NCBI GenBank assembly: GCA_026395965.1 | Contig: JAPLXS010000006.1 | Coordinates: 233,165-297,164 of the forward strand | Source of the DNA: Candidatus Nomurabacteria bacterium | GTDB taxonomy: Bacteria; Patescibacteriota; Minisyncoccia; Phycocordibacterales; UBA9973 | Length of the DNA stretch: 64,000 bases | Direction: 5' to 3' | Made by a program: the position numbers and the translations under genes | Shown: positions 1 to 64,000 of the stretch, piece by piece | Position numbering within the stretch: the first letter of the stretch is position 1 | How the letters are laid out: every line of letters begins with the position of its first letter | Notes under the pieces: model-generated | The model's database searches: none | The model's input: only the letters and a program-made list of their open reading frames with translations | What the model was told of the DNA's origin: nothing

Positions 1-2
1 GA

Positions 3-1118
3 TTGAGACTACGTCTAGATGGAGTGTTGCATGAAGTTATAGAACTTCCTCCTTTTGTTCACAAATTTATAAACTCTAGAATAAAACTTATTTCTGGATT
101 AAAAATTACAAATTCTGCTATTGCACAAGATGGTCGTTTTAGTATATTTCTTGATCAAAGTGAAATCAGTCTTCGTGTTTCTATAATGCCTGGTGCTTAT
201 GGAGAGTCTATAGTAATGAGAATCCTTAACCCAAAATCAATCCGTGTAAAACTTGAAGATATGGGTATTGAGGCAAAATTGTTTGAGATTTTTATGAGTG
301 AGATAAAAAAGCCAAATGGTCTTATCCTTCTTACTGGTCCAACTGGATCTGGTAAAACTACAACTCTTTACTCTTTTTTACAAAGAATTTATTCCGAGGA
401 AATAAAGATTATTACAATAGAAGACCCTATCGAATACCACCTGCCGGGAATATCACAAACTCAAACTGACGATGAAAAGGGATATACATTCGTAGAAGGA
501 CTACGCTCTGCACTCCGCCAAGACCCTGATGTTATCATGGTCGGAGAAATCCGTGATGCAGAAACCGCCAAAACAGCAGTAGAATCTGCTCTTACTGGTC
601 ACTTGGTTTTCTCTACTCTACACACAAATAATGCTGCTGGAGTTATTCCTCGTCTGATAGACCTAGACATAAACCCTAAAACTTTAGTATCTGCACTATC
701 TTTATCTATTGCTCAAAGATTAATAAGAAAACTTTGTAATGAATGTAAGAAGGAAAAAGAAATTACAGAAAAAGAAACAAATACTATAAACCATGTGATA
801 GAGGCAGCAAAAAGTAATAGCAAAGATTTCTCTACTTATGGAATCGATTTGACTATGCCATTTAAACTATACAATCCTGTTGGCTGTGATAAATGTAATA
901 ACACAGGATTTCATGGACAGATGGGAATTTTTGAGGCTATCTATAACGATGCTGCAATAGAAGCGATAATACCTCAGAATCCTAGTGAGAGAGAAATCAA
1001 AAAAATAGCTGCTCATCAAGGAACTCTAAACATGAAAGAAGATGGTGTTATAAAAGTACTCAAAGGAATAACCTCCTTAGAAGAAGTTGGAAGTGTCGTA
1101 GATTTACTTGAAGAATAA
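3..1118 (+). CDS. pilB: Type IV pilus assembly / type II secretion ATPase, PilB/GspE family, C-terminal part (5' end cut by window edge)
   Basis: Walker A LLTGPTGSGKTTTLYS, GspE-type Asp/His boxes, C-terminal CNECKK...CDKCNNTG zinc-binding segment. Confidence 0.8.
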   Translation: MRLRLDGVLHEVIELPPFVHKFINSRIKLISGLKITNSAIAQDGRFSIFLDQSEISLRVSIMPGAYGESIVMRILNPKSIRVKLEDMGIEAKLFEIFMSEIKKPNGLILLTGPTGSGKTTTLYSFLQRIYSEEIKIITIEDPIEYHLPGISQTQTDDEKGYTFVEGLRSALRQDPDVIMVGEIRDAETAKTAVESALTGHLVFSTLHTNNAAGVIPRLIDLDINPKTLVSALSLSIAQRLIRKLCNECKKEKEITEKETNTINHVIEAAKSNSKDFSTYGIDLTMPFKLYNPVGCDKCNNTGFHGQMGIFEAIYNDAAIEAIIPQNPSEREIKKIAAHQGTLNMKEDGVIKVLKGITSLEEVGSVVDLLEE

Positions 1119-1129
1119 TTTAAATAAAA

Positions 1130-1163
1130 TAAAAACCCCTCGATTAATCGAGGGGTTTTTATT
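1130..1163 (+). terminator. Rho-independent terminator after pilB
   Basis: GC stem aaaaacccctcgattaatcgaggggttttt followed by T-run. Confidence 0.8.
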
Positions 1164-1382
1164 TAAGAAAACATAAATCTCTAAACAATCCTTTGAGAGC
1201 ATACACTTACAAAGTAATATAGGATTACAGGATAGAACCAGTAAATTTAACTAAACCAGTACGTCCTATGCACAGATATAGAGCACGGGGCCGATTGCTT
1301 AGAGATTTATATCCTCTTGATTAAAATGCTATAATAAAACCATAATAAATCTCTTTAAAGAGTATATCATAATAAATTTATA

Positions 1383-2375
1383 ATGTCAAGCCCAAACAAA
1401 ACAAATAAAGATGAGGGATTCTTAGACCAAACATTGCGTCCGGGTATTTGGTCGGACTATATAGGTCAAGAAAACATAAAAGCCAACCTTAAAATACTAC
1501 TCACTGCAGCAGAAGAACGCTCCCACCCTGCTGAACATATACTATTTTACGGACCGCCGGGACTTGGAAAGACTACACTCGCTCATTTAATAGCAAAAGA
1601 AACAAATAGACAAATCAAAATAACGTCTGGTCCAGCTATTGAAAAAGTTGGTGACCTTGCTTCTATTTTAACCAACCTATCCCCAGGAGATATTGTCTTT
1701 ATAGATGAAATACATAGACTAAATAAAATGGTAGAGGAAATACTTTATCCAGCTATGGAGTCAGGTGTACTTGATATCATTATAGGCAAGGGTCCATCTG
1801 CTCGTACAATACAACTAGAGCTCCCCCCTTTTACTCTCATAGCAGCTACTACTCGCATAGCACTTCTGTCCTCACCTCTTCGTTCTCGATTCTCTGGTGG
1901 AGTGTTTCGTTTAGAATTTTATACCAATGATGAAATCAAAAAAATAATAAATCGCTCTGCGAAAATACTTGGGGTAGAACTAGAAGATGAAGCTCTAGAC
2001 GAGATAGCTAAGCGTTCACGTTTTACACCTCGTACTGCAAATTATTTTCTAAAGCGTTGCAGAGACTATGCCCAGGTCAATAAAGCTATACTATCAAAAG
2101 ATGTTGTCAAAAAATCATTGGCTTTACTTGAAATAGACGAGCTTGGATTGTCTTCTTCTGATAGACGAATACTAGATATAATAATTTCTAAATTTAATGG
2201 CGGTCCAGTAGGTTTGAAAACTATTGCTGCAGCTACTTCTGAAGAAGAAGCTACTATAGAAGAAGTTGTAGAACCATACTTAATACAGCTTGGATTACTC
2301 GACCGCACAGCAAGAGGAAGAGTTGTAACAAAAAAAGGTTATGAACATTTGGGTTATGAATTTATAGAAAATTAA
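1383..2375 (+). CDS. ruvB: Holliday junction branch migration ATPase RuvB
   Basis: AAA+ Walker [18 protein letters not shown], Walker [11 protein letters not shown], RuvB C-terminal winged helix. Confidence 0.95.
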
Positions 2376-2406
2376 GAATTAAGAATTAATAATTACGAAT
2401 TAGGAG
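2371..2406 (+). repeat. Heptamer array (ATTAAGA ATTAAGA ATTAATA ATTACGA ATTAGGA); the ruvB stop codon lies in the first unit
   Basis: 7-nt periodic GAATTAN/TAATTAN tandem units; same family recurs at 11115, 12471, 12579, 19341, 19884, 20286, 58918. Confidence 0.7.
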
Positions 2407-2442
2407 TTTAATACTATGATATACAAATTTATTTTATAATTA

Positions 2443-2531
2443 AAATAATCTTATCAGAGGGGCTTGTGAGCGCGTCGGCGCGAACACTGAACGAATTTTC
2501 ACCAGAAAATTAGTGTACCCTCTGAGAAGAC
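2443..2531 (+). ncRNA. Candidate structured RNA element, copy 1: outer stem TCAGAGGG/CCCTCTGA enclosing hairpins GCGC-GTCG-GCGC and AATTTTC-ACCA-GAAAATT
   Basis: Near-identical reverse-complement copy at 31768-31858 with compensatory changes in both internal stems; same sense as flanking genes. Confidence 0.5.
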
Positions 2532-2562
2532 TATTTTATATTATAAAATTATTAACTTAATT

Positions 2563-3054
2563 ATGAAAATACTATCAATCGATCCTGGTTTTGAAAGAGT
2601 TGGAATAGCTATCATAGAAAAAACTTTCTTAAAGAAGGATTTATTGGTGTACTCAAATTGTTTTAAAACATCAGCAAAGATTCCATTCCCCCACCGACTT
2701 AGAGACATAGGTCTTGAAATTGAAACAATCATAAAAAAATACAAACCCGAAGCACTGGCAATAGAAAAACTATATTTTACTACAAACCAAAAAACTGCTA
2801 TGGGTGTAGCTGAAGCACGAGGAACTATAATATATGTATGTTCAAAAAATAATCTTACTATTTATGAATACACACCTCCACAAATAAAAGTTGCTGTTAC
2901 GGGATATGGTAAAGCTACAAAGAGTATGGTGATGTCTATGGTTCCAAAACTTATAGATATGAATGCCGATATAAATTCAGACGATGAGATAGATGCTATC
3001 GCTATAGGGCTCACTTGTCTTGCTTGTGAAAATGCAGATTTTGTAAAAAAATAA
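2563..3054 (+). CDS. ruvC: Holliday junction resolvase RuvC
   Basis: N-terminal MKILSIDPGFERVGIAI RNase H-like motif, size 163 aa, adjacent to ruvB. Confidence 0.9.
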   Translation: MKILSIDPGFERVGIAIIEKTFLKKDLLVYSNCFKTSAKIPFPHRLRDIGLEIETIIKKYKPEALAIEKLYFTTNQKTAMGVAEARGTIIYVCSKNNLTIYEYTPPQIKVAVTGYGKATKSMVMSMVPKLIDMNADINSDDEIDAIAIGLTCLACENADFVKK

Positions 3055-3112
3055 AATAAGCCGTATTTAAAAGATTATATTGAGTATATTCAATATTTAT
3101 ATTTTATCGGGT

Positions 3113-3121
3113 TTATCCACA
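3113..3121 (+). promoter_or_regulatory. Isolated perfect DnaA box TTATCCACA
   Basis: Exact consensus 9-mer in ruvC-downstream intergenic region. Confidence 0.4.
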
Positions 3122-3188
3122 AACAAAAATGTTGCAAAGAAAATTATATTTTGATACAAATAGTAAATTATAATTTTATTTTAAATTT

Positions 3189-3386
3189 ATGAGTTATCTT
3201 GATGATGAAGAATTAAAAATAGGTATTGATGGAGAGGAAGAGGAAGACCTTGAAGAAAGTGATTCCGATGAAAATTTCCACGACTTACTTGATAGTGATA
3301 ATGACCTAGAATTAGACGACGCAGATGAGGAGGAAGAAGACCTCTTTGGTGATGAAGTCAAAGGACTAGAAGAACCAGAACTATAA
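3189..3386 (+). CDS. Small highly acidic protein (65 aa, about 50% D/E)
   Basis: ORF followed by strong terminator; composition DDEEL...EEEEDLEESDSDE...DDADEEEED. Confidence 0.4.
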   Translation: MSYLDDEELKIGIDGEEEEDLEESDSDENFHDLLDSDNDLELDDADEEEEDLFGDEVKGLEEPEL

Positions 3387-3391
3387 TAAAT

Positions 3392-3424
3392 AAAACCCCG
3401 ACACTATGTCGGGGTTTTATTTAT
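3392..3424. terminator. Bidirectional rho-independent terminator (acidic ORF on +, tyrS on -)
   Basis: aaaaccccgacactatgtcggggtttta with flanking A/T runs. Confidence 0.8.
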
Positions 3425-4620
3425 ATAATATTTATCTTACAAAATCTTTTTTTGCCGATTCTGTATACTCCTTGTTTTGCTGTATCTGTATACAAAGAAA
3501 CTTTTTCGTCTAGGTCTAGGTTTGTTACTGCGCCGGCCTCCACCAATCTACGAAATTCTCCTTTTGAATCAACTATTTTATTTATTAAAAATATATCTAT
3601 TAAACTCTCATCCTTTTTTACTGATATGTTTTCAACATTATCTGGAATTTCTTTTTTAGAGAAAGTATTTTCCCAGTTTTCTTTTGCTTGTTTTGCTTTT
3701 TTTTCTCCGTGGTATATAGATATCGTTTCTTCTGCTAGTCTCATTTTTAAATCACGGGGATTAACAGAGTTCAAGGAAAGTTCATTTGCCATATCTTCTA
3801 TCTCTGACATTGTTGTATTAGTACAAAGCTCAAATCCTGGCACTATCATTCCGTCTGTCCAGCTCATAATCTTTCCATACATCTCTTCTGGTGTATCTGA
3901 GAAGGCTATCATATTGCCTTCTGTTTTACCCATCTTTTTTCCAGAATTATCTTCGAGAAGTTTTATAGTTATTACAAACTTTTCTTTATTTTTTATTGTC
4001 TTCATTAGATCGCGACCACAAAGCATATTGAATGTCTGATCGTTACCTCCAACCTCTCCATCTACATTCATGGCAACAGAATCGTAGGCTTGCATAAGAG
4101 GATACATGAATTCATTTATGTATATTGGTTTGCCTTCTTTTATTCTTTTATCAAACATATCTCTTTCCAGCATTTGCTGGACTGTCATTTGTGAAGCAAG
4201 TGAAAGAACATCTTCAAAATTCATTTTACTGAGCCATTTTGAGTTAAATTTGAATTGGGCAGCATTTTTACCACTAAAAGACAAAAAAGTACTAGCTTGT
4301 TTTTTGTAATTCTTTAGGTTGGCCATTACTTCTTTTTTTGTAAGTTGTTTTCGTGCTGCACTTTTGTCTGTTGGGTCGCCTATCATTGCGGTAAAGTCAC
4401 CCATCAATAAGATAATCTTGTGTCCAGCTTTTTGGAATTCACTTAGTTTTTTAATTGGGATTGCATGACCAAGATGAAGTGTTGGTCCAGTAGGATCTAT
4501 TCCTAAATATATCGTTAGTTTTTCTCCGCGATTCATTTTACTTAAAATAAAATCCTTGGATGGATAAGCAGCAGAAATACCTCTAGTTAATAGGTCATCG
4601 TTTTTTGTATTGCTATTCAT
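3421..4620 (-). CDS. tyrS: Tyrosyl-tRNA synthetase with C-terminal S4 domain
   Basis: HIGH motif PTGPTLHLGH, KMSKS-like KKMGKTEGN, C-terminal S4-like segment. Confidence 0.9.
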   Translation of the reverse strand: MNSNTKNDDLLTRGISAAYPSKDFILSKMNRGEKLTIYLGIDPTGPTLHLGHAIPIKKLSEFQKAGHKIILLMGDFTAMIGDPTDKSAARKQLTKKEVMANLKNYKKQASTFLSFSGKNAAQFKFNSKWLSKMNFEDVLSLASQMTVQQMLERDMFDKRIKEGKPIYINEFMYPLMQAYDSVAMNVDGEVGGNDQTFNMLCGRDLMKTIKNKEKFVITIKLLEDNSGKKMGKTEGNMIAFSDTPEEMYGKIMSWTDGMIVPGFELCTNTTMSEIEDMANELSLNSVNPRDLKMRLAEETISIYHGEKKAKQAKENWENTFSKKEIPDNVENISVKKDESLIDIFLINKIVDSKGEFRRLVEAGAVTNLDLDEKVSLYTDTAKQGVYRIGKKRFCKINII

Positions 4621-4687
4621 AGCTATACTTTACCACATAAATATATCTTTGTCCGCAAAAACAAATATTATGATATGATATCAGAAT

Positions 4688-7189
4688 ATGAGAAAACATA
4701 TCAAAAAATTCAATATTAAAAACATTATTTTAGTTATTTTAGGGATTGGTCTACTTTTTACTGGTATTCTGATTGCTTGGATTAGTACACTACAATTACC
4801 AGATTTTAAATCTTTTACTGAAAGAAAAATTCAGAGCTCGTCAAAAATATACGATAGAACTGGAACTATTTTGCTCTACGATGTACATGAAAACATAAAA
4901 AGAACTGTTATCCCTTATGAGCAAATGGGTGTTAATATTTTAAACGCAACAGTTGCAATAGAAGATTCTGAATTTTACCAACACAATGGTATTCGTATTT
5001 CATCTATAATCCGTGCGACTATTTGGACAAAATTAACAGGCAAAAAAGTTCAAGGTGGGTCAACTATAACTCAACAACTAATTAAAAATACTCTTTTAAC
5101 ACCTGAGTTGTCTATAACCAGAAAAGTAAAAGAGTGGATGCTGGCTCTTAAGTTGGAAAAAGTTATGACTAAAGACGAAATCCTTGCTCTTTATTTAAAT
5201 GAAGTTCCATACGGAGGAAATATATACGGTATAAAAGAATCTTCTATCGCTTTTTTTGGTAAAAATCCAATAGATTTAACACTAGCTCAGTCCGCATATC
5301 TAGCAGCTATTCCAAATGGTCCAACTTATTATTCTCCATATCGTAAAAATAAAGACAAACTCGATGAACGTAAAAATTTGGTATTAAAAAGAATGCTAGA
5401 TTTAGGTTTTATAAAAGAAGATGAATACAACAAAGCAAAGAATGAATTGGTTACATTTTTACCAGAACAACCTATGCACATAGCGGCACCTCATTTTGTT
5501 TTTTATATTAAAGATTATTTAGAAAATAAATATGGTGTTGATGCTCTTGAGGGCGGGGGTTTAAAAATAATAACTACACTAGATTACAATCTACAGAAAA
5601 AGGCTGAGGAAGTGGCACTGGTTAAAGCAAGAGAAAACGAAAAAAATTGGGATGGTAAAAATGCGGCAGTTGTTGTTATAGACCCAAAAACTGGGCAGAT
5701 ACTTTCTATGGTTGGTTCTAGAGATTATTTTGATAAAACAACTGATGGGAATTTTAATGTGGCAACTGCTTCTAGACAGCCTGGTTCTTCGTTTAAACCT
5801 ATAATATATTCACTTGCTTTTGAAAAAGGTTATACAGAAAAAACAACACTATTTGATGTTAAAACTGAATTTAATAGTTCTTGTGACCCTTCAGCATCAT
5901 CAAATTCAACTACTTGTTATTCACCAGATAACTATGACAATGCTTTCCGTGGTCCCATGACACTAAGAGATGCTCTTGCTCAATCTATAAACGTTATAGC
6001 TGTAAAACTTCTATACCTAGTTGGTGTTTCAGATGCTATTAAACTAGCCCATAATTTAGGTATAAGTACTTTAAAAAATGACCCCAATTTGTATGGTTTA
6101 ACTCTTGTTATTGGAGGAGGAGAAACAACCCTACTTGATATGACTTCTGTTTATGGAGTTTTTGCAAATAATGGTATTAAAAACCCAACTACTGGAATAA
6201 TATCTGTGGAAGATGGATCTGGAAATATACTAGAAAAAACTGAGCTTGCTTCTCAGCAAATAATAAAACCAAATACAACACATATTCTTTCTAGTATATT
6301 GTCTGATGATGCAGCGAGAACTCCTACTTTTGGAGCACATTCAATATTAAACATACCAGGCAGAGAAGTCGCAGTTAAAACAGGTACAACAAACAACAAC
6401 AAGGATGCATGGACTATTGGATATACGCCTTCTGTGGCTGTTGGTGTGTGGGTAGGTAACAATGACAACAAACCAATGAAAAAAGGTGGTGCAGCTCTTG
6501 CTGGGCCCATATGGAATGCTGTAATGTCCGAAGCACTAAAAAACCTACCAGTAGAATCTTTTGAGAAACAAGAACCTATAGACCAAACAATCCCACCTAT
6601 TCTTCGTGGTTTTTGGCAAGGTGGAGAAACTTTCACAATTGATTCTATATCTAATGGATTAGCAACAGAATACACTCCAGAAGAACTAAAAAAAGAAACA
6701 TCTATAACCAATGTTCATACTATTTTATATTGGATAAATAAAAACAATCCTCTTGATGCATTTACATCACCACAAAAAAATGACTCACAGTTTAAAAACT
6801 GGGAGTACGGTATACAAAAATGGTGGAATATAAATAGTTCTAAATACAAAACAGTAACTTCATCTGATATACCAAACACAGTAGACAACATACACACATC
6901 TCAATCAAAACCCACTTTTGAAATAAGTGGAATTGAAAACAAAATATATAAAAAAAATGAGACTATAAATATTTCTGTTTCTTCATCAAACAAAAATCCT
7001 ATTGTAAAATTAGATGTTTTTATAAACAATACATATTTAACATCAATAAAATCGTACCCTCTTTCAACATCATTTATTCCAAACAACATAAACGATATTT
7101 CTACTTTAAATACTATACGTGTTATTGGTGTAGATAATTTTGGAAATAAAGGTGAGCAAAAAATATCTTTTAGCGTAGAAAATAACTAA
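4688..7189 (+). CDS. Class A penicillin-binding protein (glycosyltransferase GT51 + transpeptidase) with C-terminal Ig-like extension
   Basis: N-terminal TM, GT51 motif EDSEFYQHNGI, transpeptidase SGSSFKP (SxxK), SRD, KTGTT. Confidence 0.9.
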   Translation: MRKHIKKFNIKNIILVILGIGLLFTGILIAWISTLQLPDFKSFTERKIQSSSKIYDRTGTILLYDVHENIKRTVIPYEQMGVNILNATVAIEDSEFYQHNGIRISSIIRATIWTKLTGKKVQGGSTITQQLIKNTLLTPELSITRKVKEWMLALKLEKVMTKDEILALYLNEVPYGGNIYGIKESSIAFFGKNPIDLTLAQSAYLAAIPNGPTYYSPYRKNKDKLDERKNLVLKRMLDLGFIKEDEYNKAKNELVTFLPEQPMHIAAPHFVFYIKDYLENKYGVDALEGGGLKIITTLDYNLQKKAEEVALVKARENEKNWDGKNAAVVVIDPKTGQILSMVGSRDYFDKTTDGNFNVATASRQPGSSFKPIIYSLAFEKGYTEKTTLFDVKTEFNSSCDPSASSNSTTCYSPDNYDNAFRGPMTLRDALAQSINVIAVKLLYLVGVSDAIKLAHNLGISTLKNDPNLYGLTLVIGGGETTLLDMTSVYGVFANNGIKNPTTGIISVEDGSGNILEKTELASQQIIKPNTTHILSSILSDDAARTPTFGAHSILNIPGREVAVKTGTTNNNKDAWTIGYTPSVAVGVWVGNNDNKPMKKGGAALAGPIWNAVMSEALKNLPVESFEKQEPIDQTIPPILRGFWQGGETFTIDSISNGLATEYTPEELKKETSITNVHTILYWINKNNPLDAFTSPQKNDSQFKNWEYGIQKWWNINSSKYKTVTSSDIPNTVDNIHTSQSKPTFEISGIENKIYKKNETINISVSSSNKNPIVKLDVFINNTYLTSIKSYPLSTSFIPNNINDISTLNTIRVIGVDNFGNKGEQKISFSVENN

Positions 7190-7193
7190 AAAA

Positions 7194-7457
7194 TTATTTA
7201 ATATCTGTGAAATATATATCTACTAAAATATCTTTTAGTTTTGAAAGTATTTGTTTTTTGTGAATCATAATCTCGCTTCTTAGAATTGGAGATCCTTGTA
7301 TATAAATACAACCACCTTTCAGTTTTATTTGATCACTATCTATAGGGTGTCGTATTTCTTCTGATATTGTTTTTATAACAATATTTTTAGTGTCTTCTTT
7401 TTGATTAATTAATTTTTTAAATTTTTCTAAAAAATTAGATATTTGATTATAATCCAT
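7194..7457 (-). CDS. Small DUF721/DciA-like protein downstream of dnaN
   Basis: 87 aa, position immediately after dnaN as is typical for DciA/DUF721; weak motif similarity only. Confidence 0.4.
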   Translation of the reverse strand: MDYNQISNFLEKFKKLINQKEDTKNIVIKTISEEIRHPIDSDQIKLKGGCIYIQGSPILRSEIMIHKKQILSKLKDILVDIYFTDIK

Positions 7458-7486
7458 TTGTGAAAAATTCTTAATTATTAATTACT

Positions 7487-8584
7487 CTATCTATTCATTG
7501 GCATAACTAGATACATAAAAGATGGGTCACCCACCCCTTTTATAATCATTGGTTTGTTGTTTCCATTTAATTCAATACTTAAAGAATCACCAGTAATAGA
7601 TTGAAAACAATCTAAAATATATTTGTAATTAAAGTTGGCCGAAACATTATCACCAGAAAGAGCTCCTGATATAAGTGTTGTATTTTCACCAACATCTGTG
7701 TTTTTAGATTCTATCTCAAAAACTTTTTCACTAGGTTTAATAGTTAAAACTACTTGGTTAAATTTATCTGAAAATATATTTGAAATCTTTAGTGATGAAA
7801 TAAAATCTTGTTTTAAAACAACTGATTTTGTTGTAGGGTTTTTAGGTATAATTTGTTTATAATCTGGAAAACTACCATCAACAACACGAGAGGTAAGATA
7901 AATATTTTCTACAGAGAAAGATATTTGATTTTTTTGTAGTGTTACTTTTAAATCATCTTCTATTCCATCAAAAACTTTTATTATTTCAACTACGTTTTTA
8001 AAAGGTATTAAAATACCACCAAAAGATAATTTTTGTTTAATTTTTATTTTCTTTTCTGCTAAACGAAATGAGTCAGTAGATACAAAGACCAACATATCAT
8101 CTTCAGGATAAATATAAACACTTCCAATTTCTGGTTTTATTTCTGATATAGAAGCACTATAATAAACCGATTTTATACCATCAATAAATTTCTTGTTTTG
8201 TATCAAAAAACTTTCCCCTTCTACTATTGGTATAGTTGGAAAATCTTCATGTAAAATACTTTTAAGTAAAATAGTACTTGTATTTGTTTTGACAAGTAAG
8301 TTTCCATTTATCAACTCAAACTTAACCATTAAATCCCCTTGTAGAATTGAAAACAAAGAAGACAAAATATCACCACGAACAGCAACTATACCTTCTTTTT
8401 CTATTCTTGCTGGTATTTCTATTTCTATCCCTATATTTAAATTTGTGGCTCTAAGTTTCAATGTTTTACCAGAAGCAACCCAAAGAACAGATCCGAGTAC
8501 AGGGAGTGTTAAATTTTTACCAGTTATTCTTTCTACTGATATAAGAGCTTTTTTAATTTTATCTATTGAGCATTCTATTTTCAT
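7487..8584 (-). CDS. dnaN: DNA polymerase III beta sliding clamp
   Basis: 365 aa, three-domain clamp architecture, N-terminus MKIECSIDKIKKAL, synteny with dnaA. Confidence 0.95.
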   Translation of the reverse strand: MKIECSIDKIKKALISVERITGKNLTLPVLGSVLWVASGKTLKLRATNLNIGIEIEIPARIEKEGIVAVRGDILSSLFSILQGDLMVKFELINGNLLVKTNTSTILLKSILHEDFPTIPIVEGESFLIQNKKFIDGIKSVYYSASISEIKPEIGSVYIYPEDDMLVFVSTDSFRLAEKKIKIKQKLSFGGILIPFKNVVEIIKVFDGIEDDLKVTLQKNQISFSVENIYLTSRVVDGSFPDYKQIIPKNPTTKSVVLKQDFISSLKISNIFSDKFNQVVLTIKPSEKVFEIESKNTDVGENTTLISGALSGDNVSANFNYKYILDCFQSITGDSLSIELNGNNKPMIIKGVGDPSFMYLVMPMNR

Positions 8585-8827
8585 AATATTGTTTTGTAGA
8601 TGATATCAATTGTATCCCCTACTCTGTATAACTTATATATTAATACTTACTATTATTACTATGGGTGTGGATATGTGGATTACTTAAATATGTTTTTAAA
8701 ATAAAGGTATTTTTTAAATTATGTTTTTTAGAAATAAAATTAATTGTTAATTACTTTCCGGATTTTAAATAAACGAATATTTTTCCACATTTTTATTTTT
8801 TATAAACACACTTTATCCACATACTTA
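8585..8827. promoter_or_regulatory. Candidate oriC (dnaA-dnaN intergenic) with four DnaA-box 9-mers
   Basis: tgtggatat 8666-8674, tgtggatta 8674-8682, ttttccaca 8781-8789, ttatccaca 8813-8821; AT-rich spacer. Confidence 0.6.
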
Positions 8828-10192
8828 TTATTTAAACATTATTCGAATCTTTTCAATTTCTTGTAATAATGACGGGTCGGTTTTTAGATCAGATTTTATT
8901 TTCAGGTGAGAGTGAATTACTGTTGTATGATCTCTATCCCCCAATTTTTGACCTATCAATGGATATGAGATATTGAAATCTTCACGGAGTAAATACATTG
9001 CGACTTGTCGGGCTCTAACTATTTCCTTTCTTCTTGTTTTTTCGTATATAACTTCTTCGGCTAAACCATAATAATCAGAAACAATTTTAACAATATCTTT
9101 AATAGCAACAGTCTTTTTGGGTCTAATGTTATTTTTTATAAGCATTTTAACCTCAGCTATTGTTAGGGATCTGTTTTTTAATTGAGACTGGCAAATAACA
9201 GTATTTAAACTACCCTCAAGCTCTCTTATATTCCCCTCGAGTGACTCTGCTAAAGAAGCAACTATTTCTGGTTCTATAATACAGTTTGTGGATTCAAATT
9301 TTGCTTTTATAATAGCAACTCTTGATTCGTAATCAGGCTCAACTATTTGTACTGTCATACCAGAAGCAAATCTAGACTGTAGTCTCTCTTCTAACCCTTG
9401 GATAAAATTGGGATGTTTATCTGAAGAAAATATTATCTGCTTGTTACTCTCGTATAAAGTATTAAAAAGATGAAATAACTCTTCTTGAGTCTTATCTTTA
9501 CCAGAAATAAATTGAATATCGTCCATAATGATAACATCATATTTTCTATATTTTTCTTTAAAAGAGTTTGGGTTTTTGTTTTGAATTGAGTTTATGTAAT
9601 CGATTGTAAATCTCTCTAGGCTGACATAATAAATCTTTTTTAAAGGGTAATTTATCTTTATTGTGTTGCCTATTGCCTGAATCATATGTGTTTTTCCTAA
9701 TCCTGTGCCACCATATACAAAAAACGGGTTATAGTTTTGCCCAGGGTTCGATATTATTGCTTGAGATACAGCATATGCCAGCTCATTGAATGGTCCAACT
9801 ATAAAAGAATTGAAATTATATTTTGGGTTTAAATTATCGTCTTTATTTACATATAAATCGTTGAGTGGAAGTTCTTTGTTTATATTTATAGGAGTTTTTG
9901 GGGTAGCTTTTTCTTCGTTCTTAGTTTCAGCGTCGTTTTTGGAATCTTGCTTGTGTATATAGTATTCAACAGCACGAATACTCTCTTCGTTGCTAATAAG
10001 GGTTTTTAAAATAAGTTTATGAAACTTGTTATATAGCCAATCTTTAACAAATTCATTTGGAACCCCAACATGAATAACACCACTATCCTCTTTGATTATA
10101 TAGGTATTTTTAAACCAAGTAGTAAAATTTGCCTTTGAAATACCTAATTCAATTTCAGATAGACATTTATTCCAGAGTTCTTTTGTTTCCAT
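8828..10192 (-). CDS. dnaA: Chromosomal replication initiator DnaA
   Basis: Walker A GGTGLGKTHM, DnaA signature helix-turn-helix VARQVAMYLLRE at C-terminus. Confidence 0.95.
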   Translation of the reverse strand: METKELWNKCLSEIELGISKANFTTWFKNTYIIKEDSGVIHVGVPNEFVKDWLYNKFHKLILKTLISNEESIRAVEYYIHKQDSKNDAETKNEEKATPKTPININKELPLNDLYVNKDDNLNPKYNFNSFIVGPFNELAYAVSQAIISNPGQNYNPFFVYGGTGLGKTHMIQAIGNTIKINYPLKKIYYVSLERFTIDYINSIQNKNPNSFKEKYRKYDVIIMDDIQFISGKDKTQEELFHLFNTLYESNKQIIFSSDKHPNFIQGLEERLQSRFASGMTVQIVEPDYESRVAIIKAKFESTNCIIEPEIVASLAESLEGNIRELEGSLNTVICQSQLKNRSLTIAEVKMLIKNNIRPKKTVAIKDIVKIVSDYYGLAEEVIYEKTRRKEIVRARQVAMYLLREDFNISYPLIGQKLGDRDHTTVIHSHLKIKSDLKTDPSLLQEIEKIRIMFK

Positions 10193-10310
10193 CCCGTTAG
10201 AGATAGTCCCCCAAAGGTGGGACGTATCATATTGATTATTATTAATTATTTATACAGTTAGTAATTATACAAACCACCATTAGAATATAACGAACATATC
10301 TCTAACGGGA
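10192..10310 (-). other. Inverted-repeat leader element, site 1: TCCCGTTAGAGATA ... TATCTCTAACGGGA, 3' arm abutting the dnaA ATG
   Basis: 14-bp perfect IR separated by about 90 bp; same architecture at 18395-18672 and 42583-42703 with covarying outer positions. Confidence 0.6.
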
Positions 10311-10383
10311 TCCATAAGGACCATTATACATTGTTTTTTAATTACCCAACAATAAAATATCTTAATTAACATGTTGATATCAT

Positions 10384-10442
10384 GTGGATATGTTTTGCTT
10401 TCTATGTTGCAATATTCGACAATATAGTATATATTATCCAAT
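10384..10442. promoter_or_regulatory. DnaA-box-like 9-mers upstream of dnaA / rpmH
   Basis: tgtggatat 10384-10392 and ttatccaat 10434-10442. Confidence 0.4.
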
Positions 10443-10583
10443 ATGTCTCAAACGTACCAACCAAATAAAAGAAAAAGAGCTAAAACACACGGATTTCTAG
10501 TTCGTGCTAAAACACCAAACGGTAGAAAGGTAAATACTGCTCGTCGTCAAAAAGGTAGAGCAAACGTATCAGTAAAGAAATAA
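10443..10583 (+). CDS. rpmH: 50S ribosomal protein L34
   Basis: 46 aa [30 protein letters not shown]... below the ORF-track length cutoff; canonical rpmH-rnpA synteny. Confidence 0.9.
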
Positions 10584-10585
10584 AC

Positions 10586-10906
10586 ATGCTTTCAAAGAAA
10601 AAACGGGTTACAAAAGGAGTTTTTAATATCCTACTAAAGGATGGAAAAACCTTTAGTAACTCGCTTTTTTTGTTTTATTTTATAAAAGCACAATCCCCTC
10701 ATTACGCAGTTGTGGCACCAAAGGGTATATTTAAAACAGCTACACAAAGAAATAAATATAGAAGGATTGGTTATAACATACTACGTTCTCTTCCTGTAAA
10801 ATCAGGTTCCGGTATTTTTATGTATAAGAAACCAGCTCTTATTGCTGAAAACAAAGATATTAAGGAAAGTATGGTTTCTTTGTTGAATAAAATAAATATT
10901 ATATAA
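10586..10906 (+). CDS. rnpA: RNase P protein component
   Basis: 106 aa basic protein directly after rpmH. Confidence 0.8.
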   Translation: MLSKKKRVTKGVFNILLKDGKTFSNSLFLFYFIKAQSPHYAVVAPKGIFKTATQRNKYRRIGYNILRSLPVKSGSGIFMYKKPALIAENKDIKESMVSLLNKINII

Positions 10907-10907
10907 A

Positions 10908-11114
10908 ATGGGTAAATCAATAATTTGGCTTATAAACATATACCAAAAAACACCCTTAAAATCACACTCATCGTGTGTTTTTTTACCAACTTGTTCTGAA
11001 TACACCAAACAATCAATTGTAAAATATGGAGCTTTTAAAGGGGTTTTACGAGGTATTATAAGGATATTTCGTTGCCATCCTTGGCAGAAAAATAGATATG
11101 ACCCGGTAAGATAG
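10908..11114 (+). CDS. yidD: Membrane protein insertion efficiency factor YidD
   Basis: 68 aa, motif CxFxPTCSEY...CHPW; synteny rnpA-yidD-yidC. Confidence 0.85.
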   Translation: MGKSIIWLINIYQKTPLKSHSSCVFLPTCSEYTKQSIVKYGAFKGVLRGIIRIFRCHPWQKNRYDPVR

Positions 11115-11240
11115 TTAATAATTAGGAATTAAGAATTACTAGTACCCAATAGGTCATTCTACTGAATGAGGCGTTTTGCTAAATCTGGAATTAAAAACCC
11201 CAATTAACCAAAATTCTTAATTCCTAATTTTTAATTATTT
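11115..11240. repeat. Inverted pair of heptamer arrays (11115-11140 forward, 11211-11240 reverse-complement) flanking a 70 bp core
   Basis: ttaataattaggaattaagaattact ... aaattcttaattcctaatttttaattattt. Confidence 0.6.
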
Positions 11241-11262
11241 TTTTTTATGATACAATAGGCTG

Positions 11263-12003
11263 ATGTCAGGACTATGGAATACTATATTTTATCAGCCAAT
11301 ATATAACATACTAATTTTAGCCATAAATAACCTTACTTTTGGTGATGTTGGTTTTGCTATTATTTTAGTTACAATTATTGTTAAATTGGCCCTATCTCCC
11401 CTCACTCGTAAATCTATAAAGAGCCAAATATTAATGAAGAGAATGGAACCAGAGATAAAACAGATCAAAAAAGACTTTCCAAACAAAGAAGAACAAGCAA
11501 AGAAAACATTTGAATTATATAAAAAATATGGAACAAACCCATTTTCAGGATGTTTAGTTGTATTATTACAATTACCAGTAATTTTTGCTCTTTACTTTGT
11601 TTTTTATAGAGGACTTGCTATTGACCCAAGTAAAATATATTCATTTATATCAACACCAACAAACCTGCACACAAATTTCTTGGGATTAATAGAAATGGGT
11701 CAAAGAAGCATGATCCTAGCTTTTTTTGCAGGATTAACACAGTTTATACAAGGATATCTTGCAACTCCAATCAAATCCAAACTCGAAATTGTTGGTCAAG
11801 TTGATCTGAATACCCCTAAAACGTTCCAAGAGCAACTGTCAGACAGTATGCAAATGAATGTAAGATATATCCTCCCTATCTTTATAACCTTTATAGCATG
11901 GCAGATTTCAGCAGCAGTAGCTTTATATTGGATTACAAGTAATACTTTTACTATTGTTCAAGAATGGTATATTCGAAAACAATTAGCTAAAAATGCAATA
12001 TAA
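11263..12003 (+). CDS. yidC: Membrane protein insertase YidC (short Gram-positive-type form)
   Basis: 246 aa, multiple TM helices, synteny. Confidence 0.85.
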   Translation: MSGLWNTIFYQPIYNILILAINNLTFGDVGFAIILVTIIVKLALSPLTRKSIKSQILMKRMEPEIKQIKKDFPNKEEQAKKTFELYKKYGTNPFSGCLVVLLQLPVIFALYFVFYRGLAIDPSKIYSFISTPTNLHTNFLGLIEMGQRSMILAFFAGLTQFIQGYLATPIKSKLEIVGQVDLNTPKTFQEQLSDSMQMNVRYILPIFITFIAWQISAAVALYWITSNTFTIVQEWYIRKQLAKNAI

Positions 12004-12009
12004 ACATAT

Positions 12010-12477
12010 ATGTATAAAGATAAAATAAAGGAGGCAGTTGAAAGTATATTTAAACATACAGCTTGTACTATTACAAAGTGTGATTTTTCAGAAGAGAGTG
12101 GAATGCTTTGGTGTATGATAGAAACACCAGATTCAAACTTTATGATAGGTAGAGATGGGGAAACATTACGCTCACTCAACCATATAATTCAAAAGATTGT
12201 AGAAAAAGATACAATAAAAACAGAAGAAAAAGGACCAAGTATATTTATCGATATAAACGGTTATCAAAAAAAGCGATTTGAGAATTTAAAGAACATAGCT
12301 CACATGATGGCAGAGAGAGCCCGTTATTTTAAAAGCAATATAGAGATAGATCCAATGCCCGCATTTGAAAGAAGAATAGTACACATGTTCTTGGAAGGCG
12401 CCAAAGATATCAAAACAGAGTCAGAGGGCTACGGACCTACGAGAAGAGTTGTTATAAAATACATAGAGAGTAATTAA
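12010..12477 (+). CDS. jag: Jag/KhpB RNA-binding protein (KH + R3H domains)
   Basis: R3H motif RRIVHMFLEG...GYGPTRRVVI; downstream of yidC. Confidence 0.8.
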   Translation: MYKDKIKEAVESIFKHTACTITKCDFSEESGMLWCMIETPDSNFMIGRDGETLRSLNHIIQKIVEKDTIKTEEKGPSIFIDINGYQKKRFENLKNIAHMMAERARYFKSNIEIDPMPAFERRIVHMFLEGAKDIKTESEGYGPTRRVVIKYIESN

Positions 12478-12634
12478 GAATTAATAATTACGAATTAGGA
12501 ATAAAAAATACCATGACAGTGTCATGGTATTTTTTATCTAGTATTATTTTTTTAATTTTTAATTATTGTTCTCTCCCCTATTCCAATTCCTAATTCCTAA
12601 TTCCTAATTCGTAATTATTAATTCTTAATTATTT
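12471..12634. repeat. Heptamer array (12471-12502), terminator hairpin (12503-12536), then inverted 8-unit heptamer array (12579-12634)
   Basis: taattaagaattaataattacgaattaggaata | aaaaaataccatgacagtgtcatggtatttttt | tattccaattcctaattcctaattcctaattcgtaattattaattcttaattattt; stop codons of jag and of the 503 aa gene lie inside the arrays. Confidence 0.7.
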
Positions 12635-14136
12635 AACCCCAACCCCCACAATGTTGAATCTTTTTTATTTGTAAAGAATAATGTTTTTTCTTGTTTGTCT
12701 AAAAATAAATTAGTTCCGTCTACTGGAGTTTCTGAAGTTGAATTAGCTATTGTTTCAGAATCTCCAGTTGTAGAATTTATTTTTATAAAAAAATCATCAA
12801 AAGAAACCAATCCTTGATACCAAGAGTCAGGATACTGATTTCCATTAATAACATTTGGAACACTACAGTAAATGGTTATATTGTCTATACTCCATACACA
12901 TTTGTCTGACAAACCATATCTATCTAGTTCTTTTGTAGTGTGTTTTTTAATATCAAAAATTGATAGTTTGGGGCCACTAGATGTAGATGTGCTAAACAAA
13001 ACAAGAGAACCATTGTGGTTTACTAAAGTGGTGAGCCCAGGTACTCCCCCAAAAACCTTTGTAGTAGTTTTAGTTGTTGTATTTAAAACAAAGATAGTGC
13101 CATTTGCAGTATAAGATGGTTTTGTTGTTAGATATATTTTTTGATTGTTATCCCATTGTGATAGCCATTCTGTAAAAGGAGAATTAAAAACTATATCTTT
13201 TTTTGTGTTTCCAAATGTTCCGACGACACCAGATGCACCGTTGTTGTTTTCTGTTATATAGAAAAATTTAGTTTTATCGATAGAAGTGCTAAAATCAGAA
13301 ATATTTTGAGGTAAAAATTCTCCAGACGGAGCACCAAGCGAAGCCATAAAACTATTTATAGATTTATCTTCTGAGAGATATCTGTAAACAAAAGTATTAC
13401 CTGTATTATCAAAAAAAGTTTCATAAATACTTGGAATTGTAGAATTTGAAATCTTCTCTTTGTTTTTTGTATCTAAAAACATTTTATATATGTGGCCGTT
13501 CATCCTCTCTACGTATCTTATAGAAGGAGCTATCTCTGTAGTTCTTATTGGTGTTGTTGCCCCACCTTGTGCTATTTTTGTAAAATATGGAGCTGTAAAA
13601 GTATCTATTTTTCCTGTAACTCCCAAGTTGTTTAATTTTTGGAAAGATTTTATTGCATCTACTGTTTTTTTATCTAAAACCCCAGTTGTTGCTAGTTGTG
13701 GTTTTAGAGAAAGTGTAGTATTTAGAAATTTTTGAATTTCAATTCTACCCGCTTTTGTATCAGGAGATATTACTACCCTAGCTGGCTCAGGAGCCTGTAC
13801 TACTTGCGTATTTGGATTAACTGCTATTGGTCTTATATCGTCCAAAAAGGTGGCACCAGCAACAGAAAAGTCTGTTATTTGGTAGAACTTATTGACTGGT
13901 GTTGTAGATGTTCCTTGGTCTTGATTTTGAACTTCAGTTGATGTTTCATTGTTTGTAATAGGTGTTGTTGCAACCTGGCTACCATTACCAAAAGGGTTAA
14001 AACTTTGATACCAAGATGATTGGGTGTTTGTAGTACTAACACTAGGATTCTTGCTAGACCAAAAGTAAAAACCAAGGATAATTATCCCTACTATTATAAA
14101 TGTTGTTATAAAAATGATTTTTGTTTTTTGTGGCAT
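12625..14136 (-). CDS. Membrane-anchored secreted protein with peptidoglycan-binding domain and beta-rich C-terminal region
   Basis: N-terminal TM, T/S/Q-rich linker, PG_binding_1-like LATTGVLDKKTVDAIKSFQKLNNLGVTGKIDTFTAPYF. Confidence 0.55.
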   Translation of the reverse strand: MPQKTKIIFITTFIIVGIIILGFYFWSSKNPSVSTTNTQSSWYQSFNPFGNGSQVATTPITNNETSTEVQNQDQGTSTTPVNKFYQITDFSVAGATFLDDIRPIAVNPNTQVVQAPEPARVVISPDTKAGRIEIQKFLNTTLSLKPQLATTGVLDKKTVDAIKSFQKLNNLGVTGKIDTFTAPYFTKIAQGGATTPIRTTEIAPSIRYVERMNGHIYKMFLDTKNKEKISNSTIPSIYETFFDNTGNTFVYRYLSEDKSINSFMASLGAPSGEFLPQNISDFSTSIDKTKFFYITENNNGASGVVGTFGNTKKDIVFNSPFTEWLSQWDNNQKIYLTTKPSYTANGTIFVLNTTTKTTTKVFGGVPGLTTLVNHNGSLVLFSTSTSSGPKLSIFDIKKHTTKELDRYGLSDKCVWSIDNITIYCSVPNVINGNQYPDSWYQGLVSFDDFFIKINSTTGDSETIANSTSETPVDGTNLFLDKQEKTLFFTNKKDSTLWGLGLNN

Positions 14137-14147
14137 ATGTTTTTAAA

Positions 14148-15392
14148 TTAATGACCAGCATTAGGTCCAGTTGACCAATGCCAATTTTCTTTGGGTAAAT
14201 TCTTGAATCCATAGTTTATCGCATTTTTTTGTAGCCAAGTAAAACATTCTTTTGTGCTGGCTACTTTTTCAAATTTAGGATTTTGATTATCCCAATTAAT
14301 CAATTTTCCGTTACATTTTAAATCAACCGCAAGACCTTGCTCATGGTTTGATGTTCCTGGTTTTGCTGTTTGGGGTTTACATGAACTAGCGGGAACTGTT
14401 AACTTTGGGGCTGGGCAGTTTTTATTTCTTAGTGCTGTTTGCTCATCAAGTGACCTATATCCCCCTCCAGATAAAGTTATACCACCTAAATTAAAAGCAT
14501 CAGCAATCATAAGTTGAAGTTTTGGAGCGTAAGCAGAACAAAATCTAAAATTAGCTGTTTTTGTTTGTACCATTCTTGTTCCACCCGGGCAGTTATCAAA
14601 ACTATTTTTAGTTGGAGCTAAAGAACCCTCGTCTGATAGTATTGGTATTTCTTCTTCTTCTATTCCTGCAGTAACCGGATCGATTTTTACCCCTCCCCCT
14701 CCTAGTAGGTCTGGGTTGATAGTGTTTAATAAAGCATAAGAACCTAGTGCTATAAGTAGTCCAAGTATTGAGTTTTTTATTCTACCTTTTGCTTCTGTTT
14801 TACCAAAAATTGATTCATTACCCATATATTGAACACCACCTATAACAATCATTATAACAGCGAGCACAGCACAGAGACCTATGGCGATATTAAATATTGA
14901 ATTAAAATAAGTACCAATATTATCTGGTGCTGTTTTCATTCCTCCTATAGGAGCGAGGAGATTATAAACTTTTTCAGAAAATGTACCTGAAGAAGTTGTT
15001 CCTGGTGTTATGGTAACAACTTGTGTCTCTGTGGGGATAACAACAGCAGGAGTAACTTGTTCTGCGTGAGTTTGACTATCTAGTATTTTATAGAAGCATC
15101 CTTTTTTTAGTTCTAGTATTTTTTCTTGTGCAGTTCCCCCGTAAATTTCTGAATTAACCATTACTTTTTTGTCGTTATTGCAAGTCTGAAAAGCAGCTAT
15201 ATTTTTTGACACATTATGAGTATCAGAATAAGGAGATGTGTAGGGCTCTGTAGCTCCTTTCAATGGTATAGTAAAATAATAAACAGTGTCTGTTATTGCG
15301 CTAACTGTTTTTATTAATGAAAAAAATATAAATAAATATATAAATATATAAAATAATTTTTTATTTTTTGTTTGAGATTTATTTTTTTTCAT
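14148..15392 (-). CDS. Membrane protein with paired hydrophobic helices and C-terminal M15 (VanY-like, LAS family) zinc peptidase domain; putative secretion-system-associated cell-wall hydrolase
   Basis: N-terminal signal/TM, two hydrophobic helices IFNIAIGLCAVLAVIMIVIGG / ILGLLIALGSYALL, Gly-rich linker, M15 motif SNHEQGLAVDL. Confidence 0.6.
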   Translation of the reverse strand: MKKNKSQTKNKKLFYIFIYLFIFFSLIKTVSAITDTVYYFTIPLKGATEPYTSPYSDTHNVSKNIAAFQTCNNDKKVMVNSEIYGGTAQEKILELKKGCFYKILDSQTHAEQVTPAVVIPTETQVVTITPGTTSSGTFSEKVYNLLAPIGGMKTAPDNIGTYFNSIFNIAIGLCAVLAVIMIVIGGVQYMGNESIFGKTEAKGRIKNSILGLLIALGSYALLNTINPDLLGGGGVKIDPVTAGIEEEEIPILSDEGSLAPTKNSFDNCPGGTRMVQTKTANFRFCSAYAPKLQLMIADAFNLGGITLSGGGYRSLDEQTALRNKNCPAPKLTVPASSCKPQTAKPGTSNHEQGLAVDLKCNGKLINWDNQNPKFEKVASTKECFTWLQKNAINYGFKNLPKENWHWSTGPNAGH

Positions 15393-15393
15393 A

Positions 15394-16425
15394 TTATAGA
15401 TTTATTAATAATTCATTACTTATTGTTTGAAACAATTCATTTATATTTTCAACTTTGAAATTAATTGTTGCATACCCTCCACGCGAAGACGGTCTAACTG
15501 TGAGCTCTGTTTTTCTAGAAGGAGTATCAACATCTTCACCATTTATTTTCCAGTTGTATGAAAAATCAGATTTATTGCCTTTTAGGGACATAAAATACGG
15601 TTCAGCAACAAGAGTCATTTCATCTTCTAGCATAAAAGTTTCTTTATCTAGTGCATTGTTGTAAAGAACACCTTCTGTTGGAGATTTTTTATAAAAAACT
15701 ATTTTTGGTTTGTATGCTTGTACTTCTGTAGTATTTTCAGCACTGTAATTACCACTAACAGCAGAAGCAACAACTGTTATTTCATTTTTCTGGTCAAACA
15801 TATCACTTTTAAAAAGATACGAATTTTTGTTGTATCCAGAAACTGATTGGTCTACTTCTCCATTTTTTTTCCAAGTATAAGAAATACTTCCATTGCCAGA
15901 TTTTATACTAGATGTATTTGGGATAGCTACAACACGTATAAAACTACCAACAGTTGGTAATATTTTTCCTTTATAAAATGGTGGAGCATATCCATCAACA
16001 GACTCCCACATTGTTTCTATTTCTGATGGAACTATTACAATTTTTTTGTTTATGGTTGTGACAGAACCAACTGGTTGAATATTTATATTTATAACACTAG
16101 CTGTATCTGGGCCAAGTGCTTTAAAAGAGTAGCTAAGTTTTCCTATTCCAGCGAGAACTGTAACACCCCCAGTTTGCCATGTTATTATTGCTTTGTTTAA
16201 GTCAGTAGCATAACTAGAAATATTTATAGTTACATCTTCGTATGGCTGAGGATTACTAGGGATTGTTTCTACGCTGATTTCCCCTTCTTGTACTTGAATC
16301 TGTGGTTCAGCAAAAGAAAAATAAGGCATACTTATTATTCCTATAATAAAAATACCAAAGATAAAAAATTTTATTTTCATGAATTTCACTAGATATATTA
16401 TATAATAATCTTGTAAATCAAACAA
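15394..16425 (-). CDS. Secreted hypothetical protein (signal peptide, beta-rich)
   Basis: N-terminal MKIKFFIFGIFIIGIISMPYFSFA; no recognisable catalytic motif. Confidence 0.5.
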   Translation of the reverse strand: MFDLQDYYIIYLVKFMKIKFFIFGIFIIGIISMPYFSFAEPQIQVQEGEISVETIPSNPQPYEDVTINISSYATDLNKAIITWQTGGVTVLAGIGKLSYSFKALGPDTASVININIQPVGSVTTINKKIVIVPSEIETMWESVDGYAPPFYKGKILPTVGSFIRVVAIPNTSSIKSGNGSISYTWKKNGEVDQSVSGYNKNSYLFKSDMFDQKNEITVVASAVSGNYSAENTTEVQAYKPKIVFYKKSPTEGVLYNNALDKETFMLEDEMTLVAEPYFMSLKGNKSDFSYNWKINGEDVDTPSRKTELTVRPSSRGGYATINFKVENINELFQTISNELLINL

Positions 16426-16565
16426 GAAAATTAAAGATATTGATACATATTTTGTGTAATTAATAAAATTATTTCCTCTTTACCCCAAAGGGGCACTACG
16501 AGATAAATAATTTTATTAATTACACAAAATAATACCTATAATAAATAGACGTTGGACGTCTATTT

Positions 16566-18395
16566 TTATGAATTTGTTGAAAGTAAGTCTTTCTTGGCTT
16601 TTTGAATAGCAAGTATTTGTGATGGATCTGAAGTAATGATCTGGTCCTCTGTATAAGAAGCTATTGTTTTAATAGCAACGTGTTTTAGCCCAGCAAAGAA
16701 TATACCCTCGCCTACATTTGCTTCAAGTAAGAGGTATTTTTCTTCATCTGTGAGGTTGAAAGTCTTTTGTAATACATCTATGGTTGCTGGGGATTGTTTC
16801 AAGAGTAGTTGAATAGATGAGTTTGTAACAATAGGTATACCATAAGGACTTTTCATAAAATCTCCTACGTCCTGAGTGATAGTAGCAAGACCTAGATAGT
16901 ATTTACGTCCTCTTTTTGCAATAGAATACAAGAAAGAAGCAGTATCTTCTGATTTCATCATCCACCAAGCCTCATCAACTACGAGCAATCTCTTTTTGAT
17001 ATTTTTACGGATAGAATTCCAAATATAGTGAGTGATTATATACATTGCGACAGGCTTAAGCTCATCCTCCATGTCTCTAACAGAAAAAACAATAAATTTT
17101 CTATTTATATCTACGTTTGAAGGCTGGTTTAAGAATGAAGCCCAAGAACCATGAGTATATTTTACCAATCTCTGCATAAGAGACTCACTTCCCTCCATAC
17201 CAGAAAGAACTACTTCAAAGTCTGAGAGCATTGGAGGTTCAATATTCATGAAATCTGAATTGGTTGTTATGTCTTTCAAGGCATAAGTTTCAGTAATAGC
17301 AGAGTCAACAAGTGAATCTTCTTCTGGTGTAAGTCCACCAAGCATTATTCTAAATAGACCAACAAGATTTATGGTATTTGCACGGAGTACATCAGCACCA
17401 GTTTCATCTCCTGTAGGTATTGGTAAGTCAAAAGGGTTTATGTGGTGGTCTGAAGAAAGAGCAATGTTGAAATATCTACCTCCCACTGCTTCTGCTAGGT
17501 ATTCGTATTCGCGTTCAGGGTCTATAACAATAACTTCTGTATCAAACATCAAAGTACGAATAATCTCTAGTTTTGTGGCATAAGATTTACCTGCACCAGC
17601 TGTAGCAAAGGTAATAGAGTTGTAGTTTGGTAAAGAAAATCTATCAAAAAGTATAAGACTAGAGTTATGACGGTTTACCCCATATAGTATTCCCCTATCT
17701 TCTGTTAGGTCAAAGGATACAAATGGGAAAATACTTGAAAGAGGTTCAGTATTTAGTTTTTGGTGTATACCTAAAATATCTGTACCTAATGGTATGACAC
17801 TTTTGAAGCCCTCATTTTGTTGAAATAATGCAGGTTTAAGATAAATAAGCTTTGAATCTAGAAGAGATTTTATCTCGTTCTCAATTTTAAATAAATCATT
17901 GTCATTCTCGGCATATACAGTGATATAAAGCCCGACATCAAACATTTTCTCTTGAGCTTGCATTAGATTGTTTCTCAAATCCTCTAGGTCTCTGTATGCT
18001 GTATCTAGCATCGGGTCACGAACGAGACCTTTTGATTCACGAATAGAAATCTGACTTTGAACCTCAGCTACTTTTTTCTGGAAAGATCTCATTATTTCTG
18101 CTGTATCTATAGGATGAATAAAAATAGAAATATCATAAACCTTGTCCAGGTTTATGATTGGAGAAAACCAGTTGTCACTGAGGTATCTTGGGTATGATAT
18201 TACGAAAAATGTTCTAGCTATTTTATCTCCAAGATTTAAAGATTTTGGTGTTATTTGAAGAGCAGAAGGAGCAATAATATCTTGTAGCTCAAGAGTTGCA
18301 GCTTTGTAGATTTCACTAGGCAAAACAGGCATAACCATACTTCGGTTATTTTTAAGATCGTCCCCTTTTCCAAATAATGATGAAAATATTGACAT
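16566..18395 (-). CDS. VirB4/PrgJ-type type IV secretion ATPase, central + ATPase portion (apparent C-terminal fragment of a split gene)
   Basis: VirB4 mid-region ARTFFVISYPRYL, Walker A ATAGAGKSYATK, Walker B RLLVVDEAWWMM. Confidence 0.8.
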   Translation of the reverse strand: MSIFSSLFGKGDDLKNNRSMVMPVLPSEIYKAATLELQDIIAPSALQITPKSLNLGDKIARTFFVISYPRYLSDNWFSPIINLDKVYDISIFIHPIDTAEIMRSFQKKVAEVQSQISIRESKGLVRDPMLDTAYRDLEDLRNNLMQAQEKMFDVGLYITVYAENDNDLFKIENEIKSLLDSKLIYLKPALFQQNEGFKSVIPLGTDILGIHQKLNTEPLSSIFPFVSFDLTEDRGILYGVNRHNSSLILFDRFSLPNYNSITFATAGAGKSYATKLEIIRTLMFDTEVIVIDPEREYEYLAEAVGGRYFNIALSSDHHINPFDLPIPTGDETGADVLRANTINLVGLFRIMLGGLTPEEDSLVDSAITETYALKDITTNSDFMNIEPPMLSDFEVVLSGMEGSESLMQRLVKYTHGSWASFLNQPSNVDINRKFIVFSVRDMEDELKPVAMYIITHYIWNSIRKNIKKRLLVVDEAWWMMKSEDTASFLYSIAKRGRKYYLGLATITQDVGDFMKSPYGIPIVTNSSIQLLLKQSPATIDVLQKTFNLTDEEKYLLLEANVGEGIFFAGLKHVAIKTIASYTEDQIITSDPSQILAIQKAKKDLLSTNS

Positions 18396-18672
18396 CCCGT
18401 TAGAGATAGGAAGCGCCTAATCTGTTTTTAAGATAACGCTTACCCATTCCCGATTTTAAATATAATTCTCTCGACCGAGCTTTTTTCTCGCTCTTACATG
18501 CTTCATAATAAATAATTTCAAACGGACCTCTTCCTTTTGTATAAGTAGACAAACCATTGTTGTGTTGCAGAAGGCGTTTCCGTAAATCTTTTGTACTTCC
18601 TGTGTATATATTACCATCTTTTTTACTTTTTAATATATAAGTGTAATAAAACATATATAATCTCTAACGGGA
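18395..18672 (-). other. Inverted-repeat leader element, site 2 (TCCCGTTAGAGAT ... ATCTCTAACGGGA) with GIY-YIG gene nested between the arms
   Basis: 13-bp perfect IR; GIY-YIG ATG 5 nt inside the upstream arm, its TAA stop inside the downstream arm, which directly abuts the VirB4 ATPase ORF ATG. Confidence 0.6.
18400..18654 (-). CDS. Small GIY-YIG nuclease family protein (UPF0213/YhbQ-like)
   Basis: FYYTYILKSKKDGNIYTGSTKDLRKRLLQHNNG...YTKGRGPFEIIYYE, 84 aa. Confidence 0.8.
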   Translation of the reverse strand: MFYYTYILKSKKDGNIYTGSTKDLRKRLLQHNNGLSTYTKGRGPFEIIYYEACKSEKKARSRELYLKSGMGKRYLKNRLGASYL

Positions 18673-18683
18673 CCAGTATAATA

Positions 18684-19337
18684 TTATTGTAGTTTCATTC
18701 CTTGGCTAGTGTCGCCAGGGTTAAATGTTTTATAAAAAAGCTCGACTACTTGGTCTGTTTTAAGTTGAGAAGTTCTGATGCCTACTCTACCAAGACCACT
18801 GATAATAACACCTACTCTCTGGTCGAGCTGTGTACGCTTCTCCTCAAATGAAGCCATATCCATTGCCTTTTTTGTATCTTCTATTTGTTTTTTTGGAGCA
18901 CCGCTTCCCATAAAACTATCCATCATTTTATTGCTAGACTTTATAACATTTGCACTGTAAGGTACAACAATAAAAAAAGTTTTTGTCATTATATTTACTT
19001 CGTCAGTAAATGATTTTATGAAGTCTATGTATTCTTTGGTTTGTATTTTTAAAAGAGGCTCTGTTTGCTCTTTTAATCTTTCTTCTAGGGTCATTAGGTA
19101 TGGGCGTATGTCCAATCTGCGTGATTGCATACATATTTGAGTTGGAAAATCTAAACCGTTGAGAAAATTTTGGAACTCACTTATGATAGCTGTTTGTTCG
19201 TCTGCTGATTTAAGAGATAAGTTTAGAGAAGATGCTAGTAGTATAGAACGAAGACCACCATCCTTTAGTATGATGATGCCATTTCTTACTTCTTTAATTG
19301 GTACAAACTCCTGAGAGCTTTTTGCATCTATTGCCAT
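18684..19337 (-). CDS. VirB4/PrgJ N-terminal domain protein (apparent N-terminal fragment of split VirB4)
   Basis: Gram-positive VirB4 N-terminal pattern QEFVPI..NGIIILKDG...LNLSL...EQTAIISEFQNFLNGLD..TQI. Confidence 0.55.
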   Translation of the reverse strand: MAIDAKSSQEFVPIKEVRNGIIILKDGGLRSILLASSLNLSLKSADEQTAIISEFQNFLNGLDFPTQICMQSRRLDIRPYLMTLEERLKEQTEPLLKIQTKEYIDFIKSFTDEVNIMTKTFFIVVPYSANVIKSSNKMMDSFMGSGAPKKQIEDTKKAMDMASFEEKRTQLDQRVGVIISGLGRVGIRTSQLKTDQVVELFYKTFNPGDTSQGMKLQ

Positions 19338-19340
19338 ATA

Positions 19341-19446
19341 AAATAATTACGAATTAATAATTACGAATTTATAACTAATAACATTGTACCATATTACAAA
19401 TAATTAAGAATTATTAACCTTACTCCCTAATTCCTAATTATTAATT
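19341..19446. repeat. Heptamer arrays (19341-19370 and 19401-19419 forward; 19425-19446 reverse) in the 5' leader of the VirB4-N ORF
   Basis: aaataattacgaattaataattacgaattt ... taattaagaattattaacc ... ccctaattcctaattattaattt. Confidence 0.6.
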
Positions 19447-19455
19447 TATAATTAT

Positions 19456-19875
19456 TTACTCCTTCTCTCCTCTATTACTATCCTGCACATCTAAACTCCA
19501 CGAAAGGTCTTTTAGTTTATTTGATGTAACCATAGGAACAACAGATACTAGTTGTGGAGTAGAAGATTCTTCTTTTTCTTTAATTTCTGGTTTTACAAGT
19601 CTTTGTTTCCATATATATAATTTACCAGAAATAAAATAATTAAAGGCAGCTTCAAGGTAATAGATAAATGGCTTTTCATTTATCTTGTAAAATACCAAAA
19701 GAAATGACAATACACCTATGGGTATTATTAAAAATATACCAATCCACAAAGGAAATAATTTATAAACAACAAAGGCCATACCAGCCCCACCAACAATATA
19801 TATAAATTGGCGAAAAGTAAAAGGGCCAAATAATTTGTCCTCGACGTCAATAAATTGTGGTACTTTGAATTGCAT
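19456..19875 (-). CDS. PrgI/VirB3-like small two-TM type IV secretion protein
   Basis: 139 aa, pattern DVEDKLFGPFTFRQFIYIVGGAGMAFVVY + second TM, located upstream of VirB4 as in PrgI-PrgJ. Confidence 0.55.
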   Translation of the reverse strand: MQFKVPQFIDVEDKLFGPFTFRQFIYIVGGAGMAFVVYKLFPLWIGIFLIIPIGVLSFLLVFYKINEKPFIYYLEAAFNYFISGKLYIWKQRLVKPEIKEKEESSTPQLVSVVPMVTSNKLKDLSWSLDVQDSNRGEKE

Positions 19876-19883
19876 ATAATGGG

Positions 19884-19915
19884 TAATTACGAATTAGGAA
19901 TTAATAATTACGAAT
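19884..19915 (+). repeat. Heptamer array (forward) left of the four-helix-bundle gene
   Basis: taattacgaattaggaattaataattacgaat. Confidence 0.6.
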
Positions 19916-19921
19916 GAACGA

Positions 19922-20272
19922 TTAAGATCTGGATGTTTTTATAATCGAACCAAGTATTTTTAATAATTCTTCACATTCACACATAAGTGTACCAGATTGT
20001 TCCTTGTTTAGAAAACCACTATCTGATAAAAGCTGTAACCAATAAAGTGTTTCCCTTGCCTCTTTGTATGAAATACTCATCTTTGAGATGAAATCATTTT
20101 TTGATTGTGCCCCTATTGCCTCCTCTATATTTGCCCCAATAGATGTTCCGGATCGAATTAATTGTTTTGAAAGAATAAATTCTTTTTTGTCTTTAGTTAA
20201 ATCCTGATATATTTTTATTATATTAAGACTGAAGGCATAACTCTTACTTCTTACGATATTGTCCGACTTCAT
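19922..20272 (-). CDS. Four-helix-bundle protein (TIGR02436-like; family commonly found in 23S rRNA intervening sequences)
   Basis: QLIRSGTSIGANIEEA...KMSISYKEARETLYWLQLL signature, 116 aa. Confidence 0.75.
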   Translation of the reverse strand: MKSDNIVRSKSYAFSLNIIKIYQDLTKDKKEFILSKQLIRSGTSIGANIEEAIGAQSKNDFISKMSISYKEARETLYWLQLLSDSGFLNKEQSGTLMCECEELLKILGSIIKTSRS

Positions 20273-20285
20273 TTTTTTTGATTTA

Positions 20286-20318
20286 AATTCTTAATTCCTA
20301 ATTATTAATTCTTAATTT
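20286..20318 (-). repeat. Heptamer array (reverse orientation) right of the four-helix-bundle gene
   Basis: aattcttaattcctaattattaattcttaatttt, inverted relative to 19884-19915. Confidence 0.6.
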
Positions 20319-20319
20319 T

Positions 20320-21441
20320 CTAAAACTCTTCCCTATAAGGGTCATGTGATTTTGGTGAAGAAACAGTATTTGAAGGTAAAGGAGACGGAGTAGATATTTT
20401 GGGAATTGAATAGTCTGAAACAGTATGATCACTCATAGTTATACTTTTTAATTTGTCCCCCATAGATATGGCTTGTGTATTTACAATAGGAGACTTGGGA
20501 ATAGGAATACTAGGTTTTACTTCCCATGCATCTTTTAGCTCGTCTTTTATTTTAACAGGAGTTTCTATTTTTGTAGTTATATGTTCTATGTAATCAAGCC
20601 TATCTTCTTTTTTTATTATACTAGCACTTTGTGCTACGCTTTCTGTTGGTTTTTTAATTTCTATAACTTCTTCTATTTTGGGTATTGTTGTTTGTACTGC
20701 TGGGAGCTCTATACTTGATTTTGCATAAGGAGGAACAGGAACCTTGTCCTCGCTCTCTACTTTCATATCACTACCGTTTATTTTTTCTTGCTCATTCTTT
20801 TTCATAACCTCTCTAATGTTAATGAAAATATTTTCATTAACATCTTTTATTAGGTCTGAAATTTCTTCTTTTGGTAGTGGTATTTTAGAAATTATTTCAC
20901 CCTCGTATTTATCTGAATGTATAACATTTTGTATTACTTTTACTGTTATATCTTCTATAATACCCATCTGCTCGATGTTTAATTTGTATTTCTTTGATAT
21001 CTCGTAAAGCTTATTTTTCCAGTCAGAGCCTGCTATCGCCTCCTGAATATCTTTTGGCATAGTAATAAAACGAGGGTCTAAAATCAAAGGTTTTTTTTCA
21101 AAAACTGTTTTGGCTGTTCTTTCTAGTTTTTTCTTTAACTCCTCGGCAATTTTTTTGAAAATTAATCTATCGAGTTCACCGAGTAGGATGTTTGTATCAT
21201 CATTAGTTATTCTCATTCTGGATTGAATTTCTTTTTGATATTCTTCTGGTTTTAAAATTCCGCATAGAAGTAATTCAGTTTCTGTTGAAAGATCATCAAG
21301 TTGCTCGGGGCTGTATTTTTTATTCATCTCTAGAATAACCAATTTCCAATTTACACTATCAATAGCCTCCCGACTTTCTTTTGAAAGGAGTGCTCTTGCT
21401 TCTTCTATTTGAATTTTAAGTAAATCAACTTTGGTATCCAT
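20320..21441 (-). CDS. Hypothetical coiled-coil protein with Pro-rich C-terminus (secretion-locus component)
   Basis: 373 aa, charged helical repeats, no enzymatic motif. Confidence 0.5.
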   Translation of the reverse strand: MDTKVDLLKIQIEEARALLSKESREAIDSVNWKLVILEMNKKYSPEQLDDLSTETELLLCGILKPEEYQKEIQSRMRITNDDTNILLGELDRLIFKKIAEELKKKLERTAKTVFEKKPLILDPRFITMPKDIQEAIAGSDWKNKLYEISKKYKLNIEQMGIIEDITVKVIQNVIHSDKYEGEIISKIPLPKEEISDLIKDVNENIFINIREVMKKNEQEKINGSDMKVESEDKVPVPPYAKSSIELPAVQTTIPKIEEVIEIKKPTESVAQSASIIKKEDRLDYIEHITTKIETPVKIKDELKDAWEVKPSIPIPKSPIVNTQAISMGDKLKSITMSDHTVSDYSIPKISTPSPLPSNTVSSPKSHDPYREEF

Positions 21442-21536
21442 CTTGATATATAATAGTTCCTTGAAAGTGGAATTATCTTATTAATTATAGTTTATAATAC
21501 AAACTTACTCAATCTTTAATAATAAAATTAATTTTA

Positions 21537-21941
21537 TTATTTTATAAAATAGGAATAATCTCCACCAGAAATAATAAAATTAATTGTTTGGTCCCATGGC
21601 GTTTTTGTAAACTCTATATTATTCTTTATGTCGTTACTAATTATAGATAATATTGGATCAAAAACATTTTTATATATTTCAGCTATTATTTTTTTAGTTA
21701 TTTCTTCGCTTAAACCAACTTCATTTTGTAAAATATAATCAAAATCTTCTATATCAGTAAGACCAGAAAGAATTAAACCAATTTCAATTTGAATTCTTTC
21801 GTTTTCTTCATCTATAAGACCAAACTGATTGCTAATCTCGTCTGTTTTTTTAATCCAATCTACAGAGTTAATAGCAACCTGTTTTATCTTGGGCAGCTTT
21901 ATTATTTCATCTAATATTTTTTGTTTTGTTATTTCATTCAT
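21537..21941 (-). CDS. Hypothetical small acidic protein (secretion-locus component)
   Basis: 134 aa ORF in operon context. Confidence 0.45.
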   Translation of the reverse strand: MNEITKQKILDEIIKLPKIKQVAINSVDWIKKTDEISNQFGLIDEENERIQIEIGLILSGLTDIEDFDYILQNEVGLSEEITKKIIAEIYKNVFDPILSIISNDIKNNIEFTKTPWDQTINFIISGGDYSYFIK

Positions 21942-21946
21942 ATGTT

Positions 21947-24628
21947 TTAATGGTGTCCTCCTCCATGACTGTCATGACCAGAGCTTGCAGGTTTTGGGAC
22001 GGCAGCTGGCTTAGGTGCAGGTGCTACTGGAGCAGAATGTCCTCCCCCACCTCCATGACTTTCAGAACTCTTTGTTTGTATACCAAGTATCATATTGTCT
22101 CTTGCTTCAGAAGTACCTCTTACTGACCTGCCCGACATAGAGAAAATATTTGCGATTTTATTTGTTGTACTTCCAATATAATCTGATTGGTTTTTTGCAA
22201 CTTTATTTTTTACATCTTCTATCTTGTGCGTAATATTTTTAATATCTGAACCAAAAGAAGCTATTGATTTACCTGTACCGTTTCTTTCTAGTGCCAAGGC
22301 AGCATTAGCTTCATTTGTAGCTTTCAGAAGATCAGTTTTTGCTTTTTGTAGATCTTGCTCAGATTTATCTTTTGATTCTCTAAATTTAAGATCCGCTACA
22401 TATTTAGCTTCTTTTATTTTAGTTTCTTTTTCTGGGGTCATTCCTCCTGGGGAAGATTCTGCATCAGATTTCATTTTAGCAATTCTCTCCATATCTAGAT
22501 TGTATTCAGCTGTTGGAGCACCTTCAATCTTATTAACCTTAGCTTCTGCCTCAGTTTTTGCTTTTACTAGAGATTCAATATATGTCTTCCCTATCTTTCC
22601 GTTATCTGTAGCATATTCATCTGATCCATCTGGATTCTTTTTCCCGGTTTTACCACCCAGGCTGATTGAAGTTTTTTCTGCTTTTAATTCTTTTATTTCA
22701 TTAGAAAGTCTCATTTTTTCTGCTGGATCTGCAGTTTCAGCCATATCTTGTTTGGCTTTAGTTAACTTGTCTTCAATTTCATGTAGTTTATGTGAATTAT
22801 TATTTTCAACAAGTTTTTTACCAACTTCAGTCTTTCTTTTTTCAACTTCATCACCTCTTGTCGCCATAGTTTTTAGTTCTGCTAGTCTTGTTGTTCTTTT
22901 GGCTGCTTTGTCTTCTATTGCTTTCTTGTATCCACCTTCTTTTGCTTTTCCAAAATCTACTCCAAGATTTTTGCCTGTAGCAGCCCCTGCTTTTGTATTA
23001 CGAACATCAAAGCTTGCTTTATTTGCACCACTACCAATATCTATAAGTTTTGCCGCCATTCTACCTTTTAGTCCACCATCTGCTACTTTTTTAGCTAAGT
23101 ATGAATTGTTTTCAATATTACCTCCAAGTCTTCCAACGCTTGCCCTCATAGCAAGTGCGGCTCCACCAGTCATAGCACCAAGAGCGATTCCTCCTACAGC
23201 ACCACCAGCTTTAGATAGAGACTCTCCTATTTGACCAGACATACTTACTGCTACATCTTTTGCTTTCATAAGAAGGATCATTATAAATGCAAACGGAACT
23301 ATTATTTTTAAGACAAAAGTTAAACCACTTGCATTTAATCCACCTGGTGTATTCATTGCATCCATAACACCAAGTCCTTTACTTAGAAACCCGACAATCA
23401 AATACATAAAAAAAGCAAACACCGGAGCTACAAAAGCCATTGAAAGTAGGTCTGGCCACCACTTTTTCCAACCAATCATTTTTATATCTTGAAGCTGTGG
23501 AACTATATAACTAAAAAATGCGAGAGGAGCTAGTATCATAGAGAGCCAAAGCATTACCACCCTGCCTATGAAAATAAGAGCAGATGATGCAAATGCTATG
23601 GTTCCTACTATGTTGATCGCAGTAGAGAGAAAAACAACAATAATAAAACCACCGATAGATATACCGCCACTATTATCTGTCTCACTTGTATCAAGCCCTT
23701 TTGATTTAATTTTTCCTACTTCAGCGGAACTTGTTATAATAGCAACCGGATTAACTTTTGAAACTATTGCTTCAGATAATTTAATTTCTCCAAGATCACC
23801 CCGTTCACTAACAACAGGAAGAGGGTTACCACTCTCATCTTTTTGAACTGTGCCTGTGATTATTGTTTTATCATTATAAAAAACTCGCGCTAAAATATTT
23901 GAAGTATCTATAATAACTTGGGTTGTAAACAAGCTGAAGTTTATAAGTAGTCCAATGATAACTACATTGATAATCATTTCTTTTGTTTTAACACTATGTA
24001 ATTCCAAGATTGTTCCAAAAGCGATATATAGTAAAACAAATATGAAAAACATATTACAAAAGTCTCTTACTATTCCCCACCCACTAAGTACAAATTCTGA
24101 ACGATAAGAAACATCGCTAAGAGAATACATAAAAGTAAAGTCTAATGCTCTACCAGAAAGTCCAAAAACAAATGATGTAGGTACAAAAAATATATAGTAT
24201 AAAAGTTGAGCACCGCAACCTTTCAACCCGTCTCCAGAAGTAATCCCACAAGGCGGAAGTCCACCAGAGTTTTCTTGTTGTGTTGGTGTTACCCCTGTTC
24301 CAGATAATGCACCTACAGTAGTAGTTTGAGCATTAGCAACTGCTTCTTTACACTGACTATAAGAAATACCTGTCTGTGAACTACTTGCTGCTTCATCAGC
24401 TGTCCTATCTGCATTACACTCATTTAGTATTTTTGGAGTACTTGTAGATAATACTTCAGATACACCTGCAGCAGAAAATGATATTTTATTATAACTGTAC
24501 AAAATAGCAGCTTCTACTTTGATACTTTGTATTTTTGGAGTATTTTTTATTCCAAGACCCAAAGTAAATGGCGCAAATAATTGCACAAAAACTGAAAGTA
24601 TTAGAATGTATGGTAAGAATTTCTTCAC
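21947..24628 (-). CDS. VirB6/TrbL-like (TcpH/PrgH-type) polytopic membrane protein with long C-terminal coiled-coil and Gly/His/Pro-rich tail
   Basis: Signal peptide, at least 6 TM helices in residues 150-460, glycine-zipper AGGAVGGIALGAMTGGAALA, K/E-rich coiled coil, tail GGGGGHSAPVAPAPKPAAVPKPASSGHDSHGGGHH. Confidence 0.55.
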   Translation of the reverse strand: MKKFLPYILILSVFVQLFAPFTLGLGIKNTPKIQSIKVEAAILYSYNKISFSAAGVSEVLSTSTPKILNECNADRTADEAASSSQTGISYSQCKEAVANAQTTTVGALSGTGVTPTQQENSGGLPPCGITSGDGLKGCGAQLLYYIFFVPTSFVFGLSGRALDFTFMYSLSDVSYRSEFVLSGWGIVRDFCNMFFIFVLLYIAFGTILELHSVKTKEMIINVVIIGLLINFSLFTTQVIIDTSNILARVFYNDKTIITGTVQKDESGNPLPVVSERGDLGEIKLSEAIVSKVNPVAIITSSAEVGKIKSKGLDTSETDNSGGISIGGFIIVVFLSTAINIVGTIAFASSALIFIGRVVMLWLSMILAPLAFFSYIVPQLQDIKMIGWKKWWPDLLSMAFVAPVFAFFMYLIVGFLSKGLGVMDAMNTPGGLNASGLTFVLKIIVPFAFIMILLMKAKDVAVSMSGQIGESLSKAGGAVGGIALGAMTGGAALAMRASVGRLGGNIENNSYLAKKVADGGLKGRMAAKLIDIGSGANKASFDVRNTKAGAATGKNLGVDFGKAKEGGYKKAIEDKAAKRTTRLAELKTMATRGDEVEKRKTEVGKKLVENNNSHKLHEIEDKLTKAKQDMAETADPAEKMRLSNEIKELKAEKTSISLGGKTGKKNPDGSDEYATDNGKIGKTYIESLVKAKTEAEAKVNKIEGAPTAEYNLDMERIAKMKSDAESSPGGMTPEKETKIKEAKYVADLKFRESKDKSEQDLQKAKTDLLKATNEANAALALERNGTGKSIASFGSDIKNITHKIEDVKNKVAKNQSDYIGSTTNKIANIFSMSGRSVRGTSEARDNMILGIQTKSSESHGGGGGHSAPVAPAPKPAAVPKPASSGHDSHGGGHH

Positions 24629-24692
24629 ACTGATTATTATAACAATTTTTCAGAATAAAATCTCGATATTGAACTTTTATTTGATAAAATAA

Positions 24693-26819
24693 CTACCAAA
24701 TATTTAATACTTGTTCGTAGTCTGCTGCTGTTCCATCTGGGTAATCACTACAGTTTGTTCCTCCTGTGTTGGAGGAAGTAGCTGAAAGGTAATTATAATG
24801 AGTGTATGTCGAATTGATAGTATAGTCACTCATAAAATATATATCTCTTGGTTCAGGTTCAAGTGATTTATTTATCAACGGAACAATGGGAACATCTAAG
24901 GTTAGAGGGTCATTGTGGCATTTAAATATATATTTTTGTGTTGGGTTTTGTACGTAGTAAGGACCTCTTTCAGTAGGTTTGTACCAAGGGTTACCAAATC
25001 TTGCAGTTGGTCCTGTGTAGTTTGGATTTACTGTGCCAGCTTTGTTTGTGGTTTGTGCATAACACTGGTTTATAAGGTCATCTATGTTTTCAACATAAGG
25101 TTTTAGAGTATCTATCTCCCTATATATCATATCTATATCTGTTTGTGTTTTTAATGTTGGGGCTATTATATAGTACTTTCTTAGAAGTTGTGCTAGTTTT
25201 GCTTTTTCTAAATCAGTAAATGTCAAAGGGTTCTGCTCTATAAGCAAACACTTGTTTTCTGTAGGGTCGTTTGGAGCTGAGTTTATTTCAGAGTCATGTG
25301 TTGCTACGTATGAGTTATTTATATCACCACCTGCATGACAATTCGGGTCTAGTGTATCTATTTTGCCGTCGATGTCGTTGTCTAAGCCATCGTTACACTG
25401 ATAAACAACTGATGGGTAAGTTACTTCAGAATCATGTGTATCTATGTAAGAGTTATTTATATCACCACCCGTATGACAACTTGGGTCAAGTGCATCTGTG
25501 AGACCATCGGCATCATTGTCTAATCCGTCGGAACATTGTTTCTTTTCACCATCAGATGGTAATGAATTTGATACAGTAAATGTAGTCCAAGGACCACAAT
25601 TGTTGTCTTCACTTGATTCTATTATAAGACCTGCATCACTGCTAGATTTTTTGTCGGCACAAGCTCTTATATAGTAAGTTCCCGATTGAGGAAAAGTATA
25701 TAAAACTTTTGCAGTATTGTTTGTACCTGCTGATAGTACTGGTAGATTTACATTTAATTCAACATTCCCATTTGTACTTATATTGTTGCTTGTTGGGGCT
25801 GTTTTTGAAATTGTAAAAAAGGTAGAGAAACCAGTTACAGTGGAACCCTTGCCATCATTTCTAATGATAGATGTAAGAGTTACGGGTGTGTTTATAAGAG
25901 CAGTAGCTGGAGTAGTAAAACCAGATATTAAATCTGGACTCATACTCACAGGTGAGCTTGATTCTGAAAAATGATCTGGAGTGTATGCTTTAGTCAAGTC
26001 TCCTCCTGTATGACAATTTGGGTCGAGTGTATCTACAAGACCATCGGTATCGTTGTCTAGCCCGTCGGAACATTGTTTTATATTTCCTCCAACATTAACA
26101 AATACACTACCACTTACATATCCTAAGTCCCCCATACATGTGACTATATAAGACTTATTTGACGAAAGCGTACCAGTTTTAAATGATCCACTTGTACCTG
26201 TTCCGTTGCCGAAACCCGACTGACATGAAGTAGTATTTGTTGAAGTCCAACTCACAGTAGAAGACGCTCCCGATGCAATAGCTTGAGGACTAGCAGAAAC
26301 GGCAACTGTTGGCAAAAGATTGCTACCATCAGTTACACTCACAACTACGTTGTCTACCCCATCACCAAACTCTCCTGTACAGATTATTGTATAAGACTTG
26401 CTGTCAGACAAAGCTCCTGTTTCAAATGTTCCTGTTGCAGGAAGTACTTTGTCATCGCCGGCATTACAAGAAGTAGTATTGATTGAAGTCCAACTAATAG
26501 TCGATGATTTACCAGGTGCAACTTCTGAAGGGCTAGCTGTAGCCATAACTGTGGGTATGCCTGTACCGTCTACAAAGTTTGTACAAAGTGGAGGGTTGAC
26601 TGCTTTGTTGGTACACTCTGGTGTTTTATCTGCTACCAAGGGTACGTTTTTTTTGAATAAACTATTTATAAGCGGTGAAAATAGTTTTCCAACACTTGTA
26701 GATGTTTTTACACCAAAAGAATCTCTGTTGTTATAGATTAAATACCCGGATACCAAAAGTAATATAACAATTATTATTGTTATTATTAGAGCTTTACTTT
26801 TTTGGGGTGTATTTTCCAT
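24693..26819 (-). CDS. Secreted/anchored protein with tandem Ig-like domains and three Cys-flanked DGLDND-DG Ca-binding-like modules
   Basis: N-terminal TM; repeated about 55 aa units (SSTISWTSINTTSC / SSTVSWTSTNTTSC); motif C-x-DGLDND-x-DGL-x-D-x-LDP-x-CH three times. Confidence 0.55.
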   Translation of the reverse strand: MENTPQKSKALIITIIIVILLLVSGYLIYNNRDSFGVKTSTSVGKLFSPLINSLFKKNVPLVADKTPECTNKAVNPPLCTNFVDGTGIPTVMATASPSEVAPGKSSTISWTSINTTSCNAGDDKVLPATGTFETGALSDSKSYTIICTGEFGDGVDNVVVSVTDGSNLLPTVAVSASPQAIASGASSTVSWTSTNTTSCQSGFGNGTGTSGSFKTGTLSSNKSYIVTCMGDLGYVSGSVFVNVGGNIKQCSDGLDNDTDGLVDTLDPNCHTGGDLTKAYTPDHFSESSSPVSMSPDLISGFTTPATALINTPVTLTSIIRNDGKGSTVTGFSTFFTISKTAPTSNNISTNGNVELNVNLPVLSAGTNNTAKVLYTFPQSGTYYIRACADKKSSSDAGLIIESSEDNNCGPWTTFTVSNSLPSDGEKKQCSDGLDNDADGLTDALDPSCHTGGDINNSYIDTHDSEVTYPSVVYQCNDGLDNDIDGKIDTLDPNCHAGGDINNSYVATHDSEINSAPNDPTENKCLLIEQNPLTFTDLEKAKLAQLLRKYYIIAPTLKTQTDIDMIYREIDTLKPYVENIDDLINQCYAQTTNKAGTVNPNYTGPTARFGNPWYKPTERGPYYVQNPTQKYIFKCHNDPLTLDVPIVPLINKSLEPEPRDIYFMSDYTINSTYTHYNYLSATSSNTGGTNCSDYPDGTAADYEQVLNIW

Positions 26820-26842
26820 ATATTTACTTAAATAATTATTAT

Positions 26843-29815
26843 TTATTTACAATCAGGGTCTTGTGAGTCTACTAGTCCATCCATATCGTTGTCTAACCCG
26901 TCTGTACATCTTAATCCGTCTTCATGTGAACCGATAATATCTGAAGGGTCATAATAAAGTATATCTTCTTCGGCAAAACATTCTTCGTATTTTGTTTTGT
27001 ATTGAGCAAAGGTTAAGATATTACCTGCACTAGTTGCATTTTTTATACAATTTTTGTAGTCAATTAAACACTGAGCATTATTTGTATCATTTTCACATTC
27101 TTTTCTTGTCGCAACACAAGCATTTATTGCAAGTTGATTTAGGTTATTTAATTGTGACAACAATTGAGCATCACGACGATCTTGAGCAGCTTTTATGATT
27201 ATACTTACTTCTTTCTTGATACCATTTAGTTTCGAAGTGTTGAGACTAGCTGTACTTGCATCATTTGCATAGTTTGTTTTTTTTGTGTTTACATCTTCAT
27301 TTTTTCTAACAATGTTTTTTGTCATATTGTATCCTTCTTCTACCATTGGAACATATGCAGTGTTTTTTATTAGAGTTGATATTTTCTCACTTTCGTTAAA
27401 CTCATGTTGCATTGTTTCATAGGTATCTTTAAAAGCTTTAGCATATTTTTCATAAGCCATTGTTATGAGTTTGGGCACTCTTGTTTTTACAGAATTTGTA
27501 ACTACATTCATTGCATTGATTTCACGGCTGCCATCATTATCACCATAAGCTATTGCATAATGATTAGCAACTTCTGTCATTGGTAGTGATGTAAGTATTG
27601 ATTTCCATAGTGCACTATTTTTATTTTCTGCACGAATAGCTATATTTTCAGTTGGACTTTTGTCTGGATTAATCGGGAATATACTATTGAAATAATTTTC
27701 CCAAGATTCTTTTCCTTCTTTGTCCGCAGTCCAGTATGAAAATGTTAAACCGCCACTATTATCAAATAGATGTCCTTCTATTGATTGAGCATATTTTATA
27801 AAATAACTAGCTGTTTGACCTGTATTTGCTTTAAATGATGGGTTTGGTCCAGGGATACAATATTCAAGCTCACCAAGTTTTGGCATTACACTTGGTAGTA
27901 TTTGCAGTATTTCTTTTGTTGCGACTATGTAGTCTTTTTGTATTTGTATTACACCTCTTTTATCTATTGGACTTGTCTGGTTTTTACAAACACCTTTTAT
28001 TGTCCCTCCACACTTCCAGTTTTGCCATTCTTTGCCATTCCAAAAAGCCCTGTCACCTTTTTCCCATCCTGTGTAACCGTTATTGAATAACTTGGTATTT
28101 CCATCTGTTGTTACGTTGTAGTAATAATTTGAAGGATAATATCTTTGATTTGCTTCGTCATAGGGAGCTAAATTTATATATAAGTTTGGCTCATTTGTAT
28201 AAGCATTCCAGTTGCCTAGTGATATGGTAGGTGTATGTATATATGTGTTTCCAAGGTCACGAGTTAGATCAAATTGACTATTTGTGTATCCACTATAACC
28301 TGAGTTGTTTGCCCCAGTGTTGTCACCCAAGTAATCATTTGAGGTGTTTGACCCGTATCCACCAACACCAATATTTTCGTTGTTGTATGTATATGTATTA
28401 TCTGAAAGACTAGCTAGTCCGTTTGATTTAAATTTATCTAAAAGATTTGAAAACAGACTACTAAGCGAGTCATTTATAGTCTTTGCTACTTCTAATTGAC
28501 GATCTGGAGAGTTTATATAACTTGAAAGTTTGTCTTTTATGATACTTCCAGGTGTAACTACATTCCACTTTGTACAAACGTCGTAGTTTGGATTAGCGCT
28601 ACTTTTATTGGGACTAAATACATACTGCTCATTTAATGAACTTGCATAATTATTTGCAAAAGAAGGTGCTTCTGCTGGACCAATATCAGATTTAATTTTT
28701 GGCTTACCTGGACCATCATATATCTGCCATTCAGCACATGTTTTTTGACTCAAAAATCCGTTGTTTTGAGCGACTTCATCTTTTGTTTCAGATGTTTGTT
28801 GAGCTATTCTATCTGCTAGTTTTTGGCTAGCCAGCATATTGAATCCAAGAGGATTGTTTGACTCTTTTTGAGTTAGTGCCATATATCCATCCCACCCGCC
28901 TGATGAAAAATCATTTGCAAAATTGTTGTTTGCTCTTTGTGATCTTTGAAGTGCTGTTTCTGGTGTACCTGTGTCTACATAGGAATTTTTGTCTGTTATA
29001 AATGCTGCTAAATCAGAAGTTAGTGAATCGAGGAAGTTGGCCGCACCGTACTTTAGAGCACCTGCATTGTAACCGGTTACGATAGATCTAGAAAAATCCT
29101 TACCATATGGAAATGCCCCATTTGAAAACCTTTGAACCCCTTGGTCATATACATTTTTTTCTATACCATTTGTAAACTTTGTAACACTTTGGACATACAT
29201 GGGGTTTCCATTTAAACCATGGTTGACCCAGTTTACAGTCTGGTGGGTCATAGAAGCGAGTTGGTTTTGTGCTAGTCTTGTTGCTAGTCCGTTGAAACAA
29301 TCTTCTCTTTTTTTATTTGCTTCATCTATTGAGATTGAGTTATCTATTTTTGTTTCAAGTGATTTGTTTATAGTTTTGCCTACTCGTGTACAGTCTATAG
29401 AGTCAACAAGTGGAGCAGCAGCATCACTTACGTAAGGTATCCATCCAGCAACGTTGGTAAGAACATCTTTTCCTGCCTGACAAACAGTGGATTGTGCACC
29501 TGCAACAGTTTCCGACCCCATAAAATCATCCAAAAGTTTGTTTGCTTGGTTTTTTATAAAATCTGTCATTTGTGTTGAAACTTTATCAACAATACCAGTA
29601 CAACCAACAACACCCATCAGGGTGTCTGTATTTAGTATATTTTCAGAATTTACTTGATATGGATTATCTCCACTATTTGGATTGTCCCAATTTAGACCGC
29701 CGTCACCAGTTGCACTAGCTACATAAGGAAAAGAAAATTGAGAAAAAGAAATAACTATAGAAATTATAAAAAAAATTGATATTGTCTTGAATGTAAATAT
29801 ATTTTTTCTATCCAT
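26843..29815 (-). CDS. Giant secreted protein (990 aa) ending in the same Cys-flanked DGLDND-DG module
   Basis: Signal peptide; Asn/Tyr/Gly-rich; C-terminal LRCTDGLDNDMDGLVDSQDPDCK. Confidence 0.55.
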   Translation of the reverse strand: MDRKNIFTFKTISIFFIISIVISFSQFSFPYVASATGDGGLNWDNPNSGDNPYQVNSENILNTDTLMGVVGCTGIVDKVSTQMTDFIKNQANKLLDDFMGSETVAGAQSTVCQAGKDVLTNVAGWIPYVSDAAAPLVDSIDCTRVGKTINKSLETKIDNSISIDEANKKREDCFNGLATRLAQNQLASMTHQTVNWVNHGLNGNPMYVQSVTKFTNGIEKNVYDQGVQRFSNGAFPYGKDFSRSIVTGYNAGALKYGAANFLDSLTSDLAAFITDKNSYVDTGTPETALQRSQRANNNFANDFSSGGWDGYMALTQKESNNPLGFNMLASQKLADRIAQQTSETKDEVAQNNGFLSQKTCAEWQIYDGPGKPKIKSDIGPAEAPSFANNYASSLNEQYVFSPNKSSANPNYDVCTKWNVVTPGSIIKDKLSSYINSPDRQLEVAKTINDSLSSLFSNLLDKFKSNGLASLSDNTYTYNNENIGVGGYGSNTSNDYLGDNTGANNSGYSGYTNSQFDLTRDLGNTYIHTPTISLGNWNAYTNEPNLYINLAPYDEANQRYYPSNYYYNVTTDGNTKLFNNGYTGWEKGDRAFWNGKEWQNWKCGGTIKGVCKNQTSPIDKRGVIQIQKDYIVATKEILQILPSVMPKLGELEYCIPGPNPSFKANTGQTASYFIKYAQSIEGHLFDNSGGLTFSYWTADKEGKESWENYFNSIFPINPDKSPTENIAIRAENKNSALWKSILTSLPMTEVANHYAIAYGDNDGSREINAMNVVTNSVKTRVPKLITMAYEKYAKAFKDTYETMQHEFNESEKISTLIKNTAYVPMVEEGYNMTKNIVRKNEDVNTKKTNYANDASTASLNTSKLNGIKKEVSIIIKAAQDRRDAQLLSQLNNLNQLAINACVATRKECENDTNNAQCLIDYKNCIKNATSAGNILTFAQYKTKYEECFAEEDILYYDPSDIIGSHEDGLRCTDGLDNDMDGLVDSQDPDCK

Positions 29816-29836
29816 GATTTTTATTGTATCATATTT

Positions 29837-30745
29837 TTAATTACTTTTACTAGCAATATCGTTTAAATCAGTACCTATTGCATCGGTGTATTTTTTATAA
29901 TTAAGAAGAGACCTCATACCTACTATAGGGTCAGTTATTATTTGAGTTAATCCTTCTATGGATTGTGCTATTTTTTCGTAATCATTTGAAAGATTTAAAT
30001 GCGCGAGAGCATAAGAGCTGGGAACAGGTACTTTTACAAGCTCTTCACTAAAAGCTCTATATGCGAGAGCTACTGTTTTGGCAGAATACAATGCTTGAGG
30101 GTCATTGTTTGCTACTCCTTGAGATAAAAGCAATAGCTCACTTCCTAGGTCATCGTTTTTGTATTTTTTTAAAATAGCTGTTAGCGAAACTATGTAGTCC
30201 ATGTGTGTTTTACTTGAATCCGCTTTAATATTGAGCATATTTTGTGTGTATGCGCTTTCTAGGGGTATTGGTACTATTTGTTGCCCTATGGATTCAGAGA
30301 CTGATTTTATGGATTCTTCGTCTAGCTGACCTGTTTGTTGTAGAGACATAATAGTAGCAAAAAACTGTTTTGAGAGAATCTCATTTTCAGTTATTGAAAT
30401 TGTGTCATCTGAGCTAGTTATGATACCTTTTTGTTCCAAGGATTTTTTCTTTGCTAGTATAAAATCTTTATTTTCAGGGCCATTTTTATATGGGTCAAGT
30501 CCCCATAAGTACTCTTCCCAGTCCGCGATGCCGTTTTTGTTGCCATCTTTTTCGTTTATACTACCAATAGTCATTTTGATAGGCTCACCTTTGTATTTTC
30601 CACCGGTTTTATTTTTGAATAAAGATATCGCACCTTTTACTCCAAAATAAATAGCGATAAGAGCAAGTATTATAAGAATATTGAATATAAATTTTTTACT
30701 TGGAAGATATTTTTTATATTTGTTCATAGATATTGAGTCTTGCAA
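29837..30745 (-). CDS. Membrane-anchored hypothetical protein
   Basis: 302 aa, single N-terminal TM. Confidence 0.45.
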   Translation of the reverse strand: MQDSISMNKYKKYLPSKKFIFNILIILALIAIYFGVKGAISLFKNKTGGKYKGEPIKMTIGSINEKDGNKNGIADWEEYLWGLDPYKNGPENKDFILAKKKSLEQKGIITSSDDTISITENEILSKQFFATIMSLQQTGQLDEESIKSVSESIGQQIVPIPLESAYTQNMLNIKADSSKTHMDYIVSLTAILKKYKNDDLGSELLLLSQGVANNDPQALYSAKTVALAYRAFSEELVKVPVPSSYALAHLNLSNDYEKIAQSIEGLTQIITDPIVGMRSLLNYKKYTDAIGTDLNDIASKSN

Positions 30746-30815
30746 AAAATTAAGAATTATAACTTAACTCTCAAAAATTTTATAAATATATTATACAACT
30801 TTTATTTTAATTATC

Positions 30816-31691
30816 CTATATGTTTATAAATATATTACGAGATATTTCCAACCATTTTTCAAATTTTATATCTTCTGCACGAGATTTGGAATCTATATTT
30901 AAATTTTTAAATATAGATTCGATTTGAGATGGTGATATATCTAGGCTCTCTAGGTTTTTGCGAAGAACTTTTCTTTTGTGAGCAAAACCAGACTTGATGA
31001 CGTCAAAAAAGTTTTTTTCTTCTATTTCATTACGAAAATTTGATTTTGAAATGCCTGTTATAGATATAATAGCTGAATCTACCTTGGGTGAAGGAGAAAA
31101 GAACCTTTTTGCTACTTTCATTGTGTATTTAGGGGTACCATAAGCTTTCACACTTAGAGATAAAATACTTTCTTTGCCATCACGAGCTACTATTCTCTCG
31201 GCTACCTCTTTTTGGACAAGCAAAATCATTGTTTTGGGTTGGTCGGGCGACGATAAAAACTTTTTGAATATAGCACCTGTAATATTGTAAGGGATATTTG
31301 CAATTATCTTGTATTGACCACTTTTTAATCCAAAATCTTTGACTTCTATTTCTAATATATCACCATTTATAAGCATAAGTGAGCCAGAATCTATTTCTAC
31401 GGAGTATTTTTCTTTTAAAAATTCAAATAGCTCACGGTCTTTTTCAATAGCTATAACTTTGTGTGCTTTTAGGAGTAGTTTTGTAGTTAATGCCCCTTTA
31501 CCGGGACCAATCTCAAGTATTGTGTCAGTATCACCTACTTCTCCAGCTTCACCCATTTTGTTTAATGCAGGTTCAGATTTTAGAAAATTTTGACCTAAAG
31601 ATTTTTTGGCGCGCAAAATAGGAGCTTCAGTATGAAACTTTTCTTTGTGAAACTTTTTTGTTTCAAATGATTTTTTCTCCTTGTGAAACAT
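30816..31691 (-). CDS. rsmA: 16S rRNA (adenine1518/1519-N6)-dimethyltransferase
   Basis: KKSLGQNFL, SAM-binding LEIGPGKGALT, NIPYNI motif. Confidence 0.85.
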   Translation of the reverse strand: MFHKEKKSFETKKFHKEKFHTEAPILRAKKSLGQNFLKSEPALNKMGEAGEVGDTDTILEIGPGKGALTTKLLLKAHKVIAIEKDRELFEFLKEKYSVEIDSGSLMLINGDILEIEVKDFGLKSGQYKIIANIPYNITGAIFKKFLSSPDQPKTMILLVQKEVAERIVARDGKESILSLSVKAYGTPKYTMKVAKRFFSPSPKVDSAIISITGISKSNFRNEIEEKNFFDVIKSGFAHKRKVLRKNLESLDISPSQIESIFKNLNIDSKSRAEDIKFEKWLEISRNIFINI

Positions 31692-31767
31692 ATAAGTATA
31701 ATAGCACTAATTATGAGGAGATAAAATAAAAAATTGTCTTTTGGAATAATGTTGGTTTTTTAAATAG

Positions 31768-31858
31768 CTCTTCTCAGAGGGTACACCAATTTCTTGGTAG
31801 AAATTCGTTCAGTGTTCGGCTCGACAGCCTCACAAGCCCCTCTGATAAGATTATTTTA
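31768..31858 (-). ncRNA. Candidate structured RNA element, copy 2 (reverse complement of copy 1 at 2443-2531)
   Basis: Identical flanks and outer stem; internal stems GGCT-GTCG-AGCC and AATTTCT-ACCA-AGAAATT carry compensatory changes relative to copy 1. Confidence 0.5.
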
Positions 31859-31922
31859 AAAACAAACTATAACTTATTGTTGAGTATCACGAAAAATAAA
31901 AATAGTCTTTGAAAAATACATT

Positions 31923-31990
31923 GCACAGGGCGGCGGCCCGAGCATAGTAAATTTTCAGCAGAAAATTATACGCGTATTTTGAGGAGAGCT
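31923..31990 (+). ncRNA. Degenerate third copy of the same element (two hairpins retained: GGGC-GGCG-GCCC and AATTTTC-AGCA-GAAAATT), head-to-head with copy 2
   Basis: Shared aattttcaNcagaaaatta core; outer stem lost. Confidence 0.35.
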
Positions 31991-32065
31991 ATTTTTATTT
32001 GTAGGGTTACAATATTTTAAATAGATCTATCTGTGTATTCAGTATTATGACTGAATATTGAACCT

Positions 32066-34015
32066 CTACAAGTAAACTATTTTTTCTCTACTTGAACTAT
32101 GAGCTTGTTCGAAGACTGTAAGGTGCGCAGGTATATCGTAGATGAATTCACTAGGTCTGTTTACTTGCTTCATACCATATATAGTACGCAGTGTTGCATA
32201 AGATAAAAATAATTTCTCTCTTGCACGAGTGAGAGCTACATAAAATAATCTACGCTCTTCTTCTGTGTCTTCTTTTCTTTTCATGCGGTCTTTGATGTGA
32301 GGAAATAAATCTTGTTCTAGTCCCGTAATAAATACATATTTAAACTCGAGCCCCTTTGATGCGTGTACAGTCATAAGTCTTACCCCTTTACCTTTATTTT
32401 CATGCATAAGAGTATCTTGATCACTAGATAAAGATGCATCTTCAAGAAGTTTTTCCATGCCAATGCCATCTGGCAGGTTGTCGTATTTAATAGCTAGTGT
32501 TACTAATTCCATCATATTTTCCAAGCGTTCTTGCTCGTCGCTTGTGCCGTGAGATAACTCGTCTTTGATACCACTTTTTTCTATTACATATTTGATTGAT
32601 TCTGAAGGAATATGTGTTTCTATATATTCTCGTATGTCATCGATTATTTTGTAAAAATTGTCGATTTTAATTTGTGTACCTTTTGGCAACTCATTTAACT
32701 GATTGGAAAAAAGTTTTGCGATGGTTACCTTTCCTATTCCACGAGCTGGAATATTTATTATTCTTTTTATATCAGACAAACTGTCTTTGTTGTACGCAAC
32801 ACGAACATACGAAAGTAAATCTTTTATTTCTTTTCTTTCAAAAAATTTTACACCAAGAACTTGATACGGAATCTGTTGGTCAAGTAGTGCTTCTTCTATA
32901 ACTCTAGATTGAAAGTTTGCACGATAAAGAATAGCGATGTCTTCAGGTTTATTATTTTTTATTAATTCGTCAATCTTTGAAGCAACAAAGAGTGCCTCGC
33001 TTTGCTCATCGAATGCTTCGCAGACACTTATCTCTTCTCCCGCAACATTTTCTGTAAATAAAATCTTTGGAACACGATACTGATTTTTTTCTATAATATT
33101 ATTTGCAGCTTCTATTATATTTTTTGTAGAGCGATAATTTTGTTCCAATAGTATTATTTTTGCACTAGGAAAATCTTTTTCAAAATGAAGCATGTTTTTA
33201 ATATTTGCTCCACGCCAACTGTAAATGTTTTGGTCTGTATCACCCACCACACAAATATTTTCTTCTTTTCCAACCAAAAGTTTTGTCATTTCATATTGGA
33301 CTTCATTTGTATCTTGGTACTCATCAATGTGAAGATATTTCCATCTCATTTGGTAGTTGTGTTTTACCTCAGGATACTTTTTTAAAATCAAAACACTTTC
33401 AAGCAAAAGATCATCAAAATCTAAAGCCTTTTCTTTTTTTAGTTGGGCCTCATATTCTCTCCATATTACAGCCACTATGCTTTGAAATGCACTTGTAACA
33501 TTGGCACTAAAAGTATCAACTGTAATAAAATCACCTTTTGATTTAGAAATAATAGATTTTATTTTTCTTGGCTCATTTTGTTTGGGGTCTATATCATGAG
33601 CTTTCATAATACTTTTAATAATACTCAAAGCACCACTTTCATCCATTATTACAAAGTATTTATTGAGACCTATTAAGTGAGAGTTTTCTTTTATAATATG
33701 AACTCCAAGAGAGTGGAAAGTAGAGACAAACGGAGCATTTTCTATGTTTCCAAAATTATCTATTTTTATATCATTACCGTGCATTTTGTCGCTTAGCATT
33801 GCCATAACACGCTCTTTCATCTCTTTGGATGCCTTGTTTGTAAATGTTACAGCGAGTATTGACCTAGGATCTACTCCTTTGTGTATGAGGTGGATTATTC
33901 TGTGAGTTATAGTCTTGGTCTTACCTGCACCAGCACCAGCTACTATAAGTAGAGGTCCTTCTGTATATAAAACTGCCTCCTTTTGTTTTTCATTCAAAGA
34001 TTCAATATATTGCAT
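32066..34015 (-). CDS. pcrA: Superfamily 1 DNA helicase UvrD/PcrA
   Basis: Walker A AGAGAGKTKT, helicase motifs through VHASKGLEF. Confidence 0.85.
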   Translation of the reverse strand: MQYIESLNEKQKEAVLYTEGPLLIVAGAGAGKTKTITHRIIHLIHKGVDPRSILAVTFTNKASKEMKERVMAMLSDKMHGNDIKIDNFGNIENAPFVSTFHSLGVHIIKENSHLIGLNKYFVIMDESGALSIIKSIMKAHDIDPKQNEPRKIKSIISKSKGDFITVDTFSANVTSAFQSIVAVIWREYEAQLKKEKALDFDDLLLESVLILKKYPEVKHNYQMRWKYLHIDEYQDTNEVQYEMTKLLVGKEENICVVGDTDQNIYSWRGANIKNMLHFEKDFPSAKIILLEQNYRSTKNIIEAANNIIEKNQYRVPKILFTENVAGEEISVCEAFDEQSEALFVASKIDELIKNNKPEDIAILYRANFQSRVIEEALLDQQIPYQVLGVKFFERKEIKDLLSYVRVAYNKDSLSDIKRIINIPARGIGKVTIAKLFSNQLNELPKGTQIKIDNFYKIIDDIREYIETHIPSESIKYVIEKSGIKDELSHGTSDEQERLENMMELVTLAIKYDNLPDGIGMEKLLEDASLSSDQDTLMHENKGKGVRLMTVHASKGLEFKYVFITGLEQDLFPHIKDRMKRKEDTEEERRLFYVALTRAREKLFLSYATLRTIYGMKQVNRPSEFIYDIPAHLTVFEQAHSSSREKIVYL

Positions 34016-34411
34016 GAATTGTATTGTAGCATTTTATTTAATTTATTATTTAGTCTCAATTATTTAAATACCCATTTTTAACTTTTTAGCCAAATATATG
34101 ATATGTGTTCTAATAACTTACCTGTGGATTACTCTGTTGACTAACAAACCCATCTGGGCTACCCTTAATATGTAGGGCCTCTGGTATAGGTCTTGCTATT
34201 ACAGAAAACCTTTAAAAAGCTTTATTTTCAAGCATTTCCGAAACGATTGTAACAATTACTCTAGCTTTACTTATAATCACAGCTCTCGCTTCAAGCGGTC
34301 GCACTGTGATTCCTAATATAGGGGTAAATTAGTTTAATTACTTAATTTAGGCTTATTCAACTCAATACAAAAGATTCTAAAGCTTGTTCAAGTAAAAATG
34401 GACACCTTAAG

Positions 34412-35611
34412 ATGAAAATATCGTTATTTTACAAGCCTTCTATTATAAAGGTTTGTTCTTTTTTTATACTATTATCTATTGTCACTTTCAGCCCAAAAAC
34501 TGCAAATGCCAGTTTTTTTACTGATTTTGCAAATTTAACAACAAAAGTTTTGGGTCTTAAGGCAAGCGCAGCTGATGCCGTGGAGCCACAAGGAGGTATA
34601 ACTCAAAATTCACAAACAATACCCCTTTTGGAATCATCAGTTAATCCTGATACTAAAAATATAAAAGATACACCTAGTATTATTGTAGATAATGAAGCTC
34701 TTTCATCTGAAAATATACAAGCTGTAGAAACTGATACTAACTCTTATGTTTCATCATCAGAGAAAATCATAACTTATAAGGTTAAGGAAGGTGAAACTCT
34801 AGGTAAAATAGCCGCAAAGTTTAATATTTCTAAAAATACTATTATTTATGCAAATACCACTATAAAGAATAATGTACTGAAAGTAGGACAAACACTTGTT
34901 ATTCTTCCTGTTGATGGTGTCTCTTATACAATAAAAAAAGGCGATACTTTAGCTTCTATTTCCAAAGCTTTCAAGGCTGATACCAACGATATCGCTGAAT
35001 ATAACGATATTTCTATCAATAAAGGACTCCAAGCTGGAGAAACAATAATAGTTCCAGGAGGAACAGCTATTGTTAAGAAGGCCGAACCTACTATTGCAAA
35101 AGCAGAAAACAAGGTTGAAAAAGAGCAACCTCAACCCAAGACCCAAATACAAGAAAGTTCAAATGATACAGAGGCTCAAACTCCTACACCTACCCAAGCT
35201 CCAAACACCGCAACAGGTAAAGGTATTTTAGGTGGATATATATGGCCATTCCCAAGTGGAACAGGAAGAGTTTCCCAAAAACTACATGACGATAATGCTT
35301 ATGACTTTGCGGCACCAAAAGGTACACCTATATATGCTATCCAAGATGGTAACGTTTTGATTGCAGATGGAAATGGTTACAACGGAGGATATGGATTGTA
35401 CGTAGTTATAGACTTTAATGATGGAGCACAGGCAATATTTGGGCATATGAGTAAAGTCACTGCTATCGCTGGAGAATCTGTAAAGAAAGGAGACATAATA
35501 GGATATGTAGGGTCTACTGGTAAATCAACAGGTAATCATGTGCATATCGGATATCGTGGAGGAATGTCAAATCCTTACAAAAATCTACCTTTAAATAGTG
35601 ATGGACTATAA
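34412..35611 (+). CDS. LysM-domain M23 family metalloendopeptidase
   Basis: Signal peptide, two or three LysM repeats (YKVKEGETLGKIAAKFNIS; YTIKKGDTLASISKAF), M23 motif GNHVHIGY. Confidence 0.85.
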   Translation: MKISLFYKPSIIKVCSFFILLSIVTFSPKTANASFFTDFANLTTKVLGLKASAADAVEPQGGITQNSQTIPLLESSVNPDTKNIKDTPSIIVDNEALSSENIQAVETDTNSYVSSSEKIITYKVKEGETLGKIAAKFNISKNTIIYANTTIKNNVLKVGQTLVILPVDGVSYTIKKGDTLASISKAFKADTNDIAEYNDISINKGLQAGETIIVPGGTAIVKKAEPTIAKAENKVEKEQPQPKTQIQESSNDTEAQTPTPTQAPNTATGKGILGGYIWPFPSGTGRVSQKLHDDNAYDFAAPKGTPIYAIQDGNVLIADGNGYNGGYGLYVVIDFNDGAQAIFGHMSKVTAIAGESVKKGDIIGYVGSTGKSTGNHVHIGYRGGMSNPYKNLPLNSDGL

Positions 35612-35614
35612 TTT

Positions 35615-35938
35615 ATGAAACAAAAATCAATTATTAAAATAGTTTTTATTTTGTTTGCAGTTATTTCATCACTCTTTATATTTTCAGCTGATGGTTCTTT
35701 TGATAAACCCAAAGAAGAAAATAAAGTTTTATCTATAGAGTCAGTTGTTACTAAGCCGATTGTTTTAGCACAGAATACAACCTCTATTAAAAAACCAATT
35801 ATTGCAAAAAAATCACCAGTTAAAAAGATTACAAAAAAGAAAAAGAAGATTGCAAAAAAGAAAAAAAGAGTTAATTTAAACCCCCCAATCATTACTATGG
35901 ATACTGCTCCACACTCAGCAAAAAATAAATCAAACTAA
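35615..35938 (+). CDS. Small secreted lysine-rich protein
   Basis: Signal peptide then KKPIIAKKSPVKKITKKKKKIAKKKKR. Confidence 0.45.
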   Translation: MKQKSIIKIVFILFAVISSLFIFSADGSFDKPKEENKVLSIESVVTKPIVLAQNTTSIKKPIIAKKSPVKKITKKKKKIAKKKKRVNLNPPIITMDTAPHSAKNKSN

Positions 35939-35941
35939 ACT

Positions 35942-35973
35942 AAATCCCCCGAAGCGAAAGCTTCGGGGGATTT
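35942..35973. terminator. Bidirectional rho-independent terminator
   Basis: aaatcccccgaagcgaaagcttcgggggattt. Confidence 0.85.
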
Positions 35974-35990
35974 AGTTTTTTGATTCGTAA

Positions 35991-37562
35991 TTATTTAATC
36001 TCTCTTGGTCTGTATTGTAGAGCCTCAAGTACATGAGACGATGAAATATTTTCAAAGCCTTCTAGGTCGGCAATAGTACGAGCCAATTTAATAGTACGAT
36101 GGTAAGCACGAGCAGAGAGTTGTAATCGCTCCGCATGCGTATTTAATAATTTTTTGGTTTCATCATCGAGTGGTGCATAAATATTTAATTCTTTAACATT
36201 TATTTCACTATTGGTGTTTATTTTTCTTGTTGAGTTTTTGAATCTTTTTGTTTGAACTTCACGAGCTTTTTGAACTCTATCTTTTATTGTATTTGTTTTG
36301 TCACCTTCTTGTATGTTGCTTGAAAGTTTTTCGTAATCTATGTTTCCAACTGTAACCCAAATATCTATACGGTCCATAATAGGACCAGAAAGTTTTCTCT
36401 TGTATCGGTCTAAATCACCTGGTTTACAAATACAGTTTTTTTGTTTACTCCCCTTGTGACCACAAGGGCATGGGTTCATAGCTGCAACTAAAATAAAATT
36501 GGAAGGAAAAACAGCTGAACCTTTTGCGCGAGAAATAGAAACAATATTATCTTCAAGCGGTTGTCTTAGTGCCTCTAAAACCCTTTTTTCAAATTCTGGA
36601 AATTCATCTAAAAACAATACTCCTTTATGAGCAAGGGTTACTTCTCCTGGTTTGGGATATACACCTCCACCAATCATAGATACATAACTAGCTGTATGAT
36701 GAGGTGCACGAAATGGAGATTCTGTGACAAGAGTTTCATCCAGTAATCCAACCACAGAATGTATCCCTGTAATTTCTAAACATTCATCTCTACTTAGGTT
36801 GGGGAGTATATTTGAAAATACTCGAGCCAGCATTGTCTTCCCTGTTCCAGGAGGTCCAGACATCGCTATATTGTGTCCACCTGCTGCAGCAATTTCAAGA
36901 CCACGTTTTGCACCTTCTTGCCCTTTGATGTCAGAAAAATCAATACCGTTATTTTTGTCATTGTGCTCTATTTCTGTTTTTGGAAATGCTGACAACTTTG
37001 GTCTTTCTTTTTCAAGAGCATTACCGTGTTTATCTTTCTTTGTAATATAAATATGATCTATTACTTCTTTTAAATTTTTTGCACCATATACTTGTATTCC
37101 ATCTACAAGAGCAGCTTCGTATGCATTTTCAAAAGGTAAATATATTTCTTTATATCCAAGTTTCTTGGCAACTTCAGTTAAAGGTAGAGCACCTTTTATT
37201 GGATGAAGTTCTCCATTTAAAGATAATTCCCCTAAGAATATTCTTCCATCTGGATTGAAATTTATTTCTTCTGCTGAGAGCAGATAAGCAAGTGCAATAG
37301 CTAAATCAAAATACGGACCTTCTTTTTTGAGATCAGCAGGAGAAAGAGATATTACAATTTTCTGGTTTTGATTCTTAGGAGAATTATAACCGGAATTTTT
37401 TAAAGCTGAACTCATCCTATCTTTAGACTCATCTACTGCTTTGTCTGGTAATCCTACTAATGTAAAAGAATGCAAAGTATTTTTTGTGATATCAACTTCT
37501 ATAGTAACTATTTTACCTTTTAATAGGTGTGTTTGAGCAGAATATATTCTTGAAAATGACAT
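35991..37562 (-). CDS. comM: Mg-chelatase-like AAA+ protein ComM/YifB
   Basis: Lon-like N-domain, Walker A SGPPGTGKTML, ChlI-type C-terminal domain. Confidence 0.85.
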   Translation of the reverse strand: MSFSRIYSAQTHLLKGKIVTIEVDITKNTLHSFTLVGLPDKAVDESKDRMSSALKNSGYNSPKNQNQKIVISLSPADLKKEGPYFDLAIALAYLLSAEEINFNPDGRIFLGELSLNGELHPIKGALPLTEVAKKLGYKEIYLPFENAYEAALVDGIQVYGAKNLKEVIDHIYITKKDKHGNALEKERPKLSAFPKTEIEHNDKNNGIDFSDIKGQEGAKRGLEIAAAGGHNIAMSGPPGTGKTMLARVFSNILPNLSRDECLEITGIHSVVGLLDETLVTESPFRAPHHTASYVSMIGGGVYPKPGEVTLAHKGVLFLDEFPEFEKRVLEALRQPLEDNIVSISRAKGSAVFPSNFILVAAMNPCPCGHKGSKQKNCICKPGDLDRYKRKLSGPIMDRIDIWVTVGNIDYEKLSSNIQEGDKTNTIKDRVQKAREVQTKRFKNSTRKINTNSEINVKELNIYAPLDDETKKLLNTHAERLQLSARAYHRTIKLARTIADLEGFENISSSHVLEALQYRPREIK

Positions 37563-37570
37563 ATAAATTT

Positions 37571-37602
37571 AAAACCCCCGAAATAACTATTTCGGGGGTT
37601 TT
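37571..37602. terminator. Rho-independent terminator
   Basis: aaaacccccgaaataactatttcgggggtttt. Confidence 0.85.
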
Positions 37603-37609
37603 AATAATA

Positions 37610-37972
37610 TTAAAAAACCTTTTCCATGCACTCTTTACATGTAAGAGCTGCAGGATTTGCTTCTAAGCGATCTTCTTCTATCTCCTTTTTACAATTTTCA
37701 CAAAAACCATATGATTCAGCACCTATGTTTTCTAATGCTTTATTTATATCAGAAAGTCTTGATTCTAGGGAATTAAGTTTCATGGAGCGTTCCTCGTAGT
37801 CTTCTGCTCTTTCGGACATATCAGCCTCATCTGAAACATCTTGAGCAACGATATCTGTGTCTGGAGTAGCTTCCCAATCCCCTGTTTTGTCTACTTTACC
37901 AAGAGTACCCAGTTCTTCTACTAATAACTTTTTTTCGTCTTCTAATTTATTTTTGTAGATATTTAGATTCAT
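37610..37972 (-). CDS. DksA/TraR family C4-type zinc finger protein
   Basis: Coiled-coil N-terminus; CENCKKEI...CKEC. Confidence 0.7.
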   Translation of the reverse strand: MNLNIYKNKLEDEKKLLVEELGTLGKVDKTGDWEATPDTDIVAQDVSDEADMSERAEDYEERSMKLNSLESRLSDINKALENIGAESYGFCENCKKEIEEDRLEANPAALTCKECMEKVF

Positions 37973-38112
37973 TATATTTTTATAAACGGTGTTTTAGTAT
38001 GACCATTTATTGTTATTTGTTTATAATATTTTTCTAGCTTAAATTGATTATCTGTCGTATGCGACAAAATTCATATTTATATATTAACAATTAATAATAT
38101 AAATAACAATAA

Positions 38113-39033
38113 TTATACTGATGTAGCATTTTTTGTTATTAATCTTGTTATGATTTCTTTTAGTGTTTCAATGTTGCTTGTAAGAACGAAAGTATTTTTA
38201 TTTACAAAAACATAATAAAGTATTGCTTCACCGTTTTCCCCGTATAAAACACGAGCGTCTTTGTTGTTTACTACGATGTCTTGCCACTGTTTATAAAAAA
38301 CCAAAGAATCTGGGTCAGTTATGTTTATATTAAATAAAACATAAACATCCCTCAATAGGCTTTTTTCCCAATCCAAAGTGGAAGCATAAGTTAAGTTATA
38401 ATCTTTATTTTCAAGAATTATAAATACAGTAGCGTTGTCACTACCAGGTGTAATATTTGTATTTGAATATTTTCCAATAAGATATTTATCAGATAGTGAT
38501 CTGGTGAGTGCACCTGGTGGATTTATTCCCAGTGCAGAAAGAAATTTATTTGATGTTACTGTTTCGTTTGTATTTTTTGTAGGAAATAAAACTTTTATTA
38601 ACCCTCCACCAAGAGAGGGTGTTTGTTTTATGATATTTGACATATCATTTGTGTTTGTCACATTTGATATATCTATATTTTGATATGCATCAAAAGCAAT
38701 AAAAGTATCTATGTTTTTTATTGTAGCAACAGGTGCATCATTTATATTTTTTTGTCTAATTAAAAAATATGAACCAACGACTGCTAGTGTTATCAAAACT
38801 ACTCCACCTATTATAAGAAAAGTTTTTGAGGTGTTTGTTCCTTCTGCTTCTTTGTAAACTTCTTCCCTCTCTCTTTTTTCTTTTTCAGCTAATGCAATTT
38901 TAATAACAGATACTTCATTGGTTCTAATAGCATCTGCCATGTCAGAAGTATAGGTTCTTAGAACTTTTATATTTTTTTCTGTATTCTGTTGTGGTTGATT
39001 TTCATCCATTATTTTTAGTTTTTTATAAAACAA
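38113..39033 (-). CDS. Hypothetical single-TM membrane protein
   Basis: 306 aa, TM FLIIGGVVLITLAVVGSYFLI. Confidence 0.45.
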   Translation of the reverse strand: MFYKKLKIMDENQPQQNTEKNIKVLRTYTSDMADAIRTNEVSVIKIALAEKEKREREEVYKEAEGTNTSKTFLIIGGVVLITLAVVGSYFLIRQKNINDAPVATIKNIDTFIAFDAYQNIDISNVTNTNDMSNIIKQTPSLGGGLIKVLFPTKNTNETVTSNKFLSALGINPPGALTRSLSDKYLIGKYSNTNITPGSDNATVFIILENKDYNLTYASTLDWEKSLLRDVYVLFNINITDPDSLVFYKQWQDIVVNNKDARVLYGENGEAILYYVFVNKNTFVLTSNIETLKEIITRLITKNATSV

Positions 39034-39146
39034 TAATTTTATATTTTTTCAAAAATAAAACTCATGATTATATTCTATCATAATTGGCAGTGAATTTTTG
39101 GATTCAAACAGTGCATCTACTCGAGTGAAATTTAACGTAAAAGTTT

Positions 39147-41285
39147 TTAAACTTTTACGGGTTCTATTGGTTTAAAGAAGTTACCATCCGCTTCTTTGAT
39201 AGAAAGATTTAGGCGTCCTCTTTCGTCAACTTTAATTATTTTAATAGGAACGATTGCCCCCTCTTTAAGAATATCAGAAACTTTTTCAACACGAAATGGT
39301 GCTATCTCTGAGATGTGAACAAGTCCTTCTGTGTCATGTCCTATTTTTACAAAAGCACCAAATTCCATAATTTTTACAACTTCACCGGAAGCCATGTCAC
39401 CTACTTTATATTCATGTGTCATACTCTCTATTATTTCAACAGCCTTTTCTGCTCCCCCATTTTTCCCTGTAACAAAAACTGTACCATCTTCTTCTATTGT
39501 AATATCAGTCCCAGTTTTTTCACGAATAGCATTTATATTTTTTCCACCTGGTCCAATTATTAGACCTATCTGATCTTTCTTGATTTTGATTGTTAAAATC
39601 ATTGGAGCCTTTGGAGATATATTTGTACGAGGCGACGCTATCTCAGCTGTAATAGTTTCTAGTATTTGTAGTCGAGCTATACGAGCACGAGTTAGAGCTT
39701 CTTTTAATATTGATAGTTTCACACCTTCCACTTTTACATCTAATTGTATAGCTGTGATTCCATCTTTTGTTCCAGCAACTTTGCAGTCCATATCACCATA
39801 ATGATCTTCTGGTCCTTGAATGTCCGATAGAAGTACATAGTTATTTGTGTCCTTTTCATCTGACATTAGTCCGATAGAAATACCAGCAACAGGAGTTTTT
39901 ATTGGTACACCCCCATCCATAAGAGCTACAGTAGCTGCACAAATAGAAGCTTGAGAAGTGGAACCATTTGATGCAGTTGATTCTGATACTACGCGAATAG
40001 TATATGGGAATAAAGTTTTTTCTGGGATAACAGGTGTTAATGCTTTCTCTGCCAAAAATCCATGACCCATCTCTCTTCTGTTTATGCCTCCTACTCGTCC
40101 TGTTTCACCGCCAGAATATGGAGGGAAGTTGTAGTGATGCATGAAACGTTTCTTTGATTCAGACTCCATACCTTGAACAGACAACATATCTTCTGGTCCA
40201 CCAAGAGCAAGTACAGACAGAACATGTGTTTCACCTCTATAGAATATACCAGAGCCATGCAATACATCTGATATTCCTCCTGCTTTAGCATAAATTTTTC
40301 TTATTTCATCTACTTCTCTTCCGTCTGCACGAATTCCTTTTAGGAGTGCCATCTTGTGAAACGCACCATCAAGATAGTGATGTAGATAATCTTCAGCTAC
40401 ATTTTTTTCTTTATCATCATTTGCATCTTTATATTTTTCATCTAGTATCTCTCCCCATAGAGTTTCAGCTTCACTTGTAACTTTTTTGCTTTCTTTACTG
40501 AAAAGTTTTTCCTCAAGCATTGGTCTTATCTTTTCATTAAATATAGAAATTATATCTGCACCCATTTCTGTTTTTGGAAATGATAGTTTTTCTTTTCCTA
40601 ATTCGTTTCTAAGTGTCTTTTCGAAATCTTCCCACTTAGAAATCTCTACTGAAGCTAAGTCAAAACATTGACTCATATCCTCTTCACTCACTTCAAAGGA
40701 CATTGCTTCTATCATATTTATAGTTTTGTCCTTTCCACAAACAAGCAGATCAAGCGCATAAACTGCTTCATCTGCACTTGGAATATAATTGTTTACTTTT
40801 ATTGTTGGATCTTCTTTTGTCTTACTTATCTGTACAGCACCAATAGGTCCGTTCCATGGTATATCTGATATATGTAGAGCTATTGAAACAGCGTTGATTC
40901 CAAGAGTTTTTGGGTCAGTGTTTCCTACTGCAATTACAGTAACTATAACTTGAACAGCATTTTTGATATGTTGATCAAAAAGAGGACGAATAGTTCTGTC
41001 TATCATTCTTGCTGCTAAAATAGACTGGTCACTTGGACGACCTTCTCTTTTGTTGTATTGGCCTCCCAATATTTTTCCGGCAGCATAAAACTTTTCTAGG
41101 TATTCAACAGTTAGATTGAAATATCCCATGTTCTTGCTTCCGTCTTTTGAGATGACTGCAGTGGCCATAACTACAGTTCCTTCACTTTTTAAAATCACAG
41201 AACCATTTGCTTGATTTGCTAAATCACTAAATAAAGCGATGATTTTTTTACCACCAATTTCTACTTCATATTCTTTGCTTTGCAT
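39147..41285 (-). CDS. pnp: Polyribonucleotide nucleotidyltransferase (PNPase)
   Basis: Two RNase PH domains, KH (IGPGGKNI) and S1 C-terminus. Confidence 0.95.
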   Translation of the reverse strand: MQSKEYEVEIGGKKIIALFSDLANQANGSVILKSEGTVVMATAVISKDGSKNMGYFNLTVEYLEKFYAAGKILGGQYNKREGRPSDQSILAARMIDRTIRPLFDQHIKNAVQVIVTVIAVGNTDPKTLGINAVSIALHISDIPWNGPIGAVQISKTKEDPTIKVNNYIPSADEAVYALDLLVCGKDKTINMIEAMSFEVSEEDMSQCFDLASVEISKWEDFEKTLRNELGKEKLSFPKTEMGADIISIFNEKIRPMLEEKLFSKESKKVTSEAETLWGEILDEKYKDANDDKEKNVAEDYLHHYLDGAFHKMALLKGIRADGREVDEIRKIYAKAGGISDVLHGSGIFYRGETHVLSVLALGGPEDMLSVQGMESESKKRFMHHYNFPPYSGGETGRVGGINRREMGHGFLAEKALTPVIPEKTLFPYTIRVVSESTASNGSTSQASICAATVALMDGGVPIKTPVAGISIGLMSDEKDTNNYVLLSDIQGPEDHYGDMDCKVAGTKDGITAIQLDVKVEGVKLSILKEALTRARIARLQILETITAEIASPRTNISPKAPMILTIKIKKDQIGLIIGPGGKNINAIREKTGTDITIEEDGTVFVTGKNGGAEKAVEIIESMTHEYKVGDMASGEVVKIMEFGAFVKIGHDTEGLVHISEIAPFRVEKVSDILKEGAIVPIKIIKVDERGRLNLSIKEADGNFFKPIEPVKV

Positions 41286-41500
41286 TATTTTAAGAGCTAC
41301 TCTTCAGACCCTAGTATTGAAATCCATATATTTATGGCTTCAAATCTAACCGTCTGAAGACTAGCAAAATTACTTATTAATACTTATATTTATAACACAC
41401 ATTTGGTAAAATGCATAAAAACTATTTCACCTGTTTGTGCCTATTAATACAAACAAATTATTAAAATTAAAAACAATTTAAATTACTAATAAAAAAAACC

Positions 41501-41538
41501 TGTATATTATTTTAAGTAATATACAGGTTTGGTTTTTT
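41501..41538. terminator. Rho-independent terminator
   Basis: aaaaaaaacctgtatattattttaagtaatatacaggtttggtttttt. Confidence 0.7.
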
Positions 41539-41950
41539 ATTTTTTATCTAATTTGCGGAATGCATCATTGACCTTCACAAAACGGTCTCCTTTTTTGGGT
41601 GTATTTTTATCCCAGTAATATTTTGCTGTTGGAAGCATAAGGATTGTGATACCAAAACTATTGATTCTCACAACAGCCGGCGCAGTTTTTTTAAAAATTG
41701 TTGGATGTGCAAAATCAGCACCAACCGACTCGATTTCAAAAACTTCTCCTTCTTTCAAATTTAACCAAGAATAATTTGGTTTTTCATGATAAAAATAATT
41801 ACCTAATAGTATTGCACCAAGAATATGAAATCCCCAGAGTAGATACAAGTAGGGGTTGTGGTTCATTTCATCTATGCAAACATACAAAATAATAATAGCT
41901 GTTATTATAAAAATAAAAGTACCCGAAAATAAACTCATATCTTTTTTCAT
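41537..41950 (-). CDS. Hypothetical membrane protein
   Basis: 137 aa, two N-terminal TM helices. Confidence 0.4.
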   Translation of the reverse strand: MKKDMSLFSGTFIFIITAIIILYVCIDEMNHNPYLYLLWGFHILGAILLGNYFYHEKPNYSWLNLKEGEVFEIESVGADFAHPTIFKKTAPAVVRINSFGITILMLPTAKYYWDKNTPKKGDRFVKVNDAFRKLDKK

Positions 41951-42038
41951 TTAACTTACCGCGCAAACGGATTTTTTTAATTTACAAAATATATTTGTTC
42001 TTAACTTAACATAAAATACTCGTATTATCAATCAATAT

Positions 42039-42066
42039 AAAAAGACCTCGCATGTAGGTCTTTTTA
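42039..42066. terminator. Rho-independent terminator
   Basis: aaaagacctcgcatgtaggtcttttt. Confidence 0.7.
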
Positions 42067-42076
42067 TATTGATATT

Positions 42077-42583
42077 TTAGTATATTAAATATTTACGGTA
42101 ATTGTTTGATAGATCTAGAAAATCATCTGCTTGTTCTTTGAGTTTCATAGACGCACTTTTTCCAAATGATACAACTTCTACTTGAACCCCAGATGTACTC
42201 TGTAAATATTCGACAAGTGGTACAAAATCTCCATCACCAGCAACCAATACGACAGCATCTAGCTTGGGCGCCATCTTCATGGCATCAACTGCTAGTCCAA
42301 CATCCCAGTCACCCTTTTTTGCTCCACCAGCAAAAATTTGTAATTCTTTTGTTCTGGTTTCTATTCCAAGTTTTGTTAATGCTTCAAAAAAATTTTTCTC
42401 TTCCCCTCCTTCACTTGTGATAACATATGCAATTGCACGAACTAGTTTACGACCAGCAACTGCATCTTTTAAAACTGCACCAAAGTTTACTTTTCTTTTA
42501 TATAAATTTTTAGCAGAATGATATAGATTTGATGTATCTATAAAAACTCCTACTCTTTGTTCTTTGTGTTTTATTACGCTCAT
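42077..42583 (-). CDS. NYN-domain (LabA-like PIN-fold) protein
   Basis: VGVFIDTSNL...GDWDVGLAVDAM...LVAGDGDFVPLV. Confidence 0.7.
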   Translation of the reverse strand: MSVIKHKEQRVGVFIDTSNLYHSAKNLYKRKVNFGAVLKDAVAGRKLVRAIAYVITSEGGEEKNFFEALTKLGIETRTKELQIFAGGAKKGDWDVGLAVDAMKMAPKLDAVVLVAGDGDFVPLVEYLQSTSGVQVEVVSFGKSASMKLKEQADDFLDLSNNYRKYLIY

Positions 42584-42703
42584 CCCGTTAGAAGCAGGTC
42601 GTGGTCTTTAGAAAACTCACATACCTACTTAATTAAAATTATTATATTATATTATATAAACCCGTTCTTTTTATAGAAACCATGACCGCGGCTTCTAACG
42701 GGA
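42583..42703 (-). other. Inverted-repeat leader element, site 3: TCCCGTTAGAAGC ... GCTTCTAACGGGA, 3' arm abutting the NYN gene ATG
   Basis: 13-bp IR with conserved CCCGTTAG/CTAACGGG core and covarying outer bases relative to sites 1 and 2. Confidence 0.6.
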
Positions 42704-42815
42704 CTCATATATTTTAATTGTATTAAAAATTTACATCGACCAATGTTGTTTAAACAACATTTATATTATATACCCTTAATTATGTATTTTATAGTCTATC
42801 TATTTATAAGATAAC

Positions 42816-42846
42816 AAAAATCCCGACAGATGCCGGGATTTTTGTT
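42816..42846. terminator. Rho-independent terminator after rpsO
   Basis: aaaaatcccgacagatgccgggattttt. Confidence 0.75.
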
Positions 42847-43105
42847 ATGCTTTTAGTTTTTTACTTTCAGTAGCGTATCTTTCTTTGTCTGTCTTTTCTA
42901 GATACTTTAAATGATTTCTACGATCAGCAACCATTTTTATAAGTCCTCTACGTGAGTGGTTGTCTTTTTTGTGTTCTTTCAAATGTCCTGCAAGTTCGTC
43001 TATTCTTTTACTCAAAATAGCGATTTGCACTTCTGGGCTACCTGTATCAGTACCATGTAACTGGTTCTTTTTTATAATATTTTGCTTTTTCTTTGTTGTT
43101 AACAT
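42845..43105 (-). CDS. rpsO: 30S ribosomal protein S15
   Basis: [39 protein letters not shown]. Confidence 0.85.
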
Positions 43106-43301
43106 TGTGCAAGTATATTAGCATAAATTGTTAAAGAATGCAAGAGGCATATGATATGGCTCTAAATAACCATTTTTATGATACAATTATTGTACGACAT
43201 TGAAATATTTGACCTACTATAATTTTTTGGTTAATTAATTTTGATTTAAAAGTTGCAATAAAAAGTATCTATAAAATTATTATCAATTATTTACTATTTG
43301 G

Positions 43302-44240
43302 ATGATTACCTATTTAGAACAATTAAAAAGAGAATTTCTTGAACATGTAGAAATAGAGAAAGGCAATAGTTTGAAAACTGTAAATAATTACGATTATTAT
43401 ATTGGCCGTTTTTTTGATTTTGCAAAAATTTCTGAACCAAAAGAAATATCTGATGAAAAAATTCGTGAATATCGTTTATATTTAAATCGTCAGCCTGGTG
43501 TAAAAATCCGTGGACAAGAATCTGGTAATCTTAAAAAAAATACTCAAAATTATCATCTAATTGCATTGAGGTCTTTTCTTAAATATTTAATGAAAAGAGG
43601 TATCACTTCCCTATCACCTGAACGTATAGACTTGGCAAAAATAAAGGAAAGAAGTTTGGATTTAATATCTAGCGCAGAGCTTAATAGACTATTGTCTGCC
43701 CCTCTTACTTTAGCATCTACAGATAATAAATTCGACGGCCCCAAAAAATTAAGAGACAAGGCAATTTTAGAATTATTTTTTTCTACAGGTTTACGCTTGT
43801 CAGAATTGTGTTCTATAAATAGGGATCTTGATTTATCTAAAGATGAATTCTCTATTCGTGGTAAAGGAGAAAAAGTCCGAGTTGTATTTTTATCTGACTC
43901 AGCCAAAGATGCAATACGCGAATATTTAAAAATCCGCAAAGATATGGATGAACCACTTTTTATTCAATACTCTCAAAATAGCGGAAAAAGTAACAGACTC
44001 ACTCCACGCTCAGTAGAACGAATTGTAAAATACTATGCTATCGTTGCCGGTATTTCAAAAAAAGTTACACCCCATATCATAAGACACTCATTTGCTACAG
44101 ACTTGCTTTCAAATGGTGCAGATATTCGTTCTGTCCAAATGATGCTAGGTCACGCCAATATTGCTACTACTCAGATATATACTCATATTACAGACAAACA
44201 ACTTCGTGATGTTCATAAGAAATTTCATAGTAAAAAATAA
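43302..44240 (+). CDS. xerD: Tyrosine site-specific recombinase XerC/XerD family
   Basis: R..HxxR..Y catalytic set: HIIRHSFATDLL...LGHANIATTQIYTH. Confidence 0.85.
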   Translation: MITYLEQLKREFLEHVEIEKGNSLKTVNNYDYYIGRFFDFAKISEPKEISDEKIREYRLYLNRQPGVKIRGQESGNLKKNTQNYHLIALRSFLKYLMKRGITSLSPERIDLAKIKERSLDLISSAELNRLLSAPLTLASTDNKFDGPKKLRDKAILELFFSTGLRLSELCSINRDLDLSKDEFSIRGKGEKVRVVFLSDSAKDAIREYLKIRKDMDEPLFIQYSQNSGKSNRLTPRSVERIVKYYAIVAGISKKVTPHIIRHSFATDLLSNGADIRSVQMMLGHANIATTQIYTHITDKQLRDVHKKFHSKK

Positions 44241-44282
44241 TTCTATTAATTTAAAAAATAAAAAGTTATAATAAAAGCATAT

Positions 44283-44933
44283 ATGAAATACGAAAAACAC
44301 AAAGAATTTTTTAGTACCGCATACAGAACTGGAAGTGATACTTGGACTCATCTTCCCCTTGAAAACAGAGGAGAATTGTTGATGGATCATTTACCTAAAA
44401 ATTCTCTTATACTTGATGTTGGTTCTGGAAGAGGTTTGTTTTCAAAGAAGCTAGTAGAGTTTGGCTACCGAGTAGTGGGTCTTGATTTTGAGCCAAATAT
44501 TGTTAGAAAAACAAATGAAAATGTTTTACACTGGGGACTAGAAGGAAAGCTAAAGTTTGTAGAAGGTAGTGCTCTCGATATACCATTTACCGATAATGGT
44601 TTTGATGGAGTATGTGATTTTGGTCTCATAGAAAATCTATACCCCGAAGACTGGGAGGTTTATGCTAATGAAATAGGTCGTGTTTTAAAACCTGGAGGAT
44701 TTTATTTAAATATTGCTCTCTCGAGTGAAACACAACAATTTTTTGAATTTTCACCCAAAGCATTAAATGGCGGAAGTTTTAAAAAATATGATGTTACATA
44801 TCATTTTTTTAAAAAAGACGAGATGAAAAATATTTTCAATCACCAGCTAAACCCAATTGAGCAAAATATCAAAGTAATAGAGAGGCCCAACCATTTGGCT
44901 TTACTCGAAACACTTTTTCAAAAACCTGAGTAA
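44283..44933 (+). CDS. Class I SAM-dependent methyltransferase
   Basis: Motif I ILDVGSGRG, motif II VVGLD. Confidence 0.7.
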   Translation: MKYEKHKEFFSTAYRTGSDTWTHLPLENRGELLMDHLPKNSLILDVGSGRGLFSKKLVEFGYRVVGLDFEPNIVRKTNENVLHWGLEGKLKFVEGSALDIPFTDNGFDGVCDFGLIENLYPEDWEVYANEIGRVLKPGGFYLNIALSSETQQFFEFSPKALNGGSFKKYDVTYHFFKKDEMKNIFNHQLNPIEQNIKVIERPNHLALLETLFQKPE

Positions 44934-44978
44934 ATTTTCTATTATTATTTAAATTTTTTTGTGGTAATATGTACGTAT

Positions 44979-45749
44979 ATGAAGATTATCTCTTGGAATA
45001 CAAATGGATTAAGAGCAACTTCAAAACAAGGGTATTTTATGCCTTTGTTTTCTTTTAATGACCCAGATATTGTTTGTCTTCAAGAAACAAAATGTGAACC
45101 AGATCAACTTGATGAAAAAACAAGAAATTTAAATGGATATAACTCATATTTTTCATATTCCAAAAATAAAAAAGGATATAGTGGTGTAGGAATCTATTCA
45201 AAAATAAAACCAGAAAATGTAGAATACGGGATAGGCATAGAAAAATTTGACGACGAAGGAAGAACAATTGTCGCTTATTATAAAAACTTTGTATTGATAA
45301 ACTGTTACTTCCCTAATGGTGGTGCCAGTGAAGAAAGATTAAAATACAAACTTGAATTTTATGATGAATTTTTAAAATTTATAAATAATTTAAAAAATCA
45401 AAATAAAAATGTTGTTTTCTGCGGTGATGTAAATACTGCTCATAATGAAATAGATTTAGCACGACCAAAATCAAACAAAGACAATACAGGATTCTTGCCA
45501 ATAGAGCGAGCATGGTTGGATAAAGTTATAAATAACGAATGGGTTGATGTGTTCCGTAACCTATATCCAGACGAAAAGGATGTTTATACATACTGGGACA
45601 TGAAAACCAGAGCCAGAGATAGAAATGTTGGATGGCGAATAGATTATTTTTTTATAAATAAATCATTCTTAACTAAGATAAAAAACTTCAAGACACTAGC
45701 AGATTATTATGGCTCAGACCATTGCCCCATAATGATTGAAATAAAATAA
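44979..45749 (+). CDS. xth: Exodeoxyribonuclease III / AP endonuclease (start set at MKIISWN, inside the longer ORF 44961)
   Basis: MKIISWNTNGLRA, CLQETK, final DHCP motif. Confidence 0.85.
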   Translation: MKIISWNTNGLRATSKQGYFMPLFSFNDPDIVCLQETKCEPDQLDEKTRNLNGYNSYFSYSKNKKGYSGVGIYSKIKPENVEYGIGIEKFDDEGRTIVAYYKNFVLINCYFPNGGASEERLKYKLEFYDEFLKFINNLKNQNKNVVFCGDVNTAHNEIDLARPKSNKDNTGFLPIERAWLDKVINNEWVDVFRNLYPDEKDVYTYWDMKTRARDRNVGWRIDYFFINKSFLTKIKNFKTLADYYGSDHCPIMIEIK

Positions 45750-45790
45750 AATAACCCAGGAATATTTCCTGGGTTGTTTTATTTTATTTT
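45747..45790. terminator. Bidirectional rho-independent terminator
   Basis: aaaataacccaggaatatttcctgggttgttttatttt. Confidence 0.8.
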
Positions 45791-46756
45791 TAAACTTTTC
45801 TCTTGTTCCTCAGTTATAGTTCCTTTTAAAAGATTAATAATTACTTGAGATTGTAAATCTTTAGATAAAAATTCAAATGGTCCTGTAATTTTTTTTCCAT
45901 CAGTTTCCCATTTTCTAACTGCCTCACCCAATATTTTAGGATTTAATTCAACATATATAATATCATCGACGTCTACCCCCTTTTCTTTTGCTTTATTTAT
46001 TTGTGCATATTTGTGTTCTTTGGCACTTAAATTTGTTGTAAATTGTACGCCAATAGATTTTTCTTCAAAAGTGAAATCTTGTCTGTTTATACCCACTCCT
46101 CTTACTTTGTGTTTTGATGAGATAATAAAATCAATCTTATTTTCAACATCCTCGAAAGCATTCGCTTCTCTAACAGATATACCCAAATCGGAACGATCGA
46201 TAGCTATTCTCTCAAGAACTCCCATCATGATTTTTTCCGCCATTATTCCTAATTGCTTACTTTCTTTTCCAGATCTTTCTGCTATTTCCCCATATGCTTT
46301 TGAAACCAAAGCATCACTTTTTTGTGTTTTGTCGGATAGAACTGTAGCTAATTCTTTATTTAATTTTGAATAAAGAGCATCTTCAGACATTTTTTCAAGC
46401 ATAATTCTGATTAATTTTTTACCATCACCAGACTGAATCAATGTTTCTGGTAGGCAAAAGTTTATTCCGTATCTTCTTGCTGATACTATTTGACCAATAC
46501 TAAATTTTTCATCCCGATTATTGTCGATAAAAAAGCCTTTGTTGTGTTTGTCATAGCTAACAAATTTTTTCTCAGAACCCTCTTTTCCGATCTCTAATTC
46601 TAGGTTTTTATTTAGTATATTAATACTATTTTCAATTTCTAGTATATTTTCATTGATTATTAAGTCAATTTCTTGTCCCAAGAAAGAGCTAGTTGGGCTA
46701 TTTTGTGTCTCATAGGTGTCCTTTATAAATACTTGTTCCATTCTATTGAAATTCAT
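45779..46756 (-). CDS. Hypothetical protein
   Basis: 325 aa ORF, no motif recognised. Confidence 0.4.
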   Translation of the reverse strand: MNFNRMEQVFIKDTYETQNSPTSSFLGQEIDLIINENILEIENSINILNKNLELEIGKEGSEKKFVSYDKHNKGFFIDNNRDEKFSIGQIVSARRYGINFCLPETLIQSGDGKKLIRIMLEKMSEDALYSKLNKELATVLSDKTQKSDALVSKAYGEIAERSGKESKQLGIMAEKIMMGVLERIAIDRSDLGISVREANAFEDVENKIDFIISSKHKVRGVGINRQDFTFEEKSIGVQFTTNLSAKEHKYAQINKAKEKGVDVDDIIYVELNPKILGEAVRKWETDGKKITGPFEFLSKDLQSQVIINLLKGTITEEQEKSLKIK

Positions 46757-46795
46757 ATATTTATTATATATGAATTAATAAATTACACCATTCGT

Positions 46796-48337
46796 CTAAA
46801 TACCATGTTTTTTATAGAGTTTCACAACTTCATCTTTCTCTAGCTTGTCTTTCTTTTCTTTTCCTCTCTCTCCGAGTATTCTAAGTTCATTATCTCCTAG
46901 TGTATCCAACGATTTAACCATTTCTCCTAAGCGGTCCTTTGTATTCTTTGATGGATCATCTAGTACTTCCTCAAGAAGAGCGCTCAGTATCCATCCCATA
47001 CGAGGACTTGGTTTCACGTGTAACTCATTTATCATATATTCTCCGTCTATAGCTAGCTGACCAACTGATATTGGATCATGAAGAACCTCTTCTATCATTG
47101 CATGGTATTTGCGTAAACGATAAGGCGCTTCTTTCTTTTTCATACCAACTCGGTCACATTCTCTTATTTTCATTAGCTCCCAGATGTTTTCTTTTCCTAC
47201 ATTTACAACCACACGACGAACAGCAGAAAGTGATATCATCTCTGTATCTGAAAAAAACATGTGACTTCGAACGAGTTTCACAACTAAATCAGTAGTTTTT
47301 TGAGAAAACTTTAATCTATTCATTATTTGTTTAGTCATTCGAGCTCCTACAACTTCGTGTCCATAAAATGTGTATTTACCCTTTCCTCCAGCTTTTGTTC
47401 CATCCCATCTTCTGGTTTTAGGTTTTCCAATATCATGAAACAAAGCTGCTAAACGAATTTCAAGCGACCAGTCTTTATTTCCTGCATGACCAAGTGCATG
47501 AAGCAAATGTTCCCATACATCATATATATGTTCACCTTTTTGTTCACAACCAATTCCCTCTTCAAGTTCAGGGATAATATATTTAAGTAGATTAAGTTTA
47601 GAAAGAAGACCAATACCTACGATGGGATTGTCGGACATAATAATTTTTGAAAATTCATCTCTTATTCTTTCGAATGATATATTTTTTATTAGATTAGAAT
47701 TATCTACAACAGCCTGTATTGTTTCATTTGTTAATGCAAAGCCAAGTTGGGTTGAAAAACGTATTGCACGTATCATTCGCAATGCGTCTTCGTTGAATCT
47801 GTCATTTGGATTACCTACAGCTCTTATAATTTTGTCCTTTATATCCTTTTGTCCGTTATAGTAGTCAATAATTTGTCCTTTGTTAGGGTTATAGGAAAGA
47901 GCATTTATAGTAAAATCACGTCTCATAAGATCATCTTCTATCTTTTTGCTAAATTTTACCTCGTCTGGATGTCTAAAATCACTATATTTAGCTTCAATTC
48001 TATATGGGGTAACTTCTACTATATGATATTTTGTTTCAGGTGAAACACTATCAGATGTGGTGTCGGATGTTTCACATGTAACATTTTGAGTAATTTTTGG
48101 TATACAAACACCAACTGTGCCAAATTTATTCTCATAAATTGTTTTTTCAAAAAGTGAAACTATCTCTTCTGGGTTTGCATTTGTAGTAATATCCCAGTCG
48201 TTTGGTTCCCTATTCATTATTAGGTCACGGACACATCCTCCTACAAGAAAAACCTCGAATCCAGAGTTTTCGAGTGTTTCAGTTACATGTGTAACATAAT
48301 TTGGTATTAAGTCGTTATTTATTATGTTTTTTAACAT
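46796..48337 (-). CDS. cca: CCA-adding tRNA nucleotidyltransferase with HD domain (start moved to MLKNIINN to avoid tRNA overlap)
   Basis: Pol-beta motif LVGGCVRDL, HD motif LFHDIGKPK. Confidence 0.8.
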   Translation of the reverse strand: MLKNIINNDLIPNYVTHVTETLENSGFEVFLVGGCVRDLIMNREPNDWDITTNANPEEIVSLFEKTIYENKFGTVGVCIPKITQNVTCETSDTTSDSVSPETKYHIVEVTPYRIEAKYSDFRHPDEVKFSKKIEDDLMRRDFTINALSYNPNKGQIIDYYNGQKDIKDKIIRAVGNPNDRFNEDALRMIRAIRFSTQLGFALTNETIQAVVDNSNLIKNISFERIRDEFSKIIMSDNPIVGIGLLSKLNLLKYIIPELEEGIGCEQKGEHIYDVWEHLLHALGHAGNKDWSLEIRLAALFHDIGKPKTRRWDGTKAGGKGKYTFYGHEVVGARMTKQIMNRLKFSQKTTDLVVKLVRSHMFFSDTEMISLSAVRRVVVNVGKENIWELMKIRECDRVGMKKKEAPYRLRKYHAMIEEVLHDPISVGQLAIDGEYMINELHVKPSPRMGWILSALLEEVLDDPSKNTKDRLGEMVKSLDTLGDNELRILGERGKEKKDKLEKDEVVKLYKKHGI

Positions 48338-48346
48338 TATATTTTG

Positions 48347-48418
48347 TGCCCCTGGAGGGAATCGAACCCCCATCACTGATTCCGAAGATCAGTACTTTAT
48401 CCATTAAGCTACAAGGGC
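48347..48418 (-). tRNA. tRNA-Arg (anticodon UCG)
   Basis: Cloverleaf: acceptor GCCCTTG/CAGGGGC, anticodon loop CTTCGGA, T-arm GGTTCGATTCC. Confidence 0.8.
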
Positions 48419-48855
48419 TTTTCGTTTTTAAACCATTTAAATTCTACCGCAGTTTTCCTTCTGTGGCAATTGGCACACCTAACTTCACACTTTTTGATTT
48501 CTTCTTTAACTTTTTCTAGAGGGTAACGAGATTTCATTAAGGATGAAACAGCTTTAAATTTAATACCTTTATTTTTACTATGATCAAATTCAAGAACAGT
48601 AATATCTGATTCTGCACAATCAACACAAGGGTTATTTAATAAATATTCCTTTACAAAATTATGCATTATAGATTTTAACTCTAGATTTCTTCTTTGAGTT
48701 TTTTCTAGGTAGTAGTTTTTGTTTTTTTGATAATGATTTCTAATTAATTGCCTAGTACATTCTTTACATTGATATTGCAATAAATTTAAAGATCTAATCT
48801 TAAAATTAAACTGATCCTCCGTCTTCATTATCTTACATTTTGTGCATTTACGCAT
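48409..48855 (-). CDS. HNH endonuclease (zinc-finger type), abutting tRNA-Arg
   Basis: CxxC...CxxC, VLEFDH, CANCHRRK. Confidence 0.6.
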   Translation of the reverse strand: MRKCTKCKIMKTEDQFNFKIRSLNLLQYQCKECTRQLIRNHYQKNKNYYLEKTQRRNLELKSIMHNFVKEYLLNNPCVDCAESDITVLEFDHSKNKGIKFKAVSSLMKSRYPLEKVKEEIKKCEVRCANCHRRKTAVEFKWFKNEKPL

Positions 48856-48960
48856 TGAAGTAATTATACTTTATTTAAATTCGAATTACAACATATATTC
48901 GAATTAAAATTGCAAAAAAAAAGATAAAATAGTATACTTAAAAAGTAAAATCATATATTT

Positions 48961-49031
48961 GCGGGATTGGTTTAGTGGTAGAACACGTCCTTGCCAAGGA
49001 TGAGACAGGAGTCCGATTCTCCTATCCCGCA
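48961..49031 (+). tRNA. tRNA-Gly (anticodon GCC)
   Basis: Acceptor GCGGGAT/ATCCCGC, anticodon loop TTGCCAA, T-arm GAGTCCGATTCTC. Confidence 0.8.
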
Positions 49032-49033
49032 CA

Positions 49034-49069
49034 ATAATAAAGACCAGCCTCGGCTGGTCTTTATTATTG
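49034..49069 (+). terminator. Rho-independent terminator after tRNA-Gly
   Basis: aataataaagaccagcctcggctggtctttattatt. Confidence 0.8.
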
Positions 49070-49268
49070 TGCTGAACAAAAAAGCAAACTACCTATTTAG
49101 ATAAATTACATACAATATAATTGAATAATATTCAACCAGATTATATCTACTCAACCTCTACAACAACACAAATATTTAAAGGCCACAAATAATAATATAA
49201 CATTATAAATGTCTTTGATGTTTATGAGTCCTTTATACACAGTAAAAACCCTTAAAAATTAATAATTT

Positions 49269-49277
49269 TGTGGATAA
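49269..49277 (-). promoter_or_regulatory. Perfect DnaA box (TTATCCACA on - strand)
   Basis: tgtggataa in a 465 bp AT-rich ORF-free region. Confidence 0.35.
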
Positions 49278-49534
49278 GTATGTGTGTATTGTTTATAAAA
49301 GACATATTTAAAGATAGAATATTTGAAGGACAAAACAAAAGAACATTTTATTAGCCTTATATTTAAGCATATATTTGAATTTATACCCACACTGAAGATT
49401 CTTGGTGTCCAATAACTAAAAAGTGTTTCACGTGAAACGATATTTAGTGTTACACATGTAACATATCAATAAAATGTCTCTGTTGGTTGTTATGTTGATT
49501 CAATTTATGTTAAAATTTATACATATTATACATA

Positions 49535-49948
49535 ATGTATAAACAAGCTATTTGTATGAAGAATTTTACATCAAATACTCAAAAAATAGGAGAACTTGGT
49601 GAAGGTGTAGCATGTAATTACTTAATTAAACATAGTTTTTTGATTTTAGAGAGAAATTATACTAAGAAATGGGGTGAAATTGATATAATTGCTCAAAAAG
49701 GGGATAAAAGATATTTTATTGAGGTTAAGTCAAAGAATGTATCTAAATTAGATGTTTCACATGTAACAAGTAGGCCAGAAGAGGGTATGCATCCATGGAA
49801 AATGAAAAGATTAAGAAGGGTAGTAGAGACTTATCTTATCAGCAAGCGACTTGGGTATGTAGAATGGCAATTTGATCTACTTGTTGTATATTTGGATATA
49901 TATAATAGAAAGGCAAGGGTAGAGGTAGTGGAGAATGTTATTTTATAG
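49535..49948 (+). CDS. YraN/UPF0102 family endonuclease-like protein
   Basis: GE..A..YL...F.ILERNY....GEIDII......YFIEVKS. Confidence 0.65.
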   Translation: MYKQAICMKNFTSNTQKIGELGEGVACNYLIKHSFLILERNYTKKWGEIDIIAQKGDKRYFIEVKSKNVSKLDVSHVTSRPEEGMHPWKMKRLRRVVETYLISKRLGYVEWQFDLLVVYLDIYNRKARVEVVENVIL

Positions 49949-50133
49949 ATGTGGCTTGGATAAGGGGTAGTCTAGACTACCGTTTCGGGTACTTTTCAAT
50001 TTTGATCAACATTAAACTATGAAAGCATTATATTTAATAATAATCTTGATTACAATAAACAGAAAAGCCTTTCGACTGTCGCCTCTCGGCGCGATTCTCT
50101 AATCGCCTACGCATATATAGCAGTCTGTTTGCT

Positions 50134-50191
50134 ATCCCGCACCATATTAAAAAAACACCTTGATAGGTGTTTTTTTAATATGGTGCGGGAT
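50134..50191. terminator. 26-bp-arm perfect palindrome incorporating the 3' acceptor end of the adjacent tRNA
   Basis: atcccgcaccatattaaaaaaacacc ttgata ggtgtttttttaatatggtgcgggat. Confidence 0.6.
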
Positions 50192-50254
50192 AAGGGAGTC
50201 GAACCCTTCACCACAGTTTGGAAAACTGTTATTTTACCGATAAACTAATCCCGC
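50181..50254 (-). tRNA. tRNA-Gly (anticodon UCC), CCA encoded
   Basis: Acceptor GCGGGAT, anticodon stem ACAGT/ACTGT with loop TTTCCAA, T-arm GGTTCGACTCC, 3' CACCA. Confidence 0.75.
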
Positions 50255-50318
50255 AGTAGATTTATAATAGCAGGTTTTAGAGATTATTTCAAGAAAGGGA
50301 GGGGAGAGATATTGATCA

Positions 50319-50543
50319 AGTGTATGCTTATTGGTTATTGTGTGAACAATAATAAATGCAGGGATATCTTTCTCTTTGAGAAGAGTTGCATATATGTACG
50401 GGAACGCGAGTATGCTTATCGACTACTGCGTAAGCAGGGATATCTTTCTTTACGATAACAGTTGTATGTATAGATGAGAACGTGAGTACGCTTATCGACT
50501 ACCACGTAAACCGGGATATCTTTCTCTACGAGAACAGTATGCC
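50319..50543. repeat. About three imperfect tandem copies of a 76 bp unit between two tRNAs
   Basis: Units begin gagtaYgcttatcgactacYRcgtaa...gggatatctttctYt; both halves of each unit are conserved. Confidence 0.7.
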
Positions 50544-50629
50544 TTTTGTATTTTTTCAAAGCAAAGCTTCTCAAAAATATACAAAAGCCTTTCGATTCCC
50601 GGAAGATTCAACCTCAAGGTTGAATCTCA

Positions 50630-50690
50630 CCCCGACAATAAGTAAAAAGACCACTAATTTATTTAGTGGTCTTTTTACTTATTGTCGGGG
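50630..50690. terminator. 28-bp-arm perfect palindrome incorporating the tRNA-Pro 3' end
   Basis: ccccgacaataagtaaaaagaccactaa ttta ttagtggtctttttacttattgtcgggg. Confidence 0.6.
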
Positions 50691-50755
50691 TGCCGGGAAT
50701 CGAACCCGGCCCTTATGTTCCCAAAACATAGATACTACCGATATACTACACCCCG
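50685..50755 (-). tRNA. tRNA-Pro (anticodon UGG)
   Basis: Acceptor CGGGGTG/CACCCCG, anticodon stem TATGT/ACATA with loop TTTGGGA, T-arm GGGTTCGATTCCC. Confidence 0.75.
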
Positions 50756-50818
50756 AGTTAGTTTATATATCTTAGCATATTTTAAGCAAAAAACAATTTT
50801 TATGTACCAATATTTAGT

Positions 50819-50833
50819 TGCAAATCATTTGCA
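50819..50833. promoter_or_regulatory. 15-bp perfect palindrome TGCAAATCATTTGCA, candidate Fur/Zur-type operator
   Basis: 7-1-7 palindrome 23 bp upstream of the Fur-family gene ATG. Confidence 0.5.
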
Positions 50834-50855
50834 TTTATGTTATCCTTCTTTGTGT

Positions 50856-51299
50856 ATGAATAATACAAGTAAAAATCAAATAAATATAGATACCATATTA
50901 AAGGATAATGGTTTGAAAGTTACTCCTGCTAGGTTATCTATTTTGAATATATTTACTAAAAGTAAATTTCCATTGAATGCTTTTAGTGTTTATAGTGAAT
51001 TAAGTAAAGACAAGAAAAATAAAAATATAAATGAGGCCACAGTTTACAGAACACTATCTTCACTAGAAAAAAATGATATTTTAAAAATTGTTAATTTAAG
51101 AAAAGATTCAGTTTACTTTGAATTAAATAACGATCACCACCATCATATTGTTTGTACTATATGTGGAACAGTTGAAGATTTTAAAGAAAATATAAGTATA
51201 GAAAAAATATTATCAAAAATAATTGAAAAGTCGACTAAGTTTAAAAAAATAAAAGAACACTCCTTGGAATTATTTGGAATTTGTAAGGTTTGTAATTAA
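50856..51299 (+). CDS. zur: Fur-family metalloregulator, probably Zur (start set at MNNTSKNQ to avoid tRNA overlap)
   Basis: DNA-binding helix ATVYRTLSSL, metal sites HHHHIVCTICG...C..C; upstream of ZIP transporter. Confidence 0.75.
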   Translation: MNNTSKNQINIDTILKDNGLKVTPARLSILNIFTKSKFPLNAFSVYSELSKDKKNKNINEATVYRTLSSLEKNDILKIVNLRKDSVYFELNNDHHHHIVCTICGTVEDFKENISIEKILSKIIEKSTKFKKIKEHSLELFGICKVCN

Positions 51300-52056
51300 A
51301 TATTATATGGTAATGAATTATGTATACGCATTTATAAGTGTTTTTATTGTAAGTCTAGTATCTTTTATTGGAGTATTTTCACTAACTTTAAAAGAGGGTG
51401 TTTTAAATAAATATATTAATTTCTTTATAAGTTTGGCAATCGGCGCTTTACTTGGAGATGCATTTATCCATATTATTCCAGAAACATTTAAAAGTAATTT
51501 AGGTTCAAATTTGTCAGGAATACTTATTATTTTTGGTGTTTTATTGTTTTTTATATTAGAAAAATTTATTCATTGGCATCATCATGGTGAAGAAAAAGAT
51601 ATAAATAGTATTCATCCTGTAGGGAAGCTTGTCTTATTTACAGATGGATTCCACAATTTTATAGATGGAGCAATAATAGGAGCAAGCTTTTTAATAAGTA
51701 TTCCAGTAGGTATTGCTTCCACTATTGCTATTGTTTTGCACGAAATCCCTCAAGAAATAGGGGACTTTGCTGTGTTAATTCACTCAGGTTACACAGTAAA
51801 ACGAGCTCTTTGGCTTAATTTTATTTCAGCATTAGCTTCTGTTTTAGGACTTTTGATATTTTATATATTTGGATCTATGGTTCAAAATTCTGTTTTATTT
51901 TTTATTCCTATTGCTGCTGGAGGTTTTATATATATAGCTCTTGCAGATTTGATTCCAGAGCTGCATAAAACTAAAGAAATAAAATATTCATTAATCCAGA
52001 TTGGTATAATAATGCTTGGTGTTCTTGCTATGGCAGCACTTACTTTAATTGAATAA
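51274..52056 (+). CDS. zupT: ZIP-family zinc transporter (ZupT-like); true start may be the internal Met at about 51307
   Basis: HEIPQEIGDFAVLIHSG signature, 8 TM helices. Confidence 0.75.
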   Translation: MEFVRFVIKYYMVMNYVYAFISVFIVSLVSFIGVFSLTLKEGVLNKYINFFISLAIGALLGDAFIHIIPETFKSNLGSNLSGILIIFGVLLFFILEKFIHWHHHGEEKDINSIHPVGKLVLFTDGFHNFIDGAIIGASFLISIPVGIASTIAIVLHEIPQEIGDFAVLIHSGYTVKRALWLNFISALASVLGLLIFYIFGSMVQNSVLFFIPIAAGGFIYIALADLIPELHKTKEIKYSLIQIGIIMLGVLAMAALTLIE

Positions 52057-52074
52057 TTTTTTGTATTTTAACCA

Positions 52075-52114
52075 AAAGAAAAACCACTCGTAGATAGAAT
52101 AGAGTGGTTTTTTC
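52075..52114. terminator. Bidirectional rho-independent terminator
   Basis: aaaaaccactcgtagatagaatagagtggtttttt. Confidence 0.75.
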
Positions 52115-52145
52115 TTAACTTAATTGCTTTATAATAACAATCAAA

Positions 52146-52418
52146 TTATTTAACAGCGTCTTTAAGAGCTTTTGCTGCTCTAAATTTTGGAACTGTTGTT
52201 GCAGCTACTTTAACTTGCTCTCCTGTCTTTGGGTTGCGAGCCATACGGGCTGCACGCGCCTTAACAGAAAAGATACCAATACCTGCTATTGATACTTCGC
52301 CTCCTTTTTTCAAAGTAGCAACGATTGCATCAAAGATTCCATTCACTACTTCTTCAGCTTGAACTTTTGTTCCGCCTAGTTTTTCATGAACGAGTTCTAC
52401 TATTGCTTGTTTATTCAT
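52146..52418 (-). CDS. hup: DNA-binding protein HU
   Basis: 90 aa, MNKQAIVELV...GIGIFSVKARAARMARNPKTGE. Confidence 0.9.
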   Translation of the reverse strand: MNKQAIVELVHEKLGGTKVQAEEVVNGIFDAIVATLKKGGEVSIAGIGIFSVKARAARMARNPKTGEQVKVAATTVPKFRAAKALKDAVK

Positions 52419-52580
52419 TATGTTAATTCTATATTTTTTTTACAAATAAAGAATGTTATTAGAATAATAATTCGACCGTTTTCAAACGATCCCTAATAAA
52501 TAGGTATGATATCATTATATACCAAGGTAATTTTAAAACAAGTGTTTTAGCCTGTTGACATATTTGATAAATGTATCATT

Positions 52581-52630
52581 AAAAAATGCAGTAAATTTTG
52601 TATTAGCAAAATTTACTGCATTTTTTATTT
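52581..52630. terminator. Rho-independent terminator
   Basis: aaaaaatgcagtaaattttgtattagcaaaatttactgcatttttt. Confidence 0.75.
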
Positions 52631-52644
52631 AATTTATAGATTTT

Positions 52645-54168
52645 TTATCTTGCGTATTCAGTGATTCTGTTTTCACGAATCATTGTGACTCTGATTTCAC
52701 CAGGGTAGGTGAGTTCTTGTTCAATCTTTTTTGCTATATCACGAGCCATTTCTTTTGCTTGTAGGTCTGTAACTTTTTCAGGTGTTACAAATATACGTAT
52801 TTCTCTTCCAGCTGATAGGGCATATGACTTTTCTACTCCTTCAAATGTCTTTGTAAGTGCTTCAAGGTCTTGTAAACGCTTGATATAATTTTCAACAGAG
52901 TCACGTCTTGCACCTGGGCGACCTCCTGAAATATGGTCTGCAGCCTGAACGATAACAGCTTCTATGGATTCATGAGGGCAATCATCGTGATGACTCTTCA
53001 TAGATGTGATAATACGGGGATCAGCACCAAACTTTTGAAGTATACGAATACCTATATCTATATGTGTTCCTTGAACTTCGTGGTCTAAAGCCTTACCTAT
53101 ATCATGTACAAGTGCACCTGCTTTAGCTATCTGTACATCTGCTCCTAGTTCAGAAGCAAGCATTCCTGCTATATGTGCCATCTCTATGGAGTGTTGAAGA
53201 ACGTTTTGTCCGTACGATGTACGGAAATAAAGTCTTCCTACTATTGCACAAATACGAGGGTCAAGATTAAAGATTCCACATTCGTATACGGCTTGGTCTC
53301 CTTTTTCTTTTATTATCTTATTTATATCCTCTTGAGCTTTAGCTATAACTTCTTCTATCTTAGCTGGTTGAATTCTTCCATCTAGTATTAAGTTTTCAAG
53401 TGCAAGACGTGCTACTTGGCGGCGTACTGGATCAAAAGATGAGATAACAATAGCTCCTGGTGTTTCATCTATAATAAGTTCAACACCAGAACCTTTTTCA
53501 AATGCACGTATATTTCTTCCTTCTTTTCCAATAATCTTTCCTTTTATGTCATCATTTGGTATAGCTACTGACGTAGTCATCATTTCACTAGCAGTAGATG
53601 CAGCCAAACGATTGATACTAGCAGCAAGAATGTCTTTTGCACGACGATCAAGTTTTTCTGCGTTCAAACTTTCCATCTTTTGCATACGTACAACTAAATC
53701 TTCTTCATATTTTGTTTCAATAGTTTTGAATAAAATATTTTTTGCATCATCAAGAGAAAGCTTTGATATTTTTTCAAGTTCTTTATCTTTTTCTGCTTCC
53801 ATGTTGTCTACTCTTTCTTTAACCTTTTTAACCTCTTCTATTTTGAATTTTATTTTTTCTACTTCTTTATCTATTTCACTTTGGCGTCCATCAAGAAGCT
53901 CATCTTTTTTTATAAGACGATTTTCTGTGTGCTTCCATTCCTCTTCTTTTGCCCGTGTTTCTTTGTTGACCTCATTTAGATGATCCTCTCCTTTTTTCTT
54001 GGCCTCATCAATGACCTTTTGAGCATCTTCTTTTGCAGCTAGCATTATTTTCTTTATCTCAAGATCCATAGAACCTTTTTGACCAAGTGAAACAATGAGA
54101 CGCAAATAATATCCGATACCAGCACCTATTGCTAGAGCTAGAATAGATATGATTATTATTGTTATCAT
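52645..54168 (-). CDS. rny: Ribonuclease Y
   Basis: N-terminal TM, coiled coil, KH domain, HD domain LVHDIGK. Confidence 0.9.
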   Translation of the reverse strand: MITIIIISILALAIGAGIGYYLRLIVSLGQKGSMDLEIKKIMLAAKEDAQKVIDEAKKKGEDHLNEVNKETRAKEEEWKHTENRLIKKDELLDGRQSEIDKEVEKIKFKIEEVKKVKERVDNMEAEKDKELEKISKLSLDDAKNILFKTIETKYEEDLVVRMQKMESLNAEKLDRRAKDILAASINRLAASTASEMMTTSVAIPNDDIKGKIIGKEGRNIRAFEKGSGVELIIDETPGAIVISSFDPVRRQVARLALENLILDGRIQPAKIEEVIAKAQEDINKIIKEKGDQAVYECGIFNLDPRICAIVGRLYFRTSYGQNVLQHSIEMAHIAGMLASELGADVQIAKAGALVHDIGKALDHEVQGTHIDIGIRILQKFGADPRIITSMKSHHDDCPHESIEAVIVQAADHISGGRPGARRDSVENYIKRLQDLEALTKTFEGVEKSYALSAGREIRIFVTPEKVTDLQAKEMARDIAKKIEQELTYPGEIRVTMIRENRITEYAR

Positions 54169-54405
54169 GCGACTTTTTTGTCGCTTTTACAACACAGAGA
54201 TTAGACCACCCGTTTGTATTGGGAGTTTATCAAAACATGTATGATTGATTTAGAACAAAACTGAAAATGGAATGTGTAATTCATAAAAAAATCGATATCG
54301 TGACTGCATTAAAAAAGCTAACATTTAAATATAAACTTTTAAATTTCGATATTATTATAATACTCTAAAAACAGGGTTTTGTCTATGGCAAAGAATTTTT
54401 ATTAT

Positions 54406-54439
54406 AAAAACCCTCTAATCTAGATTAGAGGGTTTTTAT
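54406..54439. terminator. Rho-independent terminator
   Basis: aaaaaccctctaatctagattagagggttttt. Confidence 0.8.
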
Positions 54440-54447
54440 AATTTTAT

Positions 54448-55038
54448 TTACTTTATACTTTTTGGTTTTGATATTATTGCATCCACAATACCATACTTTT
54501 TAGCTTCATCGGATGTCATCCAGTAGTCACGGTCTGAGTCTTTCTCTACTTCATGAATCTTTTTGTTTGTATTTGCAGCGAGAATTTTGTTCAAATTGTC
54601 TTTTGTTCGAAGAATATGTTTTGCGTTGATGGCAATATCTGATGCTTGCCCTTCTGTTCCACCCATAACTTGGTGAATCATAACTTCTGAGTTTGGCAAT
54701 GAAAATCTTTTGCCTTTTTGACCAGAAGAAAGTATTAACGCTCCCATTGATGCAGCGATACCTACACAGATAGTGGACACATCACTTTTAATAAAATTCA
54801 TTGTATCTATGATTGCTAGTCCAGCAGTAACTGAACCGCCGGGCGAGTTTACATAAAGATGGATATCTTTCTTTGGATCTGAATGATTAAGATAAAGAAG
54901 CTGGGCTATTATAAGATTGGCAACATGGTCGTCTATCGGACCACCAAGAAATATTATTCTTTCGTTTAGAAGACGAGAATATATGTCATAAGCTCTTTCT
55001 CCAAATTGTGATTTTTCTATAACTGTGGGTATTAACAT
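54448..55038 (-). CDS. clpP: ATP-dependent Clp protease proteolytic subunit
   Basis: Ser-His-Asp triad context [18 protein letters not shown]. Confidence 0.9.
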
Positions 55039-55163
55039 ATGTATTAGTTTCTAGTAACTAGCTTTTAGTGACTAGAAGAATTAACTGGTAACGTTTTGAT
55101 TATAACATAAAATATTTTTTTTTATATTTTTACAAAATTATTATGGGGTACTCTTGGTGGATA

Positions 55164-55208
55164 AAAAACAACAGAGTTCAACATAAATGTTGAACTCTGT
55201 TGTTGAAA
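55164..55208. terminator. Rho-independent terminator
   Basis: aacagagttcaacataaatgttgaactctgtt. Confidence 0.75.
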
Positions 55209-55231
55209 TATATTCCGTTTCACAGAGGCTA

Positions 55232-56308
55232 CTATTTTTGGTTTTCTAAGAATTTAAATACTTTTTCATTCTCTAGCATTTGCTCTACATAAGCACGAGC
55301 ACGAGAGTGGTCAGCATCTTTGTACATGGCAGTTATTTGAACAACATCTTTTTCTATTTCTTCTTCTGTTGGTTTTAGACTTTCTTTTTCAGATATTGTA
55401 TGGATAATCATTTGAAGCTTTGAACGTTTTTCTGCTTCAGAACGCCATTCAGTTCTCAACTCCTCTTCAGTTTTATTTATTTGTTTTAAATAATCTTCAA
55501 ATTTAAATCCAGCACTTGTTACATCTGCTTGTAGACGGTACATGATTTTGTCTGTTTCACTCTGAATAAGAATTTCTGGTATTTCTCCTTCTGTATGTTT
55601 CACAAGCTCTTCAACTATAGCCATACGAAGTTTATCTTTTTGTTCAGTTTCTTTTTCTATGCGCATATTGCCACGGATTTTTTCTTTGAAAGCATCTGCA
55701 CTGGCAAAGTCTCCAAAAGTTTTTACGAATGCATCGTCAAATACAGGGTATTCACTTTCAGTAATTTCTGGATGGTTTGCTTTGTGTTCTTCTTCGGATT
55801 CTCCTTCTTTGTGTTCGTGAGCTGGTCTTGTCTGTTCTGCTCTCATTTTACGAAGCTCAAGGATTGTTTTCTCAACTTCAGCTTCATCAACTACTATTTC
55901 TTTTTTATAATCTTCTTTTGAATTTTGTTCTTGAGATATTTTTTTATAATCAGGAAGTTTCATTTCTGGGAGTACTGCAGTTATTATTTTAAATTCTAAA
56001 TCAGAACCCTTGCCGATTTTTGTTATTGATACTTGTGGTTGCCCAATAGCATCGATTTTATTTTCTTCTAAAATTTTTGCATAAACACTAGATAGTGCAG
56101 CTTCAGCCATTTCTTCTAGTAGTTGCATTTCTTGTACGTTTTCTTTTACTACAGATGCAGGAACTTTTCCTTTTCTGAAACCTGCTATTTCCATTCTCTC
56201 CCCGATACGATCCAATGCTTTACCCTCGTATTTTTCGAATTCTACTACCTCTAAAATACCTATTATTTCTACCTCACTTTTGTCTAATTTTGTAATTGTT
56301 GTTTTCAT
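55232..56308 (-). CDS. tig: Trigger factor
   Basis: Ribosome-binding signature GFRKGKVP; tig-clpP synteny. Confidence 0.85.
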   Translation of the reverse strand: MKTTITKLDKSEVEIIGILEVVEFEKYEGKALDRIGERMEIAGFRKGKVPASVVKENVQEMQLLEEMAEAALSSVYAKILEENKIDAIGQPQVSITKIGKGSDLEFKIITAVLPEMKLPDYKKISQEQNSKEDYKKEIVVDEAEVEKTILELRKMRAEQTRPAHEHKEGESEEEHKANHPEITESEYPVFDDAFVKTFGDFASADAFKEKIRGNMRIEKETEQKDKLRMAIVEELVKHTEGEIPEILIQSETDKIMYRLQADVTSAGFKFEDYLKQINKTEEELRTEWRSEAEKRSKLQMIIHTISEKESLKPTEEEIEKDVVQITAMYKDADHSRARAYVEQMLENEKVFKFLENQK

Positions 56309-56373
56309 AGTTTTTACATCTTATACTAAAATTTAATAATTTTCAAATACACAATATAATCACAATTTTACAC

Positions 56374-56411
56374 CCTAACTCACTTTACGCTATAGCGTAA
56401 AGTGAGTTAGG
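56374..56411. repeat. 38-bp perfect palindrome CCTAACTCAC-TTTACGCTATAGCGTAAA-GTGAGTTAGG, 3' of the wHTH/Cas2-like gene
   Basis: Shares the 16-bp core TTACGCTATAGCGTAA with the palindrome at 56916-56949. Confidence 0.7.
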
Positions 56412-56420
56412 AAAAATTAT

Positions 56421-56897
56421 TTACTTAAATCCTTTTTCTAATTTGAATGTTTTTACTAGATCTTTTAAGCCTATCTCTTTTATGTACTCCATAAATTCTT
56501 TTGGAAGAGGGGAAGGTCCAACCCATACACTTCTTTGAATCATAATAAAACCAAATTTGATCAATGCCCTGCGGAACCAGTCACGCTCATTCTTTTTATC
56601 TTCTGGTATATCATAAAGAAGAAGCAAATTTTTTGGACCATTGTTTTCTATTGGTTCAAATGTTTTTAATTGATATTTTTTATTTTTAGATAAAAATTCT
56701 TTCCCTTTTTTATTCAAAATATAATATTCATTTTTTTTATCTAAATACCCGTTATTGTATAGTTCAGCAAATTTGTTTCTAACGGATTGTTTTTTGTAAT
56801 TTTGTAGAGTAGGAAGAAAAAACGCACTCATAGGAATACCTTTATAATAAAATTTAGGAGTATTTAATATTTCTAATATATCATTTTTTATAGACAT
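56421..56897 (-). CDS. Hypothetical small protein, probable N-terminal wHTH plus C-terminal Cas2/VapD-fold-like domain
   Basis: LLLYDIPEDKKNERDWFRRALIKFGFIMIQRSVWVG resembles the Cas2 core YDI...R...L...G.R.Q.SV; no CRISPR or cas neighbours. Confidence 0.35.
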   Translation of the reverse strand: MSIKNDILEILNTPKFYYKGIPMSAFFLPTLQNYKKQSVRNKFAELYNNGYLDKKNEYYILNKKGKEFLSKNKKYQLKTFEPIENNGPKNLLLLYDIPEDKKNERDWFRRALIKFGFIMIQRSVWVGPSPLPKEFMEYIKEIGLKDLVKTFKLEKGFK

Positions 56898-56915
56898 AAT
56901 TATATTGTATCATTC

Positions 56916-56949
56916 TAACCCGCATTACGCTATAGCGTAATGCGGGTTA
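56916..56949. repeat. 34-bp perfect palindrome TAACCCGCA-TTACGCTATAGCGTAA-TGCGGGTTA, 5' of the same gene
   Basis: Same core as 56374-56411; outer arm covaries. Confidence 0.7.
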
Positions 56950-57015
56950 AGATTTTATACATTATTAGCTTGATTAAAAATTATAATAATTCTAAATAAT
57001 TTTAACCCATCAATT

Positions 57016-57047
57016 AAAAAATCCCTCAAACGAGGGATTTTTTAATT
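57016..57047. terminator. Rho-independent terminator
   Basis: aaaaaatccctcaaacgagggatttttt. Confidence 0.8.
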
Positions 57048-57073
57048 CATAGAATTTTAGAAAATATTATTAT

Positions 57074-57661
57074 TTAATTTTCTAGTTTTGGCGCGTATTC
57101 TTTTGTGTATTTTTCTTTGCACTCATTTAGGACTTTTATGGCTTCGTCTCTTCCGTAAAATGTTTCAACTACTCCTGTGCCTGGTTTTTTTAAGGCTTTT
57201 ACATTTTCCCAGAAGTATTTAGTTTGTGTTTTGAAATATTCACCAAGATCATCAACGTTCTTTATGTGGTCTGAACGTCTATCATCATTTAGAACGGCGA
57301 TTATTTTGTCATCTACTTCACCACCATCAATAAATTTCATTACACCAATTATTCGAGCTTCTACAAGACAGCCCGCAACAAGAGGTTCTGTGATGTTTAC
57401 AATTTCAACATCAAGAGGATCACCATCGTAATCCCAAGTCATAGGTATTGCTCCGTATGTAAATGGATATGCAAGAGATGAGTATCCTACACGATCAAGT
57501 TTTAGTTGTCCTGATTCTGTAATCATTTCGTACTTATTTATACTTCCTTCTGATACTTCTATGATTGCATTTATTACTCCATTTTCTTCATTCGCGAAAG
57601 CGGGGAGTACATGCAATAGGTTGTACATGTATTTACTTGGTTTTTGATTTATATTTGCCAT
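57074..57661 (-). CDS. ppa: Inorganic pyrophosphatase (family I)
   Basis: DGDPLDV, Mg-binding acidic cluster. Confidence 0.9.
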   Translation of the reverse strand: MANINQKPSKYMYNLLHVLPAFANEENGVINAIIEVSEGSINKYEMITESGQLKLDRVGYSSLAYPFTYGAIPMTWDYDGDPLDVEIVNITEPLVAGCLVEARIIGVMKFIDGGEVDDKIIAVLNDDRRSDHIKNVDDLGEYFKTQTKYFWENVKALKKPGTGVVETFYGRDEAIKVLNECKEKYTKEYAPKLEN

Positions 57662-57734
57662 AAATTTTTTTATTTAATTTATTAATAATTTTCAAAATTA
57701 TTAATAAATTACTTTTAAAGTTCTAATACTTTAT

Positions 57735-58916
57735 TTACGCCTCTGTACCATCATCTACTATCCCATCATCTATATTACTATCAGCTTCCTTATTTTCTTC
57801 TTCGTTTGTTTTTGAGTCAGCACTTTTGATATCTATTCTCCATCCTGTTAGTTTCGCAGCAAGACGAACATTTTGTCCTCCTTTTCCGATAGCTAGAGAC
57901 AATTGATCAGTTGCTACTTCTACTGTTGCTTTGTGTTCAGCATCATTTACTTCTATGCCTAGTACGTTGGCTGGTGATATAGAACTTGATATATATGTAG
58001 CTGCATCAGGAGACCAAGGAATAATATCTATTTTTTCTCCATTTAATTCACTCATAACAGTAGTTACGCGAACTCCTTTTTGTCCTACACATGAACCCAC
58101 TGGATCTACGTGCTCATCATTTGAAAATACAGCAATCTTTGAACGGCTTCCAGCTTCACGAGCAATAGATTTTATTTCTACTACTCCTCCTGCTATTTCG
58201 GGAGCTTCCATAGCAAAAAGTCCTTCTATAAGTTCTGGATGCGTACGAGAAAGCTTTAGATTTACTCCGCGTGGAGTTTCTTCTACTGAATACAAATATG
58301 CACGGATTCTCTCGCCACGACGATAGAACTCACCAGGGATTTGTTCTTCAGGCAAGATAATACCTGTAGCACGATTGAAGTCGATATATACGATTCCTCT
58401 TTCTACCTTAGAAACGAATCCGTTTATTATTTCTCCTTCCTTTGTTCCGTATTCGTCTATGATAGCACTACGCTCTGCTTCACGGATTTTTTGTATGATA
58501 ACTTGCTTTGCAGTTTGTGCAGCAATACGTCCATAATCATCTTTGTTTTCAAGAGGGAATATAAGTTCGTCTCCTGTTTTAACGTCATTTTTGATTTTTT
58601 TAGCATCTTCTAATAGGATGTGATGTTCTTCGTTGAAGCGAACTCTCTCATCATCTTCGGAAATCTCTTCTTCCTCTTCGTCTTCAGTTGTCATTCTGAC
58701 AAGAGTATCATCTACAGCTATTTTGATTTGATAGAATTCCATTAAACCAGTATCTACATCTATCTTTGCTCTTATAATTTGACCCTTTTTGCCGTAATCT
58801 TTTTTGTATGCAGCAGCAAGAGCTTGCTCTATAGCATCTATTATTTTTTCTCGAGGAATTTTTCTTTCTACCTCAAGCTGCTCAAGAGCAGATTTCATTG
58901 TTTTTAAATCCAACAT
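57735..58916 (-). CDS. nusA: Transcription termination/antitermination factor NusA
   Basis: N-terminal domain, S1, two KH motifs (IGKGGQNVRLAAKLTGWRIDI). Confidence 0.9.
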   Translation of the reverse strand: MLDLKTMKSALEQLEVERKIPREKIIDAIEQALAAAYKKDYGKKGQIIRAKIDVDTGLMEFYQIKIAVDDTLVRMTTEDEEEEEISEDDERVRFNEEHHILLEDAKKIKNDVKTGDELIFPLENKDDYGRIAAQTAKQVIIQKIREAERSAIIDEYGTKEGEIINGFVSKVERGIVYIDFNRATGIILPEEQIPGEFYRRGERIRAYLYSVEETPRGVNLKLSRTHPELIEGLFAMEAPEIAGGVVEIKSIAREAGSRSKIAVFSNDEHVDPVGSCVGQKGVRVTTVMSELNGEKIDIIPWSPDAATYISSSISPANVLGIEVNDAEHKATVEVATDQLSLAIGKGGQNVRLAAKLTGWRIDIKSADSKTNEEENKEADSNIDDGIVDDGTEA

Positions 58917-58917
58917 A

Positions 58918-58966
58918 TAATTAATTACGAATTAAGAATTAAAAATTACGAATTGATAATTAATAA
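58918..58966 (+). repeat. Heptamer array directly upstream of the nusA start codon
   Basis: taattaattacgaattaagaattaaaaattacgaattgataattaataa. Confidence 0.6.
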
Positions 58967-59140
58967 CCGTTTTTTATTAAATTTTACTTACTATTAAATT
59001 GTTCCTTCTTTCCCTTTTGTTTAAGGATTAAGAAAAATAAAAGCCCGGTTCGAGGACGGACTTACATAGAGAATGTTACCCCAATAAACGCGATTAGTCA
59101 ATAAAACACACAAACACTACATCGATGTGTTTTATACATT

Positions 59141-59189
59141 TCAAAAGTGGAGAATTTTTTGCTTGGAGCAAAAAATTCTCCACTTTTGA
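59141..59189. repeat. 22-bp-arm perfect palindrome in the nusA upstream region
   Basis: tcaaaagtggagaattttttgc ttgga gcaaaaaattctccacttttga. Confidence 0.6.
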
Positions 59190-59301
59190 AACCAAAAAAA
59201 TAATTATTTCACACTGTGCATAACTTTTGCTTTTATATATATAATAGTAATGATATACTTAACAAACAAATATTAATAACTAAAGTAATTATTTTATAAA
59301 C

Positions 59302-60621
59302 ATGAATTTATTTAAATTTTCTATATTGAGTTTCCTTGTTGCGTTTTCTCTTGTCACACCCAACGCATCTTTTGCAGCAGATGTGCCAGCTACAACCCCC
59401 AAAGTTTCTACAAGTACAACAGCTACAATTGTTGCAACTGTAAATATAGTAAATGCAAAAATAACATCTCAAGTTGGAAATACTTTCAATATATCTTTTG
59501 GTCTTAGTAATCGTGAAGGATTGCAGACAGGTGTAAAATATGGAGTGAAACTCATAATGGACAAGACCAAATATGTTTCCGATGAAAAAGTTTACGATGA
59601 ATCTATTACTTTATATGAAAATTCAACTATCAATAGAGATATCGTTTATACTGCACCTACTTTAAAGGCTGGTACATATAGCCTTGTATTATCTAGTCAA
59701 AATACTGGCGGCTTCCCATTTGGAATAGTTTCACTTGGTAAGGTTAAGCTAGTAGAAGCTCCAAAAGGCGTTATCGTTCAAAATGACTCATGCTACCTAA
59801 CAGTAGAAGGTGAAAAAGGTAGTCCACATTACAAACTTACTCAAAGCATAGATATAAGTGCAAGTGAGTCTTTACGTATTACATGCTCAGCTTTAAATGA
59901 AAAATCTACTCCTGTATCTGTAACTCCTATTTTTGAAACTAGATACACAAGTGCATATGGAGATATTGCTCCACAGTCAGGAGGAGACAACACAGCTATA
60001 TCTTTTAAAAAGAATGAAAAGAAAAATATATCTTTTGTTTTACCAAAAGGAGAGAAACCACAGTCTTATAGTATAGATATCAAGCTCACAGGAGCTGATA
60101 CTTCTTCAAATACTATTTTTACAAATTATATTTTAAGTGGAGTAAGTGCAAGTATAGCCAAGCTTTCTCTTGATAAAGATATTTATTACGGTGGAGACAA
60201 AGGAGAGATGTCTATATTGTGGTTAGTATCAGGTGGAAATACACCAAGATCTATAGTGAAATCAGCCAATGCTCCTGTTATTTCACTTGCATTAAGTATT
60301 ACAAATGATCAAGGTAGGGCTTGTATAAACCCTATTTCTCAAGCTTTGGTATCAGATCCAGCAAAGCCAGACACAACAATACCTTTTTCAATCAAAACCA
60401 ATTGTACTAACCCACAAGTAAAGGCTACTATTACAGATGATAAAGGTAGTATTCTTGATGAAAAAGACTTTACTTTCAAGAGTAATCCTATACAACCAGT
60501 CAAACCAGCTTCAAAACTATTTACTATGAAAAACATACTGATTGCAGCAGGAGTATTATTGGCTATTATTGCCTTAGGTTTTTATCTTAAAAAGAAAAAT
60601 GACCCAAGTATTACTATTTAA
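59302..60621 (+). CDS. Cell-surface protein with signal peptide and C-terminal TM anchor
   Basis: N-terminal signal MNLFKFSILSFLVAFSLVTPNASFA, C-terminal LIAAGVLLAIIALGFYLKKKN. Confidence 0.5.
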   Translation: MNLFKFSILSFLVAFSLVTPNASFAADVPATTPKVSTSTTATIVATVNIVNAKITSQVGNTFNISFGLSNREGLQTGVKYGVKLIMDKTKYVSDEKVYDESITLYENSTINRDIVYTAPTLKAGTYSLVLSSQNTGGFPFGIVSLGKVKLVEAPKGVIVQNDSCYLTVEGEKGSPHYKLTQSIDISASESLRITCSALNEKSTPVSVTPIFETRYTSAYGDIAPQSGGDNTAISFKKNEKKNISFVLPKGEKPQSYSIDIKLTGADTSSNTIFTNYILSGVSASIAKLSLDKDIYYGGDKGEMSILWLVSGGNTPRSIVKSANAPVISLALSITNDQGRACINPISQALVSDPAKPDTTIPFSIKTNCTNPQVKATITDDKGSILDEKDFTFKSNPIQPVKPASKLFTMKNILIAAGVLLAIIALGFYLKKKNDPSITI

Positions 60622-60631
60622 TAATATTATT

Positions 60632-62035
60632 ATGAAAAAATTCTCAACTTATCTTAAATATTTTACTTTCAGTTTCGTTTTGATTGTTTCCTCTTTTGTC
60701 TTCACTTCAAAAGCAAGTGCAGATACATATACATATACTTGCCCTGGAAACTTAGGTTTTGTAAATTCAATTGTAAACCTATCCCCAGGTATCTCTCCTT
60801 ATGTTTTCACTGCAGGTCAAAATTTTACAGTTTCTGCTCTTGTTACTTCAACCCCAGCCTGTTTTTCTAATAGTAGTGATTATATCGAACCTACATTAAC
60901 AGCCAAAAATAACTCTGATGCAAGTGTTGTTATTATTGGTCAAGTGCCTGATTCTTCAGTTATAAATCCTACTGATGTATTTGGTCTTGATTTTTATACA
61001 TCAAATAATCCATATTCTGCTACTCCTTCCACTCGTGACTTTACAGCACCTGCTACAAATGGTTCATACGTAATGCATTTCAATACTAACCTAGCTTTAA
61101 GTCCGAACTTTGGTGTAGTTAGAAAAATGACAAATATGTGCGATAGCGAGTCCCCTGAGTCTCAAACTACAATTACTGGAACACCAGGTGATCAATATGT
61201 TTTGGGTCTTAGTGTGAAATCAAAATTTACTTATCTTAACCCACATATTATTTCTGGTTATACTGCTTCAAATGGTAGTTATTATAGTATTGGTACTAAT
61301 TATATAGATTGTATTCAGCAAAACCCAAGTATTAGCACATTAAATGATGGTGGAATTAATAATTCTCAATATTTAATGGGTGCATACTACAATTCAGGAA
61401 GTAACCTTTGTATGTCTTATAATCCAGTATATGCAAACAATTCAAATGCACTTACAGATTTTGGTTTTGTAAATGCGTATATAGGATATTTTAAAGTTTT
61501 TGATAATAACAACCCATATGGTCCTGCAATAGCTACTGCAAATATACCCAATAATGGTTATTCAAATGTTTTTAAAGGAACTTTGAACAATCTTAGTACT
61601 GTATGGCCTTCTTGGCCCATATTAACCGGTGATTTAAAAATAGCAGGGGAATGGCAAAATATTAGTAATTATACTATTCCTGCAGATAGTGTTAAGTCAT
61701 TGGATGCTCCAGATATTACATTTACAATGCCAGCGTCTGGTTCAGCTCTTGTTAAAACAAAAGCAGCTAAAATATTAGGAGTTGGAGTATACGAAACCAC
61801 AAATATCTATAACCCATCTGCTTCTGGAAGTATAGCCAATTATGGCGCGAAGGTTTCCATAAACCCAAATATAACTCTTAATAGTGCTGATACGATGAAT
61901 CCTTTGTATGATATGATCAATAACCCTAACGGTGTTTTCCTTAGAGTTAAATCAATAAATGGGGTAGCTCAACCTATTGACCCATTTAATACTTACCTAA
62001 GTATTTGTCATGCCAATAATTACAATAATTATTAA
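60632..62035 (+). CDS. Secreted hypothetical protein (start set at MKKFSTYLKYF)
   Basis: Signal peptide, N/S/T-rich. Confidence 0.45.
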   Translation: MKKFSTYLKYFTFSFVLIVSSFVFTSKASADTYTYTCPGNLGFVNSIVNLSPGISPYVFTAGQNFTVSALVTSTPACFSNSSDYIEPTLTAKNNSDASVVIIGQVPDSSVINPTDVFGLDFYTSNNPYSATPSTRDFTAPATNGSYVMHFNTNLALSPNFGVVRKMTNMCDSESPESQTTITGTPGDQYVLGLSVKSKFTYLNPHIISGYTASNGSYYSIGTNYIDCIQQNPSISTLNDGGINNSQYLMGAYYNSGSNLCMSYNPVYANNSNALTDFGFVNAYIGYFKVFDNNNPYGPAIATANIPNNGYSNVFKGTLNNLSTVWPSWPILTGDLKIAGEWQNISNYTIPADSVKSLDAPDITFTMPASGSALVKTKAAKILGVGVYETTNIYNPSASGSIANYGAKVSINPNITLNSADTMNPLYDMINNPNGVFLRVKSINGVAQPIDPFNTYLSICHANNYNNY

Positions 62036-62041
62036 AATAAT

Positions 62042-62578
62042 ATGAATAAAATATATAAAAATCTCAAATATATAACCTTCGTCCTTGCTATATTAGTTGG
62101 CTTTTCATCTAATATAAATAAAGCATTTGCTATTGATATTTCTCATGATATTACCTATACAGTAGGTGCCAATATTGTCTTAGTAGAAGTTGCAGATGCT
62201 GGTACTGTAGATACTCCTATTACCAATCTATTTTGGCATTCCGACGTACCAACCCCTCCAGCAATAAATCTAAACGTGACAAATAAGTTAGTAAGAGTAC
62301 AATGGACTCCCAACTTTGCTACTACTAGTTGTGCTTGTACATATCAAGATGGTGCAAATACAAAATCTTGTGGAAATTCTGGAGCAGCTCAAGCTAATAC
62401 AACATTTTCAGCAAATTATTGGTTATCATATACTTCTCCAAATTATATTGATTACACTACTGTTCCATCAACTATAAACTCAACCAATCCTTTACTTCCA
62501 AAATATACTGACCAAAACTTCCCAAGATTTTCTGTTCCTCAAAATACAGTATTCAATGTGTCTTGTACAGATATATAA
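62042..62578 (+). CDS. Secreted hypothetical protein
   Basis: Signal peptide MNKIYKNLKYITFVLAILVGFSS. Confidence 0.45.
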   Translation: MNKIYKNLKYITFVLAILVGFSSNINKAFAIDISHDITYTVGANIVLVEVADAGTVDTPITNLFWHSDVPTPPAINLNVTNKLVRVQWTPNFATTSCACTYQDGANTKSCGNSGAAQANTTFSANYWLSYTSPNYIDYTTVPSTINSTNPLLPKYTDQNFPRFSVPQNTVFNVSCTDI

Positions 62579-62644
62579 GTCTTACTTATACTTGGGTAGA
62601 TATAGGAAATAATTAATTATAAATATAATTTTATTTATCTATGC

Positions 62645-62673
62645 AAAAACGAACCCCTTGGGTTCGTTTTTGG
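62645..62673. terminator. Rho-independent terminator
   Basis: aaaaacgaaccccttgggttcgttttt. Confidence 0.8.
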
Positions 62674-62768
62674 TATGTGGATAACTCCTGTATATTCATT
62701 GACACTATATATAAAACATAGTATTATTTTAATTAAGGATTTCTGTAACTTACATAAACTAAAATAAA

Positions 62769-63695
62769 ATGAAAAAAATGTTTTTAATAATGTTGGTTGC
62801 GATAGCAACTGCATTAGTAGTGTCATGTACCAAAGACGATCTAACACAAGCTCCACAAGAAGAATTAGAGCCACATGTTGAATTGAAAGTAACACCAGAC
62901 AACGCAACCATTCCTTATGGTTCTACTGTGACTGTATCTTGGACTTCCATAAATGCTAAAACCGTAACCTTAAATGGCGAACCGGTGGCTACAAATGGAA
63001 CCAGAACTTTCAACAACTTGGTTTCAACTACTACATTTACTGCACTTGCAAAAAATGTCGTTAAAACTGCACACGATGAAAAAACAGTAAATATAGGTGA
63101 AGAACCTACTCCTACTGCTACTCTTACAATTTCGTCGCAAGATGCTATTGTACCTTATGGTCACGATGTGACTCTGAGTTGGAATACTACCAATGCAAAT
63201 ACTGTCACTCTCAATGGAGTGCCCGTACCTGCTATTGGTTCACAAACTGTAGTTAAACTACTTGCAAATACAACTTATGTGTTAAGAGCTGTAAATATTA
63301 CAAAAGATGCTACTAGCCAAAAGACTGTTATTGTTGGAGATTGGACTACTTCTAGATTTGGTTTATTGACACATGCTGGTCAAAATTGGTGGTTTGATAA
63401 AATGGAATCTTGGGGTAATGGTATTGTTGCTATTACTTATTATGCAACTCCAAATAATGGGTATGATGTTTATTTGCCCAATTATACAATTTCAAATTAT
63501 AGCCATAATGGTCAGTTCTTGGCTAATTCAACTCAATGGGAACTTATTGAAAATGATACTAAGATAAGAACAACTTTTAGTACGGGGTCTCATGTTGAGG
63601 TTATAGTCAGCTTAACTCAAACAGATTTTATTTTTAGAGAAGAAGATAAAAATGGTCAAGGAACTTATTATATGAGATATTTGAAAGTTCATTAA
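62769..63695 (+). CDS. Lipoprotein with two Ig-like repeats
   Basis: Lipobox LVVSC; repeats TVTVSWTSINAKTVTLNGEPV / VTLSWNTTNANTVTLNGVPV resemble the units in ORF 24693-26819. Confidence 0.5.
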   Translation: MKKMFLIMLVAIATALVVSCTKDDLTQAPQEELEPHVELKVTPDNATIPYGSTVTVSWTSINAKTVTLNGEPVATNGTRTFNNLVSTTTFTALAKNVVKTAHDEKTVNIGEEPTPTATLTISSQDAIVPYGHDVTLSWNTTNANTVTLNGVPVPAIGSQTVVKLLANTTYVLRAVNITKDATSQKTVIVGDWTTSRFGLLTHAGQNWWFDKMESWGNGIVAITYYATPNNGYDVYLPNYTISNYSHNGQFLANSTQWELIENDTKIRTTFSTGSHVEVIVSLTQTDFIFREEDKNGQGTYYMRYLKVH

Positions 63696-63716
63696 TAGCT
63701 ATTTTTTCAAAAATTT

Positions 63717-63752
63717 AAACCACCTTATTAATTATAAGGTGGTTTTTTATTT
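63717..63752 (+). terminator. Rho-independent terminator
   Basis: aaaccaccttattaattataaggtggtttttt. Confidence 0.8.
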
Positions 63753-63771
63753 ATAGAAAACATCAAAAAAT

Positions 63772-63838
63772 AATCGTATCATAAGATTGATTTAATCGTA
63801 TCATAATGATATGATTATAGTAGTTAAATGATACGATT
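63772..63838. promoter_or_regulatory. Three copies of 11-mer AATCGTATCAT (two direct, one inverted) upstream of a regulator gene
   Basis: 63772-63783, 63794-63805, inverted 63828-63838. Confidence 0.45.
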
Positions 63839-63840
63839 AT

Positions 63841-64000
63841 ATGAAACAGTTAAATAAAAGACAAATTGATATTTTAGAGAAAATTCCTACAAAAGAAGGA
63901 GTATCTTCTTCAGATGTTTTTAAGACTTTTAATCAAAAGGTTTCTTTAATAACAATAAAAAGAGATTTAGATAGTCTCGTTTTATTAAAATATTTGAATA
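63841..64000 (+). CDS. Probable HTH transcriptional regulator, N-terminal part (3' end cut by window edge)
   Basis: MKQLNKRQIDILEKIPTKEGVSSSDVFKTFNQKVSLITIKRDLDSL wHTH-like. Confidence 0.4.
   Translation, partial: MKQLNKRQIDILEKIPTKEGVSSSDVFKTFNQKVSLITIKRDLDSLVLLKYLN

Follow-up and report, generated by a model that had tools for sequence, protein, structure and literature searches.

The only match we found in the literature to a combination of heptamer repeats with a gene of the four-helix-bundle (4HB) family is offered by the heptamers of Coxiella, where the intervening sequence of the 23S rRNA gene contains an ORF of the same family enclosed by a 28-bp terminal stem (PMC4990558). Three to four tandem heptamers (GACAGAT), whose copy number differs among strains, precede this ORF on the 5′ side of the stem, RNase III cuts at the first repeat, and the ORF itself is decaying and apparently untranslated (PMC4990558). 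IVP genes have also been described within cas operons (PMC3936711; PMC10910872) and in CPR 16S and 23S insertions (PMC11270868), and Avd, which is pentameric and interacts with nucleic acid and with a reverse transcriptase (PDB 4DWL, 8UB7), belongs to the same Pfam family (PMC10053308). Another kind of heptamer repeat is the cyanobacterial STRR, 7-bp repeats which form hairpins in the hupS-hupL spacer and elsewhere (PMC2670836). In the literature searched, no tie of the STRR to a gene family was found. STRR were reportedly also described by Vioque in 1997 inside an RNase P RNA gene.

REP/RAYT systems consist of a small gene between inverted copies of a short repeat, together with numerous repeat pairs that enclose no gene and lie at gene 3′ ends; the RAYTs are HUH/Y1 transposases and the REPs are single palindromic units. 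Correia elements and certain other MITEs are small, carry terminal inverted repeats, reside in spacers and are co-transcribed, their stems are cut by RNase III and some of them contain promoters; Correia elements possess defined terminal repeats and a TA target duplication. To our knowledge, 4HB/IVP genes are among the commonest unexplained small genes of Bacteroidota, Cyanobacteria, CPR and other phyla, and both the STRR heptamers and the rRNA intervening sequences have been without an explanation for decades.

In the window, i.e., the whole stretch of 64,000 nucleotides that was analysed (GC content 32%), two neighbouring genes of a type IV secretion-like operon are separated by a 4HB gene, which is bracketed by two arrays of tandem heptamers. 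Tandem Repeats Finder detects two arrays of period 7, one at 19885-19915 (4.4 copies, AATTACG) and one at 20286-20317 (4.6 copies, AATTCTT), and inverted arms of 38 nt with 82% complementarity extend over 19892-19929 and 20280-20317. These results confirm the bracket of inverted heptamer arrays announced in a preliminary description of this DNA, as well as the position given there for the gene, between a PrgI-like gene and the upstream gene of the operon. The heptamer unit of the cassette is AATTANG; searching the window for AATTANGAATTANGAATTA with at most two mismatches yields 33 matches, vs 0.12 expected from shuffles. Read along the minus strand, the stop codon of the 373-aa gene is followed after 2 nt by the sense units and then by the 4HB ORF, whose stop codon is overlapped by the second array, a complement array on the transcript; 9 nt further on lies the ATG of the PrgI gene. 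The coordinates are collected in Table 1. On the minus strand, which is that of the cassette, no match to a sigma-70-like promoter or to a terminator was obtained within 19884-20318, and Rfam searches of the whole window and, with permissive settings, of 19300-20400 assigned neither the arrays nor the cassette to an RNA family.

Table 1. Cassette, host genes and further heptamer arrays in the window.
Feature	Position	Strand	Remarks
Upstream host gene	20320..21441	-	373 aa; no confident Pfam family; co-directional with the cassette
5′ (left) array	20283..20317	-	minus-strand units AATTAAG AATTAAT AATTAGG AATTAAG AATTTAA
4HB gene	19922..20272	-	116 aa; ATG start; from the ORF list of the window
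3′ (right) array	19885..19926	-	plus-strand units AATTACG AATTAGG AATTAAT AATTACG AATGAAC GATTAAG
Downstream host gene	19456..19875	-	PrgI-family (PF12666) membrane protein of the type IV secretion-like operon
Gene-less facing pair	19342-19379/19426-19453	-	PrgI/TraC-like spacer; encloses a TGnTACAAT -10-like box (19383-19393)
Gene-less facing pair	12472-12506/12582-12630	.	spacer of convergent genes; fold z = -6.6
Gene-less facing pair	11113-11140/11209-11236	+	around a conserved non-coding core of ~60 nt; fold z = -4.7 to -5.4
Solo sense array	2370-2404	+	overlaps the stop codon of gene 1383..2375
Solo array	7463-7486		found by the heptamer scan
Solo array	58923-58964	+	just upstream of the start of minus-strand gene 57735..58916

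The product of the ORF is identical to a protein of a Candidatus Nomurabacteria MAG annotated by NCBI as 'four helix bundle protein'. In profile searches it matches PF05635 (1.1e-28, 100 bits, cut-off 33.8) and TIGR02436 (8.2e-33, 112.9 bits, cut-off 24); these were the sole matches, and no nuclease or recombinase domain was found. The AlphaFold (AF2) model, computed with 18 homologs as input, consists of four helices with a pLDDT of 95.2. Its closest solved structures are BT_0352 (2RLD, five chains; Foldseek TM 0.90, phmmer 1e-30), the pentameric Xcc0516 (2GSC, TM 0.7-0.8) and the Avd of diversity-generating retroelements (4DWL, 8UB7), with a TM of about 0.75 at a sequence identity of only about 15%; Foldseek found no transposase-like structural match to the model. 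A conserved motif GxxRxxxSxxxNxxE has been reported for the PF05635/TIGR02436 family (PMC3936711), and the corresponding residues R40-x3-S44-x3-N48-x2-E51 are invariant in our alignment A1, while the leading G of the motif is Q37 in this subfamily. The dN/dS of the gene is 0.04-0.15, and strong purifying selection therefore acts on the protein. Further paralogs within the window were not detected by tblastn.

The family had been introduced in the preliminary description as typical cargo of 23S rRNA intervening sequences. Membership of the family holds, as the profile matches show; the rRNA setting does not, given that all the copies that we surveyed adjoin protein-coding genes, usually inside operons. 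No 23S motif was seen in any surveyed locus, using a few motif strings, and the window contains no rRNA, the only Rfam matches being four tRNAs. The comparison of GC and codon usage with the neighbours, suggested in the same description, revealed no contrast: GC and GC3 of the gene equal those of the operon. We therefore rejected a recent import and regard the cassette as an old, compositionally adapted resident, a view to which the dS of nearly 1 among carriers also leads.

Like the 23S rRNA intervening sequences of Coxiella burnetii and Leptospira, the cassette has an ORF of the S23p/IVP family within stem-forming terminal inverted repeats. Unlike them, it resides in the spacer of an operon mRNA and not in helix 25 or 45 of rRNA, and it departs from the Coxiella element in its heptamer as well as in the strong selective constraint on its ORF. 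With the STRR it shares tandem 7-bp repeats located in spacers, and the gene-less facing pairs of the window resemble the STRR hairpins; on the other hand, the STRR are described as specific to cyanobacteria, whereas here the host belongs to the CPR, the unit is AATTANG and the arrays bracket a protein gene. The resemblance to REP/RAYT lies in a gene within inverted repeats accompanied by gene-less pairs, and the difference in a protein without a recognisable catalytic domain and in repeats that are heptamer arrays. We rejected membership among the REPtrons, since no HUH/Y1 transposase was met between the repeats, only the PF05635/TIGR02436 match. As in Correia elements and MITEs, gene-less pairs enclose a -10-like box or a terminator; unlike Correia elements, the ends are heptamer arrays of variable length, a target duplication was not found and a coding version exists. 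Finally, the protein has the same four-helix-bundle fold as Avd. A diversity-generating retroelement was nevertheless discarded, because a profile scan of ten neighbouring ORFs revealed no reverse transcriptase domain and heptamer arrays are the only repeats of the cassette region.

To compare the operon among relatives, 80 orthologous operons were collected with the TraC-like 217-aa gene as anchor and six genes were mapped in each (loci are designated by L-numbers). The usual order is the 373-aa gene, PrgI, the TraC-like gene and the C-terminal half of VirB4. Most of these operons have bare spacers of 0-60 nt that lack heptamers, and no 4HB gene. The gene together with its arrays occupies the window's slot only in L001-L004, L008/L130, L090, L101 and L104, the last being diverged, and it lies one slot further along, between PrgI and the TraC-like gene, in L005/L006, L110 and L111. 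In the tree of TraC-like proteins the relatives that branch off at the base have bare spacers, carriers of the one slot and of the other belong to separate clades, and the window's clade is a mixture in which carriers and non-carriers alternate. The small inserted cassette proposed in the preliminary description thus stands: the gene is present in a subset of the operons and in two slots, its copies in the window's slot always come with arrays, and a conserved, array-free presence was not seen. Very probably, then, the cassette is an inserted unit. No target-site duplication was evident between bare and filled spacers of these relatives, which are too diverged (dS about 1) for boundaries to be defined, and no precise empty/filled pair from very close strains was found; its mobility is consequently read from the distribution rather than observed. 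In L104, AATTACT-type units form both arms of a bracket of about 1 kb (about 1510-2500) with two genes, the diverged 4HB gene and a zinc-ribbon-like ORF (MMVNCPECNADISSQADPCPQCGF...), so that the arrays can carry larger cargo.

The preliminary description had also proposed a search for other 4HB genes flanked by arrays, and such genes turned out to be recurrent. We scanned one genome per species and obtained 80 loci with homologs of 51-81% identity, mainly from the subfamily nearest to the query and with gene bounds set by simple rules. They come from Gammaproteobacteria, Planctomycetota, Verrucomicrobiota, Lentisphaerota, Bacteroidota, Chloroflexota, Firmicutes, Acidobacteriota, Ignavibacteriota, CPR and others. 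In the 120-nt flanks of the 4HB genes the median period-7 score is 16 (of 21), compared to 9 in controls, and the inverted-repeat score of the flanks exceeds the 99th percentile of controls in 57 of 84 4HB genes but in only 5 of 820 random controls. Of the 4HB genes, 70% reach an inverted-repeat score of 11; when the boundaries of other long ORFs of the same loci serve as controls, 3.6% of these do so (Fisher p = 1e-28). Within 150 nt of a 4HB gene the density of arrays is 28-fold that found elsewhere. The prevailing units are AATTACG, AATTAGG or AATTAAG, regardless of the GC content of the host.

Nine more records from curated genomes (seven cyanobacteria, Treponema and Chondrinema) display the same bracket with other heptamers. 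The units are GTCGGAR in Nostoc punctiforme, CAGTKAV upstream and ACTGGTC (12 copies) downstream in Euhalothece, AATTCAA in Aulosira and N. flagelliforme, AAGTAAA in two cas2/4HB/cas1 loci, a GC-rich unit in Treponema, and NNNCAGT in Chondrinema, where the cassette lies between two RND efflux genes. STRR-like units are found at the 4HB genes of Euhalothece and Chondrinema, in line with the bracketing of cyanobacterial 4HB genes by arrays of this kind. In Pontibacter, two 4HB copies are placed among sucA, sucB and lpd, each with a separate heptamer type. Taken together, this distribution suggests a selfish cassette widespread across many bacterial phyla. Plasmids and phages were considered as vehicles and set aside, since such copies are rare there (31 of 72,556 and 2 of 50,697 records, respectively).

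In the two cas loci, from Nostoc sp. TCL26-01 (L172, 389-745) and Anabaena cylindrica (L173, 389-736), the AAGTAAA-bracketed 4HB gene is located between cas2 and cas1 on the opposite strand. Such insertions, or the repeat arrays as such, may be what lies behind the published 'CRISPR association' of the family. In an Opitutales locus (L016, 1300-3740) the 4HB gene is preceded by a series of CCTAATT/AATTAGG arrays, and a truncated ORF at 2190-2408 carries the N-terminal signature of a related 4HB subfamily, which suggests tandem, decaying cassettes.

The two arms of a cassette are not independent of each other. Compared with the reverse complement of the right consensus, the left one deviates by 0.57 positions within a gene and by 1.96 between genes, and in 8 of 10 genes whose upstream consensus is not of the AATTA type the arms match within one position; both arms thus change heptamer type together. 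Within the AATTA class, a gene's own arms pair with -33.1 kcal/mol and swapped arms with -25.8 kcal/mol (p = 0.0035). The arrays have a fixed polarity with respect to the cargo: upstream, 28 genes have sense units only and one has complement units only, while downstream the complement-only genes number 21 and the sense-only genes one. Typically there are 3-5 units per side. In 73 of 77 cases the gene upstream of the cassette runs in the same direction. The left array adjoins or overlaps the stop codon of this neighbour (the median gap is -2 nt) and often supplies the stop.

For the window's cassette itself the picture is less specific. In the minimum-energy fold the two arrays are paired with each other and enclose the ORF, and the fold energy of the whole cassette is no better than that of shuffled sequence (z = -0.48). 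Its arms form a duplex of -23.7 kcal/mol, a value matched by 75% of the arms swapped in from other genes, and the variable positions are largely mismatched. Hence the stem is only generically complementary, and we rejected a fine-scale complementarity specific to these arms. A test for G.U-compatible mismatches, as a sign of pairing in the sense RNA, was not significant (38 vs 29, p=0.33), and the arms may therefore pair at the DNA level or be recognised by a protein.

The same heptamers recur at about seven other sites of the window, as three facing gene-less pairs and as solo arrays (Table 1), so that heptamer arrays are not unique to the 4HB gene and also stand without it; gene-less pairs occur in relatives too. 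The three pairs of the window fold better than shuffled sequence (z = -4.3 to -6.6). The one at 19342-19453, predicted to fold as RNA into a hairpin (z = -4.3), occupies the slot in which L005, L110 and L111 have the 4HB gene. The array at 58923-58964, read on the minus strand, is a complement array ahead of an ATG.

Some features enclosed by these arrays, or close to them, deserve a separate description. Inside the facing arrays of the pair at 12472-12630 lies a perfect terminator-like hairpin (12505-12535; AAAAAATACCATGACAGTGTCATGGTATTTTTT). The array-bracketed core of ~60 nt (11139-11200) reads AGTACC..TAGGTCATTCT..TGAATGAGG..CTAAA.C.GGAAT; it matches no Rfam family and does not resemble the 4HB gene. 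A conserved copy, also between arrays, lies in the secretion operon of a different genome (L001, about 4870-4935), a setting unrelated to the site in the window; it was shown by direct alignment and missed by blastn-short across the loci. Between the array at 2370-2404 and the gene 2563..3054, a long inverted repeat with a GC-rich interior (TCTTATCAGAGGG ... CCCTCTGAGAAGA) spans positions 2450-2530, with no Rfam match at gathering thresholds.

Our best reading of these data, to which we assign a probability of roughly 60%, is that array, 4HB gene and inverted array make up a promoter-less, self-contained hitchhiker and not a piece of secretion machinery; the cassette is best seen as a hitchhiker of the intervening-sequence type that resides in an mRNA spacer. 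It was very probably inserted in the spacer between the two operon genes. Its transcription would be due to read-through from the host gene, and its translation probably to ribosomes that terminate at the host stop codon and re-initiate behind it. Once transcribed, the arrays could pair to form an AU-rich stem of about 30-38 bp that would bring the host flanks together, and RNase III might cut this stem, by analogy with the Coxiella 23S rRNA intervening sequence. That the arms serve as an RNase III stem on the transcript is a proposal that we rate slightly below even odds. The protein would serve the element and not the host operon, in analogy with the pentameric, nucleic-acid-binding Avd, while the gene-less pairs may be non-autonomous relatives or landing sites, and recombination between array pairs is one conceivable route of movement.

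Some observations fit this scheme poorly. A plain stem leaves unexplained why the arms take the form of heptamer arrays and why their polarity is fixed. Read-through is not universal, since the gene of the cas2/4HB/cas1 loci is antisense to both neighbours in some cyanobacteria. Furthermore, the arrays of slot B bracket a TGnTATAAT box that is found also in bare spacers, and the presence of a -10-like box in both the bare and the bracketed slot B is hard to square with a single insertion.

Periodicity and fixed polarity are what repeated binding sites would give, and the arrays could be primarily putative sites on DNA or RNA for the 4HB protein, each heptamer being bound by a single protomer of an Avd-like pentamer. 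In that case the cassette would recognise itself, for autoregulation, protection or mobilisation, and the pairing of the arms would be secondary. The usual 3-5 units per side and the pentameric state of the closest structures (2RLD with its five chains, 2GSC, Avd) agree with this possibility, as does the correlation between protein and heptamer similarity (rho -0.47, Mantel p=0.0005), which is however confounded by shared ancestry. Nearest-neighbour proteins are often unlike in heptamer type, and proteins 75% identical have unrelated heptamers (GTCGGAG in Nostoc punctiforme, GGAATTT/AATTACG in Dolichospermum), which leaves a strict co-specificity of protein and heptamer unsupported and argues against strictly sequence-specific recognition. 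Overall, we hold this explanation to be unlikely. A system of the REP/RAYT kind, acting on DNA, in which a putative 4HB enzyme or cofactor would mobilise the hairpin-forming arrays and the gene-less pairs would be its non-autonomous copies, appears quite improbable. It would account for a gene within inverted repeats with many gene-less pairs at gene ends, for the bracketed 60-nt core at unrelated sites of two genomes and for the strongly conserved polar residues (R40, S44, N48, E51 and others), yet it has to contend with a protein that matches no nuclease or recombinase profile and no transposase structure, with the lack of visible target-site duplications and with the quick turnover of heptamer types.

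The remaining explanations deny the cassette its unity or its independence from the operon. Replication slippage in AT-rich spacers could have produced the arrays as neutral repeats to which the gene is merely adjacent; the low GC content of the window is compatible with this, and the copy number of the arrays varies between near-identical contigs (L001 vs L002). However, arrays flank the gene also in GC-rich hosts and also as GC-rich heptamers, they are enriched 28-fold near it and exceed the 3.6% seen at real ORF boundaries by far (70%), and arm matching and polarity hold across about ten heptamer types, so that slippage is already contradicted and very improbable. Hardly credible at all is a role of the protein as a true accessory part of the type IV secretion-like system, e.g., as chaperone or regulator. 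Its gene is co-oriented and tightly packed in the operon and is under purifying selection in several related lineages; it is nevertheless missing from most orthologous operons, sits in another slot in the clade of L005, L110 and L111, and has relatives inside unrelated operons (sucA/sucB/lpd of Pontibacter, RND efflux genes of Chondrinema, cas genes). This distribution largely refutes an accessory function.

A 4HB family with flanking inverted heptamer arrays was not found in the literature, in a search that left most subscription journals and database family notes outside its range. More broadly, and only as a tentative proposal that we think likelier to be wrong than right, the 4HB/IVP genes with inverted arrays, the ORF-carrying rRNA intervening sequences and the STRR hairpins could be one pan-bacterial class of selfish cassettes, which would insert behind operon stop codons and into structural RNA genes, with an Avd-like pentameric protein acting on the array stem and with incidental links to cas genes. 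If cassettes behind host stop codons are what these genes represent, three separate puzzles would become one testable element, and the 'association' of 4HB genes with cas, secretion and metabolic operons would amount to hitchhiking. In annotation, 4HB genes should in that case not be taken as functional parts of the operons that surround them.

The operon and its relatives show other peculiarities. An 84-aa GIY-YIG gene (18400-18654, minus strand) separates the TraC-like N-terminal ORF (18684-19337) from the VirB4 ATPase ORF (16566-18395); most orthologous operons are without it, whereas L122 has it in the same slot and L106 in the PrgI/TraC-like slot, and it looks like a second, independent mobile gene of the operon. 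The TraC-like/VirB4 slot, which harbours this gene in the window, contains in nine related operons (L090, L095, L101, L106, L132, L137, L139, L142 and L158) an element of ~125 nt with terminal inverted repeats CCCGTTAGAAG...CTTCTAACGGG (L090, 3652-3777). The VirB4-like ATPase of the window is split (16566-19337) into a 217-aa N-terminal ORF and an ATPase ORF of ~609 aa; the split is found in every ortholog showing both parts and is therefore a conserved feature of the lineage, not caused by the GIY-YIG insertion. A TGnTATAAT box, located 5-12 nt ahead of the following ATG, makes up most of the bare operon spacers (L088, L089, L097, L102, L118, L120), and these extended -10-like boxes suggest internal promoters and leaderless or near-leaderless mRNAs in these CPR genomes. 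Finally, a 76-nt tandem repeat (2.4 copies, 81% matches) is found at 50358-50538, between the genes for tRNA-Gly (50181-50254) and tRNA-Pro (50684-50755).

Follow-up and report, generated by a model that had tools for sequence, protein, structure and literature searches.

In the genome of a Candidatus Nomurabacteria bacterium, two neighboring genes of a secretion locus code for large proteins that share a short acidic motif flanked by cysteines, which raises the question of whether this motif is a private tag by which the two proteins dock to each other or to the cell surface, or a more general structural element. The window in which we addressed it is the whole stretch of 64,000 nucleotides of contig JAPLXS010000006.1 that contains both genes. 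A six-frame scan of the window with the regular expression C.DG.DND.DG..D..DP.C gave exactly four matches, against a chance expectation of 2.5e-14 from its six-frame amino acid frequencies. Three of them lie in the 708-aa protein and one at the C terminus of the 990-aa protein, as the initial annotation had reported. Of the residues it gave for the three copies (about 250, 425, and 475), the first and the last are right, but the second should read 429. The two genes and the four modules are as follows.

24693..26819, minus strand: 708-aa putative surface protein (NTU81_01975); ORF, 100% match to the MAG protein.
26843..29815, minus strand: 990-aa putative secreted or anchored protein (NTU81_01980); ORF, conserved Paceibacteria family.
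26013..26072, minus strand: module copy 1, core CSDGLDNDTDGLVDTLDPNC, aa 250-269; regular expression.
25476..25535, minus strand: module copy 2, core CSDGLDNDADGLTDALDPSC, aa 429-448; regular expression and NF033662.
25338..25397, minus strand: module copy 3, core CNDGLDNDIDGKIDTLDPNC, aa 475-494; regular expression, NF033662, and AF2 model.
26849..26908, minus strand: module of the 990-aa protein, CTDGLDNDMDGLVDSQDPDC, aa 970-989, referred to as the 990 subtype; regular expression.

Judged by its profile scores, the module is a known repeat, the acidic double-disulfide repeat of NCBIfam NF033662 (acid_disulf_rpt). This model matches three stretches of the 708-aa protein with 64.2 bits (cutoff of 41, E = 6.5e-18), copy 1 as an isolated 38-aa segment with 37.3 bits (E = 1.7e-9), and the module of the 990-aa protein with 32.2 bits (E = 6.3e-8), which is under the whole-protein cutoff of 41. 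The module is an ordinary addition to this repeat family. In an exhaustive search of cluster representatives, no fewer than 18,276 clusters (50% identity, E <= 1e-3) contained the module, which is repeated up to 49 times in a single protein, has a period of 31 to 36 aa, and occurs in domain contexts that include DUF11, MAM, PA14, SprB, and PPC. Five multi-copy proteins from the global search with the module profile (P0245, P0268, P0276, P0279, and P0283) scored 163 to 705 bits with NF033662. A cluster look-up of ten top global matches returned no informative names, and a literature search on the NCBIfam family name returned no paper. The initial annotation had itself named a motif widespread in unrelated proteins as evidence against a locus-specific module, and this is what the clusters, with their varied domains, present.

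To structural databases, the module is related through the C-rich domain of teneurins. A 44-aa module profile (A3) matched human teneurin-4 (PDB 7PLP) with an E value of 7.1e-6; the 13 best matches were all teneurins, and only teneurin C-rich domains were significant in the PDB. The whole-family profiles A1 and A4, selected without the regular expression, also matched teneurin at the position of the module (E = 0.0035 and 0.0057 to 0.0094, respectively). The AF2 model of a single module (copy 2, the first sequence of the alignment) has a mean pLDDT of 92.2 and is an irregular knot with short helical turns only and no helix-loop-helix, so that the disorder that the initial annotation had listed against a metal-binding fold is not what is predicted. 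When this model was compared by Foldseek with 350,542 PDB chains, the top four matches were teneurin-4, with 52% identity and an rmsd of 2.8 Å over 21 to 23 columns.

The homology covers the calcium-binding core. In the 1.5-Å structure of human teneurin-4, residues D840, D843, N844, D845, D847, D851, D854, D856, and E835 bind three Ca2+ ions in octahedral coordination via carboxylates, and C838-C857 is a disulfide; sites I and II are thrombospondin type 3-like, with coordination of the DxDxDGxxDxxD type, and the third site resembles that of an LA module (PMC9058538). These ligands align, in the same order, to module positions +2, +5, +6, +7, +9, +13, +16, +18, and -3, and C838 and C857 align to Cys0 and Cys+19. 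Of the nine side-chain ligands, all four copies of the window retain seven and the 990-aa copy retains eight; E835 and D856 have no counterpart in the 708-aa copies. The calcium loop and disulfide clamp proposed in the initial annotation are supported by this homology to a solved domain, by which the module would bind calcium and its cysteines would form a disulfide.

The copies of the two genes differ in subtype. Each core of the 708-aa protein is followed by a histidine-containing tail (HTGGDLTKAYTPDHFSE after copy 1, HTGGDINNSYIDTHDSE after copy 2, and HAGGDINNSYVATHDSE after copy 3). The 708-type tail has the pattern CH-x2-GD-x4-Y-x-P-x-H-x-SE, with two conserved histidines, and is found in 127/197 modules of the 708 set versus 1/111 of the 990 family. 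The 990 subtype is marked by R at -1, M/L at +8, D at +18, and the lack of this tail. A recent copy-and-paste of the module between both genes was rejected because the DNA cores, identical at 42 to 50 of 60 nt in every pair, include no outlier pair and each copy bears the signature of its own family.

The 708-aa protein has the predicted architecture of a membrane-anchored stalk, composed of an N-terminal transmembrane anchor, a disordered linker, two Ig-like domains, module 1, a CARDB domain, modules 2 and 3, and a C-terminal region conserved in the family.

26730..26795, minus strand: predicted N-terminal transmembrane helix; AF2 helix, aa 9-30.
26334..26552, minus strand: Ig-like beta-sandwich 1, aa 90-162; AF2 strands, pLDDT 83-94.
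26091..26309, minus strand: Ig-like beta-sandwich 2, aa 171-243; AF2 model.
25596..25937, minus strand: CARDB domain, aa 295-408; Pfam PF07705, 35.9 bits, E = 8.8e-9.
24930..25262, minus strand: C-terminal region, aa about 520-630; common to positional orthologues.

Its sole hydrophobic segment is N-terminal (Kyte-Doolittle peak of 3.03 at aa 10-28), and this N terminus is kept across the family. The tandem Ig-like units described in the initial annotation are present, two in number, but measure about 75 to 80 aa in the AF2 model instead of about 55 aa, and their likeness to the lipoprotein at 62769-63695, noted for sandwich 2, is weak (25% identity over 93 aa, pairwise E = 2e-4). The CARDB domain, modeled as a beta-sandwich at aa 297-417, separates copy 1 from copies 2 and 3, which are 46 aa apart. 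In the full-length AF2 model the three copies, copy 1 included, have pLDDT values of 82 to 92 and are sited between beta-sandwich domains. Foldseek aligned this model with stalk proteins built of several Ig domains, among them alpha-2-macroglobulins, integrin legs, and the GhpA grappling hook. When the 708-aa protein was the BLASTP query, its best matches in distant loci fell at residues about 520 to 630, in the C-terminal region, for which AF2 gives low-confidence helices (aa 523-589); this region is kept in 86/120 homologues, 23 of which (23/86) have no module. Positional orthologues have stalks from 256 to 1348 aa with 0 to 14 modules, so the stalk varies while the N-terminal transmembrane segment and the C-terminal region stay.

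The 990-aa protein is of a different kind. A Pfam scan of the whole protein (E <= 1) found no domain, and a PDB search with the whole-family profile found no match outside the module, that is, none for the 880-aa core. In the 27-sequence alignment A1, numerous columns of Cys, Gly, and Trp are invariant, and the module, whose last residue is the penultimate one of the protein, shows conservation of at least 90% at C970, D975, D977, G980, D983, D986, and C989; it is present in 104/120 homologues. The single hydrophobic segment is N-terminal (aa 6-24). Cysteines number 18 in the 708-aa protein and 16 in the 990-aa protein, versus 0 to 1 in the neighboring proteins of the locus, and together with the single N-terminal hydrophobic segment this makes an extracellular location of both proteins likely.

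Both genes do lie in a secretion locus, with a VirB4-like ATPase, a TrsD-like protein, PrgI, a T4SS pilin-like/VanY protein, and a polytopic 893-aa protein.

16566..18395, minus strand: VirB4-like T4SS ATPase; NF045971 (CD1110 family), 363.5 bits versus a cutoff of 325.
19456..19875, minus strand: PrgI (VirB3-like) protein; Pfam PF12666, 39.7 bits.
21947..24628, minus strand: polytopic 893-aa membrane protein; candidate VirB6/PrgH-like protein by position and topology only.
29837..30745, minus strand: 302-aa single-TM protein, directly upstream of the 990-aa gene.

The ATPase also matches the Pfam TraG P-loop and AAA_10 families, the pilin-like match is to T4SS_pilin (PF18895, 34.3 bits), and the TrsD-like protein has 28 bits (E = 1.4e-6), under the cutoff. 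With VirB4 and, nearby, PrgI, TrsD, and pilin-like genes, the locus is that of a monoderm-type (MPF-FATA-like) Patescibacteria T4SS, and its gene order is the one described for these bacteria (PMC12102498). The 893-aa protein, encoded downstream of the 708-aa gene, has an N-terminal hydrophobic segment and six more; family scans (Pfam and NCBIfam) gave no match for it.

We compared this arrangement with 76 related Paceibacteria loci (1.25 Mb), 53 of which were complete and served for presence counts. The 893-aa protein is kept in 53/76 loci, adjoining a 708-like gene, and in 70/76 the 302-aa gene keeps its synteny with the 990-aa gene. Every one of the 86 module-bearing ORFs of these loci was the 990 orthologue or lay between that gene and the VirB6-like gene. 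There is, at the level of the lineage, a link between module and locus, as both genes belong to a conserved block beside the VirB6-like, PrgI, and VirB4 genes. Among the 53 complete loci, the module was present in both genes in 27, in neither in 11, and in one only in 15, an association with a Fisher p of 0.006 when loci are counted without phylogenetic correction.

We consider that the module is probably a calcium-rigidified, disulfide-closed spacer bead in extracellular stalks. Each copy would be an extracellular calcium-binding mini-domain, in which an acidic loop of ~20 residues is shut by a Cys0-Cys+19 disulfide and two to three Ca2+ ions are chelated in a teneurin-like manner by conserved Asp/Asn at +2, +5, +6, +7, +9, +13, and +16, to which the 990-aa copy adds +18. 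It would be a single-disulfide member of the widespread bacterial "acidic disulfide repeat" of NF033662. Held by calcium and disulfide together, an acidic loop that is otherwise irregular would become a bead that is compact, rigid, and resistant to proteases, which could join the Ig-like and CARDB beta-sandwiches in the membrane-anchored 708-aa stalk and cap the 990-aa protein at its conserved core. Both proteins would then be conserved Cys-rich surface components, encoded beside the VirB6-like gene of the monoderm-type T4SS of this Ca. Nomurabacteria genome. For the window proteins themselves, we infer the calcium stoichiometry, the formation of the disulfide, and the spacer or rigidifier role.

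The initial annotation had favored mutual docking or surface anchoring, in which calcium-dependent binding of the dockerin kind, between the modules of the two proteins or from both to a shared partner, assembles the 990-aa and 708-aa proteins on the T4SS. The confinement of all 86 module-bearing ORFs to these two gene positions and the association of module presence between them would fit such a tag, as would the contribution of the teneurin-4 C-rich domain to stabilizing a compact dimer (PMC9058538). The tag is not supported, however, because the module is generic and occurs in unrelated architectures, its subtypes evolved separately, and its copy number ranges from 0 to 14. Moreover, one partner only carries it in 15/53 loci and neither in 11/53, though both genes are conserved, and Pfam scans of the proteins and segments found neither a dockerin match nor a cohesin-like partner, all of which makes docking unlikely. 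We find it doubtful, too, that the acidic calcium-loaded module acts as an adhesive for a ligand or host, like LDL-receptor class A modules binding lysines, with additional copies adding avidity. In its favor, the third of the teneurin calcium sites resembles that of an LA module, the number of copies and the makeup of the stalk differ by species as would be expected of host-adaptive surface proteins, and the role of adhesin is vacant because a survey of Patescibacteria T4SSs detected no PrgB-like adhesin. Against this, what the 708 family conserves across species is its C-terminal region and not the modules, which are missing from the 23 members mentioned above, and the 708-aa copies do not have the residues of the LA-like site.

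Two further readings concern the nature of the motif rather than its role. A copper or other transition-metal site, as the Pfam name Cu-binding_MopE would imply, is very improbable. The match to this family (PF11617, "putative metal-binding motif") is weak, at 10.2 bits versus a gathering score of 27 (E = 0.98), and neither the alignment of the teneurin core with the MopE motif by Tucker et al. in 2012 nor the two conserved histidines of the 708-type tail outweigh a solved homologue that binds Ca2+ through carboxylates and a core without His, Met, or free Cys ligands. As for chance or low-complexity acidic sequence without a fold, acidic composition and nothing more speaks for it, and it has practically no probability left: it is refuted by the expectation of 2.5e-14 versus four matches, the curated family match, the conservation in orthologues, and the pLDDT of 92.

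The calcium-stabilized spacer reading gives two large "hypothetical" surface proteins of the candidate phyla a concrete feature, stalk beads that would be calcium stabilized and disulfide stapled, and removes the over-interpretation of the motif as a private docking code. Both proteins belong to a gene block conserved beside the T4SS in Paceibacteria, whose T4SS lacks an identified adhesin. It is conceivable, and we suggest it tentatively, that the 990-aa and 708-aa families, conserved across Paceibacteria between the 302-aa gene and the VirB6-like gene, serve the Patescibacteria T4SS in host contact, as adhesin or stalk. The modules would then be confined to these two genes of the locus because they make the stalk calcium dependent through rigidity or assembly. 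If true, epibiont attachment or secretion would be tied to environmental calcium.

Among known calcium-binding families, the initial annotation had likened the motif to EF-hand, dockerin, and thrombospondin type 3 loops; the thrombospondin type 3 analogy holds at the level of coordination, for two of the teneurin calcium sites, but none of these Pfam families was matched. A Pfam-A scan of the motif segments (E <= 10) gave PF11617 only, with no thrombospondin, dockerin, or EF-hand, and a scan of the whole proteins (E <= 1) gave no dockerin or EF-hand; membership in the three families was rejected because even these permissive scans returned MopE only for the motif. The type 3 repeats of thrombospondin (TSP-1, PDB 1UX6) likewise consist of calcium loops that are stapled by disulfides and strung together, but their Cys spacing and repeat length are unlike those of the module, and no thrombospondin chain was among the PDB sequence matches at E <= 10. 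Type I dockerins and EF-hands have the acidic Dx[DN]xDG calcium-loop logic in common with the module, but their helix-loop-helix is missing from its model, and the EF-hand proteins in the PDB search with A3 were nonsignificant (E = 0.4 to 7). PF11617 shares the DG-x-DND-x-DG core; the MopE-type motif differs in its central Cys (DNDCDG), and the module is not a member by the curated model because its score falls below the gathering score.

The closest bacterial relative is NF033662 itself, with the common acidic core C-x-D-G-x-D-N-D-x-D-G-x-x-D-x-x-D-P-x-C; the window matches span positions 4 to 28 of the 32 of the model. The difference is in the cysteines, as the family name implies two disulfides (four Cys), while the window copies have the outer pair only (0 and +19). 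In the global set, Cys+14 and Cys+25 covary (a Cys near +25 in 290/342 instances with C+14 versus 8/929 without, p = 1.5e-218), and this pair, found in about 27% of the global instances, is absent from 307/308 modules of the 708 and 990 families. Teneurins differ in the same respect: their C-rich consensus, ExxCx(D/N)xxDx(D/E)xDxxxDCxxx(D/E)CCxxxxCxxxxxC (Tucker 2012), has six Cys, of which the window modules have the first and third, with the acidic positions, and lack Cys 2, 4, 5, and 6. Three disulfides and a conotoxin-like C-terminal half thus stand against two Cys and, in the 708 family, the histidine-containing tail in place of that half, and one copy per teneurin against tandem or dispersed modules here. 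The bacterial abundance of the repeat bears on the origin of the teneurin C-rich domain, whose source was given in 2012 as diatom or algal; if our reading is true, this domain would derive from an abundant bacterial repeat instead.

A search for C.DG.DND.DG..D..DP.C in all six frames of the window gave exactly four matches, three in the 708-aa protein and one at the C terminus of the 990-aa protein, as the initial annotation had described, and looser patterns (e.g., D.D.DG..D) yielded no further sites in the same six-frame scan. As the window's own amino acid frequencies predict 2.5e-14 matches, a chance origin of the motif is excluded. The two adjoining ORFs and their module copies are as follows:

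24693-26819, minus strand, 708-aa ORF, with module copies 1, 2, and 3 at aa 250-269, 429-448, and 475-494
26843-29815, minus strand, 990-aa ORF, with one module copy at aa 970-989 and the stop one residue later

The NCBIfam model NF033662 ("acidic double-disulfide repeat") matches the 708-aa protein over three stretches (64.2 bits, cutoff 41), while the single copy of the 990-aa protein scores 32.2 bits. Pfam scans gave MopE as the sole match to the motif, below threshold (10.2 bits versus 27), and no thrombospondin, dockerin, or EF-hand family; with MopE at that score, a MopE-type copper site is not supported. When the tandem segment was compared with all PDB sequences, teneurins were the only matches at E <= 10 (7PLP, E = 0.06). 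A 100-sequence profile of the module (A3) matched 7PLP at E = 7.1e-6, with teneurins from Drosophila to human making up the best 13 chains and EF-hand proteins appearing only from E >= 0.4, and two whole-family profiles built without the regular expression (A1 and A4) also match 7PLP at the module position. At 1.5 Å resolution, the C-rich domain of teneurin-4 holds three octahedral Ca2+ ions, two in thrombospondin-T3-like sites and one in an LDLR-A-like site, bound by E835, D840, D843, N844, D845, D847, D851, D854, D856, and three backbone carbonyls, and contains the disulfides C838-C857, C852-C863, and C858-C869 (PMC9058538). In the alignment of the module with teneurin (24 protein letters, not shown), numbered from the first Cys of the module as 0, the side-chain ligands fall at -3, +2, +5, +6, +7, +9, +13, +16, and +18, and Cys0-Cys+19 is the counterpart of the first teneurin disulfide. 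Positions +2, +5, +6, +7, +9, +13, and +16 and both cysteines are kept in all four window copies; the ligand at +18 is also D in the 990-aa copy, but N or S in the 708-aa copies, which have no acidic residue at -3. Given this homology and conservation, the calcium binding and disulfide clamp proposed initially are well supported as sequence-based predictions. Of the suggested likeness to EF-hand, dockerin, and thrombospondin loops, the thrombospondin part holds for metal coordination, through the T3-like sites of the homologue, but not at the level of Pfam families.

Among the best 150 hits of a global A3 search (proteins P0245-P0389), 290 of the 342 modules with a Cys at +14 have another near +25, versus 8 of the 929 modules without it (Fisher p = 1.5e-218). 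These cysteines coincide exactly with teneurin C852-C863, and modules that have them are presumably the "double-disulfide" form of NF033662; the covarying pair splits the bacterial repeat into single-disulfide and double-disulfide classes. The 990 and 708 families (homologues and positional orthologues of the two proteins) are nearly all single-disulfide, with C+14 missing in 307/308 modules. Their modules follow the patterns E-R-C-[SNT]-D-G-[IL]-D-N-D-L-[DN]-G-L-[IV]-D-x-x-D-P-[DA]-C (990 type) and [QE]-C-[SN]-D-x-x-D-N-D-x-D-G-[LK]-I-D-x-x-D-P-x-C-H-x-[DG]-G-D-L-x3-Y-x-P-x-H-x-S-E (708 type), the latter ending in a tail with two conserved histidines (C-H-x-[DG]-G-D-L-x3-Y-x-P-x-H-x-S-E), which follows each of the three 708-aa modules:

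25959-26012, His-tail
25422-25475, His-tail
25284-25337, His-tail

This tail, predicted at a pLDDT above 90, is found in 127/197 modules of the 708 set, 1/111 of the 990 family, and 8/1271 of the global top 150, and in the 708 set, the C-terminal region of the 708 family is present in 57 of the 59 proteins that bear the tail. The tail may stand in for the disulfide-rich, conotoxin-like half of the teneurin domain, or it may provide a further metal site. The DNA cores of the four window copies are identical at 42 to 50 of 60 nt in every pair, which gives no sign of recent exchange between the two genes. With subtypes this distinct, there is no single tag common to both proteins, in place of the shared modular tag proposed before; each bears a long-standing subtype of its own.

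The single N-terminal hydrophobic segment of each protein and a high Cys content (18 in the 708-aa and 16 in the 990-aa protein, versus 0 to 1 in neighboring small locus proteins) fit extracytoplasmic, disulfide-bonded proteins. CARDB is the only Pfam family found in the 990 and 708 families. For the 708-aa protein, AF2 (alignment of 47 sequences, mean pLDDT 71) predicts the following layout:

aa 9-30, TM helix
aa 37-84, disordered linker
aa 90-162 and 171-243, two Ig-like beta-sandwiches
aa ~248-285, module 1
aa 297-417, CARDB (also Pfam PF07705)
aa ~425-510, modules 2 and 3 (pLDDT 82-91)
aa 523-589, helical region (low confidence)
C-terminal to the helical region, unconfident tail

The Ig-like units, taken initially to be ~55 aa long, are thus modeled as two sandwiches of ~75-80 aa, and their proposed similarity to a lipoprotein encoded elsewhere in the window exists but is weak (25% identity over 93 aa, pairwise E = 2e-4):

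62769-63695, plus strand, 308-aa lipoprotein-like protein with an N-terminal LVVSC lipobox-like motif and no Pfam family

This protein has about three G-x-T-V-[ST]-W-[TN]-[ST]-x-N repeats, distantly like the 708-aa units. Foldseek matched the 708-aa model to multi-Ig stalk proteins (LILRB receptors, alpha-2-macroglobulins, integrin legs, mastigonemes, and the GhpA grappling hook). The 708-like gene encodes 256 to 1348 aa with 0 to 14 copies of the module; its positional orthologues keep the anchor at the N terminus and the C-terminal region (aa ~520-630), with Ig, CARDB, and module units gained and lost in the middle. In the 990 family, the module lies near residue 900-1000 in 104/120 homologues, often followed by a variable C-terminal extension, which in many orthologues (P0002-P0120) ends approximately as C-x2-R-x4-C-x6-Y-x5-Y-x-C-x-[WF] (last 45 residues), whereas the window's protein stops right after its module.

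The two proteins are 100% identical to NTU81_01975 (708 aa) and NTU81_01980 (990 aa), hypothetical proteins of a Candidatus Nomurabacteria MAG (333-kb contig). The locus, in a window of ~32% GC, is a monoderm-type T4SS as described for Patescibacteria (PMC12102498):

14148-30745, minus strand, conserved gene block from KsgA to pilin/VanY (synteny in L001-L076)
Downstream of the 708-aa gene, minus strand, 893-aa polytopic membrane protein (N-terminal hydrophobic segment and six more), the VirB6-like candidate by position and topology
Downstream, minus strand, PrgI (PF12666)
18684-19337, minus strand, just upstream of VirB4, 217-aa TrsD-like protein, with matches to the TrsD/TraD family and to the N-terminal portion of VirB4-type ATPases
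Downstream, minus strand, VirB4-like ATPase (CD1110 family, 363.5 bits, cutoff 325)
14148-15392, minus strand, 414-aa T4SS-pilin/VanY fusion, a single ORF
Downstream, minus strand, peptidoglycan-binding protein

The family matches of the TrsD-like protein are sub-threshold (E = 1e-6 to 1e-9); TrsD-like is the T4SS part reported as most abundant in Patescibacteria. In the last ORF of the T4SS block, aa 157-216 are T4SS pilin-like and aa 288-398 form a VanY-type D-Ala-D-Ala carboxypeptidase domain, an unusual fusion of pilin and cell wall hydrolase; a relative was detected in only 10 of the 76 related loci, and many of the 76 stop short of that position.

In a scan that took one genome for each GTDB species, relatives of the 990-aa protein were encoded at 76 loci (L001-L076), all in MAGs labelled Paceibacteria, Nomurabacteria, or the like, with the conserved order KsgA, p302, 990-like, 708-like, VirB6-like, p134/p373, PrgI, TrsD-like, VirB4, p343, pilin/VanY (p-numbers are locus neighbors). 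An HMM scan of their 1.25 Mb found the module in 86 of 2,165 ORFs, all of them 990 orthologues or gene(s) lying between the 990 orthologue and the VirB6-like gene, a link to the secretion locus at the level of the lineage. Across the 53 loci complete from the 990 to the VirB6-like gene, the module is present in both genes in 27, in the 990 orthologue only in 5, in the 708-like gene only in 10, and in neither in 11 (Fisher p = 0.006, uncorrected for phylogeny, the module-less loci being the most divergent).

When A3 was searched exhaustively with HMMER against 1.84 billion cluster representatives, it matched 18,276 proteins at E <= 1e-3 (5,791 at E <= 1e-10 and 1,053 at E <= 1e-30), a lower bound, because single copies barely attain significance. 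Carriers reach 6,093 aa and 49 matched stretches, with a repeat period of 31-36 aa. Two neighboring giant proteins of 2164 and 2271 aa (L077, GCA_030427205.1, JAUHXC010000019.1, 3001-12495) consist of nearly nothing but the repeat, with 43-44 A3 stretches each (35 by NF033662 in P0245, the one scanned); their genome has 75% GC, and they adjoin a Ser/Thr kinase/PEGA gene. Elsewhere, the module is combined with DUF11 domains (P0261), with P-domain, MAM, PA14, and SprB domains (the giant P0315), or with PPC domains (the giant P0326), and NF033662 scores 163-705 bits on the five multi-copy proteins scanned. The module is therefore widespread in unrelated proteins (at least 18,276 protein clusters in varied domain contexts), a distribution that the initial annotation had counted against its own proposal.

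In the simplest reading, the modules would be calcium- and disulfide-rigidified beads within a 708 stalk of variable length that presents the conserved C-terminal region, and in the 990-aa protein the module would cap a conserved core. We infer this role from the homology, the position between domains, the copy number plasticity, and the fact that many giant surface proteins unrelated to these use the repeat as well. Module-mediated docking between the two proteins, as initially suggested, would agree with the module being confined, within the locus, to this pair of genes, with its co-occurrence in them, and with the interface role of the C-rich domain in teneurin-4, but it is weakened by the one-sided (5 and 10) and module-less (11) loci among the 53, the diverged subtypes, the varying copy number, and the generic use of the module worldwide. 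The modules could possibly be adhesive themselves, but what the 708 family conserves is the C-terminal region, and 23/86 members with that region have no module.

More interesting than the motif itself is a by-product, the conserved 990/708 gene pair beside the VirB6-like gene. As no PrgB-like adhesin was detected when the T4SS of Patescibacteria were surveyed in 2025 (PMC12102498), these Cys-rich, stalk-like proteins are plausible candidates for such a role and could be surface or host-contact parts of the T4SS. The motif is part of a curated repeat family with a solved calcium-binding homologue, to which two T4SS-linked proteins of a candidate-phylum bacterium in the window add a member with a single disulfide, one subtype of it having the lineage-specific His-tail. 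A diatom glucosidase, a Volvox gametolysin, and the MopE motif already appeared in the alignment of the teneurin core by Tucker et al. (2012), and a diatom or algal origin of the teneurin C-rich domain was proposed that year (PMC3278476); with at least 18,276 protein clusters bearing the module, a bacterial origin appears at least as plausible.

Follow-up and report, generated by a model that had tools for sequence, protein, structure and literature searches.

A duplication that runs from the T-loop to the 3' end of a tRNA gene is typical of the att sites of T-loop-class tyrosine integrases, and in folded single-strand recombination sites (integron attC, and the attP(+) of CTX phage with XerCD) a stem rebuilds a duplex chromosomal target. 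Repeats of the REP, BIME and MITE-like kind (REP, Correia, RPE) are short, ORF-less and hairpin-rich intergenic sequences at gene 3' ends, and tRNA mimics (tmRNA, YrlA Y RNA, viral TLS, mascRNA) carry acceptor- and T-stem sequences with a discriminator plus C(CA) end. One integrase of Thermococcales inverts the DNA that lies between att sites and acts on non-att sequences in the same way (PMC5495485), and TIGR-Tas systems form tandem guide arrays in CPR bacteria and phages (PMC12045711). The locus described here has something in common with each of these systems, and it contains a hairpin-rich repeat element that is apparently undescribed: full-text literature searches on tRNA-like and minihelix RNAs, CPR repeats, tRNA-gene palindromes and folded single-strand att sites brought up no description of it.

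The two longest perfect inverted repeats of the window (the whole 64-kb stretch of DNA analyzed) each take in the end of a tRNA gene (Table 1). Both tRNAs are on the minus strand, so that "downstream" of either one means lower coordinates. The 28-nt arms of palindrome 1 are 100% complementary and enclose a 4-nt loop, with the right arm containing the terminal 12 nt of tRNA-Gly(UCC) (TATCCCGCACCA, CCA encoded), while the 30-nt arms of palindrome 2, likewise 100% complementary, enclose a 5-nt loop, and the right arm contains the terminal 9 nt of tRNA-Pro(UGG) (CACCCCGAC, the acceptor 3' strand and discriminator, without CCA). The outer 9–12 nt of each palindrome are accordingly a tRNA end on one arm and its inverted copy on the other. 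The preliminary description had reported both structures, with arms of 26 and 28 nt; they are real, and slightly longer than it stated. At a per-position match probability of ~0.28 (our own arithmetic from base composition), a perfect 28-nt arm is expected ~1e-10 times per window, which excludes chance. Mis-joins are able to create palindromes, and the contig of an independent Logan assembly (L008, SRR20698642) ends at 50539, within the repeat array; however, that contig contains the Gly palindrome and is identical across 46535–50539, and the same architecture is seen again in dozens of independent metagenome contigs from different samples. An assembly artefact is thus an unlikely source of the palindromes, and we regard the probability that either chance or artefact explains them as negligible.

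Table 1. Positions of the features discussed, in coordinates of the 64-kb window.
Feature	Position	Strand	Remark
Xer-type tyrosine recombinase gene	43302–44240		NF040815, 235 bits
tRNA-Gly(GCC)	48961–49032	+	comparison gene for 21-nt-arm palindrome
Terminator palindrome after tRNA-Gly(GCC)	49029–49072		comparison; 21-nt arms
UPF0102/YraN stop codon	49946–49948		
Element A (degenerate)	49951–50144	+	partial matches to model R1
Element A, 5' arm	49951–49972	+	decayed complement of tRNA-Gly end
Element A, Pa region	49973–49992	+	
Element A, long P2	49992–50069	+	
Element A, T-loop copy	50071–50077	+	TTCGACT
Element A, extra hairpin insert	50078–50107	+	
Element A, decayed P3	50108–50133	+	
Palindrome 1	50133–50192		arms 50133–50160 and 50165–50192
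Element A, acceptor copy	50134–50144	+	ATCCCGCACCA
Predicted bidirectional terminator, common to element A and tRNA-Gly	50145–50180		TATTAAAAAAACACCT-TGAT-AGGTGTTTTTTTAATA
tRNA-Gly(UCC)	50181–50254	-	ARAGORN; Rfam tRNA 63.3 bits; terminal 12 nt at 50181–50192
Promoter-like TTGAAA-17-TATTAT of tRNA-Gly(UCC)	50292–50264	-	promoter scan
Tandem 76-nt repeats	50358–50538	+	2.4 copies; TRF
Repeated GGGATATCTTTCT	50361, 50437, 50513		
Element B (intact module)	50511–50637	+	model R1 84.7 bits, E 3e-18
Element B, P1 5' strand	50511–50520	+	
Element B, Pa	50521–50534	+	
Element B, junction	50535–50543	+	CAGTATGCC
Element B, P2	50544–50587	+	
Element B, copy of tRNA-Pro T-loop and T-stem 3' strand	50591–50602	+	inverted copy of TTCGATTCCCGG
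Element B, P3 hairpin	50603–50627	+	
Palindrome 2	50628–50692		arms 50628–50657 and 50663–50692
Element B, acceptor copy	50628–50637	+	CACCCCGACA
Predicted bidirectional terminator, common to element B and tRNA-Pro	50638–50682		sequence and fold
tRNA-Pro(UGG)	50684/5–50755	-	ARAGORN and Rfam; no encoded CCA

The inner ~18–21 nt of each arm make up the terminator portion of both palindromes, whose cores consist of an A-tract, a G+C stem, a 4–5-nt loop and a T-tract and read in this way on both strands. As judged from its sequence, the inner part of each palindrome is predicted to be an ordinary two-way intrinsic terminator, in keeping with the earlier suggestion of a termination device. A simple terminator scanner lists neither of them, because the T-tract itself belongs to the longer stem. 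The palindromes had also been described as longer and more perfect than ordinary terminators, and while they are indeed the window's longest, their core is of the usual size, and perfect terminator palindromes with 17–24-nt arms are the norm within the window. In their layout, and in inner arms that match the other terminators of the window, they resemble bidirectional Rho-independent terminators in general, but here the arms extend 9–12 nt into the tRNA acceptor strand and the inverted copy of it that the element carries. The palindrome after tRNA-Gly(GCC), by comparison, overlaps its tRNA by just 4 nt, and no element follows it.

Related loci were retrieved through the neighboring UPF0102 gene, and the sample is therefore biased to that neighborhood, plus one IMG/VR match. 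Searching them with a covariance model of the element (R1), which replaced a loose and too unspecific regular-expression search for modules, gave 66 copies in related metagenome loci, in modular, ORF-less units of ~110–190 bp. Across the window and ~450 kb of related loci, every copy with downstream sequence is convergent on a tRNA: Gly-UCC (21 of 62 genes occupied), Pro (16 of 54), Gly-GCC (6 of 62), Arg (Arg-UCG, 6 of 59) and, for one further copy on an IMG/VR contig, Ser-GCU. Far from being unique to two loci, the palindromes thus recur at four tRNA species and once at tRNA-Ser, only where the element is present. A phage origin of the element was rejected after motif scans of IMG/VR, in which the tRNA-Ser copy was the one true copy and the remainder were chance matches. 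This copy lies in an unrelated context at a prophage/host junction where UPF0102 is missing, and UPF0102 was rejected as a partner of the element on this account. The HNH ORF was rejected likewise, being sporadic and found in only 7 related loci, and the link that had been drawn to it falls away.

The element has four covarying hairpins or helices (counted as five helix segments), with double compensatory changes in all of them; 87% of cells pair, as opposed to 62% in shuffles and 33–53% with slid partners. Its unpaired motifs (a UAC loop, CAGUAYACC, UUUUC/GAAAAG and a GNAG loop) are conserved as well. Against Rfam 15, the window and four loci that carry intact copies matched only tRNAs at the gathering score, and permissive thresholds added only spurious hairpin matches of the miRNA type on the palindromes.

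The T-loop/T-stem and acceptor segments of the element follow the particular tRNA that is faced. The T segment has at most one mismatch to that tRNA in 41 of 51 copies, the acceptor segment is identical to it in 25 of 51, and lineage-specific tRNA variants (CCCAG, CGCCCCG, CACCTCG, TCCGATT) are mirrored by the arms. In related loci, tRNA-Gly(UCC) and tRNA-Pro(UGG) are again followed by perfect palindromes with 25–31-nt arms, the inner sequence of which varies among genomes yet stays symmetric: 16 of 27 junctions are perfect and 23 of 27 have no more than two mismatches, while the same arms are only ~66% identical between genomes. An element stands behind all 16 of the palindromes that overlap a tRNA by at least 9 nt, and none such occurs at element-less loci. 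The far side of the element usually bears the tRNA end a third time, in direct orientation. By our by-eye tally of array starts, ~60% of arrays have a 5' arm that can pair with the acceptor and T-stem, and in ~40% this arm is missing, decayed or chimeric. The arms mirror the gene and its trailer (TTT-GTGC), not the mature tRNA, and TGG appears only where CCA is gene-encoded; given this pattern in the 5' arm, we rejected the idea that a tRNA-primed retroelement had copied its primer-binding site from the mature tRNA.

We propose that each palindrome is a head-to-head junction between a tRNA gene and an element that is an insertion-type, tRNA-3'-end-specific DNA repeat, a reading that we consider roughly an even bet. 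A tRNA gene here meets a convergent element copy, with one predicted bidirectional intrinsic terminator between the two, and the order along the tRNA strand is the tRNA with S at its end, then spacer, terminator, spacer', S', core and S. In this layout, S is the T-loop-to-discriminator segment of that tRNA (17–23 nt), and S' is inverted S, which hairpin P3 interrupts precisely where the T-stem meets the acceptor segment. Hairpins Pa and P2 make up the core, and the last S is a direct copy; the palindrome is then the usual terminator palindrome (~18–21-nt arms) lengthened by S and S'. The element would be non-autonomous, gained and lost through recombination at S, prone to form arrays and to decay, and its hairpins would be held Watson–Crick on both strands. 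That the perfect outer arms are tolerated, and probably homogenized between arms, may be owed solely to the terminator, which halts tRNA transcription before S' is reached.

It seems to us improbable that the tRNA transcript itself is the target of the long hairpins, whether these provide a site for RNase III or other processing or serve as a fail-safe by which 3'-extended tRNA is destroyed. In predicted folds, the terminated tRNA-Gly pre-tRNA forms a cloverleaf plus terminator hairpin (the other terminated RNAs form the hairpin likewise), and read-through pre-tRNAs lose the acceptor stem, the 3' strand of which is hidden in the full hairpin, a 28–30-bp duplex (−67.3 and −57.3 kcal/mol). The competition with acceptor-stem formation that had been anticipated is thus borne out in these folds, and genes for RNase Y, PNPase and the CCA-adding enzyme lie nearby. 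However, the inner stem and U-tract should end transcription ahead of the outer arm, which with normal termination would never be transcribed from the tRNA promoter, and roughly two thirds of the orthologous tRNAs in relatives are without the feature; relatives that have no element have no acceptor-swallowing palindrome either. Moreover, wherever a copy has no intervening terminator, the acceptor sequence that it carries in inverted form has consistently degenerated, a sign that pairing of this kind is selected against. A device of this kind would also leave the core, P3, the T-segment copy and the distal direct repeat unaccounted for, and the processing role put forward in the preliminary description finds no footing here.

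Comparison of occupied and empty sites bears on how the proposed insertion-type repeat might come and go. The unit is flanked by direct S repeats of 17–23 nt, and the DNA after the distal S at occupied sites corresponds to the conserved DNA that directly follows the tRNA in element-less relatives; one deletion remnant was seen among these comparisons. The element is variously present or absent among relatives, and it is seen as arrays and half-modules, with chimeric arms and with P3 hairpins that have been swapped. Across 39 loci, the order and orientation of the four tRNA genes take 11 different forms, with repeated inversions. These patterns are consistent with insertion by recombination at S, although the empty sites could equally be precise deletions between direct repeats, and in the related loci that we compared we saw neither an excised form nor a pair of near-identical genomes that differ by a fresh insertion.

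The same direct repeats, together with a duplicated segment that runs from T-loop to 3' end, are what would be expected if the tRNA-end copies were attL/attR scars of the integrase-mediated integration and excision of a phage or island, and the tRNA-Ser copy adjoins the end of a prophage where a large serine recombinase and ParB are encoded. Tandem arrays and local tRNA-gene inversions among relatives are further points in common with the tRNA-gene att sites of integrative elements, miniature and satellite forms among them, and with integrase-driven inversions (PMC5495485). Here, however, the bounded DNA measures merely 110–190 bp and contains no ORF and no integrase, nor is there one at its edge; the same structured core occurs at different tRNAs in many genomes; and the tRNA-adjacent copy is inverted and split by a hairpin, which is not a product of simple integration. 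This reading is largely refuted by how little DNA is bounded and by what that DNA conserves, and we rate it as very improbable. The sole tyrosine recombinase in the window, ~6 kb away, is of the Xer type and falls below the cut-offs of both the XerD and XerC models; being housekeeping-type and distant, it was rejected as a partner of the element. Integron-integrase models scored far below their cut-offs, and no recombinase, transposase or other protein could be assigned to the element in the window and related loci. The preliminary suggestion that tRNA 3' ends serve here as recombination targets therefore holds indirectly, through the S repeats, the presence or absence of the element and the tRNA inversions, but the integrase-bounded island that it envisaged, and the link to the XerD-like gene, do not.

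A more ambitious form of the insertion-type reading, which we put forward tentatively and consider unlikely, is that the elements form a novel class of miniature mobile units, without an ORF, which find their way to the 3' ends of tRNA genes by means of target-matched arms. The S/S' stem would rebuild a duplex copy of the tRNA end, as folded attC or CTX attP does, and a trans-acting recombinase or nuclease would insert the unit at S, so that S is duplicated and the inverted copy comes to lie beside the tRNA. Re-targeting to another tRNA could proceed through arm replacement or correction, and the same activity might be what flips tRNA genes so often in this lineage. The element shares strictly Watson–Crick stems, branched or extra-helical features and arrays with attC and CTX attP, but its arms are target-specific rather than fixed, and there is no integron integrase and no known single-stranded replicon; neither R/L core motifs nor the attC cores R''/R' (RYYYAAC/GTTRRRY) occur in the element consensus. 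Arrays and mosaics, copy-number variation between relatives and Watson–Crick stems are likewise shared with REP, BIME and MITE-like repeats, from which the element differs in that its arms are the adjacent tRNA 3' end rather than one terminal sequence in all copies (they differ between Gly, Pro, Arg and Ser), in its multi-helix core conserved across host tRNAs, and in that no RAYT or transposase was identified. Nor did we see dispersal over unrelated intergenic sites in the window and ~450 kb of related loci.

The most substantial competitor to a DNA repeat, which we nevertheless think rather unlikely, is a structured RNA (either a small RNA or part of the upstream gene's transcript as its 3' UTR), transcribed toward the tRNA and ending at the shared terminator. 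Its 5' arm and split 3' arms would pair into a helix equivalent to the acceptor and T stems of the neighboring tRNA (a "minihelix"), and such a mimic could be handled by, or compete for, the enzymes by which that tRNA is recognized (RNase P or Z, the CCA-adding enzyme, a synthetase or a toxin). In that case, the identical 3' ends of two convergent genes would be the sole reason for the palindrome. The covarying multi-helix fold and the conserved loop and junction motifs speak for this explanation, as does element B, the minimum-free-energy fold of which is the consensus (z −9.3) and leaves the acceptor copy unpaired just before the terminator. In several genomes, only 3–30 nt separate the UPF0102 stop codon from the start of the array, and a terminator closes the array, much as expected of a 3' UTR or small RNA, and the T-loop sequence is in sense on the element strand, with an invariant orientation to the tRNA. 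That four helices and unpaired motifs have long been retained at orthologous sites implies selection, and an RNA function would explain this retention equally well.

The composition of the helices, however, is not that of a one-strand RNA gene, in which G-U would far outnumber A-C. Among ~1300 pairs of Pa, P2 and P3 we count 7 G-U and 9 A-C (each ~0.5%), compared with 144 G-U and 15 A-C in 2720 pairs of tRNA controls; the tRNAs of these loci have 6–8% G-U and ~0.5% A-C in their T and anticodon stems. The element helices are thus almost purely Watson–Crick, which suggests a constraint at the DNA level, and assignment of a strand from G-U and A-C failed because both counts are near zero. A promoter scan detected the promoter of tRNA-Gly and nothing convincing for the element. 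With the 5' acceptor arm lost, decayed or chimeric so often, the mimic helix is frequently incomplete; the T-loop bases are paired within P1 and do not form a T-loop; and copy number, half-modules and presence or absence vary as in selfish repeats. Compared with known tRNA mimics, the element similarly has the discriminator end, followed by the tRNA's own trailer and terminator, but its 3' strand is broken by P3, it includes gene trailer sequence, and the wobble signature of an RNA and any match in Rfam are missing.

TIGR-Tas arrays (PMC12045711) also combine tandem structured units, CPR-like genomes, two short variable segments between conserved stretches and a terminator at the end. The units here, however, are 76–140 nt rather than 36 nt, and the "variable" segments are those of the adjacent tRNA; box C (RUGAUGA) and box D (CUGA) are absent from the element consensus, and Pfam finds no Nop-domain Tas among the neighboring ORFs. 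Identity with a TIGR array was rejected.

If the insertion-type reading is correct, streamlined CPR-type genomes carry small hairpin elements with arms copied from the adjoining tRNA gene, which poses the question of the route by which one conserved core gains target-matched arms. It would also offer a handle on recombination at tRNA 3' ends without an island or integrase in cis, on the scrambling of tRNA order and orientation between close relatives, and on how long perfect palindromes are made and tolerated beside essential genes. Should the structured RNA prove correct, its gene would lie next to the one tRNA whose acceptor/T-arm the RNA specifically mimics, for which there is no described precedent. 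On either reading, the covariance model is ready for use on whole genomes and metatranscriptomes.

The two copies in the window differ in their state of preservation. The 76-nt repeats that run into the intact element B are, from comparison with the modules of relatives, duplicated 5' half-modules, each with the P1 5' strand and Pa followed by a small hairpin of the GNG-AGUA-CNC type. Distal direct S copies are poor in the window: that of element A (49951–49972) is decayed and element B is without one. Element A, which begins 3 nt past the UPF0102/YraN stop codon, gives two partial matches to R1 (49964–50082, 16 bits; 50088–50142, 23.5 bits) and a fold z-score of −3.8, weak beside that of element B, and the motif of its extra hairpin insert is found too in related loci L012 and L015.

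The two long perfect palindromes that the preliminary description had reported at tRNA 3′ ends are real (see the table), are the longest perfect palindromes within the window and cannot be attributed to chance; the one at tRNA-Gly(UCC) is reproduced without any difference in an independent Logan assembly. The inner ~18–21 nt of each arm comprise an A-tract, a G+C stem, a 4–5-nt loop and a T-tract, and because of this layout we read them as an intrinsic terminator in either direction. This part is ordinary, since perfect terminator-type palindromes with 17–24-nt arms are the rule in the window (e.g., 1127–1164, 3386–3424, 12501–12537, 35937–35978, 45739–45789, 52580–52627 and 54401–54442). Almost all such palindromes are perfect over arms of this length, and some extend across the two stop codons of a convergent gene pair, a pattern that hints at strong two-strand constraint or arm-to-arm correction genome-wide.

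Coordinates of the palindromes, the repeat elements and the neighboring genes in the window
Feature	Position	Strand	Remarks
Palindrome 1	50133–50160 / 50165–50192		perfect 28-nt arms; takes in last 12 nt of tRNA-Gly(UCC)
Palindrome 2	50628–50657 / 50663–50692		perfect 30-nt arms; takes in last 9 nt of tRNA-Pro(UGG)
tRNA-Gly(UCC)	50181–50254	minus	
tRNA-Pro(UGG)	50685–50755	minus	
Element A	49951–50144		degenerate; begins 3 nt past UPF0102 stop codon
76-nt tandem half-modules	50358–50538		precede element B
Element B	50511–50637		intact; 84.7 bits with covariance model
CCA-adding enzyme gene	46796–48418	minus	start ~10 nt downstream of tRNA-Arg(UCG)
HNH-like ORF	48409–48855	minus	148 aa, Cys-rich; between tRNA-Arg and tRNA-Gly(GCC)

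Beyond this core, one arm continues into the tRNA acceptor 3′ strand and the other into an inverted copy of it. At tRNA-Pro(UGG), a second inverted segment (50591–50602) lies another 25 nt outward, past an 11-bp hairpin, and matches the T-loop and T-stem 3′ strand (TTCGATTCCCGG); the left flanks of both palindromes share the motif AAAAGCCTTTCGA. We retrieved 80 related metagenome loci through the neighboring UPF0102/YraN gene (52–82% identity), and here too 25–31-nt perfect palindromes that include the acceptor end often lie downstream of tRNA-Gly(UCC) and tRNA-Pro(UGG). In every case, the far arm forms the terminus of a conserved element located on the opposite strand. As for the proposed check of other tRNA genes, among 268 tRNAs examined, palindromes overlapping the tRNA by at least 9 nt recur only where the element is present (16/16). 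We hold this anatomical explanation of the palindromes with high confidence.

Searching 88 sources with a covariance model of the element, built from 24 copies, gives 66 significant copies. The module opens with the 5′ strand of helix P1 (the complement of the tRNA T-stem 3′ strand and part of the T-loop), followed by hairpin Pa (loop (U)UAC(A)), the junction CAGUAYACC, hairpin P2 (UUUUC/GAAAAG base, variable tip), YUUUCG with a copy of the tRNA T-loop and T-stem 3′ strand, the dinucleotide AC, hairpin P3 (9-bp stem, loop usually GNAG), and a copy of the acceptor 3′ strand with the discriminator and C. Double compensatory changes occur in every helix, with 87% paired cells compared to 62% in shuffles and 33–53% with slid partners, and a covariation score of 0.44 compared to 0.06–0.10 with slid partners. 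In a by-eye tally, ~60% of arrays open with an exact complement of the last 17–23 nt of the tRNA gene; this arm complements the A-rich trailer as well, and has TGG only if the gene encodes CCA, so it is a copy of the tRNA gene and not of the mature tRNA.

In the window, the minimum-free-energy fold of element B is the consensus (z −9.3). Element A retains a perfect acceptor copy, while its 5′ arm and P3 have decayed, and an inserted 30-nt hairpin module (GTCGCCTCTCGGCGCGATTCTCTAATCGCC, 50078–50107) stands in place of the T-stem copy; two related loci (L012 and L015) have the same module in their elements, and it is apparently an optional addition within the family. Logan contig SRR20698642_26958, otherwise identical to the window, ends at 50539, inside the half-module array, which points to assembly ambiguity caused by the repeats, or to population heterogeneity, at this place.

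Every element copy with downstream sequence is convergent on a tRNA. Where a tRNA gene has 200 nt or more of sequence after it, an element is present at 21/62 Gly-UCC, 16/54 Pro-UGG, 6/62 Gly-GCC and 6/59 Arg-UCG genes. The T segment shows no more than one mismatch to the neighboring tRNA in 41 of 51 copies, the acceptor 9-mer is identical to it in 25 of 51, and the arms mirror lineage-specific tRNA variants. A motif scan of IMG/VR yielded one further copy, in an unrelated neighborhood, convergent on tRNA-Ser(GCU) and with Ser-type arms. In this contig (IMGVR_UViG_3300000970_000154, region 9015–10912), the element lies between that gene and a tRNA-Ser-like gene (10531–10618) whose anticodon, ACU, is unusual, directly adjoined by a large serine recombinase (9015–10370) and ParB, and the site may be a prophage end.

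The pairs of Pa, P2 and P3 include 7 G-U and 9 A-C among ~1300, whereas control tRNAs of the same loci show 144 G-U versus 15 A-C in 2720 stem pairs, and 6–8% G-U in their local T and anticodon hairpins. Unlike those of an ordinary RNA gene, the element hairpins are therefore constrained to Watson–Crick pairing on both strands. In the direction of the tRNA, an occupied site reads tRNA ending in S (its T-loop-to-discriminator segment), spacer/terminator, S′ (an inverted copy of S, split by P3), core, and a second S, after which follows the conserved DNA found directly after the tRNA in element-free relatives; one locus retains only an element fragment and the distal S. Copy number varies, modules fuse, arms can be chimeric (one locus, L027, has a Pro-type 5′ arm and Gly-type 3′ arms), and copies that are nearly identical elsewhere differ by a swapped P3 (L012 and L018). 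The four tRNA genes around UPF0102 (Arg-UCG, Gly-GCC, Gly-UCC and Pro-UGG) show 11 order/orientation arrangements in 39 loci, with the Arg/Gly-GCC and Gly-UCC/Pro pairs each found inverted as a unit, element-free loci included. Taking these features together with the lack of an evident promoter for the element, we favor a DNA-level, insertion-type repeat. A tRNA-mimicking RNA stays a serious rival, because orthologous sites retain four helices together with several unpaired motifs, and because the arrays occupy the position of 3′ UTRs, with a terminator at the end.

The element is akin in form to hairpin repeats of the REP/BIME or MITE type, from which it differs by its target-specific arms and its strict linkage to tRNAs. 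It also resembles att duplications at tRNA genes, and the earlier idea of an integrase target-duplication remnant gains indirect support from the direct S copies that bound the unit; however, the unit is 110–190 bp, lacks an integrase and carries an extra inverted copy. The HNH gene and XerD-like recombinase invoked in that context lend no support, the former being sporadic among relatives and the latter a Xer-type tyrosine recombinase 6 kb distant. A tentative parallel is with folded single-strand recombination sites (attC, CTX attP). Identity with a TIGR array was rejected. We found no Rfam match and no description in the literature, and, as far as databases and literature were searched, the family is apparently undescribed.

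Folding predicts that pre-tRNAs terminated at the inner U-tract keep the cloverleaf, and that read-through RNAs refold into a 28–30-bp hairpin with the acceptor stem lost, in agreement with the competition anticipated in the preliminary description. Wherever S′ follows the tRNA without a terminator between them, its acceptor part is consistently degenerate (GTAAGG... in place of GTGCGG...); with an intervening terminator it is perfect in almost all cases. This fits selection against its pairing with the tRNA acceptor. It also makes the perfect outer arms by-products that are tolerated and not a processing device, so that of the suggested termination or processing device only the inner, bidirectional terminator stands. 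Spacer and terminator sequences vary between genomes yet stay symmetric: across 27 junctions with both acceptor copies intact, full-length complementarity is perfect in 16 and has at most two mismatches in 23, while arms of the same junction are only ~66% identical between genomes. The outer arms are probably kept identical by arm-to-arm correction.

The window (G+C ~32%) is a bacterial chromosome segment encoding trigger factor, ClpP, RNase Y, HU, PNPase, NusA and the CCA-adding enzyme, and three of its four tRNAs lack an encoded CCA. Its tRNA-Gly(UCC) has the same sequence as that of MAGs labelled Ca. Saccharibacteria and Ca. Nomurabacteria, which makes a CPR/Patescibacteria genome most likely. 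The tRNA-gene arrangement differs even between close relatives (window 48346–50755; L009–L088). The synteny of tRNA-Arg(UCG) with the CCA-adding enzyme gene is kept in 56 loci, and the two are probably co-transcribed, given the short gap with no terminator between them. The HNH-like ORF, without a Pfam or NCBIfam match, looks like a sporadic, possibly mobile insertion, as only 7 related loci carry it. DnaA-box-like sequences lie upstream of UPF0102 in intergenic DNA (49233–49241 and 49269–49277; TTATACACA; perfect TTATCCACA on the minus strand), within a stretch (~49225–49310) kept in many related loci (...cctttatccaca...tgtggataactatgtgtgtattgtttataaaagaca), and four more boxes cluster at 8666–8821; over the entire window, their count is no higher than chance. 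Finally, two related perfect palindromes (56374–56411 and 56916–56949; common centre TACGCTATAG|CTATAGCGTA) flank a 158-aa ORF (56421–56897, minus strand) with a PaaX-central/Cas2-like domain (Pfam PF20803; NCBIfam cas2, 33.6 bits).
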